From Alphaproteobacteria bacterium (GTDB lineage Bacteria; Pseudomonadota; Alphaproteobacteria; Bin95), in assembly GCA_964291285.2 (NCBI GenBank), contig OZ219788.1:576001-640000 (forward strand): 64,000 nt of DNA, in the 5' to 3' direction. The notes beneath the pieces are model-generated. The model did no database searches, was not told the DNA's origin, and saw only the letters and a list, made by a program, of their open reading frames with translations. Positions 1 to 64,000 of the stretch are shown here, one piece after another. The position numbers and the translations under genes are program-made. Every line of letters begins with the position of its first letter. The stretch's first letter is position 1.

Positions 1-696
1 GGCCATGCCCCAGAGCGGCAGGATGAACAGCCACCCGTAGACGACAAGCCCGCCCCAGATCAGCATGAAGCCGAGCTTCTCGTGGATCAGGTCGTAGGTG
101 TAGAGCTGGACGCGCTCGAAGACGAAATAGTCCAGCACGTAGAATGTGAAGAACGCCGCATACAGGAAGACGCCGGGATTGGCGTCCGCGCCGAAGCGCT
201 CATAGTGGTACGCGGCGCCGGAAAGCGCGTTGAGCGCGAACATCGTCCCGCCGACGACATAGAGATACATCTTCACGTCGAAGCGGCCGTTGAAGAGGGC
301 GATCTCCAGCGCCCGCCCGTGCCAGAGGTCGGCGGCCAGGCTTCCGGTTTTCGCCTTCGGCCGGCCGCACACGGCCAGGACGGTGAAGACCGCGGAGAAC
401 ACCGTGCCGCCGATCACGGCCGGGATCGTGGACCTGTAGAACCAGTCATGCGGCAGGCCGGTGATCCCGGACGCCCACACGGCCAGCGCAAGCGCGAACA
501 CCAGGATGCCGTTCAGGCGGTATTCGCGGGGTTTGCCGGTCTCCGGATCGATGACGTAGCCGGGCACCCGCCTTGCCGGAAGGACGAGTTGCGCTGTGAG
601 AAAAACGGCAAAGACCGCGAGCGGGGTGAAGAAGCCGGCAATCGCCTCCGCCCGCGAGAGCTCGAAAAGGTGGCCGATGCCAAGCGCCTCGATCAC
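1..696 (-). CDS. ERG4/ERG24-family sterol reductase-like membrane protein (3'-partial, runs off window)
   Basis: Not in ORF track. Manual translation from GTG 696 (after GAGGGG RBS): VIEALGIGHLFE...YRLNG...FNGRFDVKMY...ERVQLYTYDLIHEKLGFMLIWGGL, which resembles ERG24/DHCR motifs; many TM segments. Confidence 0.75.
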   Translation of the reverse strand, partial: MIEALGIGHLFELSRAEAIAGFFTPLAVFAVFLTAQLVLPARRVPGYVIDPETGKPREYRLNGILVFALALAVWASGITGLPHDWFYRSTIPAVIGGTVFSAVFTVLAVCGRPKAKTGSLAADLWHGRALEIALFNGRFDVKMYLYVVGGTMFALNALSGAAYHYERFGADANPGVFLYAAFFTFYVLDYFVFERVQLYTYDLIHEKLGFMLIWGGLVVYGWLFILPLWGMA

Positions 697-913
697 GGCC
701 GGCCCCTCTTTCTCCGGCAATGCGGCGATTGTGGATTTCGCCGCCGGAGCGGTCAATTGCGCGCAGCATAACGGCGCCGCAGAAGGCCGACAGCTCGTGC
801 CTGCCGGTTGTACTGCACGCCGTCCCGTCGTCGGGAAAGCCGGAGGCCGGTGACGTCAGACCGGCGCTCTTACCGGCACGATGCGTGCCTGGAGAGAGCG
901 CCGCTGGCGACGG

Positions 914-1123
914 CTAGGAGGTGATGGTGAGGTCCTCGGCCGCGGACTTGCCGTTGCGTCCGGGCCTGAGCTCGTAGCTGACCTTCTGCCCTTCGTTGAG
1001 CGTGGAGAGCCCGGCCCTCTCGACGGCCGAGATGTGGACGAAGGCGTCGCTCGAGCCGTCTTCCGGCTCGATGAACCCGTAACCCTTGGTAGCGTTGAAC
1101 CACTTGACGGTGCCGGTAGGCAT
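914..1123 (-). CDS. cspA: cold-shock protein
   Basis: GTVKWFN..KGYGFI (RNP1) and AFVHIS (RNP2), 69 aa. Confidence 0.97.
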   Translation of the reverse strand: MPTGTVKWFNATKGYGFIEPEDGSSDAFVHISAVERAGLSTLNEGQKVSYELRPGRNGKSAAEDLTITS

Positions 1124-1307
1124 GTTCGATTTCTCCAGACGGTGGAATTTCGCGCGTCGCGGCGCGCGACAAGGTTGTTGGTTGACGTCCGCATTGTTGG
1201 GGGGATGCCGGTCGGACCGGCGAACCGGTCTGCGGAGAGCACCGGACGAATGCAGCGTGCCGGTGCGGTGTGCCGCCTCCGGGCCGCAAAGTCAAGCCGT
1301 CCGCGCG

Positions 1308-2339
1308 CTATCTCCCGGCGCGCATCCCGCCGAGCGCCGCTTCCACGTCGAAGGACGGGGTGCGTCCTTCCTGGGGCTCTATGCCTTCGGGCGCTATTTC
1401 GGGCACGGTCGGGCGCATGTCCGCGTTCCTGAGCCATAGCCTGAGCAGGTGGCGGCGCCGCTCCGGCTCCTCCCAGTCCTCGAAGGCCGTGCGGGCGTGC
1501 AGGTGGGTGAAATTGTTGAACCAGAGGATCTCGCCCGGCTCCAGCGTGAACCGCAATTGCAGCGCGTCGCTGTTCGCCGCCGCCAGGAAGGCCTCGACGG
1601 CCTCTTCCGCGAACCCGCCGAGCGGCTCCCCTTTCGCCTCCTGGCCGAGAACGGCGTAGGTCCGGACCCAGCGGCAGCTGACCTTGCCGTCCGCGGACGA
1701 ATAGACCGGCACCTTCCAGGGCGTGACCGGGTCCTCGCCGGGCGCCTCCTCGCCGCGCCGGTGCATGTAGAAGCCCTCATAGAGCCGTTCCAGATAGTCC
1801 GGCCGCTCCGCGAGCAGCCGGTTGTGCACGGCGAGCGCGCTGGTCAGGTGCGACACGCCGCCCCTCCTCGCCGCGCGGAGGCTGAACAGGCCGACGACAT
1901 GCGCGCGGTCCGTGTGGGGGTCCAGTTCCCTGCGGTTGCGGTAGGCGCGCGCGTGGGGGTCCTCGCGCGTCACGTCCCGGACATGGCCCAGCCGGTCGCC
2001 GAGCACGCTCTGCGACATGCCGGTCCCGAGCCGCGTGCCCATCGCCCAGTAGACCCGCTCCGCATCCTCCTGGCGCCAGCGCTCGACCGGCAGCCCCGCC
2101 ATCACCGCGAAGCCGCGCCCGTCTCGCAGTTCGTCGTACAGACCGGCCAGCCGGGCCCCGACCAGCGGGCAGCGGAAATCCTCGCGGCCGATATCGTCGA
2201 GCGTCCTGCCCTCGCGGTCCATCTCCCGGATGAAGCCGTCAAGCTCGTCGATCTCGGCCGCCGTCAGCCGGACCGTATAGTCCTCCGGGCCGGCGAAATC
2301 CCCGACGGTCCAGAAAGCGCCTTCGTCAACCGCCTGCAT
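1308..2339 (-). CDS. TauD/TfdA-family Fe(II)/2-oxoglutarate dioxygenase
   Basis: HTD facial-triad motif; C-terminal NN..HLHART..RHLLRLWL. Confidence 0.88.
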   Translation of the reverse strand: MQAVDEGAFWTVGDFAGPEDYTVRLTAAEIDELDGFIREMDREGRTLDDIGREDFRCPLVGARLAGLYDELRDGRGFAVMAGLPVERWRQEDAERVYWAMGTRLGTGMSQSVLGDRLGHVRDVTREDPHARAYRNRRELDPHTDRAHVVGLFSLRAARRGGVSHLTSALAVHNRLLAERPDYLERLYEGFYMHRRGEEAPGEDPVTPWKVPVYSSADGKVSCRWVRTYAVLGQEAKGEPLGGFAEEAVEAFLAAANSDALQLRFTLEPGEILWFNNFTHLHARTAFEDWEEPERRRHLLRLWLRNADMRPTVPEIAPEGIEPQEGRTPSFDVEAALGGMRAGR

Positions 2340-2514
2340 CGCGTCCCTCCCGCAAGGTTTCCCGCGCGTCGCAGCATCGCCGCCGGTCCGCCTGCCGGCA
2401 TATTGGCCATGCCGAACGCGGCGGGGTCAAGCACCGGCCCGGAAAGCGGCAGCGGTTTGTGCGCGCACTCGGGAAGGTGTATGATTTCGAAAATCATGCA
2501 CATGGGACGCGGCG

Positions 2515-2709
2515 ATGCGCACCAATATCGACATCGATGACGCCCTGATGGCGGAGGTCATGGAAGCGGGCGGCTTCAAGACCAAGAAGGCCGCGGTCGA
2601 GGAGAGTTTGCGCCTGTTTGCGCGCACGCTGTCGCAGGGGCGCCTGCGCGCGCTCCACGGCAAGCTGGACTGGGAAGGCTCCCTCGACGACATGCGGCGC
2701 GACCGGTGA
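2515..2709 (+). CDS. vapB: VapB antitoxin
   Basis: MRTNIDIDDALM..KTKKAAVEE; 4-bp overlap with PIN toxin. Confidence 0.9.
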   Translation: MRTNIDIDDALMAEVMEAGGFKTKKAAVEESLRLFARTLSQGRLRALHGKLDWEGSLDDMRRDR

Positions 2710-3095
2710 TCGTCGTCGATTCCTCGGTCTGGATCGACTATTTCAGGGGCGTCGATACGCGCGAGGCGATGCTGCTGCACAGCCTGCTCGGCAGGGAACC
2801 GGTCGTCATCGGCGATCTGGTCCTTGCGGAGGTTCTGCAGGGTTTCCGGCGCGAACGCGATCTCCGCCGGGCCGAGGCGGCGTTGCAGACGCTGATCTTC
2901 GAGCCGATGGTCGGCCGCGCCGTCGCAATGGCGAGTGCGCGCAACTATCGCGCCTTGCGGGCCGTCGGCGTCACGGTGCGCAAGACCATCGACGTGCTGA
3001 TCGCCACGTTCTGCATGGAGAACGGCCACGCGCTGCTTCACGCGGACCGCGATTTCGATCCGCTGGAGCGTCATCTCGGATTGCAGACCCTCTGA
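2706..3095 (+). CDS. vapC: VapC PIN-domain toxin
   Basis: VDSSVWID..EVLQG..KTIDVLIA..DRDF. Confidence 0.93.
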   Translation: MIVVDSSVWIDYFRGVDTREAMLLHSLLGREPVVIGDLVLAEVLQGFRRERDLRRAEAALQTLIFEPMVGRAVAMASARNYRALRAVGVTVRKTIDVLIATFCMENGHALLHADRDFDPLERHLGLQTL

Positions 3096-3104
3096 GGCGC
3101 CGCC

Positions 3105-3920
3105 ATGCGCAGCGACGTTGCCGAGCTTCGCGCCTTCTACGACGGCCCGCTGGGGCAGGCGGCGGGGCTCGTGCTGGCGGAGCGGGTGCGGCGGCGCTGG
3201 CCGGCGCTCGGCGGGATGCAGGTGCTGGGGCTCGGCTATGCGCCGCCGCTGCTGGACGGGCTCGGCGGCGGCGCGGCGCCCGCGCTGGCGGCGATGCCGG
3301 CGGGACAGGGCGCGCTGCGCTGGCCGGCGGAGGGCCGCTGCCGGACGGTGCTGACGGAGGAGGACGCGCTGCCCTTTCCCGACCTCGCCTTCGACCGGGT
3401 GCTGCTCGCCCACGATGTCGAGACCTCGGACCATCTGGCGGGGCGGCTGCGCGAGATCTGGCGCATCCTGGCGGCGGAGGGCCGGCTGATGGTCATCGCG
3501 CCGAGCCGCCGCGGCCTCTGGGCGCGGTTCGAGCACACGCCCTTCGGCCACGGCCGGCCCTGGTCGCGCTCGCAACTGGAGCGGCTGCTGCGCGGAGCGA
3601 TGTTCGAGCCGCTCGGCAGCGAGGAGGCGCTGTTCGCCCCGCCGCTCCGCCGGCTGGTGCGGCCCGGCGCGGCGGAGGCCTGGGAGCGCTTCGGGCGGCG
3701 CTGCCTGCCGGTGTTCGGCGGGGTGGTGATCGCCGAGGCGGCGAAGCGGCTGGCCGGCGTGACGCCGGTGCCTGCGAGGGCCCGGCGGCGCCTCCTGCAG
3801 GGCGTGCTTACGCCGCAGCCGAGCGGCGCTCCTCGCTGCGGGCCGCCTCCCAGCCGATCAGCGCCGCCTTGCGGGCCAGCCCCCACTCGTAATTGTGGAG
3901 ATAGCCGTTCGCCAGGATGA
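3105..3920 (+). CDS. class I SAM-dependent methyltransferase-like protein (type 11)
   Basis: LGLGYA, ALPFPDLAFDRVLL, TPFGHGRPWS; 3' end overlaps the convergent ada gene. Confidence 0.85.
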   Translation: MRSDVAELRAFYDGPLGQAAGLVLAERVRRRWPALGGMQVLGLGYAPPLLDGLGGGAAPALAAMPAGQGALRWPAEGRCRTVLTEEDALPFPDLAFDRVLLAHDVETSDHLAGRLREIWRILAAEGRLMVIAPSRRGLWARFEHTPFGHGRPWSRSQLERLLRGAMFEPLGSEEALFAPPLRRLVRPGAAEAWERFGRRCLPVFGGVVIAEAAKRLAGVTPVPARARRRLLQGVLTPQPSGAPRCGPPPSRSAPPCGPAPTRNCGDSRSPG

Positions 3921-4659
3921 CCCGGTGGCAGGGCACCAGCCAGGAGACCGGGTTGCGCCCGATGGCGGCGCCGACCGCCCGCGCCGCGCGCGGCGCGCCG
4001 ACCGCCGCCGCCACATCGCCATAGGTGGCGAGCGCGCCCGGCGGAATCCGCAGCAGGGCGTCCCAGACGCGGATCTGGAAATTGGTGCCGTGCAGGCAGA
4101 GCGGCAGCGCCGGCGCGCCGGCCTTCGGCTCGAATATGCGCCCGGCGAGCGCAGCAGTCTCGTCCGGCGCCTCCATGAAGGCCGCAGCCGGCCAGCGCCG
4201 GCGCATGTTCTCCAGCCCCGCGCGCTCTTCCCCCTCGGCGGCGAAGGCAAGCCCGCAAACGCCCCGGTCGGTCGCCATCAGCAGGCAGCGGCCGAAGGGC
4301 GAGTCGTGGATGCCGTAGCGGATGGCGAGCCCCGCCCCGCGCCGCTTGTAGTCGCCGGGGGTGACGGCCTCGTGGGTGACGAACAGGTCGTGCAGCCGGC
4401 CGGGGCCGGAAAGGCCGGCGTCCCAGGAGGCCTCCAGCACGCTGGCGTTCTCGGCCAGGCTGGCCTTGGCGCGCTCCAGGGTCAGATATTGCAGGAACCT
4501 GGTCGGGCTGATGCCGACCCAGCGGCGGAAGGTGCGCTGGAAATGGTGCGGGCTCATGCAGGCGGCGGCGGCCATCTCGTCGAGGCCCGGCTGGTCGGCC
4601 TGGTTCTCGGCGATCATGGCGAGCGCGGCTTCGATGCGGGAATAGAGGCTCATGGACAT
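3808..4659 (-). CDS. ada: bifunctional AraC-type HTH / O6-methylguanine-DNA methyltransferase
   Basis: SPHHFQRTFRRWVGISP HTH; GTNFQIRVW and PCHRV active site; start trimmed to MSMSLY. Confidence 0.9.
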   Translation of the reverse strand: MSMSLYSRIEAALAMIAENQADQPGLDEMAAAACMSPHHFQRTFRRWVGISPTRFLQYLTLERAKASLAENASVLEASWDAGLSGPGRLHDLFVTHEAVTPGDYKRRGAGLAIRYGIHDSPFGRCLLMATDRGVCGLAFAAEGEERAGLENMRRRWPAAAFMEAPDETAALAGRIFEPKAGAPALPLCLHGTNFQIRVWDALLRIPPGALATYGDVAAAVGAPRAARAVGAAIGRNPVSWLVPCHRVILANGYLHNYEWGLARKAALIGWEAARSEERRSAAA

Positions 4660-4759
4660 GGGGCCGGGGTCTCCTTGCCGGGTCATGGGGCCGAAGCTAG
4701 GATCGGCCCGGCGCCTCCGCCACCCGATGCTTGCGCTTTTTCGCCGGGAGAGACAAGCC

Positions 4760-5647
4760 ATGCGCCTTACCCTGCTCGGCACCGGCACGCCCGCGCCCTC
4801 GCTCAGGCGCATGGGTTCCGGCTATCTGGTCGAGACCGGCGGCGACACTATCGTGCTCGACCACGGGCCGGGGGCGCACCACCGGCTGCTGGAGGCCGGC
4901 AGGCGGGCGGTCGACGTCACCCACTGCTTCCTCACCCACCTGCATTACGACCACTGCATGGACTATGCGCGCCTGGTGATGAACCGCTGGGACCAGGGCG
5001 CGGGCAAACTGGCGGAACTGCAGGTGTTCGGCCCGCCGCCGACCGCGCGCATGACCGATCTCCTGTTCTCGCCGGAGGGGGTTTACGGCCCCGACATCGA
5101 GGCGCGCACCCGCCACCGCTGCAGCCTCGACGTCTACGAAGCGCGCGGCGGCGCCGGCGCGCGCGCCCGGCCGGACCCGCAGGTGCGCGAGGTCGGCCCC
5201 GGCGATGTCGTCGAGGGCAGGGACTGGCGCGTGACGGTGGGCGAGGGCTGGCATTTCCAGCCCTACCTGCAATGCCTCGCCTATCGCATCGACGCAGAGG
5301 CCGGCTCGATCTGCTATTCCGGCGACAGCGGCGGCGTGTGCCCCGGCATCGTGGAGCTGGCGCGGGGCGCGGACGTTCTGGTCCACATGAACCATTTCTT
5401 CACCGGCACCGAGCCCTCGCCGGAATACCGCCGCGCCTGCGGCAACCATATGGACACCGCGCAGGTGGCGGCGGAGGCGGGCGTGGCGACCCTGGTGCTG
5501 ACGCACATCACCAGCCAGATCGACACGCCCGTCATGCGCTCGCGCATCTTGCGCGAGATGTCGCCGGTGTTCGGCGGCGATATCGTGTGGGGCGAGGACC
5601 TGATGGAGGTCCCGGTCCGGCAGGCGGCCCTCGGGCGCATCGACTGA
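4760..5647 (+). CDS. MBL-fold metallo-hydrolase (RNase Z/AtsA-like)
   Basis: LLGTGTP, THLHYDH, YSGDS, LTH. Confidence 0.88.
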   Translation: MRLTLLGTGTPAPSLRRMGSGYLVETGGDTIVLDHGPGAHHRLLEAGRRAVDVTHCFLTHLHYDHCMDYARLVMNRWDQGAGKLAELQVFGPPPTARMTDLLFSPEGVYGPDIEARTRHRCSLDVYEARGGAGARARPDPQVREVGPGDVVEGRDWRVTVGEGWHFQPYLQCLAYRIDAEAGSICYSGDSGGVCPGIVELARGADVLVHMNHFFTGTEPSPEYRRACGNHMDTAQVAAEAGVATLVLTHITSQIDTPVMRSRILREMSPVFGGDIVWGEDLMEVPVRQAALGRID

Positions 5648-5669
5648 CAGGGCGGGGAAGGCGGGCACG

Positions 5670-6725
5670 ATGAACGACATCCATAATGCGGGACCGGCCC
5701 CGGTCCAGACGCCGCAATGCTGGTACGGGCCGGACATGGCGCGCCGGCCGGAGCTCTGGACGCACGAGCTCGCGGCCGGAGAAGTCGCCGAAATCGAGGC
5801 GGCCGTGGCGCGCCTCGACGATGTGCCCGTCCTGGAGATCGCCCGCGCGCCGCTGCCGGGGCTGGAGGAGCGGCTTGCCCGCGTCCGGGAGGAGGCGCTG
5901 CACGGCATCGGCTTCCAGGTGATCCGCGGCCTGCCGGTCGGGCGCTGGACGGTCGGGCGGGCGGCGGCGGCCTTCTGGCTGCTCGGCCTGCACCTGGGCG
6001 AGGCGGTCTCGCAGAACGGCAAGGGCCACGTGCTCGGCCATGTCCGCGACCTCGGCCTCGACTACAGCCTGGCGGAGACGCGCGGCTACCAGACCAGCGC
6101 GCGCCTGCCCTACCACACCGACCAGTCGGACCTCGCCTGCCTGCTCTGCCTGCGCACGGCGCGCGAGGGCGGGCTGTCCTCGCTGGTGAGTTCGGTCACG
6201 GTCTGGAACGAGATGGTCCGCCGCCGGCCGGACCTGGCGGCGGCGCTCTGCCGTCCCGTCGCCCGCACCCGCTGGGGCGAGGTGCCGGCCGGCCGCAGGC
6301 CCTGGGCGGAGGTGCCGGTCTTCCTGCCCTGGCGGGGCAATGTGGTCACGACCTACACGCGCAGCGCGGTCGAGAAGGCGCGGCCGATGCCCGGCCCGCC
6401 GGAGCCCTCGGCGCTCCAGACCGAAGCGATGGACATGATCGACGCGCTCGCCGCCGACCCGGCGCTGCACCTCGACATGGCGCTGGAGGAGGGCGACCTC
6501 CAGATCGTCTCCAACCACCGCATCCTGCATTCGCGCACGGCCTATCTGGACTGGCAGGAGCCGGAGCGCAAACGCCACATGCTGCGCCTCTGGCTCGCCT
6601 GCGCCGACGGGCCGGACCTGCCGCCGCCGATGACGGAGGAATACCAGGAGGCGACGGCATCGGGGCGCCCGAACGGCATCAACGTGCCGGGCGTGCCCTT
6701 TTCCGCGCCGCTCGCCGCGAATTAG
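5670..6725 (+). CDS. TauD/TfdA-family dioxygenase
   Basis: YHTD; NHRILHSRT..RHMLRLWL. Confidence 0.88.
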   Translation: MNDIHNAGPAPVQTPQCWYGPDMARRPELWTHELAAGEVAEIEAAVARLDDVPVLEIARAPLPGLEERLARVREEALHGIGFQVIRGLPVGRWTVGRAAAAFWLLGLHLGEAVSQNGKGHVLGHVRDLGLDYSLAETRGYQTSARLPYHTDQSDLACLLCLRTAREGGLSSLVSSVTVWNEMVRRRPDLAAALCRPVARTRWGEVPAGRRPWAEVPVFLPWRGNVVTTYTRSAVEKARPMPGPPEPSALQTEAMDMIDALAADPALHLDMALEEGDLQIVSNHRILHSRTAYLDWQEPERKRHMLRLWLACADGPDLPPPMTEEYQEATASGRPNGINVPGVPFSAPLAAN

Positions 6726-6827
6726 GTTGGGCCCGGCCGGGGCGGGTGCTATGGTCCGCCCCCCGCGCCGGGAGGTTGTCCCGGACGCCCGTCGCCGCGC
6801 CGGACGCGGTATAGGATTGCCCTGCAA

Positions 6828-7301
6828 ATGACCGCGAAGACCGTCAAGTTCCTGCTGTCCGACGGCAGCACGATCCATGTCGAAACCGCCGGCGAGGCGG
6901 AGGAGGCCGAGCAGGCCGCGTCCGGCGGCGTGGAGGTCGTGCCGCGCTTCGAGCGCGCCGCCTCGCGCCTGCAGCCGCTGGCCGGAACCCTGCTGGAGCA
7001 GGTGAAGGCCGCCGAGCCGGGCAAGGTCGCCATCGCGTTCGCGCTCAAGTTCGACGCCGCCGGCGAGCCGGTGGTGGCGGCCGGAGACGAGGGTGCGGCG
7101 TTCCGCATCACGCTCGAATGGCAGCGCGGCGGCCGGCCGGCGGACCGGCAGGGCGACCGCCAGCGGGGCCGTCCCTTCGACGACAGGCGGGGCGGGGGCG
7201 GCTACGACGACCGCCGCGGCGGCTATGACGACCGGCGGGGCCCGCCGAGGGGCGGCGGCCCGAGGCGCCCCGGCTTCCGCAAGGACCGGGACCGGGACTG
7301 A
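6828..7301 (+). CDS. Trypco1/CU044_2847-like small protein with RGG/DDRRGG low-complexity tail
   Basis: DGSTIHVE...FERAASRLQPLA...VAIAFALKFDA...FRITLEW pattern, then a repeat tail. Confidence 0.55.
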   Translation: MTAKTVKFLLSDGSTIHVETAGEAEEAEQAASGGVEVVPRFERAASRLQPLAGTLLEQVKAAEPGKVAIAFALKFDAAGEPVVAAGDEGAAFRITLEWQRGGRPADRQGDRQRGRPFDDRRGGGGYDDRRGGYDDRRGPPRGGGPRRPGFRKDRDRD

Positions 7302-7307
7302 TCCGCT

Positions 7308-7748
7308 CTACTGGACGCCGGCGGGCTGGCTGAAGCGCCCGACATTGCCGAGTATCTGTTCCAGAATGGTGATCGAATGGCCGGCCGTCGGCGTCTCGCG
7401 GCTGACCAGAACGACCTCGCGGCCGCTCCTGGCGTCCTTGGTCCCGATCTCGGAAAGCAGGCCGCCATCGTCGAAGCGCAGGATGAGGATATGGCGTTCG
7501 ATCAGTTCGGGATCCAGGAACGCCTCGCTCCATGTCGTCTCGCCGATATAGTACCAGGTGTTGTCGTCAAGGGCGGCCATGCTGGAGGGCGATCCGAGCG
7601 CCTGCAGCACCTCATCGCGCGTCGCCGTGCCCGAGGCGAGCTTCCCCACCGCCTGTTTCGGCACCACATAGCCCCGATGGTCGATGGCGGGCGCGCACCC
7701 GGCCAGGACGAGGCCAAGCGCGACAAGCATGGCGGCAATCCGTATCAT
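7308..7748 (-). CDS. bamE: outer membrane protein assembly factor BamE
   Basis: lipobox LAGC; HRGY, LGSPS, WYYI; ETPTAGHSITILEQILGN. Confidence 0.92.
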   Translation of the reverse strand: MIRIAAMLVALGLVLAGCAPAIDHRGYVVPKQAVGKLASGTATRDEVLQALGSPSSMAALDDNTWYYIGETTWSEAFLDPELIERHILILRFDDGGLLSEIGTKDARSGREVVLVSRETPTAGHSITILEQILGNVGRFSQPAGVQ

Positions 7749-7783
7749 GGCGACGCTTCCCCGCTCCGGAGTTCCGCTTCTTG

Positions 7784-8347
7784 ATGGCGAGACGAGGCCC
7801 CGCTGTCAATCTCGGCGCGTTGAAACGCCTGATTTTCGGGCGGCAGCCCGCGGATGCGGCATGGACGCTCTACCGCGCTGCCGTCGATGCGGCGCGCCGG
7901 CCGGCGGTCATGCTGGCGCTCGGCGTGCCGGACACGCTGGACGGGCGGTTCGAGCTGGTGACGCTGCATGCGGCGCTGCTGCTGCGGCGCCTGCAGCGCG
8001 CGCCGGCGCTGGCGGGGCTGGGCCAGGGGCTGGTGGACCTGTTCGTCGCCGACATGGACCAGAGCCTGAGGGAAATGGGCGCGGGCGACCTCTCGGTCGG
8101 AAAGAAGGTGAGGCGGATGGCATCGGCCTTTTACGGCCGGCTGGACGCCTACAGCGACGGGCTCGACCGCGGCGGCGACCTCGCCGCGGCGGCCGAGCGC
8201 AACCTTTACGGCACGCTGGAGGCCGCGCCCGGACAGGCGGCGCGCGCGGCCGCCTATATCCGCGCGGTCGAGGCGGCGCTGGCCGCGCAGGAGGACGCCG
8301 CGCTTGCCGCCGGCGAGGTATCTTTCCCGGACGCCCCGCCATGCTGA
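7784..8347 (+). CDS. ubiquinol-cytochrome c chaperone (Cbp3-like)
   Basis: GVPDTLDGRFE..DMDQSLREMGAGDLSVGKK; conserved divergent synteny with bamE; start uncertain. Confidence 0.88.
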   Translation: MARRGPAVNLGALKRLIFGRQPADAAWTLYRAAVDAARRPAVMLALGVPDTLDGRFELVTLHAALLLRRLQRAPALAGLGQGLVDLFVADMDQSLREMGAGDLSVGKKVRRMASAFYGRLDAYSDGLDRGGDLAAAAERNLYGTLEAAPGQAARAAAYIRAVEAALAAQEDAALAAGEVSFPDAPPC

Positions 8348-8850
8348 CCCGCCGGATCGCCCGCCCCGAGGCCGAGGCGCGCATCGAGGCCCGTGCGACG
8401 AAGACGGAATGCCGGGACCTGGCAACGCTTTTCGACCTGCCGGCGGTGCATTCCGTCGAAGCGGTCTTCACCGTCCGGCCGCTGCCGGAGGGCGCGCTCG
8501 AACTGGAAGGCCGGGTGGCGGCCCGGCTCCGGCGGCTCTGCGTGGTGACGGCAGAGCTCTTCGACGAGGACTTCGCCGAGCCGGAGCGGCGGCACTACCT
8601 GCCGGGGCCGGTCGAGGCGGATGCGCGCGAGATCGAGGTCGCCGCGCTGGAGGAGGATGCGCCCGAACCGCTGCCGCCCGACGGCGTCGATCTTCTGGAG
8701 CTGGTCTCGGAGGTGCTGGCGCTCGGCCTCGACCCGCATCCCCGCGCCCCCGGCGCCGACATCGCCGAACTCGACTACGAGCCGGAAGCGGACGAAGAAC
8801 CGACGGGCCCCTTCGCCGGGCTGGCGGCATTGAAGGAACCGGACGAGTGA
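8341..8850 (+). CDS. DUF177/YceD family protein
   Basis: CVVT, LALGLDPHPRAPGA, GPFAGLAALK. Confidence 0.85.
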   Translation: MLTRRIARPEAEARIEARATKTECRDLATLFDLPAVHSVEAVFTVRPLPEGALELEGRVAARLRRLCVVTAELFDEDFAEPERRHYLPGPVEADAREIEVAALEEDAPEPLPPDGVDLLELVSEVLALGLDPHPRAPGADIAELDYEPEADEEPTGPFAGLAALKEPDE

Positions 8851-8875
8851 GGGCACGGGACGTGGAATCGCTGCG

Positions 8876-10609
8876 ATGCTGACCAAACTCACCGTCCGCA
8901 ATTTCAAGCGCTTCGAGGAAGTCGAGATCGAGCTCGGCAACCGAGTGGTCTTCGTCGGCCCGAACAATTCCGGCAAGACCACGGCAATGCAGGCGCTCGC
9001 GCTCTGGGACGCCGGCTTGAAGCAATGGTTGGCCAAGCGCTCGGGAAAAACGGCGTCGGAGCAGCGTCCGGGCGTCACGGTCAATCGCCGCGACCTGACC
9101 GCCATTCCGGTGCCCAGCGCCAACATGCTCTGGCGCGGACTGCACACCCATCGGGGTTACCGCAGTGAAGACGGGCGAAGTCAAACCGACCCCGTCCGCA
9201 TCGATGTTGCCGTCGAAGGCGTTACCGAAGACGAGCATTGGGTTTGCGGTCTGGAATTCTACTACGCCAACGAGGAGTCCTTCTATTGCCGTCCTTTGCG
9301 GAGGAGCAGCAGAACGCCGAATGACCGGATGCCGGTGCCGGGCCGGGCCGGGTCGGTTCAAATTGCCTTCCTGCCGCCGATGTCCGGCCTCGCTGCAACG
9401 GAGACCAGCCTGCCGTCGGGCGCAGTAAACGTACGAATCGGCGAGGGGCGCACCGCCGAGGTGTTACGGAATCTATGCTCGCGCGTTCTCCGGGAACGCC
9501 CGGAGGCATGGGAGCGATTGGTCGCACAGATACATGACTTGTTCGGGGCCTCGCTCGAAGAACCGCGCCATGTGGAAGAGCGTGGCGAGATCGAGATGGC
9601 CTATGAGGAAAACGGGGTTCGGTTGGACCTCTCTTCCAGCGGGCGGGGTTTGCAGCAGACCTTGTTGATCCTGGCCTATCTCTACGCCAATCCCGGCAAT
9701 ATCCTTCTGCTGGATGAACCGGACGCGCATCTTGAGATCCTGCGTCAACGCGAGATTTACCGACTGCTATCGGAAGCCGCCGAACAGAGCGGTAGCCAGG
9801 TCATCGCCGCAAGCCATTCGGAAGTCCTCCTGAACGAAGCCGCCGAGCGCGACCTCGTTATTGCTTTCGTTGGCAAACCCCATCCGATCGGCGACCAGAC
9901 GAGCCAACTCAGGAAGTCCCTCACCGAGATCGGCTGGGACCAGTATTATCAGGCCGAACATAAGGGCTGGGTTCTGTATCTGGAGGGATCGACCGACCTT
10001 GCAATCCTGCAAAGATTTGCCGAGCGATTGGGCCACTCGGATGCGGTCGAGGCGCTAGGGCGGCCGTTTGTCCACTATTGCAGCAACCAGCCGAACAGGG
10101 CGTCGAGCCACTTTTACGGTTTGGCCGAAGCGATGCCGGAACTCAAGGGTATTGCGTTGTTCGACAGGTTGGAAACCAGGCAACGCGGAGATGGCGGTCT
10201 CCCGATAACCTGCTGGAGGAGGCGGGAAATCGAAAATTATCTTTGCACTCAAGCGACCTTGGAGACTTGGGCAGCCGTCTCCGCGCCCGAGGGGCAGATA
10301 GGACCGCTCTTCGTCGAGGCGCAGGCAGAGAAGCGGGTGCAAGCGATGCGCGAGGCGATTGTGGAAGTCTCCGCCGCTATGGCGACGCTGGGCAAGGGCA
10401 CTCCCTGGGATGCGGATACGAAAGTCAGCGACGATTTTCTCACGCCGCTGTTCGAAAGTTATTTCCGGAAACTGAACCTGCCCAACCTCATGCAGAAGAA
10501 GAATTTCCACGAGCTTGCCGACCATGTTCCCGACGGCGAGATCGATTCGGAAATCCGGGAGAAGCTGGACGCCATCGTTCAGGTGGCGGAAGGCGCCGAG
10601 CGAGCATGA
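8876..10609 (+). CDS. OLD-like ABC-ATPase + TOPRIM nuclease (putative defence)
   Basis: Walker A GPNNSGKT, Walker B LLLDEPDAHL, H-loop ASHS; LEGSTD and REIENYL TOPRIM-like motifs; visibly lower GC. Confidence 0.75.
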   Translation: MLTKLTVRNFKRFEEVEIELGNRVVFVGPNNSGKTTAMQALALWDAGLKQWLAKRSGKTASEQRPGVTVNRRDLTAIPVPSANMLWRGLHTHRGYRSEDGRSQTDPVRIDVAVEGVTEDEHWVCGLEFYYANEESFYCRPLRRSSRTPNDRMPVPGRAGSVQIAFLPPMSGLAATETSLPSGAVNVRIGEGRTAEVLRNLCSRVLRERPEAWERLVAQIHDLFGASLEEPRHVEERGEIEMAYEENGVRLDLSSSGRGLQQTLLILAYLYANPGNILLLDEPDAHLEILRQREIYRLLSEAAEQSGSQVIAASHSEVLLNEAAERDLVIAFVGKPHPIGDQTSQLRKSLTEIGWDQYYQAEHKGWVLYLEGSTDLAILQRFAERLGHSDAVEALGRPFVHYCSNQPNRASSHFYGLAEAMPELKGIALFDRLETRQRGDGGLPITCWRRREIENYLCTQATLETWAAVSAPEGQIGPLFVEAQAEKRVQAMREAIVEVSAAMATLGKGTPWDADTKVSDDFLTPLFESYFRKLNLPNLMQKKNFHELADHVPDGEIDSEIREKLDAIVQVAEGAERA

Positions 10610-11007
10610 AAGCGGAAGAGGTCGTCCGGCGGCTCGGGCTGGAGCCGCATCCGGAGGGCGGGTTCTTCCGGGAGACCTACCGGGCGCCGGGCGAGGGGCG
10701 CACGGCCGTCACCTCGATCTATTTCCTGCTGGAGGGCGGGCCGTCGCGCTGGCACCGGGTGGATGCGCCGGAAATCTGGGCCTGGCACGCCGGCGCGCCG
10801 CTGGTGCTGGAGACGGAGACCCGCCGGGTGACGCTCGGGCCGCTGGAGGAGGGCCACGAGCTCCAGGCCGTGGTGCCGGCGCACGAGTGGCAGCGCTGCC
10901 GGTCCTTCGGCGCCTGGAGCCTCGCTGGCTGCATCGTCGCGCCCGCCTTCACCTTCGAGGGCTTCGAGATCGCCCCGCCCGGCTGGGAACCGCCGGGGCG
11001 GGGCTAG
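10606..11007 (+). CDS. cupin (DUF985/Cupin_5) protein
   Basis: LEPHPEGGFFRETYR, SIYFLL, CIVAPAFTFEGFE. Confidence 0.9.
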   Translation: MKAEEVVRRLGLEPHPEGGFFRETYRAPGEGRTAVTSIYFLLEGGPSRWHRVDAPEIWAWHAGAPLVLETETRRVTLGPLEEGHELQAVVPAHEWQRCRSFGAWSLAGCIVAPAFTFEGFEIAPPGWEPPGRG

Positions 11008-11300
11008 TGGGAGTGCGCTTTGTCTTCGAGCCGTTGCAGCGCCTTCTTGATCCAGTCCAGGGCTTCGTTCTGCTTGGCGATTCCCTCTTTCAGCACGGCG
11101 ATGCCCTGCGCCGTTTCCTCGGCCGCCTTCGCCGCGCGCTCGCCCGCCTCTTCGAGGGATGCGACTCTGCCAACGATCGGGGCGAGTTCGGCTGCAACCA
11201 GCTTTTCTATGGCCCAGTAGGACGCGCCGCCCAGCAGCCCGATTGCGACAAGGGCAACGCCCGCCGCCCGCAGCGCAATCCTGACCCGTCCGAGGCTCAT
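11004..11300 (-). CDS. small membrane-anchored coiled-coil hypothetical protein
   Basis: MSLGRVRIALRAAGVALVAIGLLGGASYW TM segment, then a heptad-rich helix. Confidence 0.55.
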   Translation of the reverse strand: MSLGRVRIALRAAGVALVAIGLLGGASYWAIEKLVAAELAPIVGRVASLEEAGERAAKAAEETAQGIAVLKEGIAKQNEALDWIKKALQRLEDKAHSH

Positions 11301-11395
11301 GCCCGGAGGCTCGCAAACGCAGGATAACGGCGCAAGGGGAAACAATGCCCCCGTCGAGGGGCGCGAGCGGCGTGAACGGCCCCTGCGGCCTAGCC

Positions 11396-11525
11396 GCCGT
11401 GCGGCGCACGAATGGCAGCGCTGCCGGTCCTTCGGAGACTGGACTGCATCGTCGCGCCCGCCTTCACCTTCGACGGCTTCGAGATCGCCCCGCCCGGTTG
11501 GGAACCGCCGGGGCGGGGCGGCTAA
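11396..11525 (+). repeat. degenerate duplicate of the cupin gene 3' end (copy of 10867-11007)
   Basis: cggcgcacgaRtggcagcgctgccggtccttcgg...ctgcatcgtcgcgcccgccttcaccttcga...gggaaccgccggggcggggc in both places; 10-nt deletion in the second copy. Confidence 0.92.
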
Positions 11526-11591
11526 GGCGCGCCTGTAGAACCGTTGTTCGGCGGCTCGATGTTCGAGGCTGACGAACCTTCTTGAAAGATA

Positions 11592-11608
11592 GTAACATAA
11601 TGTGTTAC
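11592..11608. promoter_or_regulatory. putative HigA operator palindrome
   Basis: GTAACA-taatg-TGTTAC just upstream of higB. Confidence 0.6.
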
Positions 11609-11616
11609 CACCCACC

Positions 11617-11892
11617 ATGATCCGGAGCTTCCGGCACAAGGGTCTTGCCGAACTGTTCGAACGAGGCCGCAGCCGCCATGTCCAACCAAGCCTCCATGCG
11701 CGTTGCCTGCGCCGGCTGGAAGTCCTGGACCGGGCTGAATCACTGGCCGATCTGCGCATTCCGGGGTTCGATTTCCACGGCCTCCGCGGAGCGCCTCAAC
11801 GCTACACCATCCATGTCAACGGTCCCTGGTGCATCACCTTCGAATGGCGGGAGGGCGAGGCGCTGCGCGTCGATCTCGAACAATATCATTGA
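11617..11892 (+). CDS. higB: HigB (RelE-like) toxin
   Basis: MIRSFRHKGL..VNGPWCITFEW..VDLEQYH. Confidence 0.92.
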   Translation: MIRSFRHKGLAELFERGRSRHVQPSLHARCLRRLEVLDRAESLADLRIPGFDFHGLRGAPQRYTIHVNGPWCITFEWREGEALRVDLEQYH

Positions 11893-11904
11893 GGAGAGGA
11901 CAGA

Positions 11905-12231
11905 ATGACTGAGTATCGCGTCGAACGCCCGCCCGCGCGTGCGCCTGTCCATCCAGGAGAAGTACTGCGCGAGGACGTGCTGCCGGCGCTCGGCCTTTCG
12001 ACCGGCGCGGCGGCGAAACGGCTGGGGGTTTCGCGCCAGCACCTGCATCGGGTCCTGTCCTGCACGCATCCCGTTTCGGTGGAAATGGCGCTGCGGATCG
12101 GCAGGCTCGTCGGCAACGGACCGGGCCTCTGGCTCAGGATGCAGCAGAACCACGACCTGCGGCGGGCCGAACGGAAACTGAAAGACGAACTCGAAAAGAT
12201 AATCCCGGCCGAGGCGACTCCGGCGGCGTGA
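11905..12231 (+). CDS. higA: HigA antitoxin (HTH)
   Basis: PVHPGEVLREDVL..LGVSRQ..EMALRI..WLRMQ. Confidence 0.93.
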   Translation: MTEYRVERPPARAPVHPGEVLREDVLPALGLSTGAAAKRLGVSRQHLHRVLSCTHPVSVEMALRIGRLVGNGPGLWLRMQQNHDLRRAERKLKDELEKIIPAEATPAA

Positions 12232-12313
12232 ACGACGCTCAACGCAAGCGCGGCGCGTGGAGGGTCAAGCCGTTGTTTCGGGAAGTAATCGAGGTCGACG
12301 GCGGGTGGCACTT

Positions 12314-13303
12314 ATGAGGAAGGACGAACTCATTCAGTCGCCGTCAGACGTTCGTCCTCATGTTGTGTTGCTAGGAGCAGGAGCCAGCCGCGCCGCGTTC
12401 CCGAATGGAGATAGGACAGGACACCCGCTTCCGCTGATGAATGATCTCGTAAGCGTAGTCGGTTTGGAATCAATTTTGGAACAAGCCGGCGAGAAATTCG
12501 GGGACGGTGGAAATTTTGAGAGTATATATTCAAAACTGGTTTCGAGTCCAAAGCATCGAAATTTGGTAAAAGAGATTGAAGACAGGATTAGAAGATACTT
12601 TTCCTCGCTCTCTATTCCATCATCAACGACGTTATACGATTGTCTTCTCCTTTCTCTCAGGAGAAAAGATGCTATATTCACATTCAATTGGGATCCATTC
12701 TTATTCGATGCTTATTTGAGAAACTATCACATTGCAACGCTCCCACAAATTTTCTTCTTGCACGGAAATGTTCGAATTGGGATATGCCCGAGGCATCCCG
12801 AGAGATGGGGTATGAGGAAAATACAGTGCCCTGATTGTTTGGAACCATTAAATGACGTGCCTCTGCTTTATCCAATTGAGCAGAAAGATTACTCGAAGAA
12901 TCTATATATTGAACGAAGCTGGGAGGCGGCCAAAGCCTTCTTTCGAGAGGCATTTGTTTTGACAATTTTCGGTTATAGTGCCCCTCATTCAGATACCGAG
13001 GCCGTACGTTTGCTCAACCAAGCGTGGATGGAGCGCAGTGATCGGAAAATTGAACATATTGAAATCATTGACAAAAAGCCATACGGCGTTTTATATGAGC
13101 ATTGGGGACTGTTTTTGCCAACCGGTCATTTGAATAAAATTGATCATTTGCACGAATCTTGGATAATGAGATATCCCCGACGTTCTGTCGAGGCACTAAT
13201 GCAACCAATTTTGTTTGGTGAACCGGTCGAGCATTTTCCGTTGATTAATTCAAATATATTGCATGAAGTGCGAACATCGATTCTTGATAATGCGACTTGG
13301 TAG
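12314..13303 (+). CDS. SIR2-like domain protein (low GC, putative defence)
   Basis: VLLGAGAS, FTFNWD, LHG, FGYS motifs; strongly AT-rich relative to flanks. Confidence 0.7.
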   Translation: MRKDELIQSPSDVRPHVVLLGAGASRAAFPNGDRTGHPLPLMNDLVSVVGLESILEQAGEKFGDGGNFESIYSKLVSSPKHRNLVKEIEDRIRRYFSSLSIPSSTTLYDCLLLSLRRKDAIFTFNWDPFLFDAYLRNYHIATLPQIFFLHGNVRIGICPRHPERWGMRKIQCPDCLEPLNDVPLLYPIEQKDYSKNLYIERSWEAAKAFFREAFVLTIFGYSAPHSDTEAVRLLNQAWMERSDRKIEHIEIIDKKPYGVLYEHWGLFLPTGHLNKIDHLHESWIMRYPRRSVEALMQPILFGEPVEHFPLINSNILHEVRTSILDNATW

Positions 13304-13545
13304 AAATCCAACAGTTTGAGCGAGAAATAGGACTTGACACCCTAAAAAATTCCCGTTCCCGTGCCGGCTCCTTTGTTGAAAATTCGGTTGCCTGGGGGGC
13401 ATACAAGGCCAAACCACCGCCGACAGAGATATGACGTCGGCAGCCGCAAGCGGGAGAGGAGCATGACGGAACGCTCCCGGCCATGTGTCCTGCATCGGGA
13501 ACCCCGGTATCGCAGACCTCTATTCGCCCGCAACCGGGCCGCCTG

Positions 13546-13980
13546 CTATCTCCCGGCCTTCCGCTTGCGCCGCCGCTGCGCGCGGCGGGTTTCGCGGTCG
13601 AGGCCGTGGCGTTTCAGGAAGCGCTGCGCCGCATCGGGGCTGACCGACACGCCCTCGGCGGCGAGCGCGCGGCTCAGCCCGTACATGGAGATGTCCGGCT
13701 GCTCTTCCAGGATGCGGAGGATCCGCTCCCGCTGAGGCTCGGCCCCCGAGACGCTGCCGCCCCGCCGGTCGGCGCGCAGGTGGCCGCGCTCCCGGAAGCG
13801 CTGCACCCACAGGCTGACGCTGTTCGGCGACACGCCGATGCGCCGCGCCGCCGCGCTCCTGCTCATGCCCTCATGCAGCACGGCCGCCACCGCCAGCGCG
13901 CGCATGTCCTCGCTCACCGCCCGGCCGCGCTTCCGCCCCGGCAGCCCGCCCGCCGGCGCGTCCGTCGATCCGTTTCCCAT
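13546..13980 (-). CDS. IS630-type HTH protein (no DDE domain)
   Basis: SEDMRALAVAAV.EGMSRSAAARRIGVS..WVQRFRERG..PDI..L. Confidence 0.65.
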   Translation of the reverse strand: MGNGSTDAPAGGLPGRKRGRAVSEDMRALAVAAVLHEGMSRSAAARRIGVSPNSVSLWVQRFRERGHLRADRRGGSVSGAEPQRERILRILEEQPDISMYGLSRALAAEGVSVSPDAAQRFLKRHGLDRETRRAQRRRKRKAGR

Positions 13981-14269
13981 TCCGTTTCTTCCTCTCTCCG
14001 GCCGCCGCCGGTTCCCGCCTAACTCCGGCGCGGCAGCGCCGCCCGGTCTTCCTCGAACTCGAACGCGGCGGCGCCGCGCGGTCCCGCCGGCAAACGCCGC
14101 AATTTCCGCCAATGTCGAATGAGGCAGGGCTGCGTCCGGGCGCACCTGTCGGGTGAGCCGGCTCCCGCCCGAATGGCCGGCGCGTTCCTTGCGTTGGGTC
14201 GCTGCGGAGCGGGCGCTCCGATAGCCCGTCAGGTCATGTCCTCACTCGGCTTGTTTTCATGGCTGTCAG

Positions 14270-14301
14270 GAATATATAGGGAACATACAGGGGAAGTCAA
14301 G
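14270..14301 (-). promoter_or_regulatory. sigma70-like promoter overlapping a putative alphaproteobacterial LexA box
   Basis: Minus strand TTGACT-N16/18-TATATA/TATATT; plus strand GAAT-N7-GAAC (consensus GAAC-N7-GAAC). Confidence 0.45.
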
Positions 14302-14464
14302 CCCGCGACGGCCGGCGGCCGGGGGCCGGCGAATCGCGGACGGCGTATTGTCCCGCCGGCCTTGCCCCCGGTTCGCCGCCCCGGCCCCCGGGAAGAAGCG
14401 TGAGAAGGAATCGGGGCGGACATTTTTTGGTTTGCAAGGATGGATTGACCGGTCCGGCCGCCGG

Positions 14465-14493
14465 TTGTAAACAAAACCATAAAATGTTTACAA
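14465..14493. promoter_or_regulatory. AT-rich inverted repeat, putative autoregulatory operator
   Basis: TTGTAAACA-N11-TGTTTACAA overlapping the start of the NTase gene. Confidence 0.55.
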
Positions 14494-15584
14494 TGAAGGG
14501 GAACGCTTCCTTGCGGACCTTCCAGCGCCTGCCCGTCGCGATGCAGACGGTTTACGCGGAACTGGCCGACCGGGCCTGGACGGGCAGTTTCCGGGACATC
14601 ATGGACGCGGGAGGAACGCCGCACAAACGCATCGTCAAGGGGCGGGAGTACTGGTACTGGCATCCCGCGACGCGCAACGGGCGCCGCCCGCCGGCGCGGT
14701 ATCTCGGCCCGGACACGCCTGAAATCCGTCGCAGGACCGAGGCCCGGGTGGAACGCGCCGAAGCCCGGAGGGACCGGATCGGCATGGTCCGGGCCCTGCG
14801 CGCCGGGGGAATGCCCGCTCCTGACGGCCTCAGCGGCAACGTGCTGGCCGCCCTGGCCGATGCCGGCGCGTTCCGGCTCCGCGCCGTGGTCGTCGGGTCC
14901 CTCGCTTTCCAGTGCTACCCGCCCATGCTCGGATTCAGGGCGCCGGGCGCGGCAACGCGCACGGGCGATGTGGACATCGGCCAGTTCCCTGCCGTCTCGA
15001 TCGCCGTGGACGACCGGATCGAGCCGGACCTGCTGTCCGTTCTGAAGAGCGTCGATCCCGCATTCGAGGCCGTCCCGTCGCCCTTCGATCCGCGCCGGAC
15101 CCTGCGTTACGCGATCCGGGGCGGGAGCGAGGAGAGGTTCGTCGTGGACGTGCTCGCGCCCATGCGCGGTCCGCCCCGGGACCGGCCCGTGCACCTCCCC
15201 GCCCTGGAAGGCGACGCGCAGCCGCTCCGGTTCCTCGACTTCCTCCTGTACCGGGAGATCGAGGCGCTTGTGCTTCACGGGGCGGGAATCCCCGTCAGGG
15301 TGCCTGCCCCGGAGCGTTTCGCCGTCCACAAACTGCTCGTCGCCGCGCGCAGGCGTGCGGACACGACAGACCGCATCAAGGCGCGGAAGGACGTGGAACA
15401 GGCCGCGCTCCTTGTGCGGGTGCTGGCAAGCGACCGCCCGGAAGAACTCCGGGATGCCTGGGAGGAAATGCGCGCGCGCGGGCCGGCCTGGCGCAAGGCG
15501 GCGGACCGGGGGCGGAAGGACCTGCCGCCCGACGTGCAGGACCTCCTGCCATTGCCGGACGTCCCGCACGATTCGGGCCGGTGA
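14484..15584 (+). CDS. GSU2403-family nucleotidyltransferase-fold protein
   Basis: QTVYAEL, YWYW, VVVGSLAFQCY, TGDVD, PAPERFAVHKL, KARKD; start may be 14493. Confidence 0.82.
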   Translation: MFTMKGNASLRTFQRLPVAMQTVYAELADRAWTGSFRDIMDAGGTPHKRIVKGREYWYWHPATRNGRRPPARYLGPDTPEIRRRTEARVERAEARRDRIGMVRALRAGGMPAPDGLSGNVLAALADAGAFRLRAVVVGSLAFQCYPPMLGFRAPGAATRTGDVDIGQFPAVSIAVDDRIEPDLLSVLKSVDPAFEAVPSPFDPRRTLRYAIRGGSEERFVVDVLAPMRGPPRDRPVHLPALEGDAQPLRFLDFLLYREIEALVLHGAGIPVRVPAPERFAVHKLLVAARRRADTTDRIKARKDVEQAALLVRVLASDRPEELRDAWEEMRARGPAWRKAADRGRKDLPPDVQDLLPLPDVPHDSGR

Positions 15585-15681
15585 CCTCGCCGGACGGTTC
15601 GACCCGCTCCCGGGCGGCGACGCACGCCCCACCCTCAACGTCCCGGGGTCCCGACCTCGGACGGATGGTGGCCCGCCGGCC

Positions 15682-16008
15682 TCACGCCTCCTTGTCGATC
15701 AGCAGCATGAGGCCGGCGGCGCCGATGACGATCATCGCGATCAGGCCGGCCTTCAGCAGGCTCATCTTCTCGCCGAACAGGACCACGCCCGCCAGCACGA
15801 CCAGCGCCGTGCCGACGCCGGACCAGATGGCGTAGGCGGCGCCGACCGGGATGACCCTGAGCGAGAGCGCCAGGAAGAAGAAGCACACGCCGTAGGCCAG
15901 CATGGAAAGACCGCCGATCCCGACCCGCTCGAAGCCGTGGGAGAGCTTCAGCAGGCCGGTGCCGACGGTCTCGAGCAGGATGGCGAGCGCCAGATACGCC
16001 CAGGCCAT
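15682..16008 (-). CDS. SMR/DMT multidrug efflux transporter
   Basis: WAYLALAILLE, IPVGAAYAIWSGVG. Confidence 0.92.
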   Translation of the reverse strand: MAWAYLALAILLETVGTGLLKLSHGFERVGIGGLSMLAYGVCFFFLALSLRVIPVGAAYAIWSGVGTALVVLAGVVLFGEKMSLLKAGLIAMIVIGAAGLMLLIDKEA

Positions 16009-16021
16009 CCCCCCTGTCCCC

Positions 16022-16819
16022 CTAGCCGCAGGCGGCGACCGCCCGGCGCGCCATGACGCCGACCAGATGCGCGCGGTATTCCGCCGAGGCGTGGATGTCC
16101 TCGTTCAGGTCGTCTGCGGACGCCGTCATGCCGTCCAGCGCGGCGGCCGAGAAATTGCCCTCCAGCGCCGCTTCCATCGCCGATTCGCGATAGACGCAGG
16201 AGGCCGCGCCCGTCACCGCGACGCGCACGCCGCCGCCCGTCGTCCGGGCCACGAACACGCCGACGATGGCGTAGCGCGAGGCCGGGTTCGGGAACTTCAT
16301 GTAGGCGGCCGTCTCCGGCGCCGGGAAGCGCACCGCTGTCACGATCTCGCCCTCGTCGAGCGCGGTCTCGAACATGCCGGCGAAGAAGTCGTCCGCCGCG
16401 ATCTCGCGCCGGTCGGTGCAGACCGTGGCGCCCAGGCCCACCAGCGCGGCCGGATAGTCGGCGGCGGGGTCGTTGTTGGCGATGGAGCCGCCGATGGTGC
16501 CGCGGTTGCGGACCTGCGGGTCGCCGATATGGCCGGCAACGGCCGCCAGCGCCGGGATCGCCGCCGCCACCTCGGACGAGTTGGCGACCGTATCGTGCGT
16601 GGTCATCGCGCCCACCGTGACAGTGCCGCCGGACACCCGGATGCCCCTGAGCTCGGCGACGGCCGCGAGATCGACCACGTCGGAGGGCTGCGCGAGGCGC
16701 TGCTTCAGGGTCGGCAGCAGGGTCATGCCGCCGGCCATCAGCACCGCGTCCTCTCCGGCGGCGGCCTTGGCGGCGGCGTCCGCAACCGAACCCGCCGCGT
16801 GATAGGTGAAGTCATGCAT
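16022..16819 (-). CDS. coxM: CoxM-like FAD-binding subunit (xanthine dehydrogenase family)
   Basis: AGGMTLLP, QVRNRGTIGGS, DPAADYP. Confidence 0.9.
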   Translation of the reverse strand: MHDFTYHAAGSVADAAAKAAAGEDAVLMAGGMTLLPTLKQRLAQPSDVVDLAAVAELRGIRVSGGTVTVGAMTTHDTVANSSEVAAAIPALAAVAGHIGDPQVRNRGTIGGSIANNDPAADYPAALVGLGATVCTDRREIAADDFFAGMFETALDEGEIVTAVRFPAPETAAYMKFPNPASRYAIVGVFVARTTGGGVRVAVTGAASCVYRESAMEAALEGNFSAAALDGMTASADDLNEDIHASAEYRAHLVGVMARRAVAACG

Positions 16820-16839
16820 GGAAAGGAGACTCCTTGAGC

Positions 16840-19194
<2,355 letters not shown>

Positions 19195-19197
19195 GGG

Positions 19198-19677
<480 letters not shown>

Positions 19678-19754
19678 GGGAACGCTTCCTCCTCGAGTTC
19701 CTCGCGCGAGTGTTGTCCCGACATGGCGGCCGGGTCAAGCCGGATAAAGCCGCA

Positions 19755-20595
19755 TCAGCCGCCTCCGCCCGCCTGCATTCGGGCGCGGCGCAGGAATATT
19801 CCGGAATCGGCGCGCCATTGCTCATAACCTATGCGGCCGGAATCGGTCAGGCGGGCGATATTCCTGTCGAGGCAATCGGCGAGCGCGCGGTCCGAGGCCG
19901 CCAGGGCGAAGCCGCCGAGTTCGCGGCGGGAGTCGCGCGCGCCGATCGTAAGCGCGCCGCCGGACTCGAGGACGGCGTCAGCATTGCCGATCAGCCCTTG
20001 GGCGACCGCATCGACCTCGCCGGCGCGCAATGCTTCGAGTTGCGCGCCGTCCTCCTGGAAATAGACCACCTGCGGTATGTCCGCCGCGTCGCGGGGCGGC
20101 TCCAGCCGCCGCCGGCCTTCCAGAGCCGGCGAGGAGCCGGCCGCGGTGACGGTAAGGCGCTCGCCGGCCCCGGCTTCCAGCACCGCGCCGGAAGCGAGGT
20201 ACACCTTTGCGCCCGGCCGCAGCGCGCCGTCCGGCCCGATATAACCGGTCAATTGCAGCAGCCGCTCTTCACCGGTGGTGCCGGGCACCGCCGCAATACG
20301 GACATCCGGCGCGAAACCGCGATAGCCCGCGAACCGCCCGGCGTCCCCCGCGCGCACCAGCAATGTCTGGACGAAGGCGATATGCCCCGAGGTGAAGACG
20401 ACCGCCTCGCGGCCCTCAGCGTCGCGGGTGCGATCCTCGCGCACGGTGATGCCGCCGCCGACCAGGTCGTAGTCCGGCGAGGCGGCCTTGAGCCAGATGC
20501 CGGCGAATTCGCCGCCGATGGCGCGGCGGGAAAAGCGCGCGGCGCCCGTCGCCTCCAACGCGGTCAGCAGATCGGCCTCATAGCCGCGGTGTGAC
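19755..20595 (-). pseudogene. family-3 solute-binding protein, 5'-truncated
   Basis: HRGYEADLL..DLVGGGIT..FTSGH..GTTGE..GEVDAVA; no signal peptide; upstream of ~20595 the composition switches abruptly to AT-richer, non-coding-like DNA. Confidence 0.6.
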
Positions 20596-20971
20596 ACGAA
20601 GCAACCATTTTGACTGATTGTTTCATGTTTTGGAGTGCGTCGTCCTTCTCCCATGTAAGGCAATAGATACAGAGACTTGGATCGCATGTCAAGGGGTTGC
20701 CGGAACCCTATACGAAGCAATAGAGGATGTGGCGGGAGCCCGTTAGTTGAATTCGGGGAACTGAAACTGCATTGCCGGATCTATGGAAACGCGCGTGAAG
20801 CGCTGCTGGAACATGGCCATCTGTTGGGGTATCCGGGACAGGTCATGGCGATGCGGCGAATCATGGGACATGAAATGGCCTGTTGTCTAGCAGGGGTATT
20901 TTCTGTAAAAATACGAATGATTGTTACGCGATTCAGGGTGCCCAGGGCAGCAAACGGGAAGCAACCGTGCC

Positions 20972-21583
20972 TCACCGGCTCCATAGCGGCGGTCCCTTGG
21001 CGCTCCAGCGCGGCGCGGGGTCAGTCGGCCATTTCTCCCAGGGCGGACAGAGGTATGCGGCGGTGACGTCCTGCGTGTCGGGCACGGGACAGTCGGGGCC
21101 GTCGGTGAGGAAGGGGACCTGGCATGTGAAGGACCCCTTGGTCTTGCGCGCCTCGTTGATGCACCAGATGACGGCGCCGCCATACTTGTTCCAGACATGG
21201 GCGCGCCAAGGCCAGAGGCGGCTGAACAGCTCGTCCTGCATACGGGTCGGGGAGAAGTATGCGGCGGTGACGAGGACGGCGGCGGCGAGCGTGACGGCCA
21301 TGGCCCATGTGAGGTTGACCCTGATGCGGGTCCGGGAGCGTTCGCGGCGGAGGGCGATTTTTTGGAGGCGGTCCGCCTGGTCCACGCTGTCGGGCTGCCG
21401 GCGGGCCGGCGGCGCTTGCGCGGACCCGGCTGCCGGCCGGTTCGCGGGCGCCGGCTTCACCGGCGGCGGCGCGGCGGCAGCCGGAGGGGCTTCGGGCGCC
21501 GGGGCGGCGGGCGGCGGATCGTTCCGGCGGTGCAGCCCGGCCCTGAGGCGGTCGAGGGCGGTTTCGGGCGGTCTGTCGGTCAC
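20972..21583 (-). CDS. hypothetical single-pass membrane protein (Pro/Ala-rich N-terminus, Cys-containing C-terminus)
   Basis: GTG after AGGGGG; TM LTWAMAVTLAAAVLVTAAYF. Confidence 0.55.
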   Translation of the reverse strand: MTDRPPETALDRLRAGLHRRNDPPPAAPAPEAPPAAAAPPPVKPAPANRPAAGSAQAPPARRQPDSVDQADRLQKIALRRERSRTRIRVNLTWAMAVTLAAAVLVTAAYFSPTRMQDELFSRLWPWRAHVWNKYGGAVIWCINEARKTKGSFTCQVPFLTDGPDCPVPDTQDVTAAYLCPPWEKWPTDPAPRWSAKGPPLWSR

Positions 21584-21647
21584 GGGCTGTCCCCCTGCGG
21601 CGGCGCGGCCGCGACCATACAGGCGATGACGGGAGAGGACGAAGGCG

Positions 21648-21977
21648 ATGACGAGGGACAGGGAGGACCGGCGGCGCCAGCGCTCGGTCACGTTGACCGA
21701 CAGCGAGTGGCGCCGGCTGAAGGCGCGGGCGGACGAGGCGGGCATGCCGGTGTCGCGCTTCATCGTCCACCGGCTTGCGGAGGAGGACCCGGGCCCGCCG
21801 CCGGACCGGGGGCCGGGCGGCCTGCCGGCGGCGGTTTGGCGGCGGGTGGCGCGCGAGCTGCTGCTGCTCGGCCGGCTGGAGGAGGAGAGGCTGGCGGCCG
21901 CGCGCCTCTCGGAGGAGCGCGACGTGCTCGCCGCCGAAGTGGAGACATGGCTCGCCCGGCAGGAGGAACTGGCGTGA
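21648..21977 (+). CDS. ribbon-helix-helix (MobC/NikA-like) protein 1
   Basis: RSVTLTDSEWRRLKARADEAGMPVSRFI; RBS GAGAGGA. Confidence 0.72.
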   Translation: MTRDREDRRRQRSVTLTDSEWRRLKARADEAGMPVSRFIVHRLAEEDPGPPPDRGPGGLPAAVWRRVARELLLLGRLEEERLAAARLSEERDVLAAEVETWLARQEELA

Positions 21978-22002
21978 GCGCGCCATACCGCAGGAGGCCG
22001 TC

Positions 22003-22323
22003 ATGAAACAGGCGAAGTCGCGCTGCCTCTATCCGACGCCGGCGCAATGGTCGCGCATCCAGGCGCGGGCGAAGGCCGCGGGCATGAAGGTCTCGCCGTT
22101 CCTGGTGGCGTGCGCGCTGAAACGGGACGCCGGGGGGCGGGCGGGCGAGCCTCTGGTGCTGACGGCGGACGAACAGCGCGAGCTGTTCGACCGGGTGGCG
22201 CGGCTCGACCTTTACAGCCGGACCATGCTGGCGCCGCTGCCGGGCATGGACATGGCGGCGTTCGAGGCGGTCGCGTTGCTCTGCCGGCTGTTCCAGCCCG
22301 AAGACCCGGGAGAGGCGCCGTGA
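22003..22323 (+). CDS. RHH (MobC-like) protein 2
   Basis: RCLYPTPAQWSRIQARAKAAGMKVSPFL; RBS CAGGAGG. Confidence 0.68.
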   Translation: MKQAKSRCLYPTPAQWSRIQARAKAAGMKVSPFLVACALKRDAGGRAGEPLVLTADEQRELFDRVARLDLYSRTMLAPLPGMDMAAFEAVALLCRLFQPEDPGEAP

Positions 22324-22766
22324 GGCGCCCGCGCTCCGGGCCGAAGAAGATCGTGCGGTCCTTTTCCTGCACGGACCTGCAGCGGGAGGAGATCGGCAGG
22401 CGCGCGGCGGAGGCCGGCATGAACCTCTCGCCCTACGTCATCGAGTGCGGCCTGACGGTCGATCTCGACGCTGCCGAAGACGGGGCCGGCCCGTTGCCGT
22501 CGCTGGCCCTCGGCCGGGAGGAACAGCGCCGGCTGCACGACCGCGTCGCCGGGATCGCCGAACGGTGGCTGGGTCCGGACGCGCCCGATCCGGCGGGCAT
22601 GGCGGACCTGCCGGCGGTGCTCGGCGTGCTGCTCGAACGGCTCATGACCGACATGGTCGAGATGGGGCATGAAGAGCGGATGCGCCGTCTGCTGCTGGAT
22701 GCCTTCGGCGAGGCCCGGGGCTCGGAGCTCGCCCGCCGGTATGCGGACAAGGCGCGCCGCCGCTGA
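22320..22766 (+). CDS. RHH (MobC-like) protein 3
   Basis: RSFSCTDLQREEIGRRAAEAGMNLSPYV; GTGA overlap with previous gene. Confidence 0.68.
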   Translation: MRRPRSGPKKIVRSFSCTDLQREEIGRRAAEAGMNLSPYVIECGLTVDLDAAEDGAGPLPSLALGREEQRRLHDRVAGIAERWLGPDAPDPAGMADLPAVLGVLLERLMTDMVEMGHEERMRRLLLDAFGEARGSELARRYADKARRR

Positions 22767-22875
22767 GCCCCGCACGGACATGCGAGAGGAAGGCGGCGGA
22801 CAGGAAACGGGACGGCGCCCCGGCGGCGCCCGCGCGGATTTCCCCGCAATGAAGGCGGCCGCGGGATAGCAGCAC

Positions 22876-22908
22876 AAAAAACGCCCCGGGCCGGAGCCTC
22901 GGGGCGTT
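22876..22908 (-). terminator. intrinsic terminator downstream of ssb
   Basis: AAAAAACGCCCCGG...CTCGGGGCGTT hairpin with U-tract on minus strand. Confidence 0.6.
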
Positions 22909-22968
22909 GTGCCGAGCGTACAAGGAAAACCCCGGAACCCGAAGGCTCCGGGGCCGGGGGACGATGCC

Positions 22969-23388
22969 TCAGGCGGCAAGGTCCATCTCACAGGCTTCCG
23001 GGGGCGGCGCCGGCGGGCGGTTGTCGTTGGCCGCCCCGTCCGGCCTGGGGTCGAGGAAGTTGATGGAGCCGCGCGGGCCGACCACGATCTCGGTGGTGTA
23101 GCGGTCGTTGCCGTCGCGGTCCTGCCACTTGCGGGTGCGCAGCTTGCCGGTGACGTGCGCCTGGCGGCCCTTGGCGGCGTGCTTGCGCAGCATCTTCACC
23201 AGGCCGTCCTGGAAGACGGTGATCCTGTGCCACTCCGTCTGCCGGACATACTCGCCGGACTGCCTGTCCCGGTAGCCTTCGTTGGTGGCGATGCTGAAAT
23301 TGGCGACTTCGCCGCCGCCGGGGAGGCTGCGGAACTCGGGGTCCGCACCCAGATTGCCGATAAGGTCGACGCGATTCAGGCCGTTCAT
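22969..23388 (-). CDS. ssb: single-stranded DNA-binding protein
   Basis: LNRVDLIGNLGADPE, TEWHRI, GKLRTRKWQD..RYTTEI. Confidence 0.95.
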   Translation of the reverse strand: MNGLNRVDLIGNLGADPEFRSLPGGGEVANFSIATNEGYRDRQSGEYVRQTEWHRITVFQDGLVKMLRKHAAKGRQAHVTGKLRTRKWQDRDGNDRYTTEIVVGPRGSINFLDPRPDGAANDNRPPAPPPEACEMDLAA

Positions 23389-23434
23389 GGTTCTTGCTCC
23401 CTGCAAGTGGTTGACCGTGAGCCGTTACAACTCA

Positions 23435-23459
23435 CCCCGAAAAACCCTTTCCCAAACTT
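23435..23459 (-). repeat. conserved upstream repeat, copy 1
   Basis: CCCCGAAAAACCCTTTCCCAAACTT; near-identical to 25095-25118. Confidence 0.8.
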
Positions 23460-23546
23460 GCGGCGTCGATGCCGCCACAGGCCGGGACAGGGGAAACGGA
23501 AATCGGGATGCCGGGCGAAAGACGCCCCTGGGGGACACGGCGACGC

Positions 23547-24638
23547 TCACCAGGAGATCATCGTCGCCGTGGGAAAGTGGTCCGTGGCGATCTCCACGTC
23601 CTCGGGCGTGAGCTTCGCGTAGGCGAGCGCGGCGGCCACCTCGGCGATACTGTCCCAGGTACCGTGATCGACGCCCGTGCCGAGCTCGGTGACGGTATAT
23701 CGGGCGGGCAGGGGCGGAATGCCGCGCGAGGCAATGGCGCGCTGCCTGTCCCGGCATGGCCTGCATTCCAGCGTGCCGCGCGCGGGGGGCCGTTCGCCGC
23801 AACGCACGCACAGCCCTGCCGCCTGCCGCGCCGCGGAGTTGTGCCGGAAGCGTTCGAGCGCCTTGACGCGGCAATAGTCGCGGCAGCTTTCGCAATTGTC
23901 GTTATCCGGCAGGGCGTGGACCTTGCCGCAGCGCGTACAGACGCCCGGAGCGCGGCGTTCGGCGGTTCTGCGGCGCATGTGGTCCCGTGCGGATATCCGC
24001 CGCCGTTCGCCGCAGGACGCGCAGTAGCGCGAACCGGGCAGCGGGGGCTCCAGCTTGCAGCGGGCGCAGATGCCGGCGGCCACTCTGCGGGCGACCGTAG
24101 CGGCCTGGCTGGCCTTGCCGGTGTCGAGGCAGGGCCGGCAATGGAGCCTGCCGTCAGCTGCGGGATTCCGGCCGCAAGCCTTGCAGAGCCCGAGTGCGGC
24201 GCGCCGTTCCCCGCGCTTGCGGGTGTCTTTGTTCCGTTCGTCGAGACAGGCCTGGCATGTGGAGCGGTTCTCGGCCGGGGGGCGTTCGCCGCAATGGATG
24301 CAGAGCCCTTGCGAGGCGCGTTCGGCCCGGCGGGCGCGTCTGTTGTCCCGTGACTGCCGGTTGTGCCGCTCTGCGCAGGGTTTGCAGCGCAGGCTCCCGG
24401 GTAATGGAGCCGCGTTCCCGCAGTGCAGGCACAGTTGCTGGAGGGAGCGGCGCTGTCTCCGGCGCCGGCCGTCTTCCCTGTGGATGTCCAGGCAGGGGCG
24501 GCAGGCAGTGCGGCCTTCTTCGGGCGGGCGCTTGCCGCAGGCGCCGCAGAGACCCGCGGCCATGCGGGCATTGCGCTTGCGGGCGGCAGGGCCCGGCATA
24601 GTCACGATGTTCGGCGATGTGTCTGCGGGGCAGCGCAT
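23547..24638 (-). CDS. 7x C-x2-C-x11-C-x2-C zinc-finger array protein
   Basis: Seven repeats with invariant Cys spacing and mostly Arg-rich 20- or 24-aa linkers; RBS GGAGA. Confidence 0.85.
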   Translation of the reverse strand: MRCPADTSPNIVTMPGPAARKRNARMAAGLCGACGKRPPEEGRTACRPCLDIHREDGRRRRQRRSLQQLCLHCGNAAPLPGSLRCKPCAERHNRQSRDNRRARRAERASQGLCIHCGERPPAENRSTCQACLDERNKDTRKRGERRAALGLCKACGRNPAADGRLHCRPCLDTGKASQAATVARRVAAGICARCKLEPPLPGSRYCASCGERRRISARDHMRRRTAERRAPGVCTRCGKVHALPDNDNCESCRDYCRVKALERFRHNSAARQAAGLCVRCGERPPARGTLECRPCRDRQRAIASRGIPPLPARYTVTELGTGVDHGTWDSIAEVAAALAYAKLTPEDVEIATDHFPTATMISW

Positions 24639-24718
24639 GGCGGCGTCTCCCGGAGATGAACCGGAGGGAGGGAGCGGACCGGCGGCGCCCCCGGAGGAAC
24701 GCCGCCCGAAGGACCGGC

Positions 24719-25030
24719 TCAGAAGCGCTTGCGCCGGCCTTCCGCGAACAGGCCCGTTGCGAGATCCCCCCAGTACTGGATCCCGGAGCAGGTGATCTTC
24801 TCGCCCTTGCAGATCAGGATCTCGTTGCGCGCGGGGCGGAGCTCGCGGACGGTCTCCAGCGACAGGGTGAGCGGATGGCCCTTGCCGCCCGGCAGCCGGC
24901 GGATACCGCCGTCGATGCTGGTGCGGTAGCGCTCGATGACATAGTGCTCGTCCTGCAGGCCGCGGCCGAACACGTGCGTGAGGAACGTGTTCGCATCGGG
25001 GGGAAGGGCGGACGCATTGGTAGCGGGCAT
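24719..25030 (-). CDS. hypothetical protein (103 aa)
   Basis: Strong RBS AAGGAGA; globular-looking composition. Confidence 0.7.
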   Translation of the reverse strand: MPATNASALPPDANTFLTHVFGRGLQDEHYVIERYRTSIDGGIRRLPGGKGHPLTLSLETVRELRPARNEILICKGEKITCSGIQYWGDLATGLFAEGRRKRF

Positions 25031-25094
25031 GTGCGGTATCTCCTTTCGAAGGAAGGGAAGCGGGAGCCGGTCGCCCGGCCGCCCGCAGGGATCG

Positions 25095-25118
25095 CCCCGA
25101 AAACCCTTTCCCAAACTT
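25095..25118 (-). repeat. conserved upstream repeat, copy 2
   Basis: CCCCGAAAACCCTTTCCCAAACTT. Confidence 0.8.
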
Positions 25119-25570
25119 TCGGACGGGCGAGCCGGGCTCCGCCGTTCGCCGGTAAGGGCCGCCGGCTGCGGCGTCCGGTCGGCCGGCCGCGCGGGAGAGG
25201 ACCGCTGCGGTCCGGATGGGGCGCGGATCGGGACGCCGGAAACCGGTCCGCCGCCGTTTCGGCCGCCTCGGCGGCCGGCGCTCCGGGCTGCCGTACCGGG
25301 AACCGCCGGCGGGCCTTCCCCCGGAGTCGTGGACGCAGCGGCGGAAACGGCGCCGGCGGAGAACCGCGTCGGCGTCGTCGATTCGGTTACCGGGTTGCCG
25401 CTCGGCCTGCCCTGTGCGGTCGCGCGGGCGGCGAAGCGGGGCCGGGGGCGGGCATGAACGCCTCGTCCTTCGTCATCGGATGCGGGCCGGCGGCCGGCCC
25501 CGACCGGCCGGGAAGAGCGCGTGCGCCGCCTGCTGCCGGACGCTTTCGGCGAGCCCGCCGCCGCCGGGCC

Positions 25571-28500
25571 TCACACCGAGATGCCGCCGCCCGGGCCGAT
25601 ATCGCGGGAGAGGCCCTGCTGCCGGGCCGGGTCGCGGACGCGGAGATGGTTCTCGAGTTTCCGGCGGGCGCCGGGGTCCAGTTCGGGCCGGTCCAGCATC
25701 CGCTTCGCCTCCTCGACCACCTGCCTCAGCTCCGGAACGCTCAGGCGGGAGTTCTCGAGCCGGGGCGCGAACGCGGTCCAGGCCGCGTCGGTCTCCAGCG
25801 CGCGGGCGAGCCTTCCGCTGTCCCGCCCGATGTCGCCGCGCGCGCCTTCGATACGGTCCAGGTGGGGCGCGTAGCGCGTCTCCGCGAGGACCCGCTTCGC
25901 CCTCCCGCGGAGCCGTGCGGCTTCGTCCGCCCAGGCCCTGTAGCCCGTCCCCTCTTCCGTCACGCTCCGGCGCTGCTCCGCGGCGAGGTCCGACAGCTGC
26001 CGGCGCAGGTCCAGCGAGAAGCGGAGTTCCACGACGAGAGTCTCCACCTCCGCCTTCGCCGCCGCCGCCGCGTCATGTTCCGCGACCGCGTGCTCCAGCA
26101 GGGCGCGCGCCTCGGCGTCGAGGTCCGGCTCGGCCGCGAGCGCCCGCATGCTCCAGACGACCTCCTCATTGCCCTCGCGGTAGAAGACGGGCGTATCGGT
26201 CTCGCGCTCCACGATCTCCAGCCTCTCCAGCAGGCAGGCGGCATGGCGCCAGTCGAGCGCCACCGCGCCTTCCAGCGACTTGCGGTCCCGGGCAATGCCG
26301 TCGCGCAGCTCGGGCAGGGCGCCGGCATGGGCGAAGGAGCCGTCCGCGTCCGGAAGGCCCCGCGTCTCCGCCAGAAGGCCGCCGGCCTCCTCCCGCCAGG
26401 CCTCCAGCGCGGGAAGCACGGAATAGACCGCCCTGTCCTCCCCGGCCCCGTCGATCAGGCGCTCGCGCTTTTCCAAGCACTCCCGCAGCTTCGCGGCGAG
26501 CGGTTCGGCCGCGGCCTTCGCGGCGGCGACGGCGTCGCGCTCGGCGATCAGGTCCGACAGCTTCCGGCGGAGCGCCGCGTCGAGATGCGCCAACTCCAGC
26601 ACCCCGGCCATGCGCAGCAGGACCTCGTCGCGGCCCTCGGCATGGAACCAGTGCGCGCCGGCCTTATCGGCGCGCGCCTCCACCTTCTTCCACTCGTCCA
26701 GGACGGCGAACGCGGCATCGTCGGCGTCGAGGACGGCGTGCAGTTCCGCGCCCGCCCCGGCGATCCCGTCGCGGAGCGCGGGCGCGGCGTCCAGATGCGG
26801 ACGGTAGCGCTCCTCCTCGGCCGCGATCCCGTCCGCCTCCCTGCGAAGCCGGGACGCATGGTCCCGCCAGATGCGGTAGTCGCCGGCTCCCTCGCCGGCC
26901 GGATCGAACTGGATGCGCCGCACCGCGAGCGCCGTGCGCATCCGGTCATCCAGCCCGTCGAGAGTTGCGCGCGCCTTTCCCGCTGCCTCATGCGCCCCGG
27001 CAACCCGTTCCGCCTCGGCCGCGACGCCCGCCGCCACCCCGGGGGTCCGGCCCAATTCCGCGAGCCGCTCGACCGAGTCCGCGCATCCCTCCACATAGAA
27101 CGGGATCGTGCCCTGCCGGCGCGCCTCTTCCTCCAGCGCGCGCCAGGCCGAAAGCTCCGGCCACAGCGCCTCGCGCTCCGGGATCGGCAGGGGCGCCGGC
27201 GGGGCGATCTCCTCGCCCACCGCCTCCAGCGCCGTCATGGCCGCGCCCGCATGCGCCTCCAGCGCCTCGACAAGGTCCTCGCGGTTGTCGGTCAGCACCA
27301 CCGCATTGTCCCGCGCCCGGCTGATCCCGACATAGAACGCCGCCCGGTCCACGGGCAGGCCATGGCCGGAGTCCAGCACCACGATCGCATTGTCGCGGGT
27401 CGCGCCCTGCGCCGCATGCAGGGTCGCACTCCAGGCATGGTCCACATGGCGCAGCTGCGGATCGTCCCGGCGCAGGGACAGGGTACGGCCGTCCTCGACG
27501 TCGATCTTCACCAGCCGGGAGCCGATGGCGAGCACCTCCGCCTCGCCGCCATTGACGAGGCCGCGCTTCCTGTCGTTGCGCGTCCAGCGGATGCGGTCGC
27601 CCGCCTGGAGGCGGATCGGGCGCGTCTCGTAGGCCTCGTAGCGGTAGCGGACCGGCTTCGACGGGTCGATCCGGCGCGGGCGCCCGTCGGGATGGTGCAG
27701 CAGCACCCGGCCGCCCTCCGCTCCCGTCACCGTGCAGGCGTCGTCCGCCTTCACCCGGAACCGGTAGAGGTCGTTGTGGAACACCAGCACGTCGCCGGGG
27801 CGGTAGTTGGCGGTGTCGGCCTTCTGCGCACCCGTCAGCCCGAGCCCGACAAGCCGGTCGATCTCCAGAACCCGCCCGTGCAGCAGGCCTTCGTCGCGCA
27901 GCCCCTCGCGCACCGCCTCGTTGATGTCCTCCCGGAGCGCATGGGTCGGCGCCATGATCGCCGTCCGGGCGCGCGCCTCCGGGTGCAGCGAGAGCCAGAG
28001 CCGGGCGGCCGCCTCGCCGAGCTCGTCCGACTCCGCCTCGTGGACATTGCCGCCGAGCCGCTCCATGGCCTCGGCAGGCTCGCCCTCCCGGATGGCCGTT
28101 ACCGCCCGGTGCAGGTCGGGGTCGCGCTGGCGCAGCACCTCGTCCATGCGCGCCGTCGCCATGCCCGCCTGCTGGAGTTGCCGGAACGGCTGCCCGGCCT
28201 CCACCGAACGCAACTGCCCGGTGTCGCCGACCAGCGCCAGGCGCGCGATGCCGATCCGCTCCGATATCCGCATCAGCTGGCGCATCTGCGCCGAACTCAC
28301 CATTGAGGCCTCGTCCACCGCCAGCACCGCGCCGCCGAAGGCGAGCCGCGCCTCGGCAAGCCGTTCCGGCCCCGCGATCCGGTCGCCGATGTCCCGGTGG
28401 CGCGCGAGGAACCATTGCAGCGTCCGCGCCGGGATGCCCGCCTCCCGCTCCAGCGCCCGCACCGCCGCCATCGACGGCGCCAGCCCCACCACCTTGTGCT

Positions 28501-29905
28501 CTCCGGCAAGTCGCGCCGTCTCGCGCAGCATGACCGTCTTGCCCGTGCCCGCATGGCCCTGCACGCCCACCACCCTGTCCCGCGTGAGCAAAATCGTGCG
28601 CACCGCCTCGCGCTGGCCCTCCGTCAGCACCCCGGCGGCGAGCTCCCTCTCCACCGCCGCCCCGGCCGCCGCCGGCGCCCCCGCCCCGGCGCCCTCTCTC
28701 ATCCAGGCGATGTTGCCGCGTTCGGCCCGGAGCGCCCGGTCGGTCACGAACGCCCGGTCGGCGCCGCGCAACGCCGCCGCAACCAGATGCCCGTCGCGCC
28801 GCAGCTCCTCCACCGCCGCCTCGACCTCGCGCAGCGAATACCGCCCCGGCGCCTGGCCGAGCGCATGCGCCGCGATGTCGCCGGCCGCGAACACCGAAGA
28901 CCGCTCCTCAAGATGCGCCACCGCCCGCCAGACCGCTTCATGGACCGGCAGGAGGGAGCGCGCCTCCGCCCGCCTCTCCGCGCGCCGGCCGCGCCTTGCC
29001 CGCGCGGCCGCCTCCTTCGGCGGCAGGCCGGCCTCCCGGGCGCGGCGCCGCCAGATCCGCCGCAGCTCGTCCATGGCCGGCTCCGCCTTGCGCCGCCGCG
29101 TGTAGAGCGCCGCCTGCTGCGCCCGCGCCGCGCTGTAGGCCCCGCCCCGCCGGCGGATGTCCTCCAGTATGTCCCGACGCCGGGTCGAGAACGCGTCCCG
29201 CACCTCCCGGTCGTAGCCCTCCAGCTCGAACCCCGGCACCGGACCGATCATGGTCGGCACGATCCCGTAGCCGAGCGCCTCCAGACGCCGCGCCAGCTCG
29301 TTGCGGTAATGCGCCCCGATCAGTTTCTTGTTCCGGCGGATCGCCGTCGCCTCGATGCTTCGCCACTCGTCCGCGCCGTTCCGGGTCATGTTCGCCACCA
29401 CGCAGTGCGTGTGCAGCTGCGGGTCCAGATTGCGGCTCGCAAGGTGCCGAAAGGTCGCCGCGATCATGCCGTGCGCCTTCACCCGGGGCCGGCGCCGCGT
29501 CGCCGGGTCCCAGCCCCGCGTCTGCAGCAGCTCAGCCTCCACCCGGTCCAGCGCCGCGCGCACCGCCTCGTCATGCGCGCGGACCACCCGCCTGTCGCCG
29601 TGCAGCAGCGCCGCCAGCGATACCGACTTCGGCGCCGACAGCGTGATGTCCACCCCCGGACGGTGCTGGTGCTCGCCGTCCCGCAGGCGGCCCAGCCGGA
29701 TATCCGTGCCCGGCACGCAGCCCTGGAGGATCGCGTGGAACGTCTTCGGCGAGACATGCCGGCCGAGGCCCAGCGCACGCGCCGCCGCCCCGTGCCAGAA
29801 GCTCGCCCGGCGGTGCTCCGGGTCGCCCTTCGCGTAATAGCCGTCCTGCTCGAAATAGTGGACCGTCGAGCTTGCCGACCCGATGTCCGTCACCGTCGCG
29901 ACCAT
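25571..29905 (-). CDS. trwC: MOBF (TrwC/TraI-type) relaxase-helicase with long C-terminal extension
   Basis: HYFEQDGYY, DITLSAPKSVS, H..SR.LDPQLHTH (3H motif), FSTRR; helicase QGHAGTGKT, VDEASM, HAAQGAT, FYVGISRAR. Confidence 0.93.
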   Translation of the reverse strand: MVATVTDIGSASSTVHYFEQDGYYAKGDPEHRRASFWHGAAARALGLGRHVSPKTFHAILQGCVPGTDIRLGRLRDGEHQHRPGVDITLSAPKSVSLAALLHGDRRVVRAHDEAVRAALDRVEAELLQTRGWDPATRRRPRVKAHGMIAATFRHLASRNLDPQLHTHCVVANMTRNGADEWRSIEATAIRRNKKLIGAHYRNELARRLEALGYGIVPTMIGPVPGFELEGYDREVRDAFSTRRRDILEDIRRRGGAYSAARAQQAALYTRRRKAEPAMDELRRIWRRRAREAGLPPKEAAARARRGRRAERRAEARSLLPVHEAVWRAVAHLEERSSVFAAGDIAAHALGQAPGRYSLREVEAAVEELRRDGHLVAAALRGADRAFVTDRALRAERGNIAWMREGAGAGAPAAAGAAVERELAAGVLTEGQREAVRTILLTRDRVVGVQGHAGTGKTVMLRETARLAGEHKVVGLAPSMAAVRALEREAGIPARTLQWFLARHRDIGDRIAGPERLAEARLAFGGAVLAVDEASMVSSAQMRQLMRISERIGIARLALVGDTGQLRSVEAGQPFRQLQQAGMATARMDEVLRQRDPDLHRAVTAIREGEPAEAMERLGGNVHEAESDELGEAAARLWLSLHPEARARTAIMAPTHALREDINEAVREGLRDEGLLHGRVLEIDRLVGLGLTGAQKADTANYRPGDVLVFHNDLYRFRVKADDACTVTGAEGGRVLLHHPDGRPRRIDPSKPVRYRYEAYETRPIRLQAGDRIRWTRNDRKRGLVNGGEAEVLAIGSRLVKIDVEDGRTLSLRRDDPQLRHVDHAWSATLHAAQGATRDNAIVVLDSGHGLPVDRAAFYVGISRARDNAVVLTDNREDLVEALEAHAGAAMTALEAVGEEIAPPAPLPIPEREALWPELSAWRALEEEARRQGTIPFYVEGCADSVERLAELGRTPGVAAGVAAEAERVAGAHEAAGKARATLDGLDDRMRTALAVRRIQFDPAGEGAGDYRIWRDHASRLRREADGIAAEEERYRPHLDAAPALRDGIAGAGAELHAVLDADDAAFAVLDEWKKVEARADKAGAHWFHAEGRDEVLLRMAGVLELAHLDAALRRKLSDLIAERDAVAAAKAAAEPLAAKLRECLEKRERLIDGAGEDRAVYSVLPALEAWREEAGGLLAETRGLPDADGSFAHAGALPELRDGIARDRKSLEGAVALDWRHAACLLERLEIVERETDTPVFYREGNEEVVWSMRALAAEPDLDAEARALLEHAVAEHDAAAAAKAEVETLVVELRFSLDLRRQLSDLAAEQRRSVTEEGTGYRAWADEAARLRGRAKRVLAETRYAPHLDRIEGARGDIGRDSGRLARALETDAAWTAFAPRLENSRLSVPELRQVVEEAKRMLDRPELDPGARRKLENHLRVRDPARQQGLSRDIGPGGGISV

Positions 29906-39242: not shown

Positions 39243-40139
39243 ATGAGGCGCGGCGCGCGCCGGCGGCTGCTGTTCGGGCTGCAGACCGTGCTGGGCCTGG
39301 CGCGGCGCGGGTTCTTCATTCCCCATGCGCGGGCGGACGGTGTCGCGCCGCCGGGGCCGATGGCATGGGTCGAGGCGCGCTTCGAGGCGGCCCTGCCGGC
39401 ATTCATGGCGGCGATGGACGACATGGACGGCCTGGCGCCGGCGCTCGCCGCCATAGGCGGGGCGGCGGCGCCGGAGCCGCGCTGGGACCAGGACTGGTTC
39501 CCCCGGCTCGACGCCGCCATGCTCTATGCGCTGGCGCGCCGGCGCCCGCCGCGCCGCGCCGTCGAGGTCGGCAGCGGCCATTCCACCCGCTTCCTGCTGC
39601 GCGCGCTCCGGGACGGCGGCGCAGACGCGGAGGTGACCGCGATCGATCCCCAACCCCGCGCCGCCCCTGCCGGGCCGGGCGGGCGCCTCAGGCTGTTGCG
39701 GCGCACGGTGCAGGAGGCGGGCCGGCAGCCGTTCGAGGCGCTGGAGGCGGGCGACTGGCTGGTGATCGATTCCAGCCATGTCGCCATGCCGGGCACGGAT
39801 GTGGACTTCCTGTTCGGGCATGTCCTGCCGGCGCTGCCGCCCGGCGTGCTGGTGCATGTCCACGACGTCTTCCTGCCGGACCCCTACCCGGAGGACTGGG
39901 CCTGGCGGGGCTATAACGAGCAGTTGGGGGCGGCGCTGCTGATCGCCGGGGGCTGGCGCCCGGTCTTCGCCAGCCGCTACATGGCGACGCGGCACCCGGA
40001 GCGCATCGCGCGCTCGGTCGTCGCCACCCTGCCCCTGCCCCCCGGCGCCCGCGACACCAGCCTCTGGCTCTGCCGGGAGGAGCGCGGCGCCGGTGCCGGG
40101 GCCCCCGGCGAAGGGCACAGGGCCGCAACGAATTCATGA
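39243..40139 (+). CDS. class I SAM-dependent methyltransferase (Methyltransf_24-like)
   Basis: EVGSGHST, IDP, IDSSH, HVHDVFLP, YNEQ. Confidence 0.87.
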   Translation: MRRGARRRLLFGLQTVLGLARRGFFIPHARADGVAPPGPMAWVEARFEAALPAFMAAMDDMDGLAPALAAIGGAAAPEPRWDQDWFPRLDAAMLYALARRRPPRRAVEVGSGHSTRFLLRALRDGGADAEVTAIDPQPRAAPAGPGGRLRLLRRTVQEAGRQPFEALEAGDWLVIDSSHVAMPGTDVDFLFGHVLPALPPGVLVHVHDVFLPDPYPEDWAWRGYNEQLGAALLIAGGWRPVFASRYMATRHPERIARSVVATLPLPPGARDTSLWLCREERGAGAGAPGEGHRAATNS

Positions 40140-40415
40140 AATCAAGGTAATGTTTCCCCTGTTCGGGTCCGGACCGGGAAAACCCGTGATATGATGGCTC
40201 CGGGGGAAGCGGAATCCGGAGCCGCTTCCCGCCCGCGCCGGCACGGTGCGGCCCGGTGCGGCACGGACCCGGTCCGGCAGACAGGCGAGGTGCGCCCCGC
40301 CTCCGCCCCGCGCGCGCCGCCGCGAGACGCGCACGGGCGGGCGCGCGCGCATGAGGGCAGAGAGGAGAAGATATGCAGGAACGGGCAGCAACATATGTCC
40401 TGCGGGCATGCAGAT

Positions 40416-40488
40416 CATGACATTCCATGACATATCGCAGAAGGTCGCGAGGGCCCCGCATGACAAAACATGACATTCCATGACATCC
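40416..40488 (+). repeat. five phased CATGACA heptamers (10-bp period)
   Basis: Copies start at 40416, 40426, 40459, 40469, 40479. Confidence 0.85.
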
Positions 40489-40632
40489 GGGTGGAGTGGG
40501 CCGGCCCCGCCGCCGCCCGCGCACGCCGGCGCGGGCGCGCGGGCGCGGGGGGGGCGCGCATTATGCGCGGGCGGGCGGCGCGCCTCCGGCAACGGGGGCG
40601 TCCGGGACCACGGACCGGCAAGGAGGCTGCGA

Positions 40633-41240
40633 TGCCCCGGCAGATGCCCGTCGCGCCGAGAGAGCCCCCACCCGGCCTCCCCCGCAAGCGGGGGAGGGGA
40701 AGACGGGAGCAGGCGGCGGGGGAGACGGAGAGGCAGGCGGGGGTGAAGCAGGCAGGCGGGTGGAGCGGCGGCGAGGAAATCCCCTCTCCCCGCGAGCGGG
40801 GAGAGGACGGGTGAGGGGGCCGCCGGCAGGCGGCGGGCGAAGCCCCGGGAGACGCCCGTCGCGCCGAGAGAGCCCCCACCCGGCCTGCCCGCCAAGCGGG
40901 GGAGGGGAAGACGGGAGCAGGCGGCGGGGGAGACGGAGAGGCAGGCGGGGGTGAAGCAGGCAGGCGGGTGGAGCGGCGGCGAGGAAATCCCCTCTCCCCG
41001 CTTGCGGGGAGAGGACGGGTGAGGGGGCCGCCGGCAGGCGGCGGGCGAAGCCCCGGGAGACGCCCGTCACGCCGAGAGAGCCCCCACCCGGCCTCCCCCG
41101 CAAGCGGGGGAGGGGAAGACAGGAGCAGGCGGCGGGGGAGACGGAGAGGCAGGCGGGGGTGAAGCAGGCAGGCGGGAGGGGAGTTGGAAATGCAGGCGGG
41201 GGAGGGGAAGACGGGAGCAGGCGGGTGGAGCGGCGGCGAG
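40633..41240. repeat. REP-doublet (BIME-like) tandem array, 208-bp period
   Basis: Anchor gcccgtcRcgccgagagagccccc at 40646, 40854, 41062; each full unit holds two inverted palindromic REPs. Confidence 0.9.
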
Positions 41241-41300
41241 GGAGCCGGAAAGGCAGGATGGGCGGGACAGGGGCGCCGGCTTCGCGCTACAACCCCGGCC

Positions 41301-41687
41301 ATGCCGGCCGACCCGATCCTGCGCGCCCGCGCCCGCCGCCTCCGCAGGGACCAGACCGACGCGGAACGCACGCTCTGGCAGAGGCTGCGCGGCAGGCGGC
41401 TGGGCGGCCTCAAATTCCGCCGCCAGCATGTCGTCGGGCCCTGGATCCTGGACTTCTACTGCCCCGAATGCCGGCTCGCCGTGGAGCTGGACGGCGGCCA
41501 GCACAACGAGGCGGAGAACAGGCGCCGGGACGAGGCGCGCACGGCCCTCCTGGAGGACCGGGGCGTGGCGGTGCTGCGCTATTCCAATCTGGAAGCGCTC
41601 AGGGAGACCGATGCCGTGCTCGAAGACATCGCCCGCCATGCAGCCGGCAGGCGGCCGGCCGCGTCCCCGGAGAAGAAGCGCCCGTGA
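41301..41687 (+). CDS. DUF559 (Vsr-like PD-(D/E)XK) endonuclease
   Basis: ARRLRRDQTDAERTLWQRLR..KFRRQH..ILDFYC..VELDGGQH..RDEAR..VLRYSN. Confidence 0.92.
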   Translation: MPADPILRARARRLRRDQTDAERTLWQRLRGRRLGGLKFRRQHVVGPWILDFYCPECRLAVELDGGQHNEAENRRRDEARTALLEDRGVAVLRYSNLEALRETDAVLEDIARHAAGRRPAASPEKKRP

Positions 41688-41965
41688 AGCCCCGGCAGAT
41701 GCCCGTCGCGCCGAGAGAGCCCCCACCCGGCCTGCCCGCCAAGCGGGGGAGGGGAAGACAGGAGCAGGCGGGTGGAGCGGCGGCGAGGAAATCCCCTCTC
41801 CCCGCTTGCGGGGAGAGGACGGGTGAGGGGGCCGCCGGCAGGCGGCGGGCGAAGCCCCGGGAGACGCCCGTCGCGCCGAGAGAGCCCCCGCCCGGCCTGC
41901 CCGCCGAGCGGGAGGGGAGTAAGAAACGCAGGCGAAGGAGGGGAAGACGGGAGCAGGCGGAGGAG
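41688..41965. repeat. REP-doublet array, right part (165-bp unit plus partial unit)
   Basis: Same anchor at 41701 and 41866. Confidence 0.9.
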
Positions 41966-41984
41966 GGGTTGAAACGGGGGCGCG

Positions 41985-44009
41985 TCAGCGCATGGCGGCG
42001 GCGATGTTGCCGCCGTCCACGGTGAGCACCGCGCCGGTGGTCCTGCGCGCGCGGGCGAGGTCGGTGAAGGCGCGGGCCACGTCCGCCGCCCGCACCTCGC
42101 GGCCGAGCAGGTTGCCGCGCATGTAGCCGGCCTCGCTGACGCCCCGCGCCTTCGCCCTGGCCGCCACCATGGCGCCGTCCAGCAGGCCGCTGCGGATGCG
42201 GTCGGCGTTGACGGCGTTGGACGCGATGCCGTCGCGCCCGTGGTCGACGGCATACTGGCGCATGAGGGCCAGGGTCGCGGCCTTGGCGACGCCGTAGGGG
42301 CCGAAGTCCGGGCCGGGATTGACCGCCTGCTTGGAGGCGTTGAAGAGCAGGCTGCCGCCCGTGCCCTGCGCCCGCATGATGCGCACCGCCGCCTGCGCGA
42401 CCCGCTGGTGGGCGAAGAAGTTGAGCTCGAAGCTCCGGCGCAGCGCCGCGTCCGCGACCTCGCCGATGCGCCCCTGCCAGGCCGCGCCGGCGTTCGAGAC
42501 CAGGATGTCGACGCCGCCATGGCGCCGGCAGACCTCGGCGAAGGCCGCCTCGACCGCCTCCGGGCGGGTGACGTCGCAGGCGATCGTGTCCGGGCCGGCC
42601 TCCAGGTCGAGGCCGACCGGCTCCGCCCCCTCGGCGCGGAACGCCGCCATTGTGGCCCGGCCGATGGCGCCCGCCGCCCCCGTCACCACCGCCACCTGCC
42701 CGGCGAGCGGCGGCGGCGCGGCCCGGCCGAGCTTCGCCTGCTCCAGCGGCCAGTATTCGATGTCGAACAGGTCCGCCTCGCCGATGCTGGCGAACCGCCC
42801 GATGCGCTCGGCGTCGGCGATGATGTCGACCGCGGCTTCGGCGAGGTCGGCGGCGATGGCCGCGGCCTTCGCGTCCCGGCCCGCGGCGAAGAGGCCCACG
42901 CCCGGGGCCAGCAGCACGCGCGGGGCGGGGTCGAGCGCCGTCAGGCCGCCGCCGGCGCGCGCATTGCCGCGCTCGAAATACGCCGTGTAGTCCGCCTCGA
43001 ACCTGCGGACCGCCGCCGCCGCCTCCCTCGCGAACGCCGCCGCCGCGCCCGCCCGCGCCGGCGGCAGCAGCACCGGCCATGACTTGACCCGGAGCGCATG
43101 GTCGGGCGTGACCGTGCCGGCGAGCCCGTAGCGGGCGACCTCCGCCCCGTCCACGAAGCGCCGGACATGCTCGCCGCCCCGGAAGGCGAGCAGGAAGCGC
43201 GCCGGCTCGCCGTCCGGCTCCGGCGCGGGCCGGGCGAGCAGGCCGCGCAGGACGGGCGCGACCTCCTCCGGCGCGGCCGGCCGGTCGGGCAGCCGGGCGC
43301 TCTGGAAGACCTTCGCCGGGGCGGCGGCCAGGCGGGCTTCCGCGAGGCTCGCGAGGCGGATCATGCGCTCATAGGATTCGCGCGCCGTCTCGCCGAAGGT
43401 GAAGACGCCGTGGTTCAGCAGGACCAGGCCCTCGCAGTCCGGCTGCGCCTCGAAGAGCTCGGCGGCTTTCCGCGCGAGCCGGAAGCCCGGCATGATGTAG
43501 GGCACGAGCGCGACCTTTTCGCCGAAGACCTCGCGGCAGAGCGCCGCCCCGTCCGGCTGGTCGGTCAGCGCCAGCACGGCGTTGGCGTGGGTGTGGTCGA
43601 TATAGCGGTGCGGCAGGAAGGCGTGCAGCAGGGTCTCGACCGAGGGCGCCGGCGCGGCGGGGTCGAGCAGGTTGGCGCGGTGGGCGGCCACCATGTCCCC
43701 GTCGGAGAGCGCGTCGCGCTGCCGGAGGCGCCGGAGCGGCTCCAGCCGGACCGCGGGCAGGCCGGGCGGCTCGATCCGCGCCATGTCCCAGCCCGAGCCC
43801 TTGACGCGGAGCACCTCCACCTCGTCGCCGGCGAGGTCGGTCATGCGGGTCTTGAGCGAGGTGTTGCCGCCGCCGTGCAGCACGAGGCGCGGCTCGCCGC
43901 CGAGGAGGCGCGTCGTATAGACCCGGAGCGCCAGGTCCCGGTCCGCGCCCTCCGCGCCGTAGCGGGCGACCGCCGCCTCCGCCTCCCGGTCGGACCAGAG
44001 ACTCTCCAT
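41985..44009 (-). CDS. bifunctional class II aldolase / short-chain dehydrogenase (RhaD-like)
   Basis: LVLHGGGNTS, PSVETLLH, DHTH, IEYWPLEQAKL; TGAAGAIG, NAG, YGVAK. Confidence 0.92.
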   Translation of the reverse strand: MESLWSDREAEAAVARYGAEGADRDLALRVYTTRLLGGEPRLVLHGGGNTSLKTRMTDLAGDEVEVLRVKGSGWDMARIEPPGLPAVRLEPLRRLRQRDALSDGDMVAAHRANLLDPAAPAPSVETLLHAFLPHRYIDHTHANAVLALTDQPDGAALCREVFGEKVALVPYIMPGFRLARKAAELFEAQPDCEGLVLLNHGVFTFGETARESYERMIRLASLAEARLAAAPAKVFQSARLPDRPAAPEEVAPVLRGLLARPAPEPDGEPARFLLAFRGGEHVRRFVDGAEVARYGLAGTVTPDHALRVKSWPVLLPPARAGAAAAFAREAAAAVRRFEADYTAYFERGNARAGGGLTALDPAPRVLLAPGVGLFAAGRDAKAAAIAADLAEAAVDIIADAERIGRFASIGEADLFDIEYWPLEQAKLGRAAPPPLAGQVAVVTGAAGAIGRATMAAFRAEGAEPVGLDLEAGPDTIACDVTRPEAVEAAFAEVCRRHGGVDILVSNAGAAWQGRIGEVADAALRRSFELNFFAHQRVAQAAVRIMRAQGTGGSLLFNASKQAVNPGPDFGPYGVAKAATLALMRQYAVDHGRDGIASNAVNADRIRSGLLDGAMVAARAKARGVSEAGYMRGNLLGREVRAADVARAFTDLARARRTTGAVLTVDGGNIAAAMR

Positions 44010-44090
44010 CAGCCGCCGCGCCCCCTTGCCCGCCGCCGTCGGGGCGGAGAGTAGCACGCCCGGGCCCGCAAGCTGCTAGTCTCGCGCCCC

Positions 44091-44780
44091 ATGCCCTTCA
44101 TGCCGATCCATGACGACAACGAGCGCACGCGCATCGAGACGCCCTTCGTCACCTGGGGGGCGATCCTCGTCTGCGTTGTCGCGTTCATCTGGCAGTCGAG
44201 CCTGCCGGAGGCGGTGGAATACCGCCGGCTGCTGGCGCTCGGCTTCGTGCCGGGGCGGCTGCTGGGCGAGCTGCAGCTGCGCCCCGACCTCGCCATCCTG
44301 CCCGCGCCCTTCTCGCTGGTGACGACGCAGTTCCTGCACGGCGACTTCGCCCACCTGCTCGGCAACATGGCCTTCCTCTACATCTTCGGCGACAATGTCG
44401 AGGACGCGATGGGCCATCTGCGCTTCGCCCTGTTCTTCCTGCTTTGCGGCGTGCTGGCCGCGCTTGCGCACGGGGTGACGGACCCCGCCTCGGCCGTGCC
44501 GCTGATCGGCGCGAGCGGGGCCATATCGGGCATATTGGGGGCCTATCTGGTGCTGAGCCCGCGGGCGCGCATCCTGGTGCTGTTCTTCGTCGTGCCGCTG
44601 CGCCTGCCGGCCTGGCTGCTGGTCCTGGGCTGGTTCGCGGTGCAGTTCTTCTTCGGCCTCTCGACCTTCGGCGAGGACGCGAAGGTCGCCTACTGGGCGC
44701 ATATCGGCGGCTTCGCGGCCGGCATTGCGCTGCTGCCCCTCTTCAGGGCCTCCTGGCCACGCCCGGACGAAGCCGGCTGA
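44091..44780 (+). CDS. rhomboid intramembrane serine protease
   Basis: HLLGNM, GASGA, AHIGG. Confidence 0.94.
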   Translation: MPFMPIHDDNERTRIETPFVTWGAILVCVVAFIWQSSLPEAVEYRRLLALGFVPGRLLGELQLRPDLAILPAPFSLVTTQFLHGDFAHLLGNMAFLYIFGDNVEDAMGHLRFALFFLLCGVLAALAHGVTDPASAVPLIGASGAISGILGAYLVLSPRARILVLFFVVPLRLPAWLLVLGWFAVQFFFGLSTFGEDAKVAYWAHIGGFAAGIALLPLFRASWPRPDEAG

Positions 44781-46215
44781 AGGCGAGCGCGCCCGGATCG
44801 GCCGCCACTGGGCCCGGCGCAGCCGCGATCAGCACCTCGCCCGCGATCGGCCCGAAATCGGCGCGGAAATGCACCGAACTCTTGAGCGCGAGGATGCGGC
44901 AGTCCGAAGGCTCCACGCCCAGATGGCGGAACATCTCCCTGTCCGCCGCCTGCACCTTGCGGCTGGCGACGGCGACCTGCACGCCGCCCGGAAGCTCCAG
45001 CAGCGCCATCGGCCCGAGCTGCATCCGGTTGCCGCCGTAGAACGGCCCCGTGCAGGTGAAGCTCCCGTCGCCGAGCTTGCGCACGACGGCATCCGTCTCG
45101 AACGGCGCGTCGCCCGGTATGCCGGAACGCCCGCCGAGCGCCAGCGCGAGCCGCCCGCCTTCGCCCGCCTCGTGAGCGGCGGTGGCGGCTTCCGGGTCGA
45201 TCAGCAGGCCCAGAACCGCGCCTTCGGGCCGTGCGGCCGCGAGCGCGCGCAAGAGGCCCGTCGTGTCGCCGTCGCCGCCGCCGCCCGGATTGTCGCAACT
45301 GTCCGCGATGACCGCGGGCCGGCCGGGACGCCCGGTCCGGTCCGCGCGCGCGACCGCCTCTTCGGGCGAGAGGAAATCGGCGTCGAACCGCCCGCGCGCC
45401 GCCAGCACCGCCTCCGCCAGCGCGTCCGCAGCCTCCATGGCGCTTCGCTCGTCGCCGGCATAGGCGAGCGCGGCCGGGCCGCAGTCCGGCGTGTCGGCGA
45501 GCGGGAAGCCGCCGGCGAGCGACACGGAGCGGACGGCGCCCCGCTCGCGCCCGTCGAGGCCCGCATAGAGGCCCGCCGCCGGCTCGACCAGCGTGCATTG
45601 CGCGGTGAGCGGGATGAGGAAGGGGATCTGCCGGAACCCCTTGGCCGGCCGTCCCTCGGCGAGGATGCGCTCCAGCAGGCGGGCCGTGCGCGCGCCCGTC
45701 TCCGCCATGTCGACATGCGGGTAGGTGCGGAACACGACCAGCGCATCCGCCCGGTCCGCCATCGTCGGCGAGACATTGGCATGCAGGTCGAGGCTCGCCA
45801 CCAGCGGGATATCCGGGCCGATGACGGCGCGCACGCGGCGCAGCAGCTCGCCCTCGCCGTCCTCCAGATGCTCGGCCACCATCGCGCCGTGCAGGTCCAG
45901 ATAGACCGCGTCCACCGGCCCGGCGTCCCGGAGGCCGTCCACGATCATGCCGGCAATGCGCTCATAGGCCTCCTCCTCGACCTGGGCCGAGGGGCTGGCG
46001 TTCGCCCAGGCCAGCGGCGCGAAGTCCCGGCCCGATGCCCGCGCCGCCTCCAGGAAGCCCGCTATCGGCAGGTTAATGCCGGCCGTGTCGGCAAGAACGG
46101 CCTCGCCCCGGCAGAGCCCCGGCCAGCCGTCCGCCCGCCGGAACATCTCGAAGCTTGCCTTTGTCGGCGCAAAAGTATTGGTCTCATGGTGAAATCCGCC
46201 GACCGCAATCCGCAT
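44743..46215 (-). CDS. M81-family metallopeptidase (MlrC-like)
   Basis: HETNTF, LDLHGAM, DLHAN, YPHVD, LKSSVHFRADF. Confidence 0.93.
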   Translation of the reverse strand: MRIAVGGFHHETNTFAPTKASFEMFRRADGWPGLCRGEAVLADTAGINLPIAGFLEAARASGRDFAPLAWANASPSAQVEEEAYERIAGMIVDGLRDAGPVDAVYLDLHGAMVAEHLEDGEGELLRRVRAVIGPDIPLVASLDLHANVSPTMADRADALVVFRTYPHVDMAETGARTARLLERILAEGRPAKGFRQIPFLIPLTAQCTLVEPAAGLYAGLDGRERGAVRSVSLAGGFPLADTPDCGPAALAYAGDERSAMEAADALAEAVLAARGRFDADFLSPEEAVARADRTGRPGRPAVIADSCDNPGGGGDGDTTGLLRALAAARPEGAVLGLLIDPEAATAAHEAGEGGRLALALGGRSGIPGDAPFETDAVVRKLGDGSFTCTGPFYGGNRMQLGPMALLELPGGVQVAVASRKVQAADREMFRHLGVEPSDCRILALKSSVHFRADFGPIAGEVLIAAAPGPVAADPGALAFSRLRPGVARRP

Positions 46216-46270
46216 GGGCCCCGCCTCCCGCCGCCGCCCGCGACGCTAACAGAAAGGCCGATTGCCGCCC

Positions 46271-47608
46271 ATGCGCCTGCGCCGCCGCCTCGTCCTCGGC
46301 CATCTGGCCGACCTCTACCGGCTCGCCCTGCCCGTCGTGGTGAGCCGGGCCGGCGTGCTGGCGATGACGGTGGCCGACACGATCATCGTCGGCCGCTACT
46401 CCTCGGCGGAGCTCGGCTATCTCTCGCTCGGCGTCGCGGTCTATCTGCCGCTGCTGCTGACCGTGATGGGGCTGCTGACCGGCACCACCGTCGCGGCGGC
46501 GCAGGCCATGGGGCGCGGCGAGGAGGCCGAGAGCGGGGCGGCCTGGCGGCGCGCGCTGCCGGTCGCGTTCGGTTTCGGCGCTCTCGGCCTGTTGCTCGGG
46601 CTGTTCGGGCGGGAGGTCCTGCTGCTCACCGGGCAGAGCGGGGATGTGGCGGCGGGCGCGGGCCGGGTGTTCTTCATCCTCGCGCTCGGCTATCCGGCCG
46701 CCTTCCTCTATTTCGCCACCGCCTTTTTCCTCGAAGGCGTCCGGCGCCCGCGGCCGGCCGCCTGGGCCATCGTCGCCGCCAACCTGGTGAACATCCCGGC
46801 CGATCTCATCCTCGTGCATGGCTGGCTCGGTGCGCCGGAACTCGGCGCGGAAGGCTCTGCCTGGGCCACCACCGGCATACGCTGGGGGCTCGCGTCGTTC
46901 CTGCTCGCCTGGGCCTGGTGGATGCCGGACCGGGCGCGGCTGGGCGTCCGCGCCCGCGCCGGCTGGGCCTGGCGGCGCTGGCGGGTGCAGCGTGTGGTGG
47001 GCTATGCCGCGGCCGTCGCCATCGCCGTCGAGATGGGGGCCTTCACCGCCATCCACCTGTTCGCCGGCTGGCTCGGCACGGTCCCGCTTGCGGTCTTCAC
47101 CATCGTGCTGAACGTGATTTCGGTCATCTTCATGGTCGCCAACGGCGTCGGCATCGCCACCAGCGTTCGCATCGGCAATGCCTGGGGGCGCGGCGACCGC
47201 CGGCGCTGGATCGCGGCCGGCTGGATGGGGCTTGCGGTCACGATCTTCCTCATGGCCGTCGCGGGCGCGCTCATGGCGCTGTTCGCCCGGCCGCTCGCCG
47301 CCATCTACTCGTCGGAAGCCGCCGTGCTTGCAGCCGCCGTCCCGGTGCTGGTGCTGGCCGGACTCATGCCCCTCTTCGACGGCGGGCAGACGCTGATGCT
47401 GAACGCGCTGCGCGGCTGCGCCGACGCCTGGGTGCCGACGGCGCTCCAGGCCTTCGCCTTCATCGGCTGCATGGTGCCGCTCTCGCTGCTGCTCGCCTTC
47501 GGGCTGGAGCGCGGCGTGGCCGGGCTGTTTGAGGCGGTGATCCTCTCGACCGCCCTTTCGCTGGGGCTTCTGTGCGCGCGCTTCGTCATGCTATCGCGAC
47601 GGCCGTGA
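46271..47608 (+). CDS. MATE-family efflux transporter
   Basis: ADTIIVGRY, PELGAEGSAWAT, SVRIGNAWG, FDGGQ..ALRG. Confidence 0.92.
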   Translation: MRLRRRLVLGHLADLYRLALPVVVSRAGVLAMTVADTIIVGRYSSAELGYLSLGVAVYLPLLLTVMGLLTGTTVAAAQAMGRGEEAESGAAWRRALPVAFGFGALGLLLGLFGREVLLLTGQSGDVAAGAGRVFFILALGYPAAFLYFATAFFLEGVRRPRPAAWAIVAANLVNIPADLILVHGWLGAPELGAEGSAWATTGIRWGLASFLLAWAWWMPDRARLGVRARAGWAWRRWRVQRVVGYAAAVAIAVEMGAFTAIHLFAGWLGTVPLAVFTIVLNVISVIFMVANGVGIATSVRIGNAWGRGDRRRWIAAGWMGLAVTIFLMAVAGALMALFARPLAAIYSSEAAVLAAAVPVLVLAGLMPLFDGGQTLMLNALRGCADAWVPTALQAFAFIGCMVPLSLLLAFGLERGVAGLFEAVILSTALSLGLLCARFVMLSRRP

Positions 47609-48066
47609 CGCATCCGGTTGAGAAGATCGTTTCCGGCGGGCAGACCGGCGCGGACCGGGCCGGGCTCGACGCCGCGCTGGCGCTCGGCCTCGCCGTCGGC
47701 GGCTGGTGCCCGCGCGGGCGGCGCGCCGAGGACGGGCCGATACCTCCGCAATATCCCCTGGAGGAGACGGCGAGTGCCGCCTACCGCGTCCGGACCCGGA
47801 TGAATGTCCGCGACAGCGACGCGACGCTGATCCTCTGCCGGGGGCCGCTCACCGGCGGCACGAAGCTGACGGCCTCCATCGCGCGCAGGATGGGGCGCCC
47901 GCTGCGCATCGCCGACCTCTCGCGCCGCGTGCAGGCGCCCGCCGCCGCGGCATGGCTGCGCAAGCACAATGCCGTCCGGCTCAACATTGCCGGCCCGCGC
48001 GAGAGCCAGGCGCCCGGCATCGGCGCCGAGGCCCGGCGCTTCCTCATGCGCGTCCTCGCCCCGTGA
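47605..48066 (+). CDS. circularly permuted YpsA SLOG / 'molybdenum carrier' protein
   Basis: IVSGGQTGADRAGLD, GGWCPRGRRAEDG, NVRDSD, LNIAGPRES. Confidence 0.88.
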   Translation: MTHPVEKIVSGGQTGADRAGLDAALALGLAVGGWCPRGRRAEDGPIPPQYPLEETASAAYRVRTRMNVRDSDATLILCRGPLTGGTKLTASIARRMGRPLRIADLSRRVQAPAAAAWLRKHNAVRLNIAGPRESQAPGIGAEARRFLMRVLAP

Positions 48067-49556
48067 ACGGAGAGGAGGAGTTCGGCGGCAAGGACCTTTC
48101 GGCGCTCAGGCGGGCGTCGATCCTCGCCGCCGTGACGCTCTCGACGACGCTCTACGGCACCACCGTGCTCGTCGTCTCGACCGTGCTGCCGCAAATGCAG
48201 GGCTCGCTCTCCGCCACCCAGGACCAGATCGCCTGGGCGATGACCTTCAACATCGTCGCGACTGCCATCGTGACGCCGATGACGGGCTGGCTGACGGGCC
48301 GCTTCGGACGCCGCGCGGTCATGCTCTGGGGCATGGCGATCTTCGGCGCGGCGACGCTCGGCTGCGGTTTCGCGACCTCGCTGGAGACGCTCGTGGTCTT
48401 CCGCGTCATCCAGGGCGCGGCGGGGGCGCCGATCATCCCGCTCGCCCAGGCCATCACCCAGGACAGCTATCCACGCGCGCAGCACGGCACCGCCATGGCG
48501 GCGTTCGGCATGGGCGTCGTCGTCGGGCCGGTGATCGGCCCCGTCGTCGGCGGCTATCTCACCGAGGTCTACAACTGGCGTTGGGCCTTTTTCATGGTTG
48601 TGCCGGTGGCGGGCGCGAGCTGGCTCGCCATGTGGCTGGTGCTGACCGACGGCGGCAGGCTCCGGCTCGCGCGCCTCGACTGGACGGGGTTCCTCGCGCT
48701 CTCCGTCGCGGTCGTCTGCTTCCAGCTGATGATGGACCGGGGCGAGCGCCGCGACTGGTTCGACTCGACCGAGATCCTGCTGGAAGCCTGCCTGGCCGGT
48801 ATCGGCCTCTACCTCTTCCTGGCCCACAGCCTGACCACCCGGCGCCCCTTCCTGAACCTGAAGCTGCTGCTGGACCGGAACTATGCGCTCGGGCTCTGCA
48901 TCGTCGGCATATACGGCATGCTCAACTTCACCCCGATGGTGATGCTGCCGCCGATGCTGCAGGACCTTGCAGGTTTCCCGAACGCGGTGGTGGGCCAGCT
49001 GGTGGCCGCGCGGGGCGTGGGCGCGATCCTGGGATTCTTCCTCGCCATGTATGTTGGCAGGCTCGACCCGCGCATCGGCATGAGCGCGGGCTTCTCCATC
49101 ATGGCGGCGTCCGGCTGGATCATGATGCAGTTCGACGCCAACGCCACCTGGTGGGACGTGGCGCTGGTCTCCTGGATGCAGGGCATCGCCGTCGGCATCA
49201 CCTGGGTGCCGCTCACGGTCGCGACCTTCTCGACCCTGCCCCCGCGCTACCTGGCGGAGACCTCCTCGGTCTATCACCTGATGCGCAACCTGGGCTCCAG
49301 CTTCTTCATTTCGGTGAGTGTGACCGTGCTGGTGCGCACCGGAGGCGAGAACTACGGACGGCTCACCGAATTCGTCTCGCCCTACAACGAGGCGCTGGCG
49401 GTCATCGACACGGGCACGGCGTCGGGCCTCGCCGCGCTCAGCAGCGAGATCGGGCAGCAGGCCGCGATGATCGGCTATCTCAACGCCTTCACCGCCTACA
49501 CGGCCGTCGCGCTCGCCGCGCTCCCGCTGCTCCTCCTGATGCGCATAAGGCGCTGA
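48063..49556 (+). CDS. DHA2-family MFS efflux permease (EmrB-like)
   Basis: LSATQDQIAW, FRVIQG, GPVVGGYLT..WRW, DWFDS. Confidence 0.92.
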   Translation: MNGEEEFGGKDLSALRRASILAAVTLSTTLYGTTVLVVSTVLPQMQGSLSATQDQIAWAMTFNIVATAIVTPMTGWLTGRFGRRAVMLWGMAIFGAATLGCGFATSLETLVVFRVIQGAAGAPIIPLAQAITQDSYPRAQHGTAMAAFGMGVVVGPVIGPVVGGYLTEVYNWRWAFFMVVPVAGASWLAMWLVLTDGGRLRLARLDWTGFLALSVAVVCFQLMMDRGERRDWFDSTEILLEACLAGIGLYLFLAHSLTTRRPFLNLKLLLDRNYALGLCIVGIYGMLNFTPMVMLPPMLQDLAGFPNAVVGQLVAARGVGAILGFFLAMYVGRLDPRIGMSAGFSIMAASGWIMMQFDANATWWDVALVSWMQGIAVGITWVPLTVATFSTLPPRYLAETSSVYHLMRNLGSSFFISVSVTVLVRTGGENYGRLTEFVSPYNEALAVIDTGTASGLAALSSEIGQQAAMIGYLNAFTAYTAVALAALPLLLLMRIRR

Positions 49557-49571
49557 CGGGCGGCGGGCGGC

Positions 49572-49886
49572 TTACGGCTCGCTGTCTTCCCGAAAGCGCT
49601 CGGCCCGGTGCATGCGTTCGTGGAGCACCGTCACGATGCCGATGGCTCCGTCGCCCAGGGTCTTCCAGTAAACGAAATGCCGGCGATAGCGGAAGACAAA
49701 GCCCTCCACCCCGAGCTCCGCCGGAACGGGGCGCGACAGGACCGCGCCGGTCGCGATGCCTTCGAAGGCTTCGAACAGTCCGGTAACGTAGGCTTGCGCC
49801 TGTTCTTCGCCCCAGCGTTCGCGGCTGTAGCGGTAGATTTCCTCGATGCGGACTGCTGCGGCTCTCTGGACGCGCACCAGCGTCAT
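49572..49886 (-). CDS. parE: ParE/RelE-family toxin
   Basis: IYRYSRERWGEEQAQAY..HFVYW..VLHERM. Confidence 0.88.
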   Translation of the reverse strand: MTLVRVQRAAAVRIEEIYRYSRERWGEEQAQAYVTGLFEAFEGIATGAVLSRPVPAELGVEGFVFRYRRHFVYWKTLGDGAIGIVTVLHERMHRAERFREDSEP

Positions 49887-50149
49887 GCGCCGGGCTGCAC
49901 CCCGCTTCGCGCGATTACGTCCTTGGCGGTCAGCGCGTGGTAGGTGTCGTCCGGCGCTGCAAAAGCGCGTTCCAGCTCCGCCTTGAGACGGTCGAAGGCC
50001 TCCTGCTCCGAGCGGGCCTTGTCGCGCCGTATCAGGTCGCGGACATACTCGCTGACGCTCTCATAGTCGCCGTTCTCGCCGACATTGGCCGCAACGAAGT
50101 CTCTGAGCGGGCCGCTCAGGCGAACCGTCATCGTCATTGCGCGCCCCAT
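49883..50149 (-). CDS. parD: ParD-like RHH antitoxin
   Basis: MTVRLSGPL..GDYESVSEYVRDLIRRD; upstream palindrome ATATTG-ac-CAATAT at 50179-50192. Confidence 0.87.
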   Translation of the reverse strand: MGRAMTMTVRLSGPLRDFVAANVGENGDYESVSEYVRDLIRRDKARSEQEAFDRLKAELERAFAAPDDTYHALTAKDVIARSGVQPGA

Positions 50150-50279
50150 GGACCGGCCCTCCCGCTCAATGCGTGTTTATATTGACCAATATCGAATACA
50201 TACGCAACGCGCCGCTTTCCCCTTCCGCACCGGCCGTCGGCGTGTCAGAATTCCGGCGTCAGGCGAGGGAGACGGGGCG

Positions 50280-51863
50280 ATGGCGCGGCGGAAGTTCTGG
50301 GGGTGGGGCAAGGTCGGCGAGGGCTTTACCGACGAGGAGATGAAGCCCTTCGAGGCGGATTATGCGGCGGTCTTCGGCGTGGACGGGTTCGAGGCCCGGC
50401 CGTTCCCGACCATCGACGAGATCGAGATCGCCCCGCCGCGCCTGGAGCCCCCGGCGTCGCTCGCGCCCGTCTGCACGGACGACAAGTGGGACCGCCTGGT
50501 GCACACCTTCGGCCGCTCCTTCCACGAGCAGGTCCGCATCATGGACCGCGACTTCACCGGCGCGCCCGACCTGGTGGCCCGCCCGCGCGACGAGGGCGAG
50601 GTCGCGGCCCTGCTTGACTGGTGCGCGGATGCGGGCGCGGCGGCGATACCCTTCGGCGGCGGCTCCTCGGTGGTTGGCGGCGTGCATCCGGATGTGGGCG
50701 GCGGCTTCAAGGGAGCGGTCTCCATCGACATGGGCGCTATGGACCGGGTGCTGGAGATCGACCGGACCTCGCGCGCCGCCCGCATCCAGGCGGGCGTCTA
50801 CGGGCCCCACCTCGAAGACCAGCTCCGCCCGCACGGCCTGACCTTGCGCTACTACCCGCAGAGCTTCGAATACTCGACGCTCGGCGGCTGGATCGCGACG
50901 CGCGGCGGCGGCCACTACGCCACCATGCTGACCCATATCGATGACGTGACCGAGAGCGTGCGCGCCGTGACGCCGGCCGGCCTGCATGACAGCTTCCGCC
51001 TGCCGGGCTCCGGGGCCGGCCCCAGTCCCGACCGGCTGTTCCTCGGCTCCGAGGGCGCGCTCGGAATCATCACCGAAGCCTGGATGCGCATTCAGGACCG
51101 CCCGACCTTCCGAGCCGGCCATTCGGTCGAGTTCGAGCGTTTCATGGACGGGGCGGAGGCCGTGCGCGCCATCTCGCAGGCCGGGCTCTATCCCGCCAAC
51201 CTGCGCCTGCTCGACCATGCCGAAGTGCGCTGGTCGGGGGCGGGGGACGGCTCGGCGGCGGTGCTGGTGCTGGGCTTCGAGAGCGCCGACCACCCGCTCG
51301 ACGCCTGGATGGCGCGGGCGCTGGAATGCTGCCGGGACCATGGCGGCCGGCTTCCGGAAGAGGCCGGCGGCGGCGGGAATGCGGCAGCGCGCTGGCGCGA
51401 CGCCTTCATCAAGGGCGGGCACATGCGCGAGATGCTGACCGCGCGCGCCATCATCCGCGAGACCTTCGAGACGGCGATCACCTGGGACCGGTTCGAGGAC
51501 TTCCACCGCGATGTGGCGGGCGCGGCGGAGCGCGCGCTCCGAGAGGCGACGGGACGGCCGGGCATCGTCGCCTGCCGCTTCACGCACGTCTATCCAGACG
51601 GGCCGGCGCCCTATTTCACCTTTATCGGCCTCGGCGAACAGGGCCGGCTTTCCGCGCAGTACGACACGGTCAAGAACGCGGTCTCCGACGCGATCATCGA
51701 GGCCGGCGGCACCATCACCCATCACCATGCCGTCGGGCGGGACCACATGCCCTGGTACGAGCGCCAGCGCTCCGACGTCTTCGCCGCCGCGCTCAAAGGC
51801 GCCAAGGCCGCGCTCGATCCCGCCGGCATCATGAACCCCGGCGTGCTGCTCCCGGCGCCCTGA
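50280..51863 (+). CDS. FAD-binding oxidoreductase (alkyl-DHAP-synthase-like)
   Basis: KFWGWG, PFGGGSSVVGG, PQSFEYSTLGGWIATR, GSEG, ITHHHAVG, IMNPG. Confidence 0.9.
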   Translation: MARRKFWGWGKVGEGFTDEEMKPFEADYAAVFGVDGFEARPFPTIDEIEIAPPRLEPPASLAPVCTDDKWDRLVHTFGRSFHEQVRIMDRDFTGAPDLVARPRDEGEVAALLDWCADAGAAAIPFGGGSSVVGGVHPDVGGGFKGAVSIDMGAMDRVLEIDRTSRAARIQAGVYGPHLEDQLRPHGLTLRYYPQSFEYSTLGGWIATRGGGHYATMLTHIDDVTESVRAVTPAGLHDSFRLPGSGAGPSPDRLFLGSEGALGIITEAWMRIQDRPTFRAGHSVEFERFMDGAEAVRAISQAGLYPANLRLLDHAEVRWSGAGDGSAAVLVLGFESADHPLDAWMARALECCRDHGGRLPEEAGGGGNAAARWRDAFIKGGHMREMLTARAIIRETFETAITWDRFEDFHRDVAGAAERALREATGRPGIVACRFTHVYPDGPAPYFTFIGLGEQGRLSAQYDTVKNAVSDAIIEAGGTITHHHAVGRDHMPWYERQRSDVFAAALKGAKAALDPAGIMNPGVLLPAP

Positions 51864-52079
51864 CCGGACTCGCATCCCCGCTGTCTCCGGAACTGCGCAG
51901 GCCCGGCGCCGAAAACGGCCCGGCATGCTGTTGCGCAGGAAAAGCGGGTCTTTCCGGTTCCGGAGAACGGCGGAGCCAAAGAGGCATGTCTGGCAGGCCC
52001 GGTAATTCAGGCCGCTCCGTCTTGACCGGCAGGCGGCGCGGGGCGTCTAATCAGGATCGAGTCTGGAAGGAGGCTGTGC

Positions 52080-52964
52080 ATGGAACCGGTGCGCTATATC
52101 GACCGCACGCGCGACGACTATATCCGGCAGGGCTATGAGAAGGCCTATGAGTGGGCGCACTTCGAGGAGGCGCCGTTCACGCGGCTCTCCAAGCCGCTTT
52201 CGGAATGCCGCGTCGGGCTGATCGGCACCAGCGAGATCGCGGTGCGCTACGACCCGGAGACGGAAGAAAACCCCGTGGTCGAAGAGGACTTCCGTGGCGT
52301 CTATTCCTTCTCGGCCGACACGCCGACGGAGAAGCTCTACAGCCGCACCGCCTCGTTCGACCGCTTCGCCACCCATCTCGACGATGTCAACGCCTACTAC
52401 CCGGTGGACCGGCTGCGCGAGGCGGTGGCCGACGGCCGGGTCGCCGGCATGCCGGACCGGTTCTACGGTTGCTACAACAATTACAGCAAGCGCAAGGTGA
52501 TGACCGAGGAGGCGCCCAAGGCGCTGGCCTGGTGCCGCGAGGACGGCATCGACGCGCTGCTCATGGTGCCTGTCTGACCCGTCTGCCATCAGACCGTGAG
52601 TCTGATCAGCAGGCATATCGAGGCGGCGGGCCTCCCGACCGTGGTGATCGGGGCGGCGCGCGACATCGTCGAGCATTGCGGCATCGCCCGCTATGTCTTC
52701 ACCGACTTCCCGCTCGGCAGCCCCTGCGGCGAGCCCTGGGACACGGACCAGCAGCGCGCGATCTTCCAGATGGCGCTCGACCTGCTCGAGGAGGCGGAGG
52801 GCCCCCGCACCACCCGCGAGGCCGGCTTCCGCTGGAGCGCCGGCGAGGACTGGAAGCGCCTCGTTTTCACCGCCGAGCAGCCCTGGCAGGACGAGGCCAC
52901 GCACGCCCAGTGGATGGCGCGCAAGGAGGAATACCGGCAGCTCCGCGCGGCGGGCAAGGTGTGA
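52080..52964 (+). CDS. selenoprotein, GrdB/PrdB (glycine/proline reductase B)-like, Sec at TGA 52575-52577
   Basis: Two track ORFs are in frame across one TGA: DALLMVPV-U-PVCHQTVSLISRHIEAAGLPTV (UxxC). Confidence 0.85.
52581..52614 (+). other. putative bacterial SECIS element
   Basis: Stem ATCAGAC/GTCTGAT with loop CGTGA; lower stem GTCTGC/GCAGGC; immediately 3' of the UGA. Confidence 0.65.
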
Positions 52965-53218
52965 ACGCCGTGGCGGCGACGCCCGGGGTCACGCTCTACA
53001 CCACGCCCCTCTGCGCGCCCTGCGAGCAGGTGAAGCGCTATCTGGAGTCGCGCGGCGTCGCCTTTCTGCGGCGCGACCTGATGATGGACGAGGAAGCGCA
53101 GGACCGGCTGGACGCCGCGCGCATCCGCAGCACGCCCGCCATAGAGGTCGACGGAACCTTCCTCGCCGGCGACGCGCTCACCCGCGAGGCTCTCGACCGG
53201 CTGCTGGGGCTGGACTGA
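52961..53218 (+). CDS. glutaredoxin/NrdH-like protein
   Basis: LYTTPLCAPCEQVKRYL..RSTPAIEVDG; GTGA overlap with previous gene. Confidence 0.88.
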   Translation: MNAVAATPGVTLYTTPLCAPCEQVKRYLESRGVAFLRRDLMMDEEAQDRLDAARIRSTPAIEVDGTFLAGDALTREALDRLLGLD

Positions 53219-53225
53219 CCGCGCC

Positions 53226-54107
53226 GTGGCGGAGTCCGTCGTTCTCTACGAGGAACGCGGCAGCACCGCCATTGTCTCGCTCAACCGGCCGGAACGGCTC
53301 AACACGCTGACCGAGGAGATGGTCGAGGGCGTGGCGGACGCCATCGACCGCGCCGCCGCCTCGCGCCCCGTGCGCGCGGTCGTGCTGCGAGGCGAAGGGC
53401 GCGCTCTCTCCGCCGGCTACGACCTGGAGGCGACCGGCGCCTCGCTGGAGGCTGGCTGGTCCCAGCCTTACGATGCGCCGCGCCCGGAGCCGCGCCTCGG
53501 CGCCTGGGACCCGGTGCGCGACCACCGCGCCATGGGCCGCAATGTCGAGCGGTTCATGAAGATATGGGACTGCCCGAAGCCGGTGCTGGGCGCGATACAA
53601 GGCTGGGCGGTCGGCGGCGCGACGGATCTCGTACTCTGCTGCGACTTGCTGTTCATGGCCGACGACGCCTATATCGGCTATGCGCCGTCGCGGATTTTCG
53701 GCACGCCGACCACCATGCTCTGGGTCTATCGCCTCGGGCTCGAGCACGCCAAGCAATTCCTGTTGAGCGGCGACGCCATCGACGCGGAGACGGCGCACCG
53801 CATCGGCCTCGTTTCCCATGTCTGCCCGCCGGAAGAGTTGGACGAGCGTATCGAAGCCCATGCGCGGCGCTTCGAGCACATTCCGGGCAACCAGCTTGCG
53901 CTCAACAAGCTGCTCATCAACCAGGCCTTCGAGAATATGGGGCTCAGGACGACGCAACTGCTCGGCACGCTGTTCGACGGCATGACGCGCCACACGGAGG
54001 AAGCCTATCGCTGGGCGGAAAGCCTTGGCGAACAGGGCCTGCGCCGCACCGCCGCCGCCCGCGACGCCCCCTTCGGCGACTACAGCGCCAGGCCGCGCAA
54101 GGACTGA
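53226..54107 (+). CDS. crotonase/enoyl-CoA hydratase family protein
   Basis: LNRPERLN, SAGYDL, PKPV..GWAVGGA. Confidence 0.92.
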   Translation: MAESVVLYEERGSTAIVSLNRPERLNTLTEEMVEGVADAIDRAAASRPVRAVVLRGEGRALSAGYDLEATGASLEAGWSQPYDAPRPEPRLGAWDPVRDHRAMGRNVERFMKIWDCPKPVLGAIQGWAVGGATDLVLCCDLLFMADDAYIGYAPSRIFGTPTTMLWVYRLGLEHAKQFLLSGDAIDAETAHRIGLVSHVCPPEELDERIEAHARRFEHIPGNQLALNKLLINQAFENMGLRTTQLLGTLFDGMTRHTEEAYRWAESLGEQGLRRTAAARDAPFGDYSARPRKD

Positions 54108-54131
54108 ATGCCGCAAACGGGAGGAACGCCG

Positions 54132-55481
54132 ATGAAAGCTGGGGGCAAGGGTCTTTGGGGCTGGATGTCCTTCGATTGGGCGAACCAGCCATTCCACACC
54201 GTCATCGTATTGTTCGTGTTCGGCCCCTATTTCGCGTCCCAGGTTGCAGAAGACGTTGTCAGCGGCCAGGCGATATGGGGCTATGCGATTGCGACGGGGT
54301 CGGTGCTGATGGCGCTCTCGGCCCCGGTGCTGGGCGCGGTCGCGGATGCCCAGGGGCCGCGCAAGCCCTGGATCCTGGTCTTCTCGCTGGTCTATGTCAT
54401 CGGCGCGGCCGGGCTCTGGTACGCCGAGCCCGGCATGGCGGACCCGCTGCCGATCCTGGTGCTGCTGGCGGTGGCGCTGATCGGGGCGGAAATCACGCTT
54501 GTGTTCGTGAACTCGCTGCTGCCGGAAGTCGGCCCGCGAGAGGAGCTCGGGCGCATATCGGGCTCCGGCTGGGCGTTCGGCTATTGGGGCGGCCTCGTGG
54601 CGCTCGCCATCGTGCTCGGCCTGATGACGCCGGCGCCGGGCTCCGACAAAACGATACTCGGCATGGCGCCGGTTCTCGGCCTCGACCCGGCCATGGGCGA
54701 GGGCGCGCGCGCGGCCGGGCCGTTCTCGGTGCTCTGGTATGTCGTCTTCATGGTGCCCTTCTTCCTCTGGTCGCCGGATGCGAGCCGGCGCCCGAGCGGA
54801 ACCGCCGGCGCGGTCGCCGAGGGGCTGCGCGGCCTGAAGGCAACGCTGGCCGGCCTGCCGTCAAGGCCGAGCCTGCTTGCCTATCTGCTCTCGTCCATGT
54901 TCTACCGCGACGCGATCCTCGGAATCGGGACCTTCGGCGGCATCTACGCCACCGGCGTGCTCGGATGGGGCATGTTCGAGCTCGGCATCTTCGGCCTTGT
55001 CATCCTCATCGCCGGCGCGCTCGGCGCCTGGGCAGGCGGATTGCAGGACAGGCGCCGCGGACCGAAACCGGTGATCGTGTTCAATATCGTCCTGCTGACG
55101 GCCGCCGCGGCCGCCATCATGACCATCGCGCCGAACGAGGTGCTGTTCATCGCTGTGGGCACGACGGAAGCGCCGTCCGCGCTGCCGGCGGTCACCTTCT
55201 ATTTCTGCGGCGCGGTCATCGGCGCCACGTCGGGCTCGCTGCAGGCGGCGTCGCGCACCATGCTCGTCCATCAGGCAGACCGGGAGCGGATGGCGGAGGC
55301 GTTCGGCCTGTTTGCGCTGACCGGCAAGGCCACGTCGTTCCTCGCCCCCTTCTTCGTGGCGCTGGCGACCGACCTGTCCGGCAGCCAGCGCCTGGGCGTG
55401 GTGCCGATCCTGGTCCTGCTCGCCATCGGCCTCGTGCTGATGGCATGGGTCCGCCCGGAGGGCGACCGCCGCGAGGCGTGA
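54132..55481 (+). CDS. MFS transporter (UMF1/Atg22-like)
   Basis: GWMSFDWAN, GRISGSGWAFGYWGG, QAASRT, FGLFALTGK. Confidence 0.9.
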   Translation: MKAGGKGLWGWMSFDWANQPFHTVIVLFVFGPYFASQVAEDVVSGQAIWGYAIATGSVLMALSAPVLGAVADAQGPRKPWILVFSLVYVIGAAGLWYAEPGMADPLPILVLLAVALIGAEITLVFVNSLLPEVGPREELGRISGSGWAFGYWGGLVALAIVLGLMTPAPGSDKTILGMAPVLGLDPAMGEGARAAGPFSVLWYVVFMVPFFLWSPDASRRPSGTAGAVAEGLRGLKATLAGLPSRPSLLAYLLSSMFYRDAILGIGTFGGIYATGVLGWGMFELGIFGLVILIAGALGAWAGGLQDRRRGPKPVIVFNIVLLTAAAAAIMTIAPNEVLFIAVGTTEAPSALPAVTFYFCGAVIGATSGSLQAASRTMLVHQADRERMAEAFGLFALTGKATSFLAPFFVALATDLSGSQRLGVVPILVLLAIGLVLMAWVRPEGDRREA

Positions 55482-55485
55482 CGGA

Positions 55486-55830
55486 ATGCCGGCCCTCCGA
55501 ATCGACTATGTCGAGTTCGCCGTGGCCGATACCGTCCGGTCGAAAGCCTTTTACGGCCGCGCCTTCGGCTGGACCTTCACCGATTTCGGCCCCGGCTACA
55601 CCGAGTTCACGGACGGGCGCATGAAGGGCGGTTTCAATGCGCTGGAGGACGGTCCCGCGCCGGGCGGCCCGCTGGTCGTGCTCTACAGCGACGACCTGGA
55701 CTCGATCCGGCAGCGAATAGAGGAGGCCGGCGGGCGGATTACCAGGCCCGCCTACCCCTTCCCCGGCGGCCGCCGCTTCCACTTCGCGGACCCCGATGGC
55801 CATGAGCTTGCCGTTTGGACCGAGAACTGA
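55486..55830 (+). CDS. VOC/glyoxalase family protein
   Basis: IDYVEF, FYGRAFGW, FPGGRRFHFADPDGHELAVW. Confidence 0.92.
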   Translation: MPALRIDYVEFAVADTVRSKAFYGRAFGWTFTDFGPGYTEFTDGRMKGGFNALEDGPAPGGPLVVLYSDDLDSIRQRIEEAGGRITRPAYPFPGGRRFHFADPDGHELAVWTEN

Positions 55831-55849
55831 ACGGCCAGGAGCGCGAGGC

Positions 55850-56845
55850 TTATCCCCTGCCGCCGGAGAGCAGCGCCGGGTCGATCCGCATCCTGAGCGG
55901 TTTGCCGGCGAGGAAGCGGTCCAGATTGTCGAGGAAGAGTTCGTCGTTGCGCCGGACGGTGCCGGGCGAGGCGCCCGCGCAATGCGCGCTCATCCGGACG
56001 CGCGGGTGAGACCAGAACCGGCTCCATGCCGGCAGCGGTTCCTCCTCGAACACGTCCAGCACCGCATGCGCCGGCCGGCCCCGGTCGAGCGCGGCCAGCA
56101 GCGCCCGCTCGTCCACCAGCCCGCCGCGCGCGATATTCACCAGCACGGAGCCCGCCTTCATCGCGTCGAGGAAATCCGCATCGACCATGCCGCGCGTCTC
56201 GTCCGTCAGCGGCGCCGTCAGCACGACGACATCGGCGTCCGGCAACGCGCGGGCAAGCTCCGATGGGGCAATCATGGCATCGGCCGGCTCGCCGCCGGCC
56301 GGGCTGCGACGCACGCCCGTCACATGCGCGTCGAACCCTTTTGCGCGCCTTGCCACCGCCCGTCCGATATGGCCCATGCCGACCACCAGCCAGCGCGTGT
56401 CGGCGACCTCCCGGAACTCGACCCGCTGCCACAACCGGCCGCGCTGTTGTTTCCGCCGCTCCTCACCGCGATGGAACGCTTCCATGACGCCCGCCAGCAC
56501 ATAGTCCGCGACCGCAGGGCCGGCGGCGTCACTGTTGCAGATGACGGCGCCCCCGCGCGCCAGCAGCGGGAAGACCGGCGCGTCGTGACCTGCGGCGCCG
56601 GATTGCAGCCAGCGCAGCGTCCCCGCATGGCGCAGCACGCCGAAGAAGGCGCGCACCGGGCCGTGCGTGTAGAGGCCGCTGGAGGCATAAGCGGCTTCCG
56701 GCGCGACGGCATGGCGGTCGATTGCCCTTCCACCCGGGCCGCGAACCGCTTTTCCGTCATCCATGACGGCAATATCGAGACCCGGAAACGCCTCCAGTCG
56801 GGCGGCAAGCCGCTCACGGTCGGGCCGGTAGAGGAAAAGACGCAT
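55850..56845 (-). CDS. D-2-hydroxyacid dehydrogenase
   Basis: GMGHIG, PLTDET, VNIARG, LDVFEEEPL, SAH. Confidence 0.92.
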   Translation of the reverse strand: MRLFLYRPDRERLAARLEAFPGLDIAVMDDGKAVRGPGGRAIDRHAVAPEAAYASSGLYTHGPVRAFFGVLRHAGTLRWLQSGAAGHDAPVFPLLARGGAVICNSDAAGPAVADYVLAGVMEAFHRGEERRKQQRGRLWQRVEFREVADTRWLVVGMGHIGRAVARRAKGFDAHVTGVRRSPAGGEPADAMIAPSELARALPDADVVVLTAPLTDETRGMVDADFLDAMKAGSVLVNIARGGLVDERALLAALDRGRPAHAVLDVFEEEPLPAWSRFWSHPRVRMSAHCAGASPGTVRRNDELFLDNLDRFLAGKPLRMRIDPALLSGGRG

Positions 56846-56970
56846 GGAGGCCGCCCCCGGTTCGCAGGATGCTGCGCCTCTTCGACGCCCCGGGGACGCC
56901 CTCGCCAACGAAGCGCCCGGCAGGGTAGCATCCGGCCCGGAACGAGACAAAGAACGGCAGGAAACCGGCC

Positions 56971-58518
56971 ATGAACTGGCAGCCCGAACTCGACGAACTG
57001 CGCCGGCGCGAAGCCTTCGCGCTCAAACTCGGCGGCGAGATGCGCGTGCGCCGCCAGCGCGACGGCGGGCGGCTCAATGTCCGCGAGCGGATCGCGGCCC
57101 TGGTCGATGATGGCAGCTTCCACGAGATCGGCGCCATTGCCGGGCTGGCGCAGTATGACGGCCGCAACGACCTGAAACATTTGCTGCCGTCCAACTTCGT
57201 CTTCGGGCGCGCACGGCTCGACGGGCGGCCCGTGGTCGTCGGGGGCGACGACTTCACCGTGCGCGGCGGGTCGGCCGACGCCACCATCAAGGAAAAGCAC
57301 ATCATGTGCGAGCAGATGGCGAACCAGCTCCGCCTGCCGCTGGTGCGCATGGTGGAGGGCTCGGGCGGCGGCGGCTCGGTCAAGACCATCGAGACCGAGG
57401 GCCGCTCGAACGTGCCCGGCGTCAAGGGCTGGGAATGGGTGGTCGAGAACATGGGCACCGTGCCGCGCGTCGCGCTCGGGCTGGGCTCCGTGGCCGGTCT
57501 CGGCGCGGCGCATCTGGCGGCGGCGCATTTCTCGGTGCTGGTCAAGGAGCAGGCGGCGCTGTTCGTCGCCGGCCCGCCCGTGGTCGAGCGGCTCGGCGAG
57601 AAGCTCGACAAGCAGGAGCTCGGCGGCTGGAAGATCCATGCCCGCAACGGCGCGATAGACTATGCCGCCGACAGCGAGGAGCACGCCTTCGACCTCGCGC
57701 GCCGGTTCCTCTCCTACCTGCCCTCCTCCATAGACAGCTTGGCCGAACAGGGGCCGCAGACCGACGATCCCGACCGGCGCGAGGAGTGGCTGATCGAGGC
57801 CGTGCCGCGCGACCGGCGCAAGGTCTACCGCGTCCGGCCCATCGTCGAGGCGGTGGTGGACCGGGGCAGCTTCTTCGAGTTCGGGCGGGAATGGGGCCGG
57901 TCGGTCGCCACAGGCTTCGCGCGGCTCGACGGCTGGCCCGTGGCGGTGATGGCCTCGGACCCCTATTTCTTCGGCGGCGGCTGGACCGCTGACGCCTGCC
58001 GCAAGGTGCGCCGCTTCGTCGATCTCGCCCAGACCTTCCACCTGCCGATGGTCTATCTGGTCGACTGTCCGGGCTTCCTGATCGGCTCCAAGTCCGAGCG
58101 CGAGGCGACGATCCGCTACGGCGTCGAGGCGATGTCGGCCATCTGGCAGACCACCATCCCCTGGTGCGCGGTGATCCTGCGCAATGTCTTCGGCGTGGCG
58201 GGCGCGGCGCACCAGAACGGCGGGCGGCTCTCCTACCGCTACGCCTGGCCCTCGGGCTTCTGGGGTTCGCTGCCGCTCGAAGGCGGCATCGAGGCGGCCT
58301 ACCGCGCGGACCTCGACGAGGCCGAGGACCCGGACGCCAAGCTCACCGAGATCGAGGAACGGCTGGAGAAGCTGCGCTCGCCCTTCCGCTCGGCCGAGAC
58401 CTTCTGGATCGAGGAGATCGTGGACCCGCGCAACACCCGCCCGCTGCTCTGCGAGTTCGCCAACCTTTCCGCCCCTCTGCGCGAAACCGGCCCGAGCTGG
58501 TTCCGCATGCGGCCCTGA
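56971..58518 (+). CDS. acyl-CoA carboxylase beta (carboxyltransferase) subunit
   Basis: DDFTVRGGS, AGPPVV, VDCPGFLIG, EEIVDPRNTR. Confidence 0.92.
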   Translation: MNWQPELDELRRREAFALKLGGEMRVRRQRDGGRLNVRERIAALVDDGSFHEIGAIAGLAQYDGRNDLKHLLPSNFVFGRARLDGRPVVVGGDDFTVRGGSADATIKEKHIMCEQMANQLRLPLVRMVEGSGGGGSVKTIETEGRSNVPGVKGWEWVVENMGTVPRVALGLGSVAGLGAAHLAAAHFSVLVKEQAALFVAGPPVVERLGEKLDKQELGGWKIHARNGAIDYAADSEEHAFDLARRFLSYLPSSIDSLAEQGPQTDDPDRREEWLIEAVPRDRRKVYRVRPIVEAVVDRGSFFEFGREWGRSVATGFARLDGWPVAVMASDPYFFGGGWTADACRKVRRFVDLAQTFHLPMVYLVDCPGFLIGSKSEREATIRYGVEAMSAIWQTTIPWCAVILRNVFGVAGAAHQNGGRLSYRYAWPSGFWGSLPLEGGIEAAYRADLDEAEDPDAKLTEIEERLEKLRSPFRSAETFWIEEIVDPRNTRPLLCEFANLSAPLRETGPSWFRMRP

Positions 58519-58641
58519 CGGCACCGCAGGGTTCCGGCGGAGGCGGGGCGGAGCTGCGGCCGTTGCCCGTCGATTAAACCGGATCGGCTCCTGCGCTAAG
58601 TTCGTCCCGGATACGAGGGTGAAAACAGGAGGCCAGACCCC

Positions 58642-59538
58642 ATGACCGATGCAATCCGGGGGATCGACCACGCCATTATCGGCGTCCGCGACCTCGATGC
58701 GGCGCGCGCGCAGTTCGAGCGTCTCGGCTTCACCGCCGCCCCGCTCGGCAACCATGTCGGCAAGGCGACCGCGAACCACTGCATCATGTTCGCCGACAGC
58801 TACCTGGAACTGCTCGGCATCAACGAGCCGGACAAGCCCGACACGCTCGGGCTCGACGCCTTCCTGGCGGCGCGCGGCGAAGGGTTGGTGAAGATCGCGC
58901 TCGGCACGCCGGACGCCGACGCCGCCCGCGCCGACATCGAGGCGCAGGGCTTCTCCCCGACCGGGCCGGACGACCTCGCCCGCCCGCTGACCGACCGGCC
59001 CGACGCCATCGTGCGCTTCCGCAACCTCCAGATCCCGGCGGCGGAGACGGGCGGCCTCGGCACCTTCCTCTGCGGCCACAAGACGCCGGAGCTGATGCGC
59101 CCGCCGGGCTCGATGGACCATGCGAACGGCGCGCGCAACCTGGTGTCCGCCGCTGCCGTCGTGGACGATGTGGGAGCGGTGGCGGGCCCCTGGGCGCGCC
59201 TGCTGGGCCGCCCGGCCGAAGAGACCGGATACGGCAGCGCTGTCCTGGATACCGGGCGCGGCCATGTGCTGGTGGGCACGCCCGAGAATGTCCGCATGGA
59301 CCCCAGGAGCGCCGGCCTCCTGCGGATTACGCCACTGCCGGATCCGCTGCCGGCGCGGCCCTTCTATTATTATCTTCGGATCGAGGTGCCGTCCGTAGCC
59401 GACGTAATGAGAGTCCTGCAACGCAACGGCATTCAGCCGGCCGCCATGGGGGGCGGTATGGGCGCGAGCCGGAGCGGTTCCGGTCCTCGCCTGCTGGTTG
59501 AAGCCTGCGGGGTGCCGCTCGAATTCGCGCAGGCGTAG
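58642..59538 (+). CDS. VOC family (Glyoxalase_3) protein
   Basis: IDHAIIGVRDLD..GF..TANH..YLELL, HANGA. Confidence 0.85.
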   Translation: MTDAIRGIDHAIIGVRDLDAARAQFERLGFTAAPLGNHVGKATANHCIMFADSYLELLGINEPDKPDTLGLDAFLAARGEGLVKIALGTPDADAARADIEAQGFSPTGPDDLARPLTDRPDAIVRFRNLQIPAAETGGLGTFLCGHKTPELMRPPGSMDHANGARNLVSAAAVVDDVGAVAGPWARLLGRPAEETGYGSAVLDTGRGHVLVGTPENVRMDPRSAGLLRITPLPDPLPARPFYYYLRIEVPSVADVMRVLQRNGIQPAAMGGGMGASRSGSGPRLLVEACGVPLEFAQA

Positions 59539-59543
59539 CCCGC

Positions 59544-61055
59544 TCAGGGAGTCGACGGCTCGATGCCGCGCCAGGCCCAGTCGTTGTAACCGTCGGGCGC
59601 GCGCAGGCAGGACGCCCGCACGGGGTCGGTTTCGAGCGCGTCCCACACCGGCGCGGGGCCGTGCCCGTGCGCCGCCTGCACGAGGCGGCGCTCGCACTGG
59701 CTCCGGCGGATGTCCTCCTCCAGCGCCGCCGCGTCCCAGGTCTCTTCCGCGAGGCGGCGGAGAGCGGCGAGCGCGTCTCCGCTGGCCGGATCGGCGGCGA
59801 GGTCGTTGCGCTCCTCGGGGTCAGCCTCGAGGTCGAACAGCAGGTCGGGCGCGCCGCCGCCGGTCATCAGCTTGAAACGCCCGCGGCGGACCATGAACAT
59901 CGGCGAGGGCACCCCCTCGGAGGTCATCTCCACGAATACCGGCCGGTCCCGCGCAGCGGCCTTGTCTTCGCAGAGCGGCAGCAGGCTCGCGCCGTCGGGC
60001 GGCCGCGGCGCGCGGTCGGCGAGGTCGATCCCCGCCAGGCCGCAGAGCGTCGGCAGCAGGTCCACCAGCGAGACGGGCTCGGCCCGGCGGGCGGCGGCGA
60101 AGCGCCGGGGGTCGTGGAGGATGAGCGGCACGCGCGCCGCATGGTCGAAGAAGTGCTTCTTGAACCAGAGGCCCCGCTCGCCGAGCATGTCGCCATGGTC
60201 CGAGGTGAACAGGACCGCCGTGTCGTTCGCGAAACCCGCCGCCTCCAGCGCCTCCAGCAGCGTCCCGACCATGTCGTCGAGCCAGGAGCAATTGGCGAGA
60301 TAGGCGTGGCGGGCGGTCCGCACATGGGCCTCGGTAATGTCGCCTTCGAGCAGGCCGTGATGGGCGAGCATGCGCCGGCTGTGGAGGTCGCGTTCCGGCT
60401 CGGGCGGGAGCGGGGTCGCGGGCATCGGGACGTCCTCGTGGCGGTAACGCTCCCAGTGCTCGCGCCGGGCGAAATAGGGCTCGTGCGGATGCGTGAACGA
60501 CACCGCCAGGAAGAAGGGCTGCCGGTCCGCGGCCTCGTGCAGCCATGCCACGGACCGCGACAGGACCGCCTCGTCATGGTCCATCTGCATGCTGCGCTCG
60601 GAGATGCCGGAGCGGATGACGCCGCTGGAATCGTTGTTCGACTCCATGCGGGTCTCGTCCCAGTCCGGCGTCCAGTGGAAATCCGTCGGGTATAGCTCCG
60701 GCAGGAGGCGTTCGTGGAAGCCGTGCAGCATGTCCGGCCCGACGAAATGCTGCTTGCCGGCAAGCGCCGTGCGGTAGCCAGCGAGCCGCAGATAGTGCGC
60801 CATGGTGGGGGTGGCGGCGGCGAACTCCGCCGCATTGTCGAAGGCCCGCACGCGCGAGGGCAGCATCCCGGCCAGCATGGAGAAGCGCGAGGGCGCGCAG
60901 AGCGGGAAGTTGCAATAGGCGTTCTCGAACACCACCCCTTCCCCCGAGAGCCGGTCGAGATGCGGGGCCGCCGCCGGGCCGCCATATGCCGGCAGCACCT
61001 GGGGTTTCAGCTGGTCGGCCTGGATCAGCAGGATGTTGGGCAGGTCTCGGGCCAT
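59544..61055 (-). CDS. betC: choline-sulfatase-like sulfatase
   Basis: PNILLIQADQ, LCAPSR, GKQHFVGPD.LHGF, SFTHPH, DHGDMLGERGLWFK. Confidence 0.85.
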   Translation of the reverse strand: MARDLPNILLIQADQLKPQVLPAYGGPAAAPHLDRLSGEGVVFENAYCNFPLCAPSRFSMLAGMLPSRVRAFDNAAEFAAATPTMAHYLRLAGYRTALAGKQHFVGPDMLHGFHERLLPELYPTDFHWTPDWDETRMESNNDSSGVIRSGISERSMQMDHDEAVLSRSVAWLHEAADRQPFFLAVSFTHPHEPYFARREHWERYRHEDVPMPATPLPPEPERDLHSRRMLAHHGLLEGDITEAHVRTARHAYLANCSWLDDMVGTLLEALEAAGFANDTAVLFTSDHGDMLGERGLWFKKHFFDHAARVPLILHDPRRFAAARRAEPVSLVDLLPTLCGLAGIDLADRAPRPPDGASLLPLCEDKAAARDRPVFVEMTSEGVPSPMFMVRRGRFKLMTGGGAPDLLFDLEADPEERNDLAADPASGDALAALRRLAEETWDAAALEEDIRRSQCERRLVQAAHGHGPAPVWDALETDPVRASCLRAPDGYNDWAWRGIEPSTP

Positions 61056-61094
61056 GACGGTCTCCGGCGCGGGGTTCGGGCGGGACCCGCTGCC

Positions 61095-61970
61095 TCACCC
61101 GTAGCGGGGCTCGTCCCACCAGGGGTAGAAGCCCGGCATCGCCTCGCCGGGCGTGGACGCGAAGGCGGGCGGGCGCTTCTCCAGGAAGGAGGCGACGCCC
61201 TCGCGCGCATCGGCCGAGGCGCCGGTATAGGCCATGCCGAGCGAGTCGACCCGGTGCGCGGCCATCGGGTGGCCCTCGCCCAGCATCTTCCACATCATCT
61301 GCCGGCAGAGCGCGACCGACATGGGCGAGGCGTTGTCCGCGATCTCGCGGCCGAGCGCGCGCGCCGCCGGCAGCAGCTCGTCGGGCGCGTGCAGCGAGCG
61401 CACCAGCCCGCCCTCGAACGCCTCTTCGGCCGAGAAGACGCGGCCCGTCGCGACCCATTCCATCGCCTGCTGCATGCCGACAAGGCGCGGCAGGAACCAG
61501 GAGGACGCGGCCTCCATCACCACGCCACGCCGGGAGAAGACGAAGCCGAACCGCGCCTCCGTCGAGGCGAGGCGGATGTCCATCGGCAGGATCTGCGTCG
61601 CGCCGAAGCCGACCGCCGGGCCGTTCACCGCCGCGATCACCGGCTTCTTCATGTCGAAGAGGCGGAGCGCCACGAGGCCGCCGCCGTCGCGGTGGCGCGC
61701 GCCCGGCTCAGGCGGCGCGCGGTCGAAGGTGCCCGGCCCGCCGGAGAGGTCCGCCCCGGCGCAGAAGGCCCGCCCCGCCCCGGTGACGATGACCGCCCGC
61801 ACGCCATCGTCGCGGTCGGCCGCGTCCAGCGCCTCCAGATACTCGCCGATCATCACGGCGTTGACGGCGTTCAGCCGGTCCGGCCGGTTGAGCGTCAGCG
61901 TGAGCAGGCCGTCCTCGACCTCGGCCCTGAGCGTCTCATAAGACAAATGCGCATCCCCCCGAAGAGACAT
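61095..61970 (-). CDS. crotonase/enoyl-CoA hydratase family protein
   Basis: LNRPDRLNA, FCAGADL, AVNGPAVG, EAASSWFLPRLVG; start may be TTG 61946. Confidence 0.92.
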   Translation of the reverse strand: MSLRGDAHLSYETLRAEVEDGLLTLTLNRPDRLNAVNAVMIGEYLEALDAADRDDGVRAVIVTGAGRAFCAGADLSGGPGTFDRAPPEPGARHRDGGGLVALRLFDMKKPVIAAVNGPAVGFGATQILPMDIRLASTEARFGFVFSRRGVVMEAASSWFLPRLVGMQQAMEWVATGRVFSAEEAFEGGLVRSLHAPDELLPAARALGREIADNASPMSVALCRQMMWKMLGEGHPMAAHRVDSLGMAYTGASADAREGVASFLEKRPPAFASTPGEAMPGFYPWWDEPRYG

Positions 61971-62058
61971 GCGCCGTCCCCTACAGCATTTCCGCTGCGG
62001 GTGGAACCGCCGCCCCCTTCGCCCGGCCGGAGACCGGGGAAGGGGGTGCCGTCTTTCG

Positions 62059-64000
62059 TTACATCGCCGAGGTGCGGCCGTAGATGGAGAGCGCCACCGC
62101 CTCGAACTCCACGCCGTCGCCGGTGATGTCGTCGAACATGAAATCGTCGGGCCTGGAGGTGGACTGCAGCACCTTGCCTTCCGGGCCGCGCGGCAGCTCG
62201 TTGGTCGGGCCGAATTCCGCCTCGAGCGCCGCCACCTCGTCCGCCGTCAGCGCGGCCAGCGAGCACGGCATGCCCTTCATGTGCGGGATGCCCTGTTCGC
62301 GGTCGATCAGCGCCTCCTCGTCGTCGGGCGTCACCTGCCCGTCATTGAAGGCCCACATGCCGGACATGTTCTCCAGCCCCGGCCGCGATTCCGGTTTCCA
62401 CCAGCCGTGCGGCACCCGCACAAGCCCCGCCGGCATGGAGGAGCGGCCATAGACGCGGGCGACCATGGCGCCGGTCGAGGTCTCGAGCCGGGCCCAGGCG
62501 CCTTCCTCGAAGCCGAGCCGCTCCATCTCCGACGGGGCGATCATGAACATCGGGTCCGCCGCGCGCCGGCGCAGTTCCGGGATATGGCGGTGGCCGGAGC
62601 GGAAATACTCGTCCTCGGGCCAGCCGATGAACATCGCCATCGGGAAGCGCTCCGAGGGCTCCGCCGCCTCGCGGTAGTAGGGCAGCGGATCGAAGCCGAG
62701 ATTTTCCAGCACCCCGGAATAGAGCTCCACCTTGCCGGACGGCGTGGCGAAGCCGGTCTTGAGATACTGCCTCTCCCCGGGGTCGGGCGCCTGGCCGCGA
62801 TGCAGGTTGGGCGCGCGCCCGGCCGCGACGACGTCCGTCCAGACCGCCCCGCCCGGCTCCAGCCGGTAGTTGATGAAGTCCTCCTGGTTCGTCCAGGGGA
62901 AGGCGTCGCCGAACCCCATGCGCCTGGCGAGCATATGCCAGAAATATGTGACATTGCGGCACTCGCCCGGCGGCTCCATCGCCTGGTCGCTGATGCCGGA
63001 CTGCATGGAGGGCCGCTCCAGCCAGGAGTCGCCCGGCAGTATGTAGTCCGAGATCTGCGCGCTCGGCGTCATGTTGTGCTCGAAGGAGACGAGCAGGTCC
63101 TGCTTCATCATCGCCCGGTACACGCGGTCGCCGTTGGCGTAGGCCATCAGCGCGTTGTTGGCCATCATGAAGAAGGCCCGGACCGGGTAGGGGTCGCTGT
63201 CCTCCATGGCCGTGAACACCGCCATCGGGTTGGCCATGTAGCAGCCGTTGACGAGGTTGATGTAGCGCTGGCCCCAGACGCGCTCGGTGGCGTCCTCGAA
63301 GGCCTTCATGCCGCGGAAGGTGAAGACCGGGTGCCGGTCGGCGCCCAGCTGCTTGGCCTTCTGCTCCTCGGACAGCAGGTGCGCCATCTCGATCTCGGAG
63401 TCGGAGCGCACGACCGGGCTCGGGCCGACGAACACGTCGCCGCCCTTGATGTCGACATTGCCGGTGACCGCGCGCAGCATGGCCTGCAGGCGGATCGCCG
63501 AGGTGCTGGACACCTGCTGGTCGGTGATCGGCGACCAGGGGATGCAGGCGGGCCCGGCCGTCGCATACATGCGGGCCGAGTCGCGGATCTGCTCTTGCGT
63601 GAGGCCGGTGATCTCCGCGACGCGCTCGACGGGATACTCCTGCAGGCGCTCGACCAGCTTGTCGAAGCCGACCGTCCAGTCGCGCACGAACTCCTTGTCG
63701 TAAAGCTCCTCATCGACGATGACCCTGAGCCAGCCGAGCAGCAGGGCCGCGTCGGTGCCGGCGCGCAGCGGCAGCCAGATATCGGCGCGCTCGGCGTTCC
63801 CGCTGCGGCGCGGATCGGCCACGATGAGCCTGGCGCCCGCGGCCTGCGCCATGCGGATCGCCTTGTATTCCATCGTCCAGCTGTGCCGGCGCGGGTCGTG
63901 GCCGAGCAGCACGATGCATTTCGAGTTCAGGATGTCGCCGCGCGGGAACCAGCCGTAGACATAGCGGTTCACCGCCGCCGTGTTGCCGGCGCAATAGGCG
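62059..64000 (-). CDS. bis-MGD (Mo/W) oxidoreductase, acetylene-hydratase-like (5'-partial)
   Basis: YCAGNTAAVNR, HSW, GTDAAL, CIPW, MANP, PYPVRAF, PGDSWLERP, ATPSGKVELYS, PHGWW, DREQGIP. Confidence 0.85.
   Translation of the reverse strand, partial: AYCAGNTAAVNRYVYGWFPRGDILNSKCIVLLGHDPRRHSWTMEYKAIRMAQAAGARLIVADPRRSGNAERADIWLPLRAGTDAALLLGWLRVIVDEELYDKEFVRDWTVGFDKLVERLQEYPVERVAEITGLTQEQIRDSARMYATAGPACIPWSPITDQQVSSTSAIRLQAMLRAVTGNVDIKGGDVFVGPSPVVRSDSEIEMAHLLSEEQKAKQLGADRHPVFTFRGMKAFEDATERVWGQRYINLVNGCYMANPMAVFTAMEDSDPYPVRAFFMMANNALMAYANGDRVYRAMMKQDLLVSFEHNMTPSAQISDYILPGDSWLERPSMQSGISDQAMEPPGECRNVTYFWHMLARRMGFGDAFPWTNQEDFINYRLEPGGAVWTDVVAAGRAPNLHRGQAPDPGERQYLKTGFATPSGKVELYSGVLENLGFDPLPYYREAAEPSERFPMAMFIGWPEDEYFRSGHRHIPELRRRAADPMFMIAPSEMERLGFEEGAWARLETSTGAMVARVYGRSSMPAGLVRVPHGWWKPESRPGLENMSGMWAFNDGQVTPDDEEALIDREQGIPHMKGMPCSLAALTADEVAALEAEFGPTNELPRGPEGKVLQSTSRPDDFMFDDITGDGVEFEAVALSIYGRTSAM

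Follow-up and report, generated by a model that had tools for sequence, protein, structure and literature searches.

A hairpin-repeat array of REPtron-like architecture around a Vsr-like DUF559 nuclease gene in an alphaproteobacterium

The window analysed here, a 64,000-nucleotide stretch of contig OZ219788.1 from an alphaproteobacterial genome, contains a repeat array between two convergent genes—a Methyltransf_24 gene on the + strand, ending at 40139, and an aldolase/short-chain dehydrogenase fusion on the − strand at 41985–44057 (both assigned by Pfam match). The sequence and a repeat search place three REP-B and five REP-A hairpin units in this interval, in a 208-/165-bp register around a single DUF559 gene (Table 1), and a pattern scan agrees; doublets of REP-A and REP-B on both sides of one DUF559 gene, between convergent neighbours, are what the first-pass annotation had described, and that description is confirmed. 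Three 208-nt units stand in tandem at 40615–41238, the second and third matching the first at 93% and 76% identity. The repeat search also delimits a 67-nt REP-A family of five copies, with spacings of 208, 208, 639, and 165 nt; the fifth copy is degenerate and fails a pattern scan that allows six mismatches. REP-B is related to REP-A in inverted orientation, and the doublet REP-B–linker–REP-A, as single-stranded DNA, is predicted to form one extended hairpin (−60.2 kcal/mol, z −7.6 relative to 200 shuffles at −35.5 ± 3.2); modelled as RNA, the ORF-bearing unit shows no more structure than its shuffles (z +0.5). The DUF559 gene of the window stands without an intact upstream hairpin, and two orthologues (L014 and L017) have an intact hairpin and tail where the window has the probable decayed REP-B end. 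An Rfam scan of 40100–42100 gave two chance matches only (Pab91, E 0.91), a consensus scan for promoters and terminators returned none of either, with no T-run after the hairpins, and no structural variant of the array was seen in the contigs of four sequencing runs, which break at the repeats.

Table 1. Features of the array, in coordinates of the window
Feature	Position	Strand	Evidence
Linker, right part (GATGCCCCGGCAGATGCCCGTCGCGCCGAGAGA); start of array	40631..40663	+	pattern scan, repeat search
REP-A copy 1: tail GCCCCCACCC, 2 nt, hairpin CCTCCCCCGC-AA-GCGGGGGAGG	40664..40699	+	sequence, repeat search, pattern scan
REP-A/REP-B spacer, purine-rich	40700..40780; again 40908–40988	+	sequence, pattern scan
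REP-B copy 1: hairpin CCTCTCCCCGC-GA-GCGGGGAGAGG, 2 nt, tail GGGTGAGGGGG	40781..40819	+	sequence, repeat search, pattern scan
52-nt linker, REP-B to REP-A (ORF-less doublet)	40820..40871; 41028–41079; 41832–41883	+	pattern scan
REP-A copy 2	40872..40907	+	pattern scan
REP-B copy 2	40989..41027	+	pattern scan
REP-A copy 3	41080..41115	+	pattern scan
Variant spacer with internal duplication (41172–41224)	41116..41241	+	repeat search, pattern scan
Probable decayed REP-B end (GGATGGGCGGGACAGGGGCGCCGGC, similar to GGACGGGTGAGGGGGCCGCCGGC)	41242..41279	+	inferred from reading of the sequence
GCTACAAC, possible −10 element, 7 nt 5′ of ATG	41286..41293	+	orthologue comparison
DUF559 gene, 128 aa from ATG 41301	41301..41687	+	Pfam match
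ORF 3′ end and right part of linker	41640..41718	+	local alignment, repeat search
REP-A copy 4, right end of the DUF559-bearing unit	41719..41754	+	pattern scan
REP-B copy 3	41793..41831	+	pattern scan
REP-A copy 5, degenerate	41884..41919	+	sequence, repeat search (91%)
Spacer remnant closing the array; stop of the convergent gene 20 nt further on	41920..41965	+	repeat copy 41908–41960

DUF559 is among the commonest uncharacterised small nuclease families, with YcjD as its E. coli member, and the gene in the window is the sole stand-alone DUF559 gene of its genome. The encoded protein matches PF04480 with E 5.7e-36 (123.1 bits, gathering score 20.6) and NCBIfam PRK09767 (YcjD) with E 9e-28, albeit under the equivalog cut-off, and four residues—D51, E62, D64, and H68—are invariant across 16 aligned sequences. 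PDB matches comprise 3HRL (E 3e-36) and 3R3P (E 9e-5), and a fold search with the predicted model (pLDDT 83) retrieved 3HRL, 3R3P, and 1VSR at TM 0.91, 0.74, and about 0.55, respectively. By these comparisons of sequence and modelled fold, the protein is a Vsr-like PD-(D/E)XK nuclease with its catalytic residues kept, and nuclease activity is predicted. The protein is under purifying selection, with dN/dS of 0.19–0.26 between the window gene and its orthologues and 0.12–0.34 over all comparisons. A putative −10 box stands at equal distance in five orthologues (GCTACAAC, GCTATAAC, CGTATAAC, GCCACAAC); we compared it with GCTANAWC, which we take to be the relevant consensus and which is by itself without significance (at least one match in 43 of 100 shuffles), and the DUF559 mRNA is possibly leaderless or near-leaderless. 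At the other end of the gene, the final ~45 nt of the ORF are similar to the linker of the ORF-less doublets (local score 34 versus 20.5 ± 3.2 for shuffles), a score reached in 4 of 1000 shuffles.

Across the 6.1-Mb source genome, a generic hairpin pattern found 23 sites and the same pattern read backwards found none, so G+C content does not by chance account for the motif. REP-B cores occupy 12 sites, three of them in the window, and REP-A cores about seven; what had been named REPs are thus real hairpin repeats, but of a low-copy family rather than high-copy REPs. The composite of REP-B, linker, and REP-A′ recurs at nine further places, and ORF-less doublets stand beside Methyltransf_17 too, an unrelated core gene, on both of its flanks. 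Among ORF-less copies the ends are conserved and the middles completely different, a divergence that, together with the low copy number, suggests that spread is slow or ancient. One relative, G040, carries 35 hairpins, six of which flank its three DUF559 loci on both sides; seven pairs lying 87–100 bp apart are doublets that contain no ORF but share these left and right ends, and all three pairs lying 200–2000 bp apart enclose DUF559. Over 41 phylogenetically non-independent genomes, the median number of hairpins is 24 where DUF559 is present (n = 13) and 1 where it is not (n = 28). The empty-site comparison proposed by the first-pass annotation did turn up filled and empty sites, both among the relatives, where a 644-bp insert shared by three genomes (G007, G012, and G005) is absent from the source genome (G000), and in E. 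coli at hrpB–mrcB; no target-site duplication was seen at the G000/G007 site or at the E. coli site. For the window's own locus no empty site was present in 14 same-genus genomes, in which homology stops at the stop codon of the aldolase/dehydrogenase gene and the neighbours beyond differ.

The association between gene and repeat extends across many phyla. Of 80 loci, 70 have a perfect pyrimidine/purine hairpin (stem of at least 8, loop of 2–8) no more than 200 bp from the DUF559 match and 47 of the 80 have one on either side, with hairpin densities of 2.58 per kb close to DUF559 and 0.128 per kb farther away. Within the same 41 relatives, hairpins accompany 14 of 18 DUF559 loci, against 3 of 30 loci of a control family, Methyltransf_17 (Fisher 3e-6); a perfect hairpin is absent from 10 of the 80 and 4 of the 18 DUF559 loci. 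The expected enrichment of repeats around DUF559 genes across genomes is therefore borne out. Upstream and downstream flanks resemble each other more in inverted than in direct orientation at 53 of 74 loci (median similarity 50 inverted, 30 direct, and 21 to another locus), the usual left flank consisting of a hairpin with a GGGTGAGGG-like tail and the usual right flank of CCCTCACCC, a stop codon, and a hairpin. The DUF559 tree contains two hairpin-specific clades, which extend over several phyla, and hairpin class changes 15 times on this tree, whereas 500 shuffles averaged 28 changes and never fell below 23, so that the anticipated co-variation of repeat and protein also holds. Hairpin type and DUF559 are physically associated and co-inherited, although physical linkage and co-inheritance alone would also give the flanking and the co-variation.

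A RAYT elsewhere in the genome is ruled out as the source of the repeats, since Y1_Tnp (PF01797) has no match in the source genome or in any hairpin-rich relative, and the only 6 of the 41 genomes in which it was found hold 0–8 hairpins. The locus nonetheless resembles a REPtron in architecture, with a Vsr-like PD-(D/E)XK nuclease as its enzyme. As in REPtrons, a nuclease gene, usually single-copy, lies between inverted hairpin repeats, ORF-less inverted doublets fold as one long hairpin, repeat number goes with gene presence, and inheritance within the genus is largely vertical, with losses. The differences lie in the enzyme, which belongs to PF04480 rather than to the HUH Y1 transposases of PF01797, in the three blocks that make up each end, and in copy numbers of tens rather than hundreds. 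REP repeats conserve GTAG/CTAC at the foot of the hairpin, a feature absent from both REP-A and REP-B of the window. In our search of the literature outside subscription journals, no paper joined DUF559 with REPs or Vsr-like genes with mobile inverted repeats, no title or abstract among the DUF559 papers listed tied the family to repeats, and DUF559 did not occur in the titles or abstracts of REPIN/RAYT papers among the matches listed. The pairing of gene and repeat across phyla points to a second repeat–enzyme partnership beside REP/RAYT.

The corresponding repeats of E. coli are BoxC, as checked against the member list in PMC2267715, where BoxC is given as 56 bp with 32 copies. One BoxC copy adjoins ycjD, the ends of which are degraded. 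The repeats of the window share the BoxC architecture—a CCCTCACCC-like tail, 2–3 nt, and a pyrimidine/purine hairpin—and in both cases the copies are intergenic and stand either alone or paired as inverted doublets. Those of the window differ in their longer, GC-closed stems (CCTCTCCCCGC / CCTCCCCCGC), their 52-nt linker, and their tandem units, and the sequence common to the two, compared without alignment, amounts to short motifs only (GGGTGAGGG, CTCTCCCC). Of the separate repeat system that had been suggested around DUF559, the association without a RAYT survives, but the repeats, having BoxC architecture, are probably not a new family. BoxC half-sites number 31, 29, and 36 in the ycjD-positive strains K-12, BL21(DE3), and SE11, and 8, 7, and 6 in the ycjD-negative B2 strains CFT073, UTI89, and 536, a contrast of three against three strains that represents one lineage split; that B2 strains keep six to eight half-sites in the absence of ycjD counts against the proposal set out below. 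Carriage of ycjD beyond phylogroups A/B1/C is reported for ST69 and ST182 (PMC12817139). The BoxC doublet at hrpB–mrcB is an insertion polymorphism with three alleles, one of which has a single hairpin. The literature found names no partner gene for BoxC, and the papers on ycjD are not concerned with BoxC; to our knowledge, decades of BoxC cataloguing in E. coli have yielded neither an origin nor a partner gene.

Our preferred reading, which we regard as evenly balanced between right and wrong, is that the locus belongs to a widespread kind of composite element whose DUF559 nuclease nicks or cuts the ends and spreads the doublets. The element comprises a small DUF559 (YcjD-family) nuclease gene between two inverted ends, each made of three blocks of 9–10 nt—a pyrimidine arm, a purine arm, and a purine-rich tail—with the left end running from the hairpin into a GGGTGAGGG-like tail and the right end from a CCCTCACCC-like tail through a stop codon or 2–3 nt into the hairpin. 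In the ORF-less doublets only a short linker separates these two ends; such doublets are dispersed over the genome, form tandem stacks next to the gene, and as single strands fold like REPINs. Most likely they arose from ORF-bearing units by internal deletion. We infer that DUF559 would recognise the palindromes at the ends and introduce nicks or cuts there or close by, and that break repair or copying would then spread or maintain the ORF-less doublets in trans. Because the enzyme is unrelated to RAYT, the chemistry would differ as well, with hydrolytic cleavage and host repair in place of HUH strand transfer. The reading draws support from the cross-phylum association, the inverted ends, the co-inheritance, and the selection on the protein, and also from DNA damage in vivo by a DUF559 protein, Caulobacter VsrA, and from the fold relationship with I-Bth0305I, both described below. 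Counting against it are the low copy numbers, the hairpin-rich genomes in which no DUF559 was found, the loci lacking a perfect hairpin, the doublets around Methyltransf_17, the failure to see a target-site duplication, and the want of an intact hairpin upstream of the window's own gene. The coexistence of ORF-bearing and ORF-less forms with common terminal inverted repeats recalls MITEs and their autonomous parents, except that no transposase of a known family is involved and no target-site duplication was seen at the two filled/empty sites. A broader version, in which BoxC-type repeats are non-autonomous partners of YcjD/DUF559 in a phylum-spanning system parallel to REPIN/RAYT, with in-frame landing possible, is put forward tentatively and leans slightly towards the doubtful.

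The doublets might instead be moved or copied by host replication or recombination, or by some other enzyme, with DUF559 as a host-useful Vsr-type or restriction-like cargo; we consider this unlikely, if worth serious attention. The Caulobacter protein VsrA, of the same superfamily as the window protein, carries DUF559, causes DNA damage in vivo (it drives SOS in a methylase mutant), and is tied functionally to a cytosine methylase rather than to repeats, the accessible part of the report making no mention of flanking repeats (PMC12907096). The dN/dS values well under 1 would fit a host-useful protein, and the doublets around the unrelated Methyltransf_17 gene and the existence of hairpin-rich genomes in which no DUF559 was found (G002 with 67 hairpins, G029 with 18, and G003 with 14) also favour this account. 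However, DUF559 is the only gene to accompany the repeats—the long-spaced pairs of G040 enclose it in three of three cases and nothing else—and the pairing is kept over many phyla with differing hairpin sequences, which is hard to explain for an arbitrary cargo. Nor does a C5 DNA methylase gene lie beside the window's DUF559, the neighbours being the Methyltransf_24 gene and the aldolase/SDR fusion; gene linkage to a cytosine methylase is likewise lacking for Caulobacter VsrA (PMC12907096).

Homing offers another account, to which we assign a low probability: a free-standing DUF559 would cut ORF-less doublets between their tails, and repair from the ORF-bearing copy, itself immune with its half-sites about 400 bp apart, would convert them, the doublets having spread by other means. 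The closest characterised fold relative of the window protein, I-Bth0305I (PDB 3R3P; E 9e-5, TM 0.74), is a homing endonuclease of a selfish element with the same catalytic fold and motif (Vsr-like, EDxHD), a homing-endonuclease model of PADLOC gives a weak match (E 0.002), and ORF-less and ORF-bearing units have both ends in common. I-Bth0305I is encoded within a group I intron of a phage and carries an extra DNA-binding domain, whereas the DUF559 proteins considered here are free-standing, 110–130 aa long, and flanked by hairpins. Homing is at odds with the predominance of ORF-less doublets (at least seven versus three in G040, nine versus one in the source genome), with DUF559 copies that within one genome are mutually diverged and not recent conversions, and with a linker that in the window resembles a remnant of ORF deletion rather than a virgin target.

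It is highly improbable, in our view, that the hairpins serve as terminators, mRNA stabilisers, or signals for translation in a horizontally mobile DUF559 cassette, the doublets being cassette wreckage inactive in trans. A stop codon is indeed built into the right end (CCCTCACCC-TAA-hairpin), elements begin directly after the stop codons of several genes, DUF559 copies are decaying (L023, L024, and the degraded ends of E. coli ycjD), and the linker is similar to the ORF 3′ end. On the other hand, the hairpins are followed by no T-run and the consensus scan gave no terminator-like site, the tandem ORF-less arrays of the window, L016, and L025 are not the wreckage of a single cassette, and conserved ends with completely different middles speak for selection or copying of the ends. 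Finally, an ordinary intergenic array lying beside a DUF559 gene by chance, as might be imagined from the presence of repeats elsewhere in the source genome and from rearrangement downstream of the aldolase/dehydrogenase gene in 14 of 14 same-genus genomes examined, is refuted at the family level by the counts of 70/80 and 14/18 against 3/30 and is for this locus exceedingly improbable.

Should the composite-element reading prove correct, partnerships of the REPIN/RAYT type would have evolved more than once, with unrelated enzymes, and the origin of BoxC and the role of DUF559 would become testable together in E. coli. It could explain why DUF559 genes score among predicted-inversion targets (PMC9881135). 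Many 'PSPxGRG'-like open frames in GC-rich intergenic DNA could have the same explanation, as could in-frame insertions in surface and restriction-specificity genes. Rickettsia palindromic elements and MITEs can similarly insert in frame inside genes, and among the genomes studied here such insertions lie within HsdS of one relative (G037) and within large FN3 proteins of the source genome.

The DUF559 gene of the window and the repeats around it form a conserved composite unit, in which the gene is bracketed by inverted three-block hairpin ends. The array described in the first-pass annotation is borne out: 40615–41965 holds five REP-A copies (the fifth degenerate) and three REP-B copies around DUF559, and the convergent setting also holds, with a Methyltransf_24 gene (+) and an aldolase/short-chain dehydrogenase fusion (-) as flanking genes. 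A repeat search delimited a 67-nt family whose five copies are spaced by 208, 208, 639, and 165 nt. REP-A and REP-B are relatives in inverted orientation, joined from REP-B to REP-A via a 52-nt linker, and as single-stranded DNA this doublet folds into a single long hairpin (-60.2 kcal/mol versus -35.5 +/- 3.2 for shuffles, z -7.6). The gene takes the place of the left part of the linker—the right part and REP-A come after it—and the REP-B upstream of it is probably decayed, while orthologous loci L014 and L017 keep an intact version. No clean empty site for the window's own locus was found among the relatives compared. Two other observations concern the neighborhood. A separate repeat, CAAAACATGACATTCCATGACAT, occurs in 76 copies genome-wide (≤2 mismatches), contig depth at 40434–40500 is ~40 times the single-copy level, and the repeat is possibly a regulator site or a further mobile repeat. 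In one relative (G012), the DUF559 array directly follows the orthologous Slam gene; in the window, the Methyltransf_24 gene and ~500 bp of other repeats separate the two.

Coordinates of the DUF559 unit, related doublets, and neighboring features (L, fetched loci; C, contigs of the window's genome)
Feature	Location	Detail
REP-A starts	window 40664, 40872, 41080, 41719; degenerate fifth near 41884	pattern scan; tail GCCCCCACCC, 2 nt, hairpin CCTCCCCCGC-AA-GCGGGGGAGG
REP-B starts	window 40781, 40989, 41793	pattern scan; hairpin CCTCTCCCCGC-NN-GCGGGGAGAGG, 2 nt, tail GGGTGAGGGGG
Tandem units	window 40615–41238	three of 208 nt; repeat search
DUF559 frame	window 41301–41687	PF04480, E 5.7e-36
CAAAACATGACATTCCATGACAT repeat	window 40411–40486	ATGACAT heptads; three copies
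Slam (SlipAM) gene	window 39059–39213; G012, L016 3814–3968	
Doublets in fibronectin-III-repeat frames	C1:628.4 kb (L001 3880–4020), C3:1590.4 kb, C4:59.2 kb (L002, L003, same place)	1101, 1196, 979 codons
Core Methyltransf_17 gene between doublets	C1:91.2–92.1 kb (L006 3240–4125)	E 5.6e-52
Slam paralogue	C1:657.3 kb	
Segment adjoining empty DUF559 site	C1:34701–35730	~1 kb missing from G007, G012, G005
DUF559 units in HsdS genes, G037	L010 2434–2912; L011 2464–2942	623 and 612 codons
hrpB-mrcB spacer, strain 07_3636	L184 395–520; L186; L187	64-bp collapse
K-12 ycjD-fabI	L132 5230–5440	

The window (C4:576001–640000) carries the only stand-alone DUF559 of its genome (6.1 Mb, 68% G+C, five contigs); a DUF559-like C-terminus also occurs in one 2139-codon frame. 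The repeats are a low-copy family, with 12 genome-wide sites for the REP-B core (three in the window), ~7 for the REP-A core, and 23 for CCTCYCCC-N2-8-GGGRGAGG versus 0 for the backwards-read pattern. Outside the window, REP-B is followed by the linker and a REP-A-like unit; thus, doublets exist that have the ends of the DUF559 unit and no ORF between them. The final ~45 nt of the window ORF resembles the linker of these doublets (score 34 versus 20.5 +/- 3.2, reached by 4 of 1000 shuffles), which fits an origin of the ORF-less form from ORF-bearing units by internal deletion. Three such doublets lie in frame inside paralogous fibronectin-III-repeat proteins, translating as ...PPPAGREGSGEGL...PLPASGERG..., much as Rickettsia palindromic elements lie in frame within genes. 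Elsewhere in this genome, the stop codon of a core Methyltransf_17 gene located between doublets runs directly into the right part of the linker, as does that of a Slam paralogue.

This anatomy recurs in other loci. Flank-to-flank comparison gave a median local score of 50 in inverted and 30 in direct orientation (21 against another locus); the inverted score was the higher one in 53 of 74 loci and the direct score in 19. A typical end is 35–40 nt long—pyrimidine arm, loop, purine arm, 2–5 nt, and a purine-rich third block—and the right end has the mirrored order, often with the gene's stop codon between third block and hairpin (CCCTCACCC-TAA-CCCTCTCCC...). The relative G040 has 35 hairpins: six lie on both sides of its three DUF559 loci. 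Seven pairs at a spacing of 87–100 bp are doublets without an ORF, whose left and right ends are those of the DUF559 units and whose short middles are unrelated. All three pairs spaced 200–2000 bp have DUF559 inside. Where arms are not mirror-symmetric (e.g., L037, L069, L025), the third block copies the arm neither directly nor in inversion but in mirror-like form, with A -> T (AAAGGGGGG then AGGGGGGGTTT), which would fit a fold-back purine-motif triplex or an alternative hairpin.

Enrichment of such repeats around DUF559 genes, suggested as a check in the first-pass annotation, was found at two scales. DUF559 is patchy, being present in 15 of 41 relatives at E ≤ 1e-5 and, within the genus, in 6 of 16 genomes. 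In 14 of 18 DUF559 loci from the 41 genomes, a perfect pyrimidine/purine hairpin lay no more than 200 bp away (in 13 if stems of at least 9 are required), versus 3 of 30 control loci of the core family Methyltransf_17 from the same genomes (Fisher 3e-6). A wider scan, with one genome per species, yielded 557 confirmed relatives, and we used the best 80, selected on protein similarity alone by score against an alphaproteobacterial-type profile. These come from Pseudomonadota, Thermodesulfobacteriota, Myxococcota, Nitrospirota, Deinococcota, Chloroflexota, Planctomycetota, Bacteroidota, Actinomycetota, Saccharimonadota, and others. In these best-scoring loci, a hairpin lay within 200 bp in 70 of 80 (both sides in 47) and a perfect hairpin was absent in 10; density was 2.58 per kb near DUF559 versus 0.128 per kb toward the edges of those loci.

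Gene and ends are also inherited together. Genomes that carry DUF559 had a median of 24 hairpins (n = 13) and those that lack it a median of 1 (n = 28), with Mann-Whitney p-values (2.4e-4 overall, 0.011 within genus) that are overstated because the compared genomes are kin; hairpin-rich genomes lacking DUF559 were G002 (67 hairpins, 550 contigs), G029 (18), and G003 (14). Co-variation of repeat and protein, likewise suggested there as a check, was evident on a 75-protein DUF559 tree, where hairpin class changes 15 times (500 shuffles: mean 28, minimum 23), indicating that gene and ends travel together; such co-variation is expected of linked sequences and alone is no proof of an enzyme-substrate relation. 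Clades with CCCCCCTTT-type (8 rows, SH-aLRT 92) and CCCCTTAA-type hairpins (4 rows, SH-aLRT 87) each span several phyla. The protein is under selection (within-genus orthologues: 82–92% identity, dN/dS 0.12–0.34), and the unit shows insertion polymorphism. In G005, G007, and G012, a 644-bp insert downstream of a fumarate-hydratase-like gene holds a second DUF559 lineage, one copy of which is 5'-truncated; the window's genome has an empty 41-bp site there, and this filled/empty comparison revealed no target duplication. Units also sit between ruvC and ruvA in G040 and, with ends GGTGGGGGGA / TCCCCCCACC, in frame between the halves of two HsdS (type I restriction S-subunit) genes in G037, leaving both frames open.

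A RAYT does not account for the repeats: Y1_Tnp/RAYT matches are zero in the window's genome, and Y1_Tnp occurs in 6 of the 41 genomes, all hairpin-poor (0–8). REPtrons have a similar working architecture but are defined by their RAYT, so the DUF559 unit, lacking one, falls outside that family. We see roughly an even chance that the DUF559 protein itself recognizes and cuts the ends, which would spread or maintain the ORF-less copies; passenger, homing, and expression-signal models are the alternatives. D51, E62, D64, and H68 are invariant across 16 sequences, and profile searches matched PDB 3HRL (E 3e-36) and the homing endonuclease I-Bth0305I (E 9e-5). The predicted structure (pLDDT 83) likewise resembles 3HRL (TM 0.91) and I-Bth0305I (0.74), as well as Vsr and the Vsr-like domains of AbaSI/PvuRts1I. 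Caulobacter VsrA is reported to carry DUF559, and a cytosine-methylase mutant requires it to mount an SOS response (PMC12907096). PMC9881135 gives a 14-fold enrichment of 'DUF559 domain-containing protein' among predicted targets of inversion, consistent with genes that lie between inverted repeats.

The NCBIfam name of the family, YcjD, leads to E. coli. K-12 ycjD, between sapF and fabI, continues at its 3' end into a decayed hairpin, with a hairpin-TTA-GGGTGAGGGG unit 200 bp downstream. With ≤3 mismatches allowed, the pattern CCTCACCCTAACCCTCTCC matches K-12 at 31 sites, and many of these are inverted doublets built as in G040. These sites are BoxC repeats (56 bp, 32 copies; PMC2267715 table): the first entry in that paper's supplementary member list is the right half of the hrpB-mrcB doublet. 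Judged by architecture, the window-type repeats belong with BoxC; literature searches, with most subscription journals outside their coverage, turned up no connection of DUF559/YcjD with BoxC-type repeats. DUF559-bearing K-12, BL21(DE3), and SE11 have 31, 29, and 36 sites versus 8, 7, and 6 in the B2 strains CFT073, UTI89, and 536, which lack it—a contrast that counts as a single split in the phylogeny rather than as six independent points. PMC12817139 reports ycjD from phylogroups A, B1, and C; elsewhere, the eef operon occupies its place. A doublet-centered query reached 80% coverage or more in 3,266 of 5,426 E. coli genomes, and ycjD did so in 3,377 of 5,426, as separate counts. Three alleles exist at the hrpB-mrcB doublet: the full form, a form reduced to one hairpin, and an empty site. 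Strain 07_3636 carries only one hairpin in place of the K-12 doublet, through a collapse between both hairpins. In the K-12 ycjD-fabI interval, ~70 nt of the ycjD 3' end is repeated, in decayed form, before the BoxC unit.
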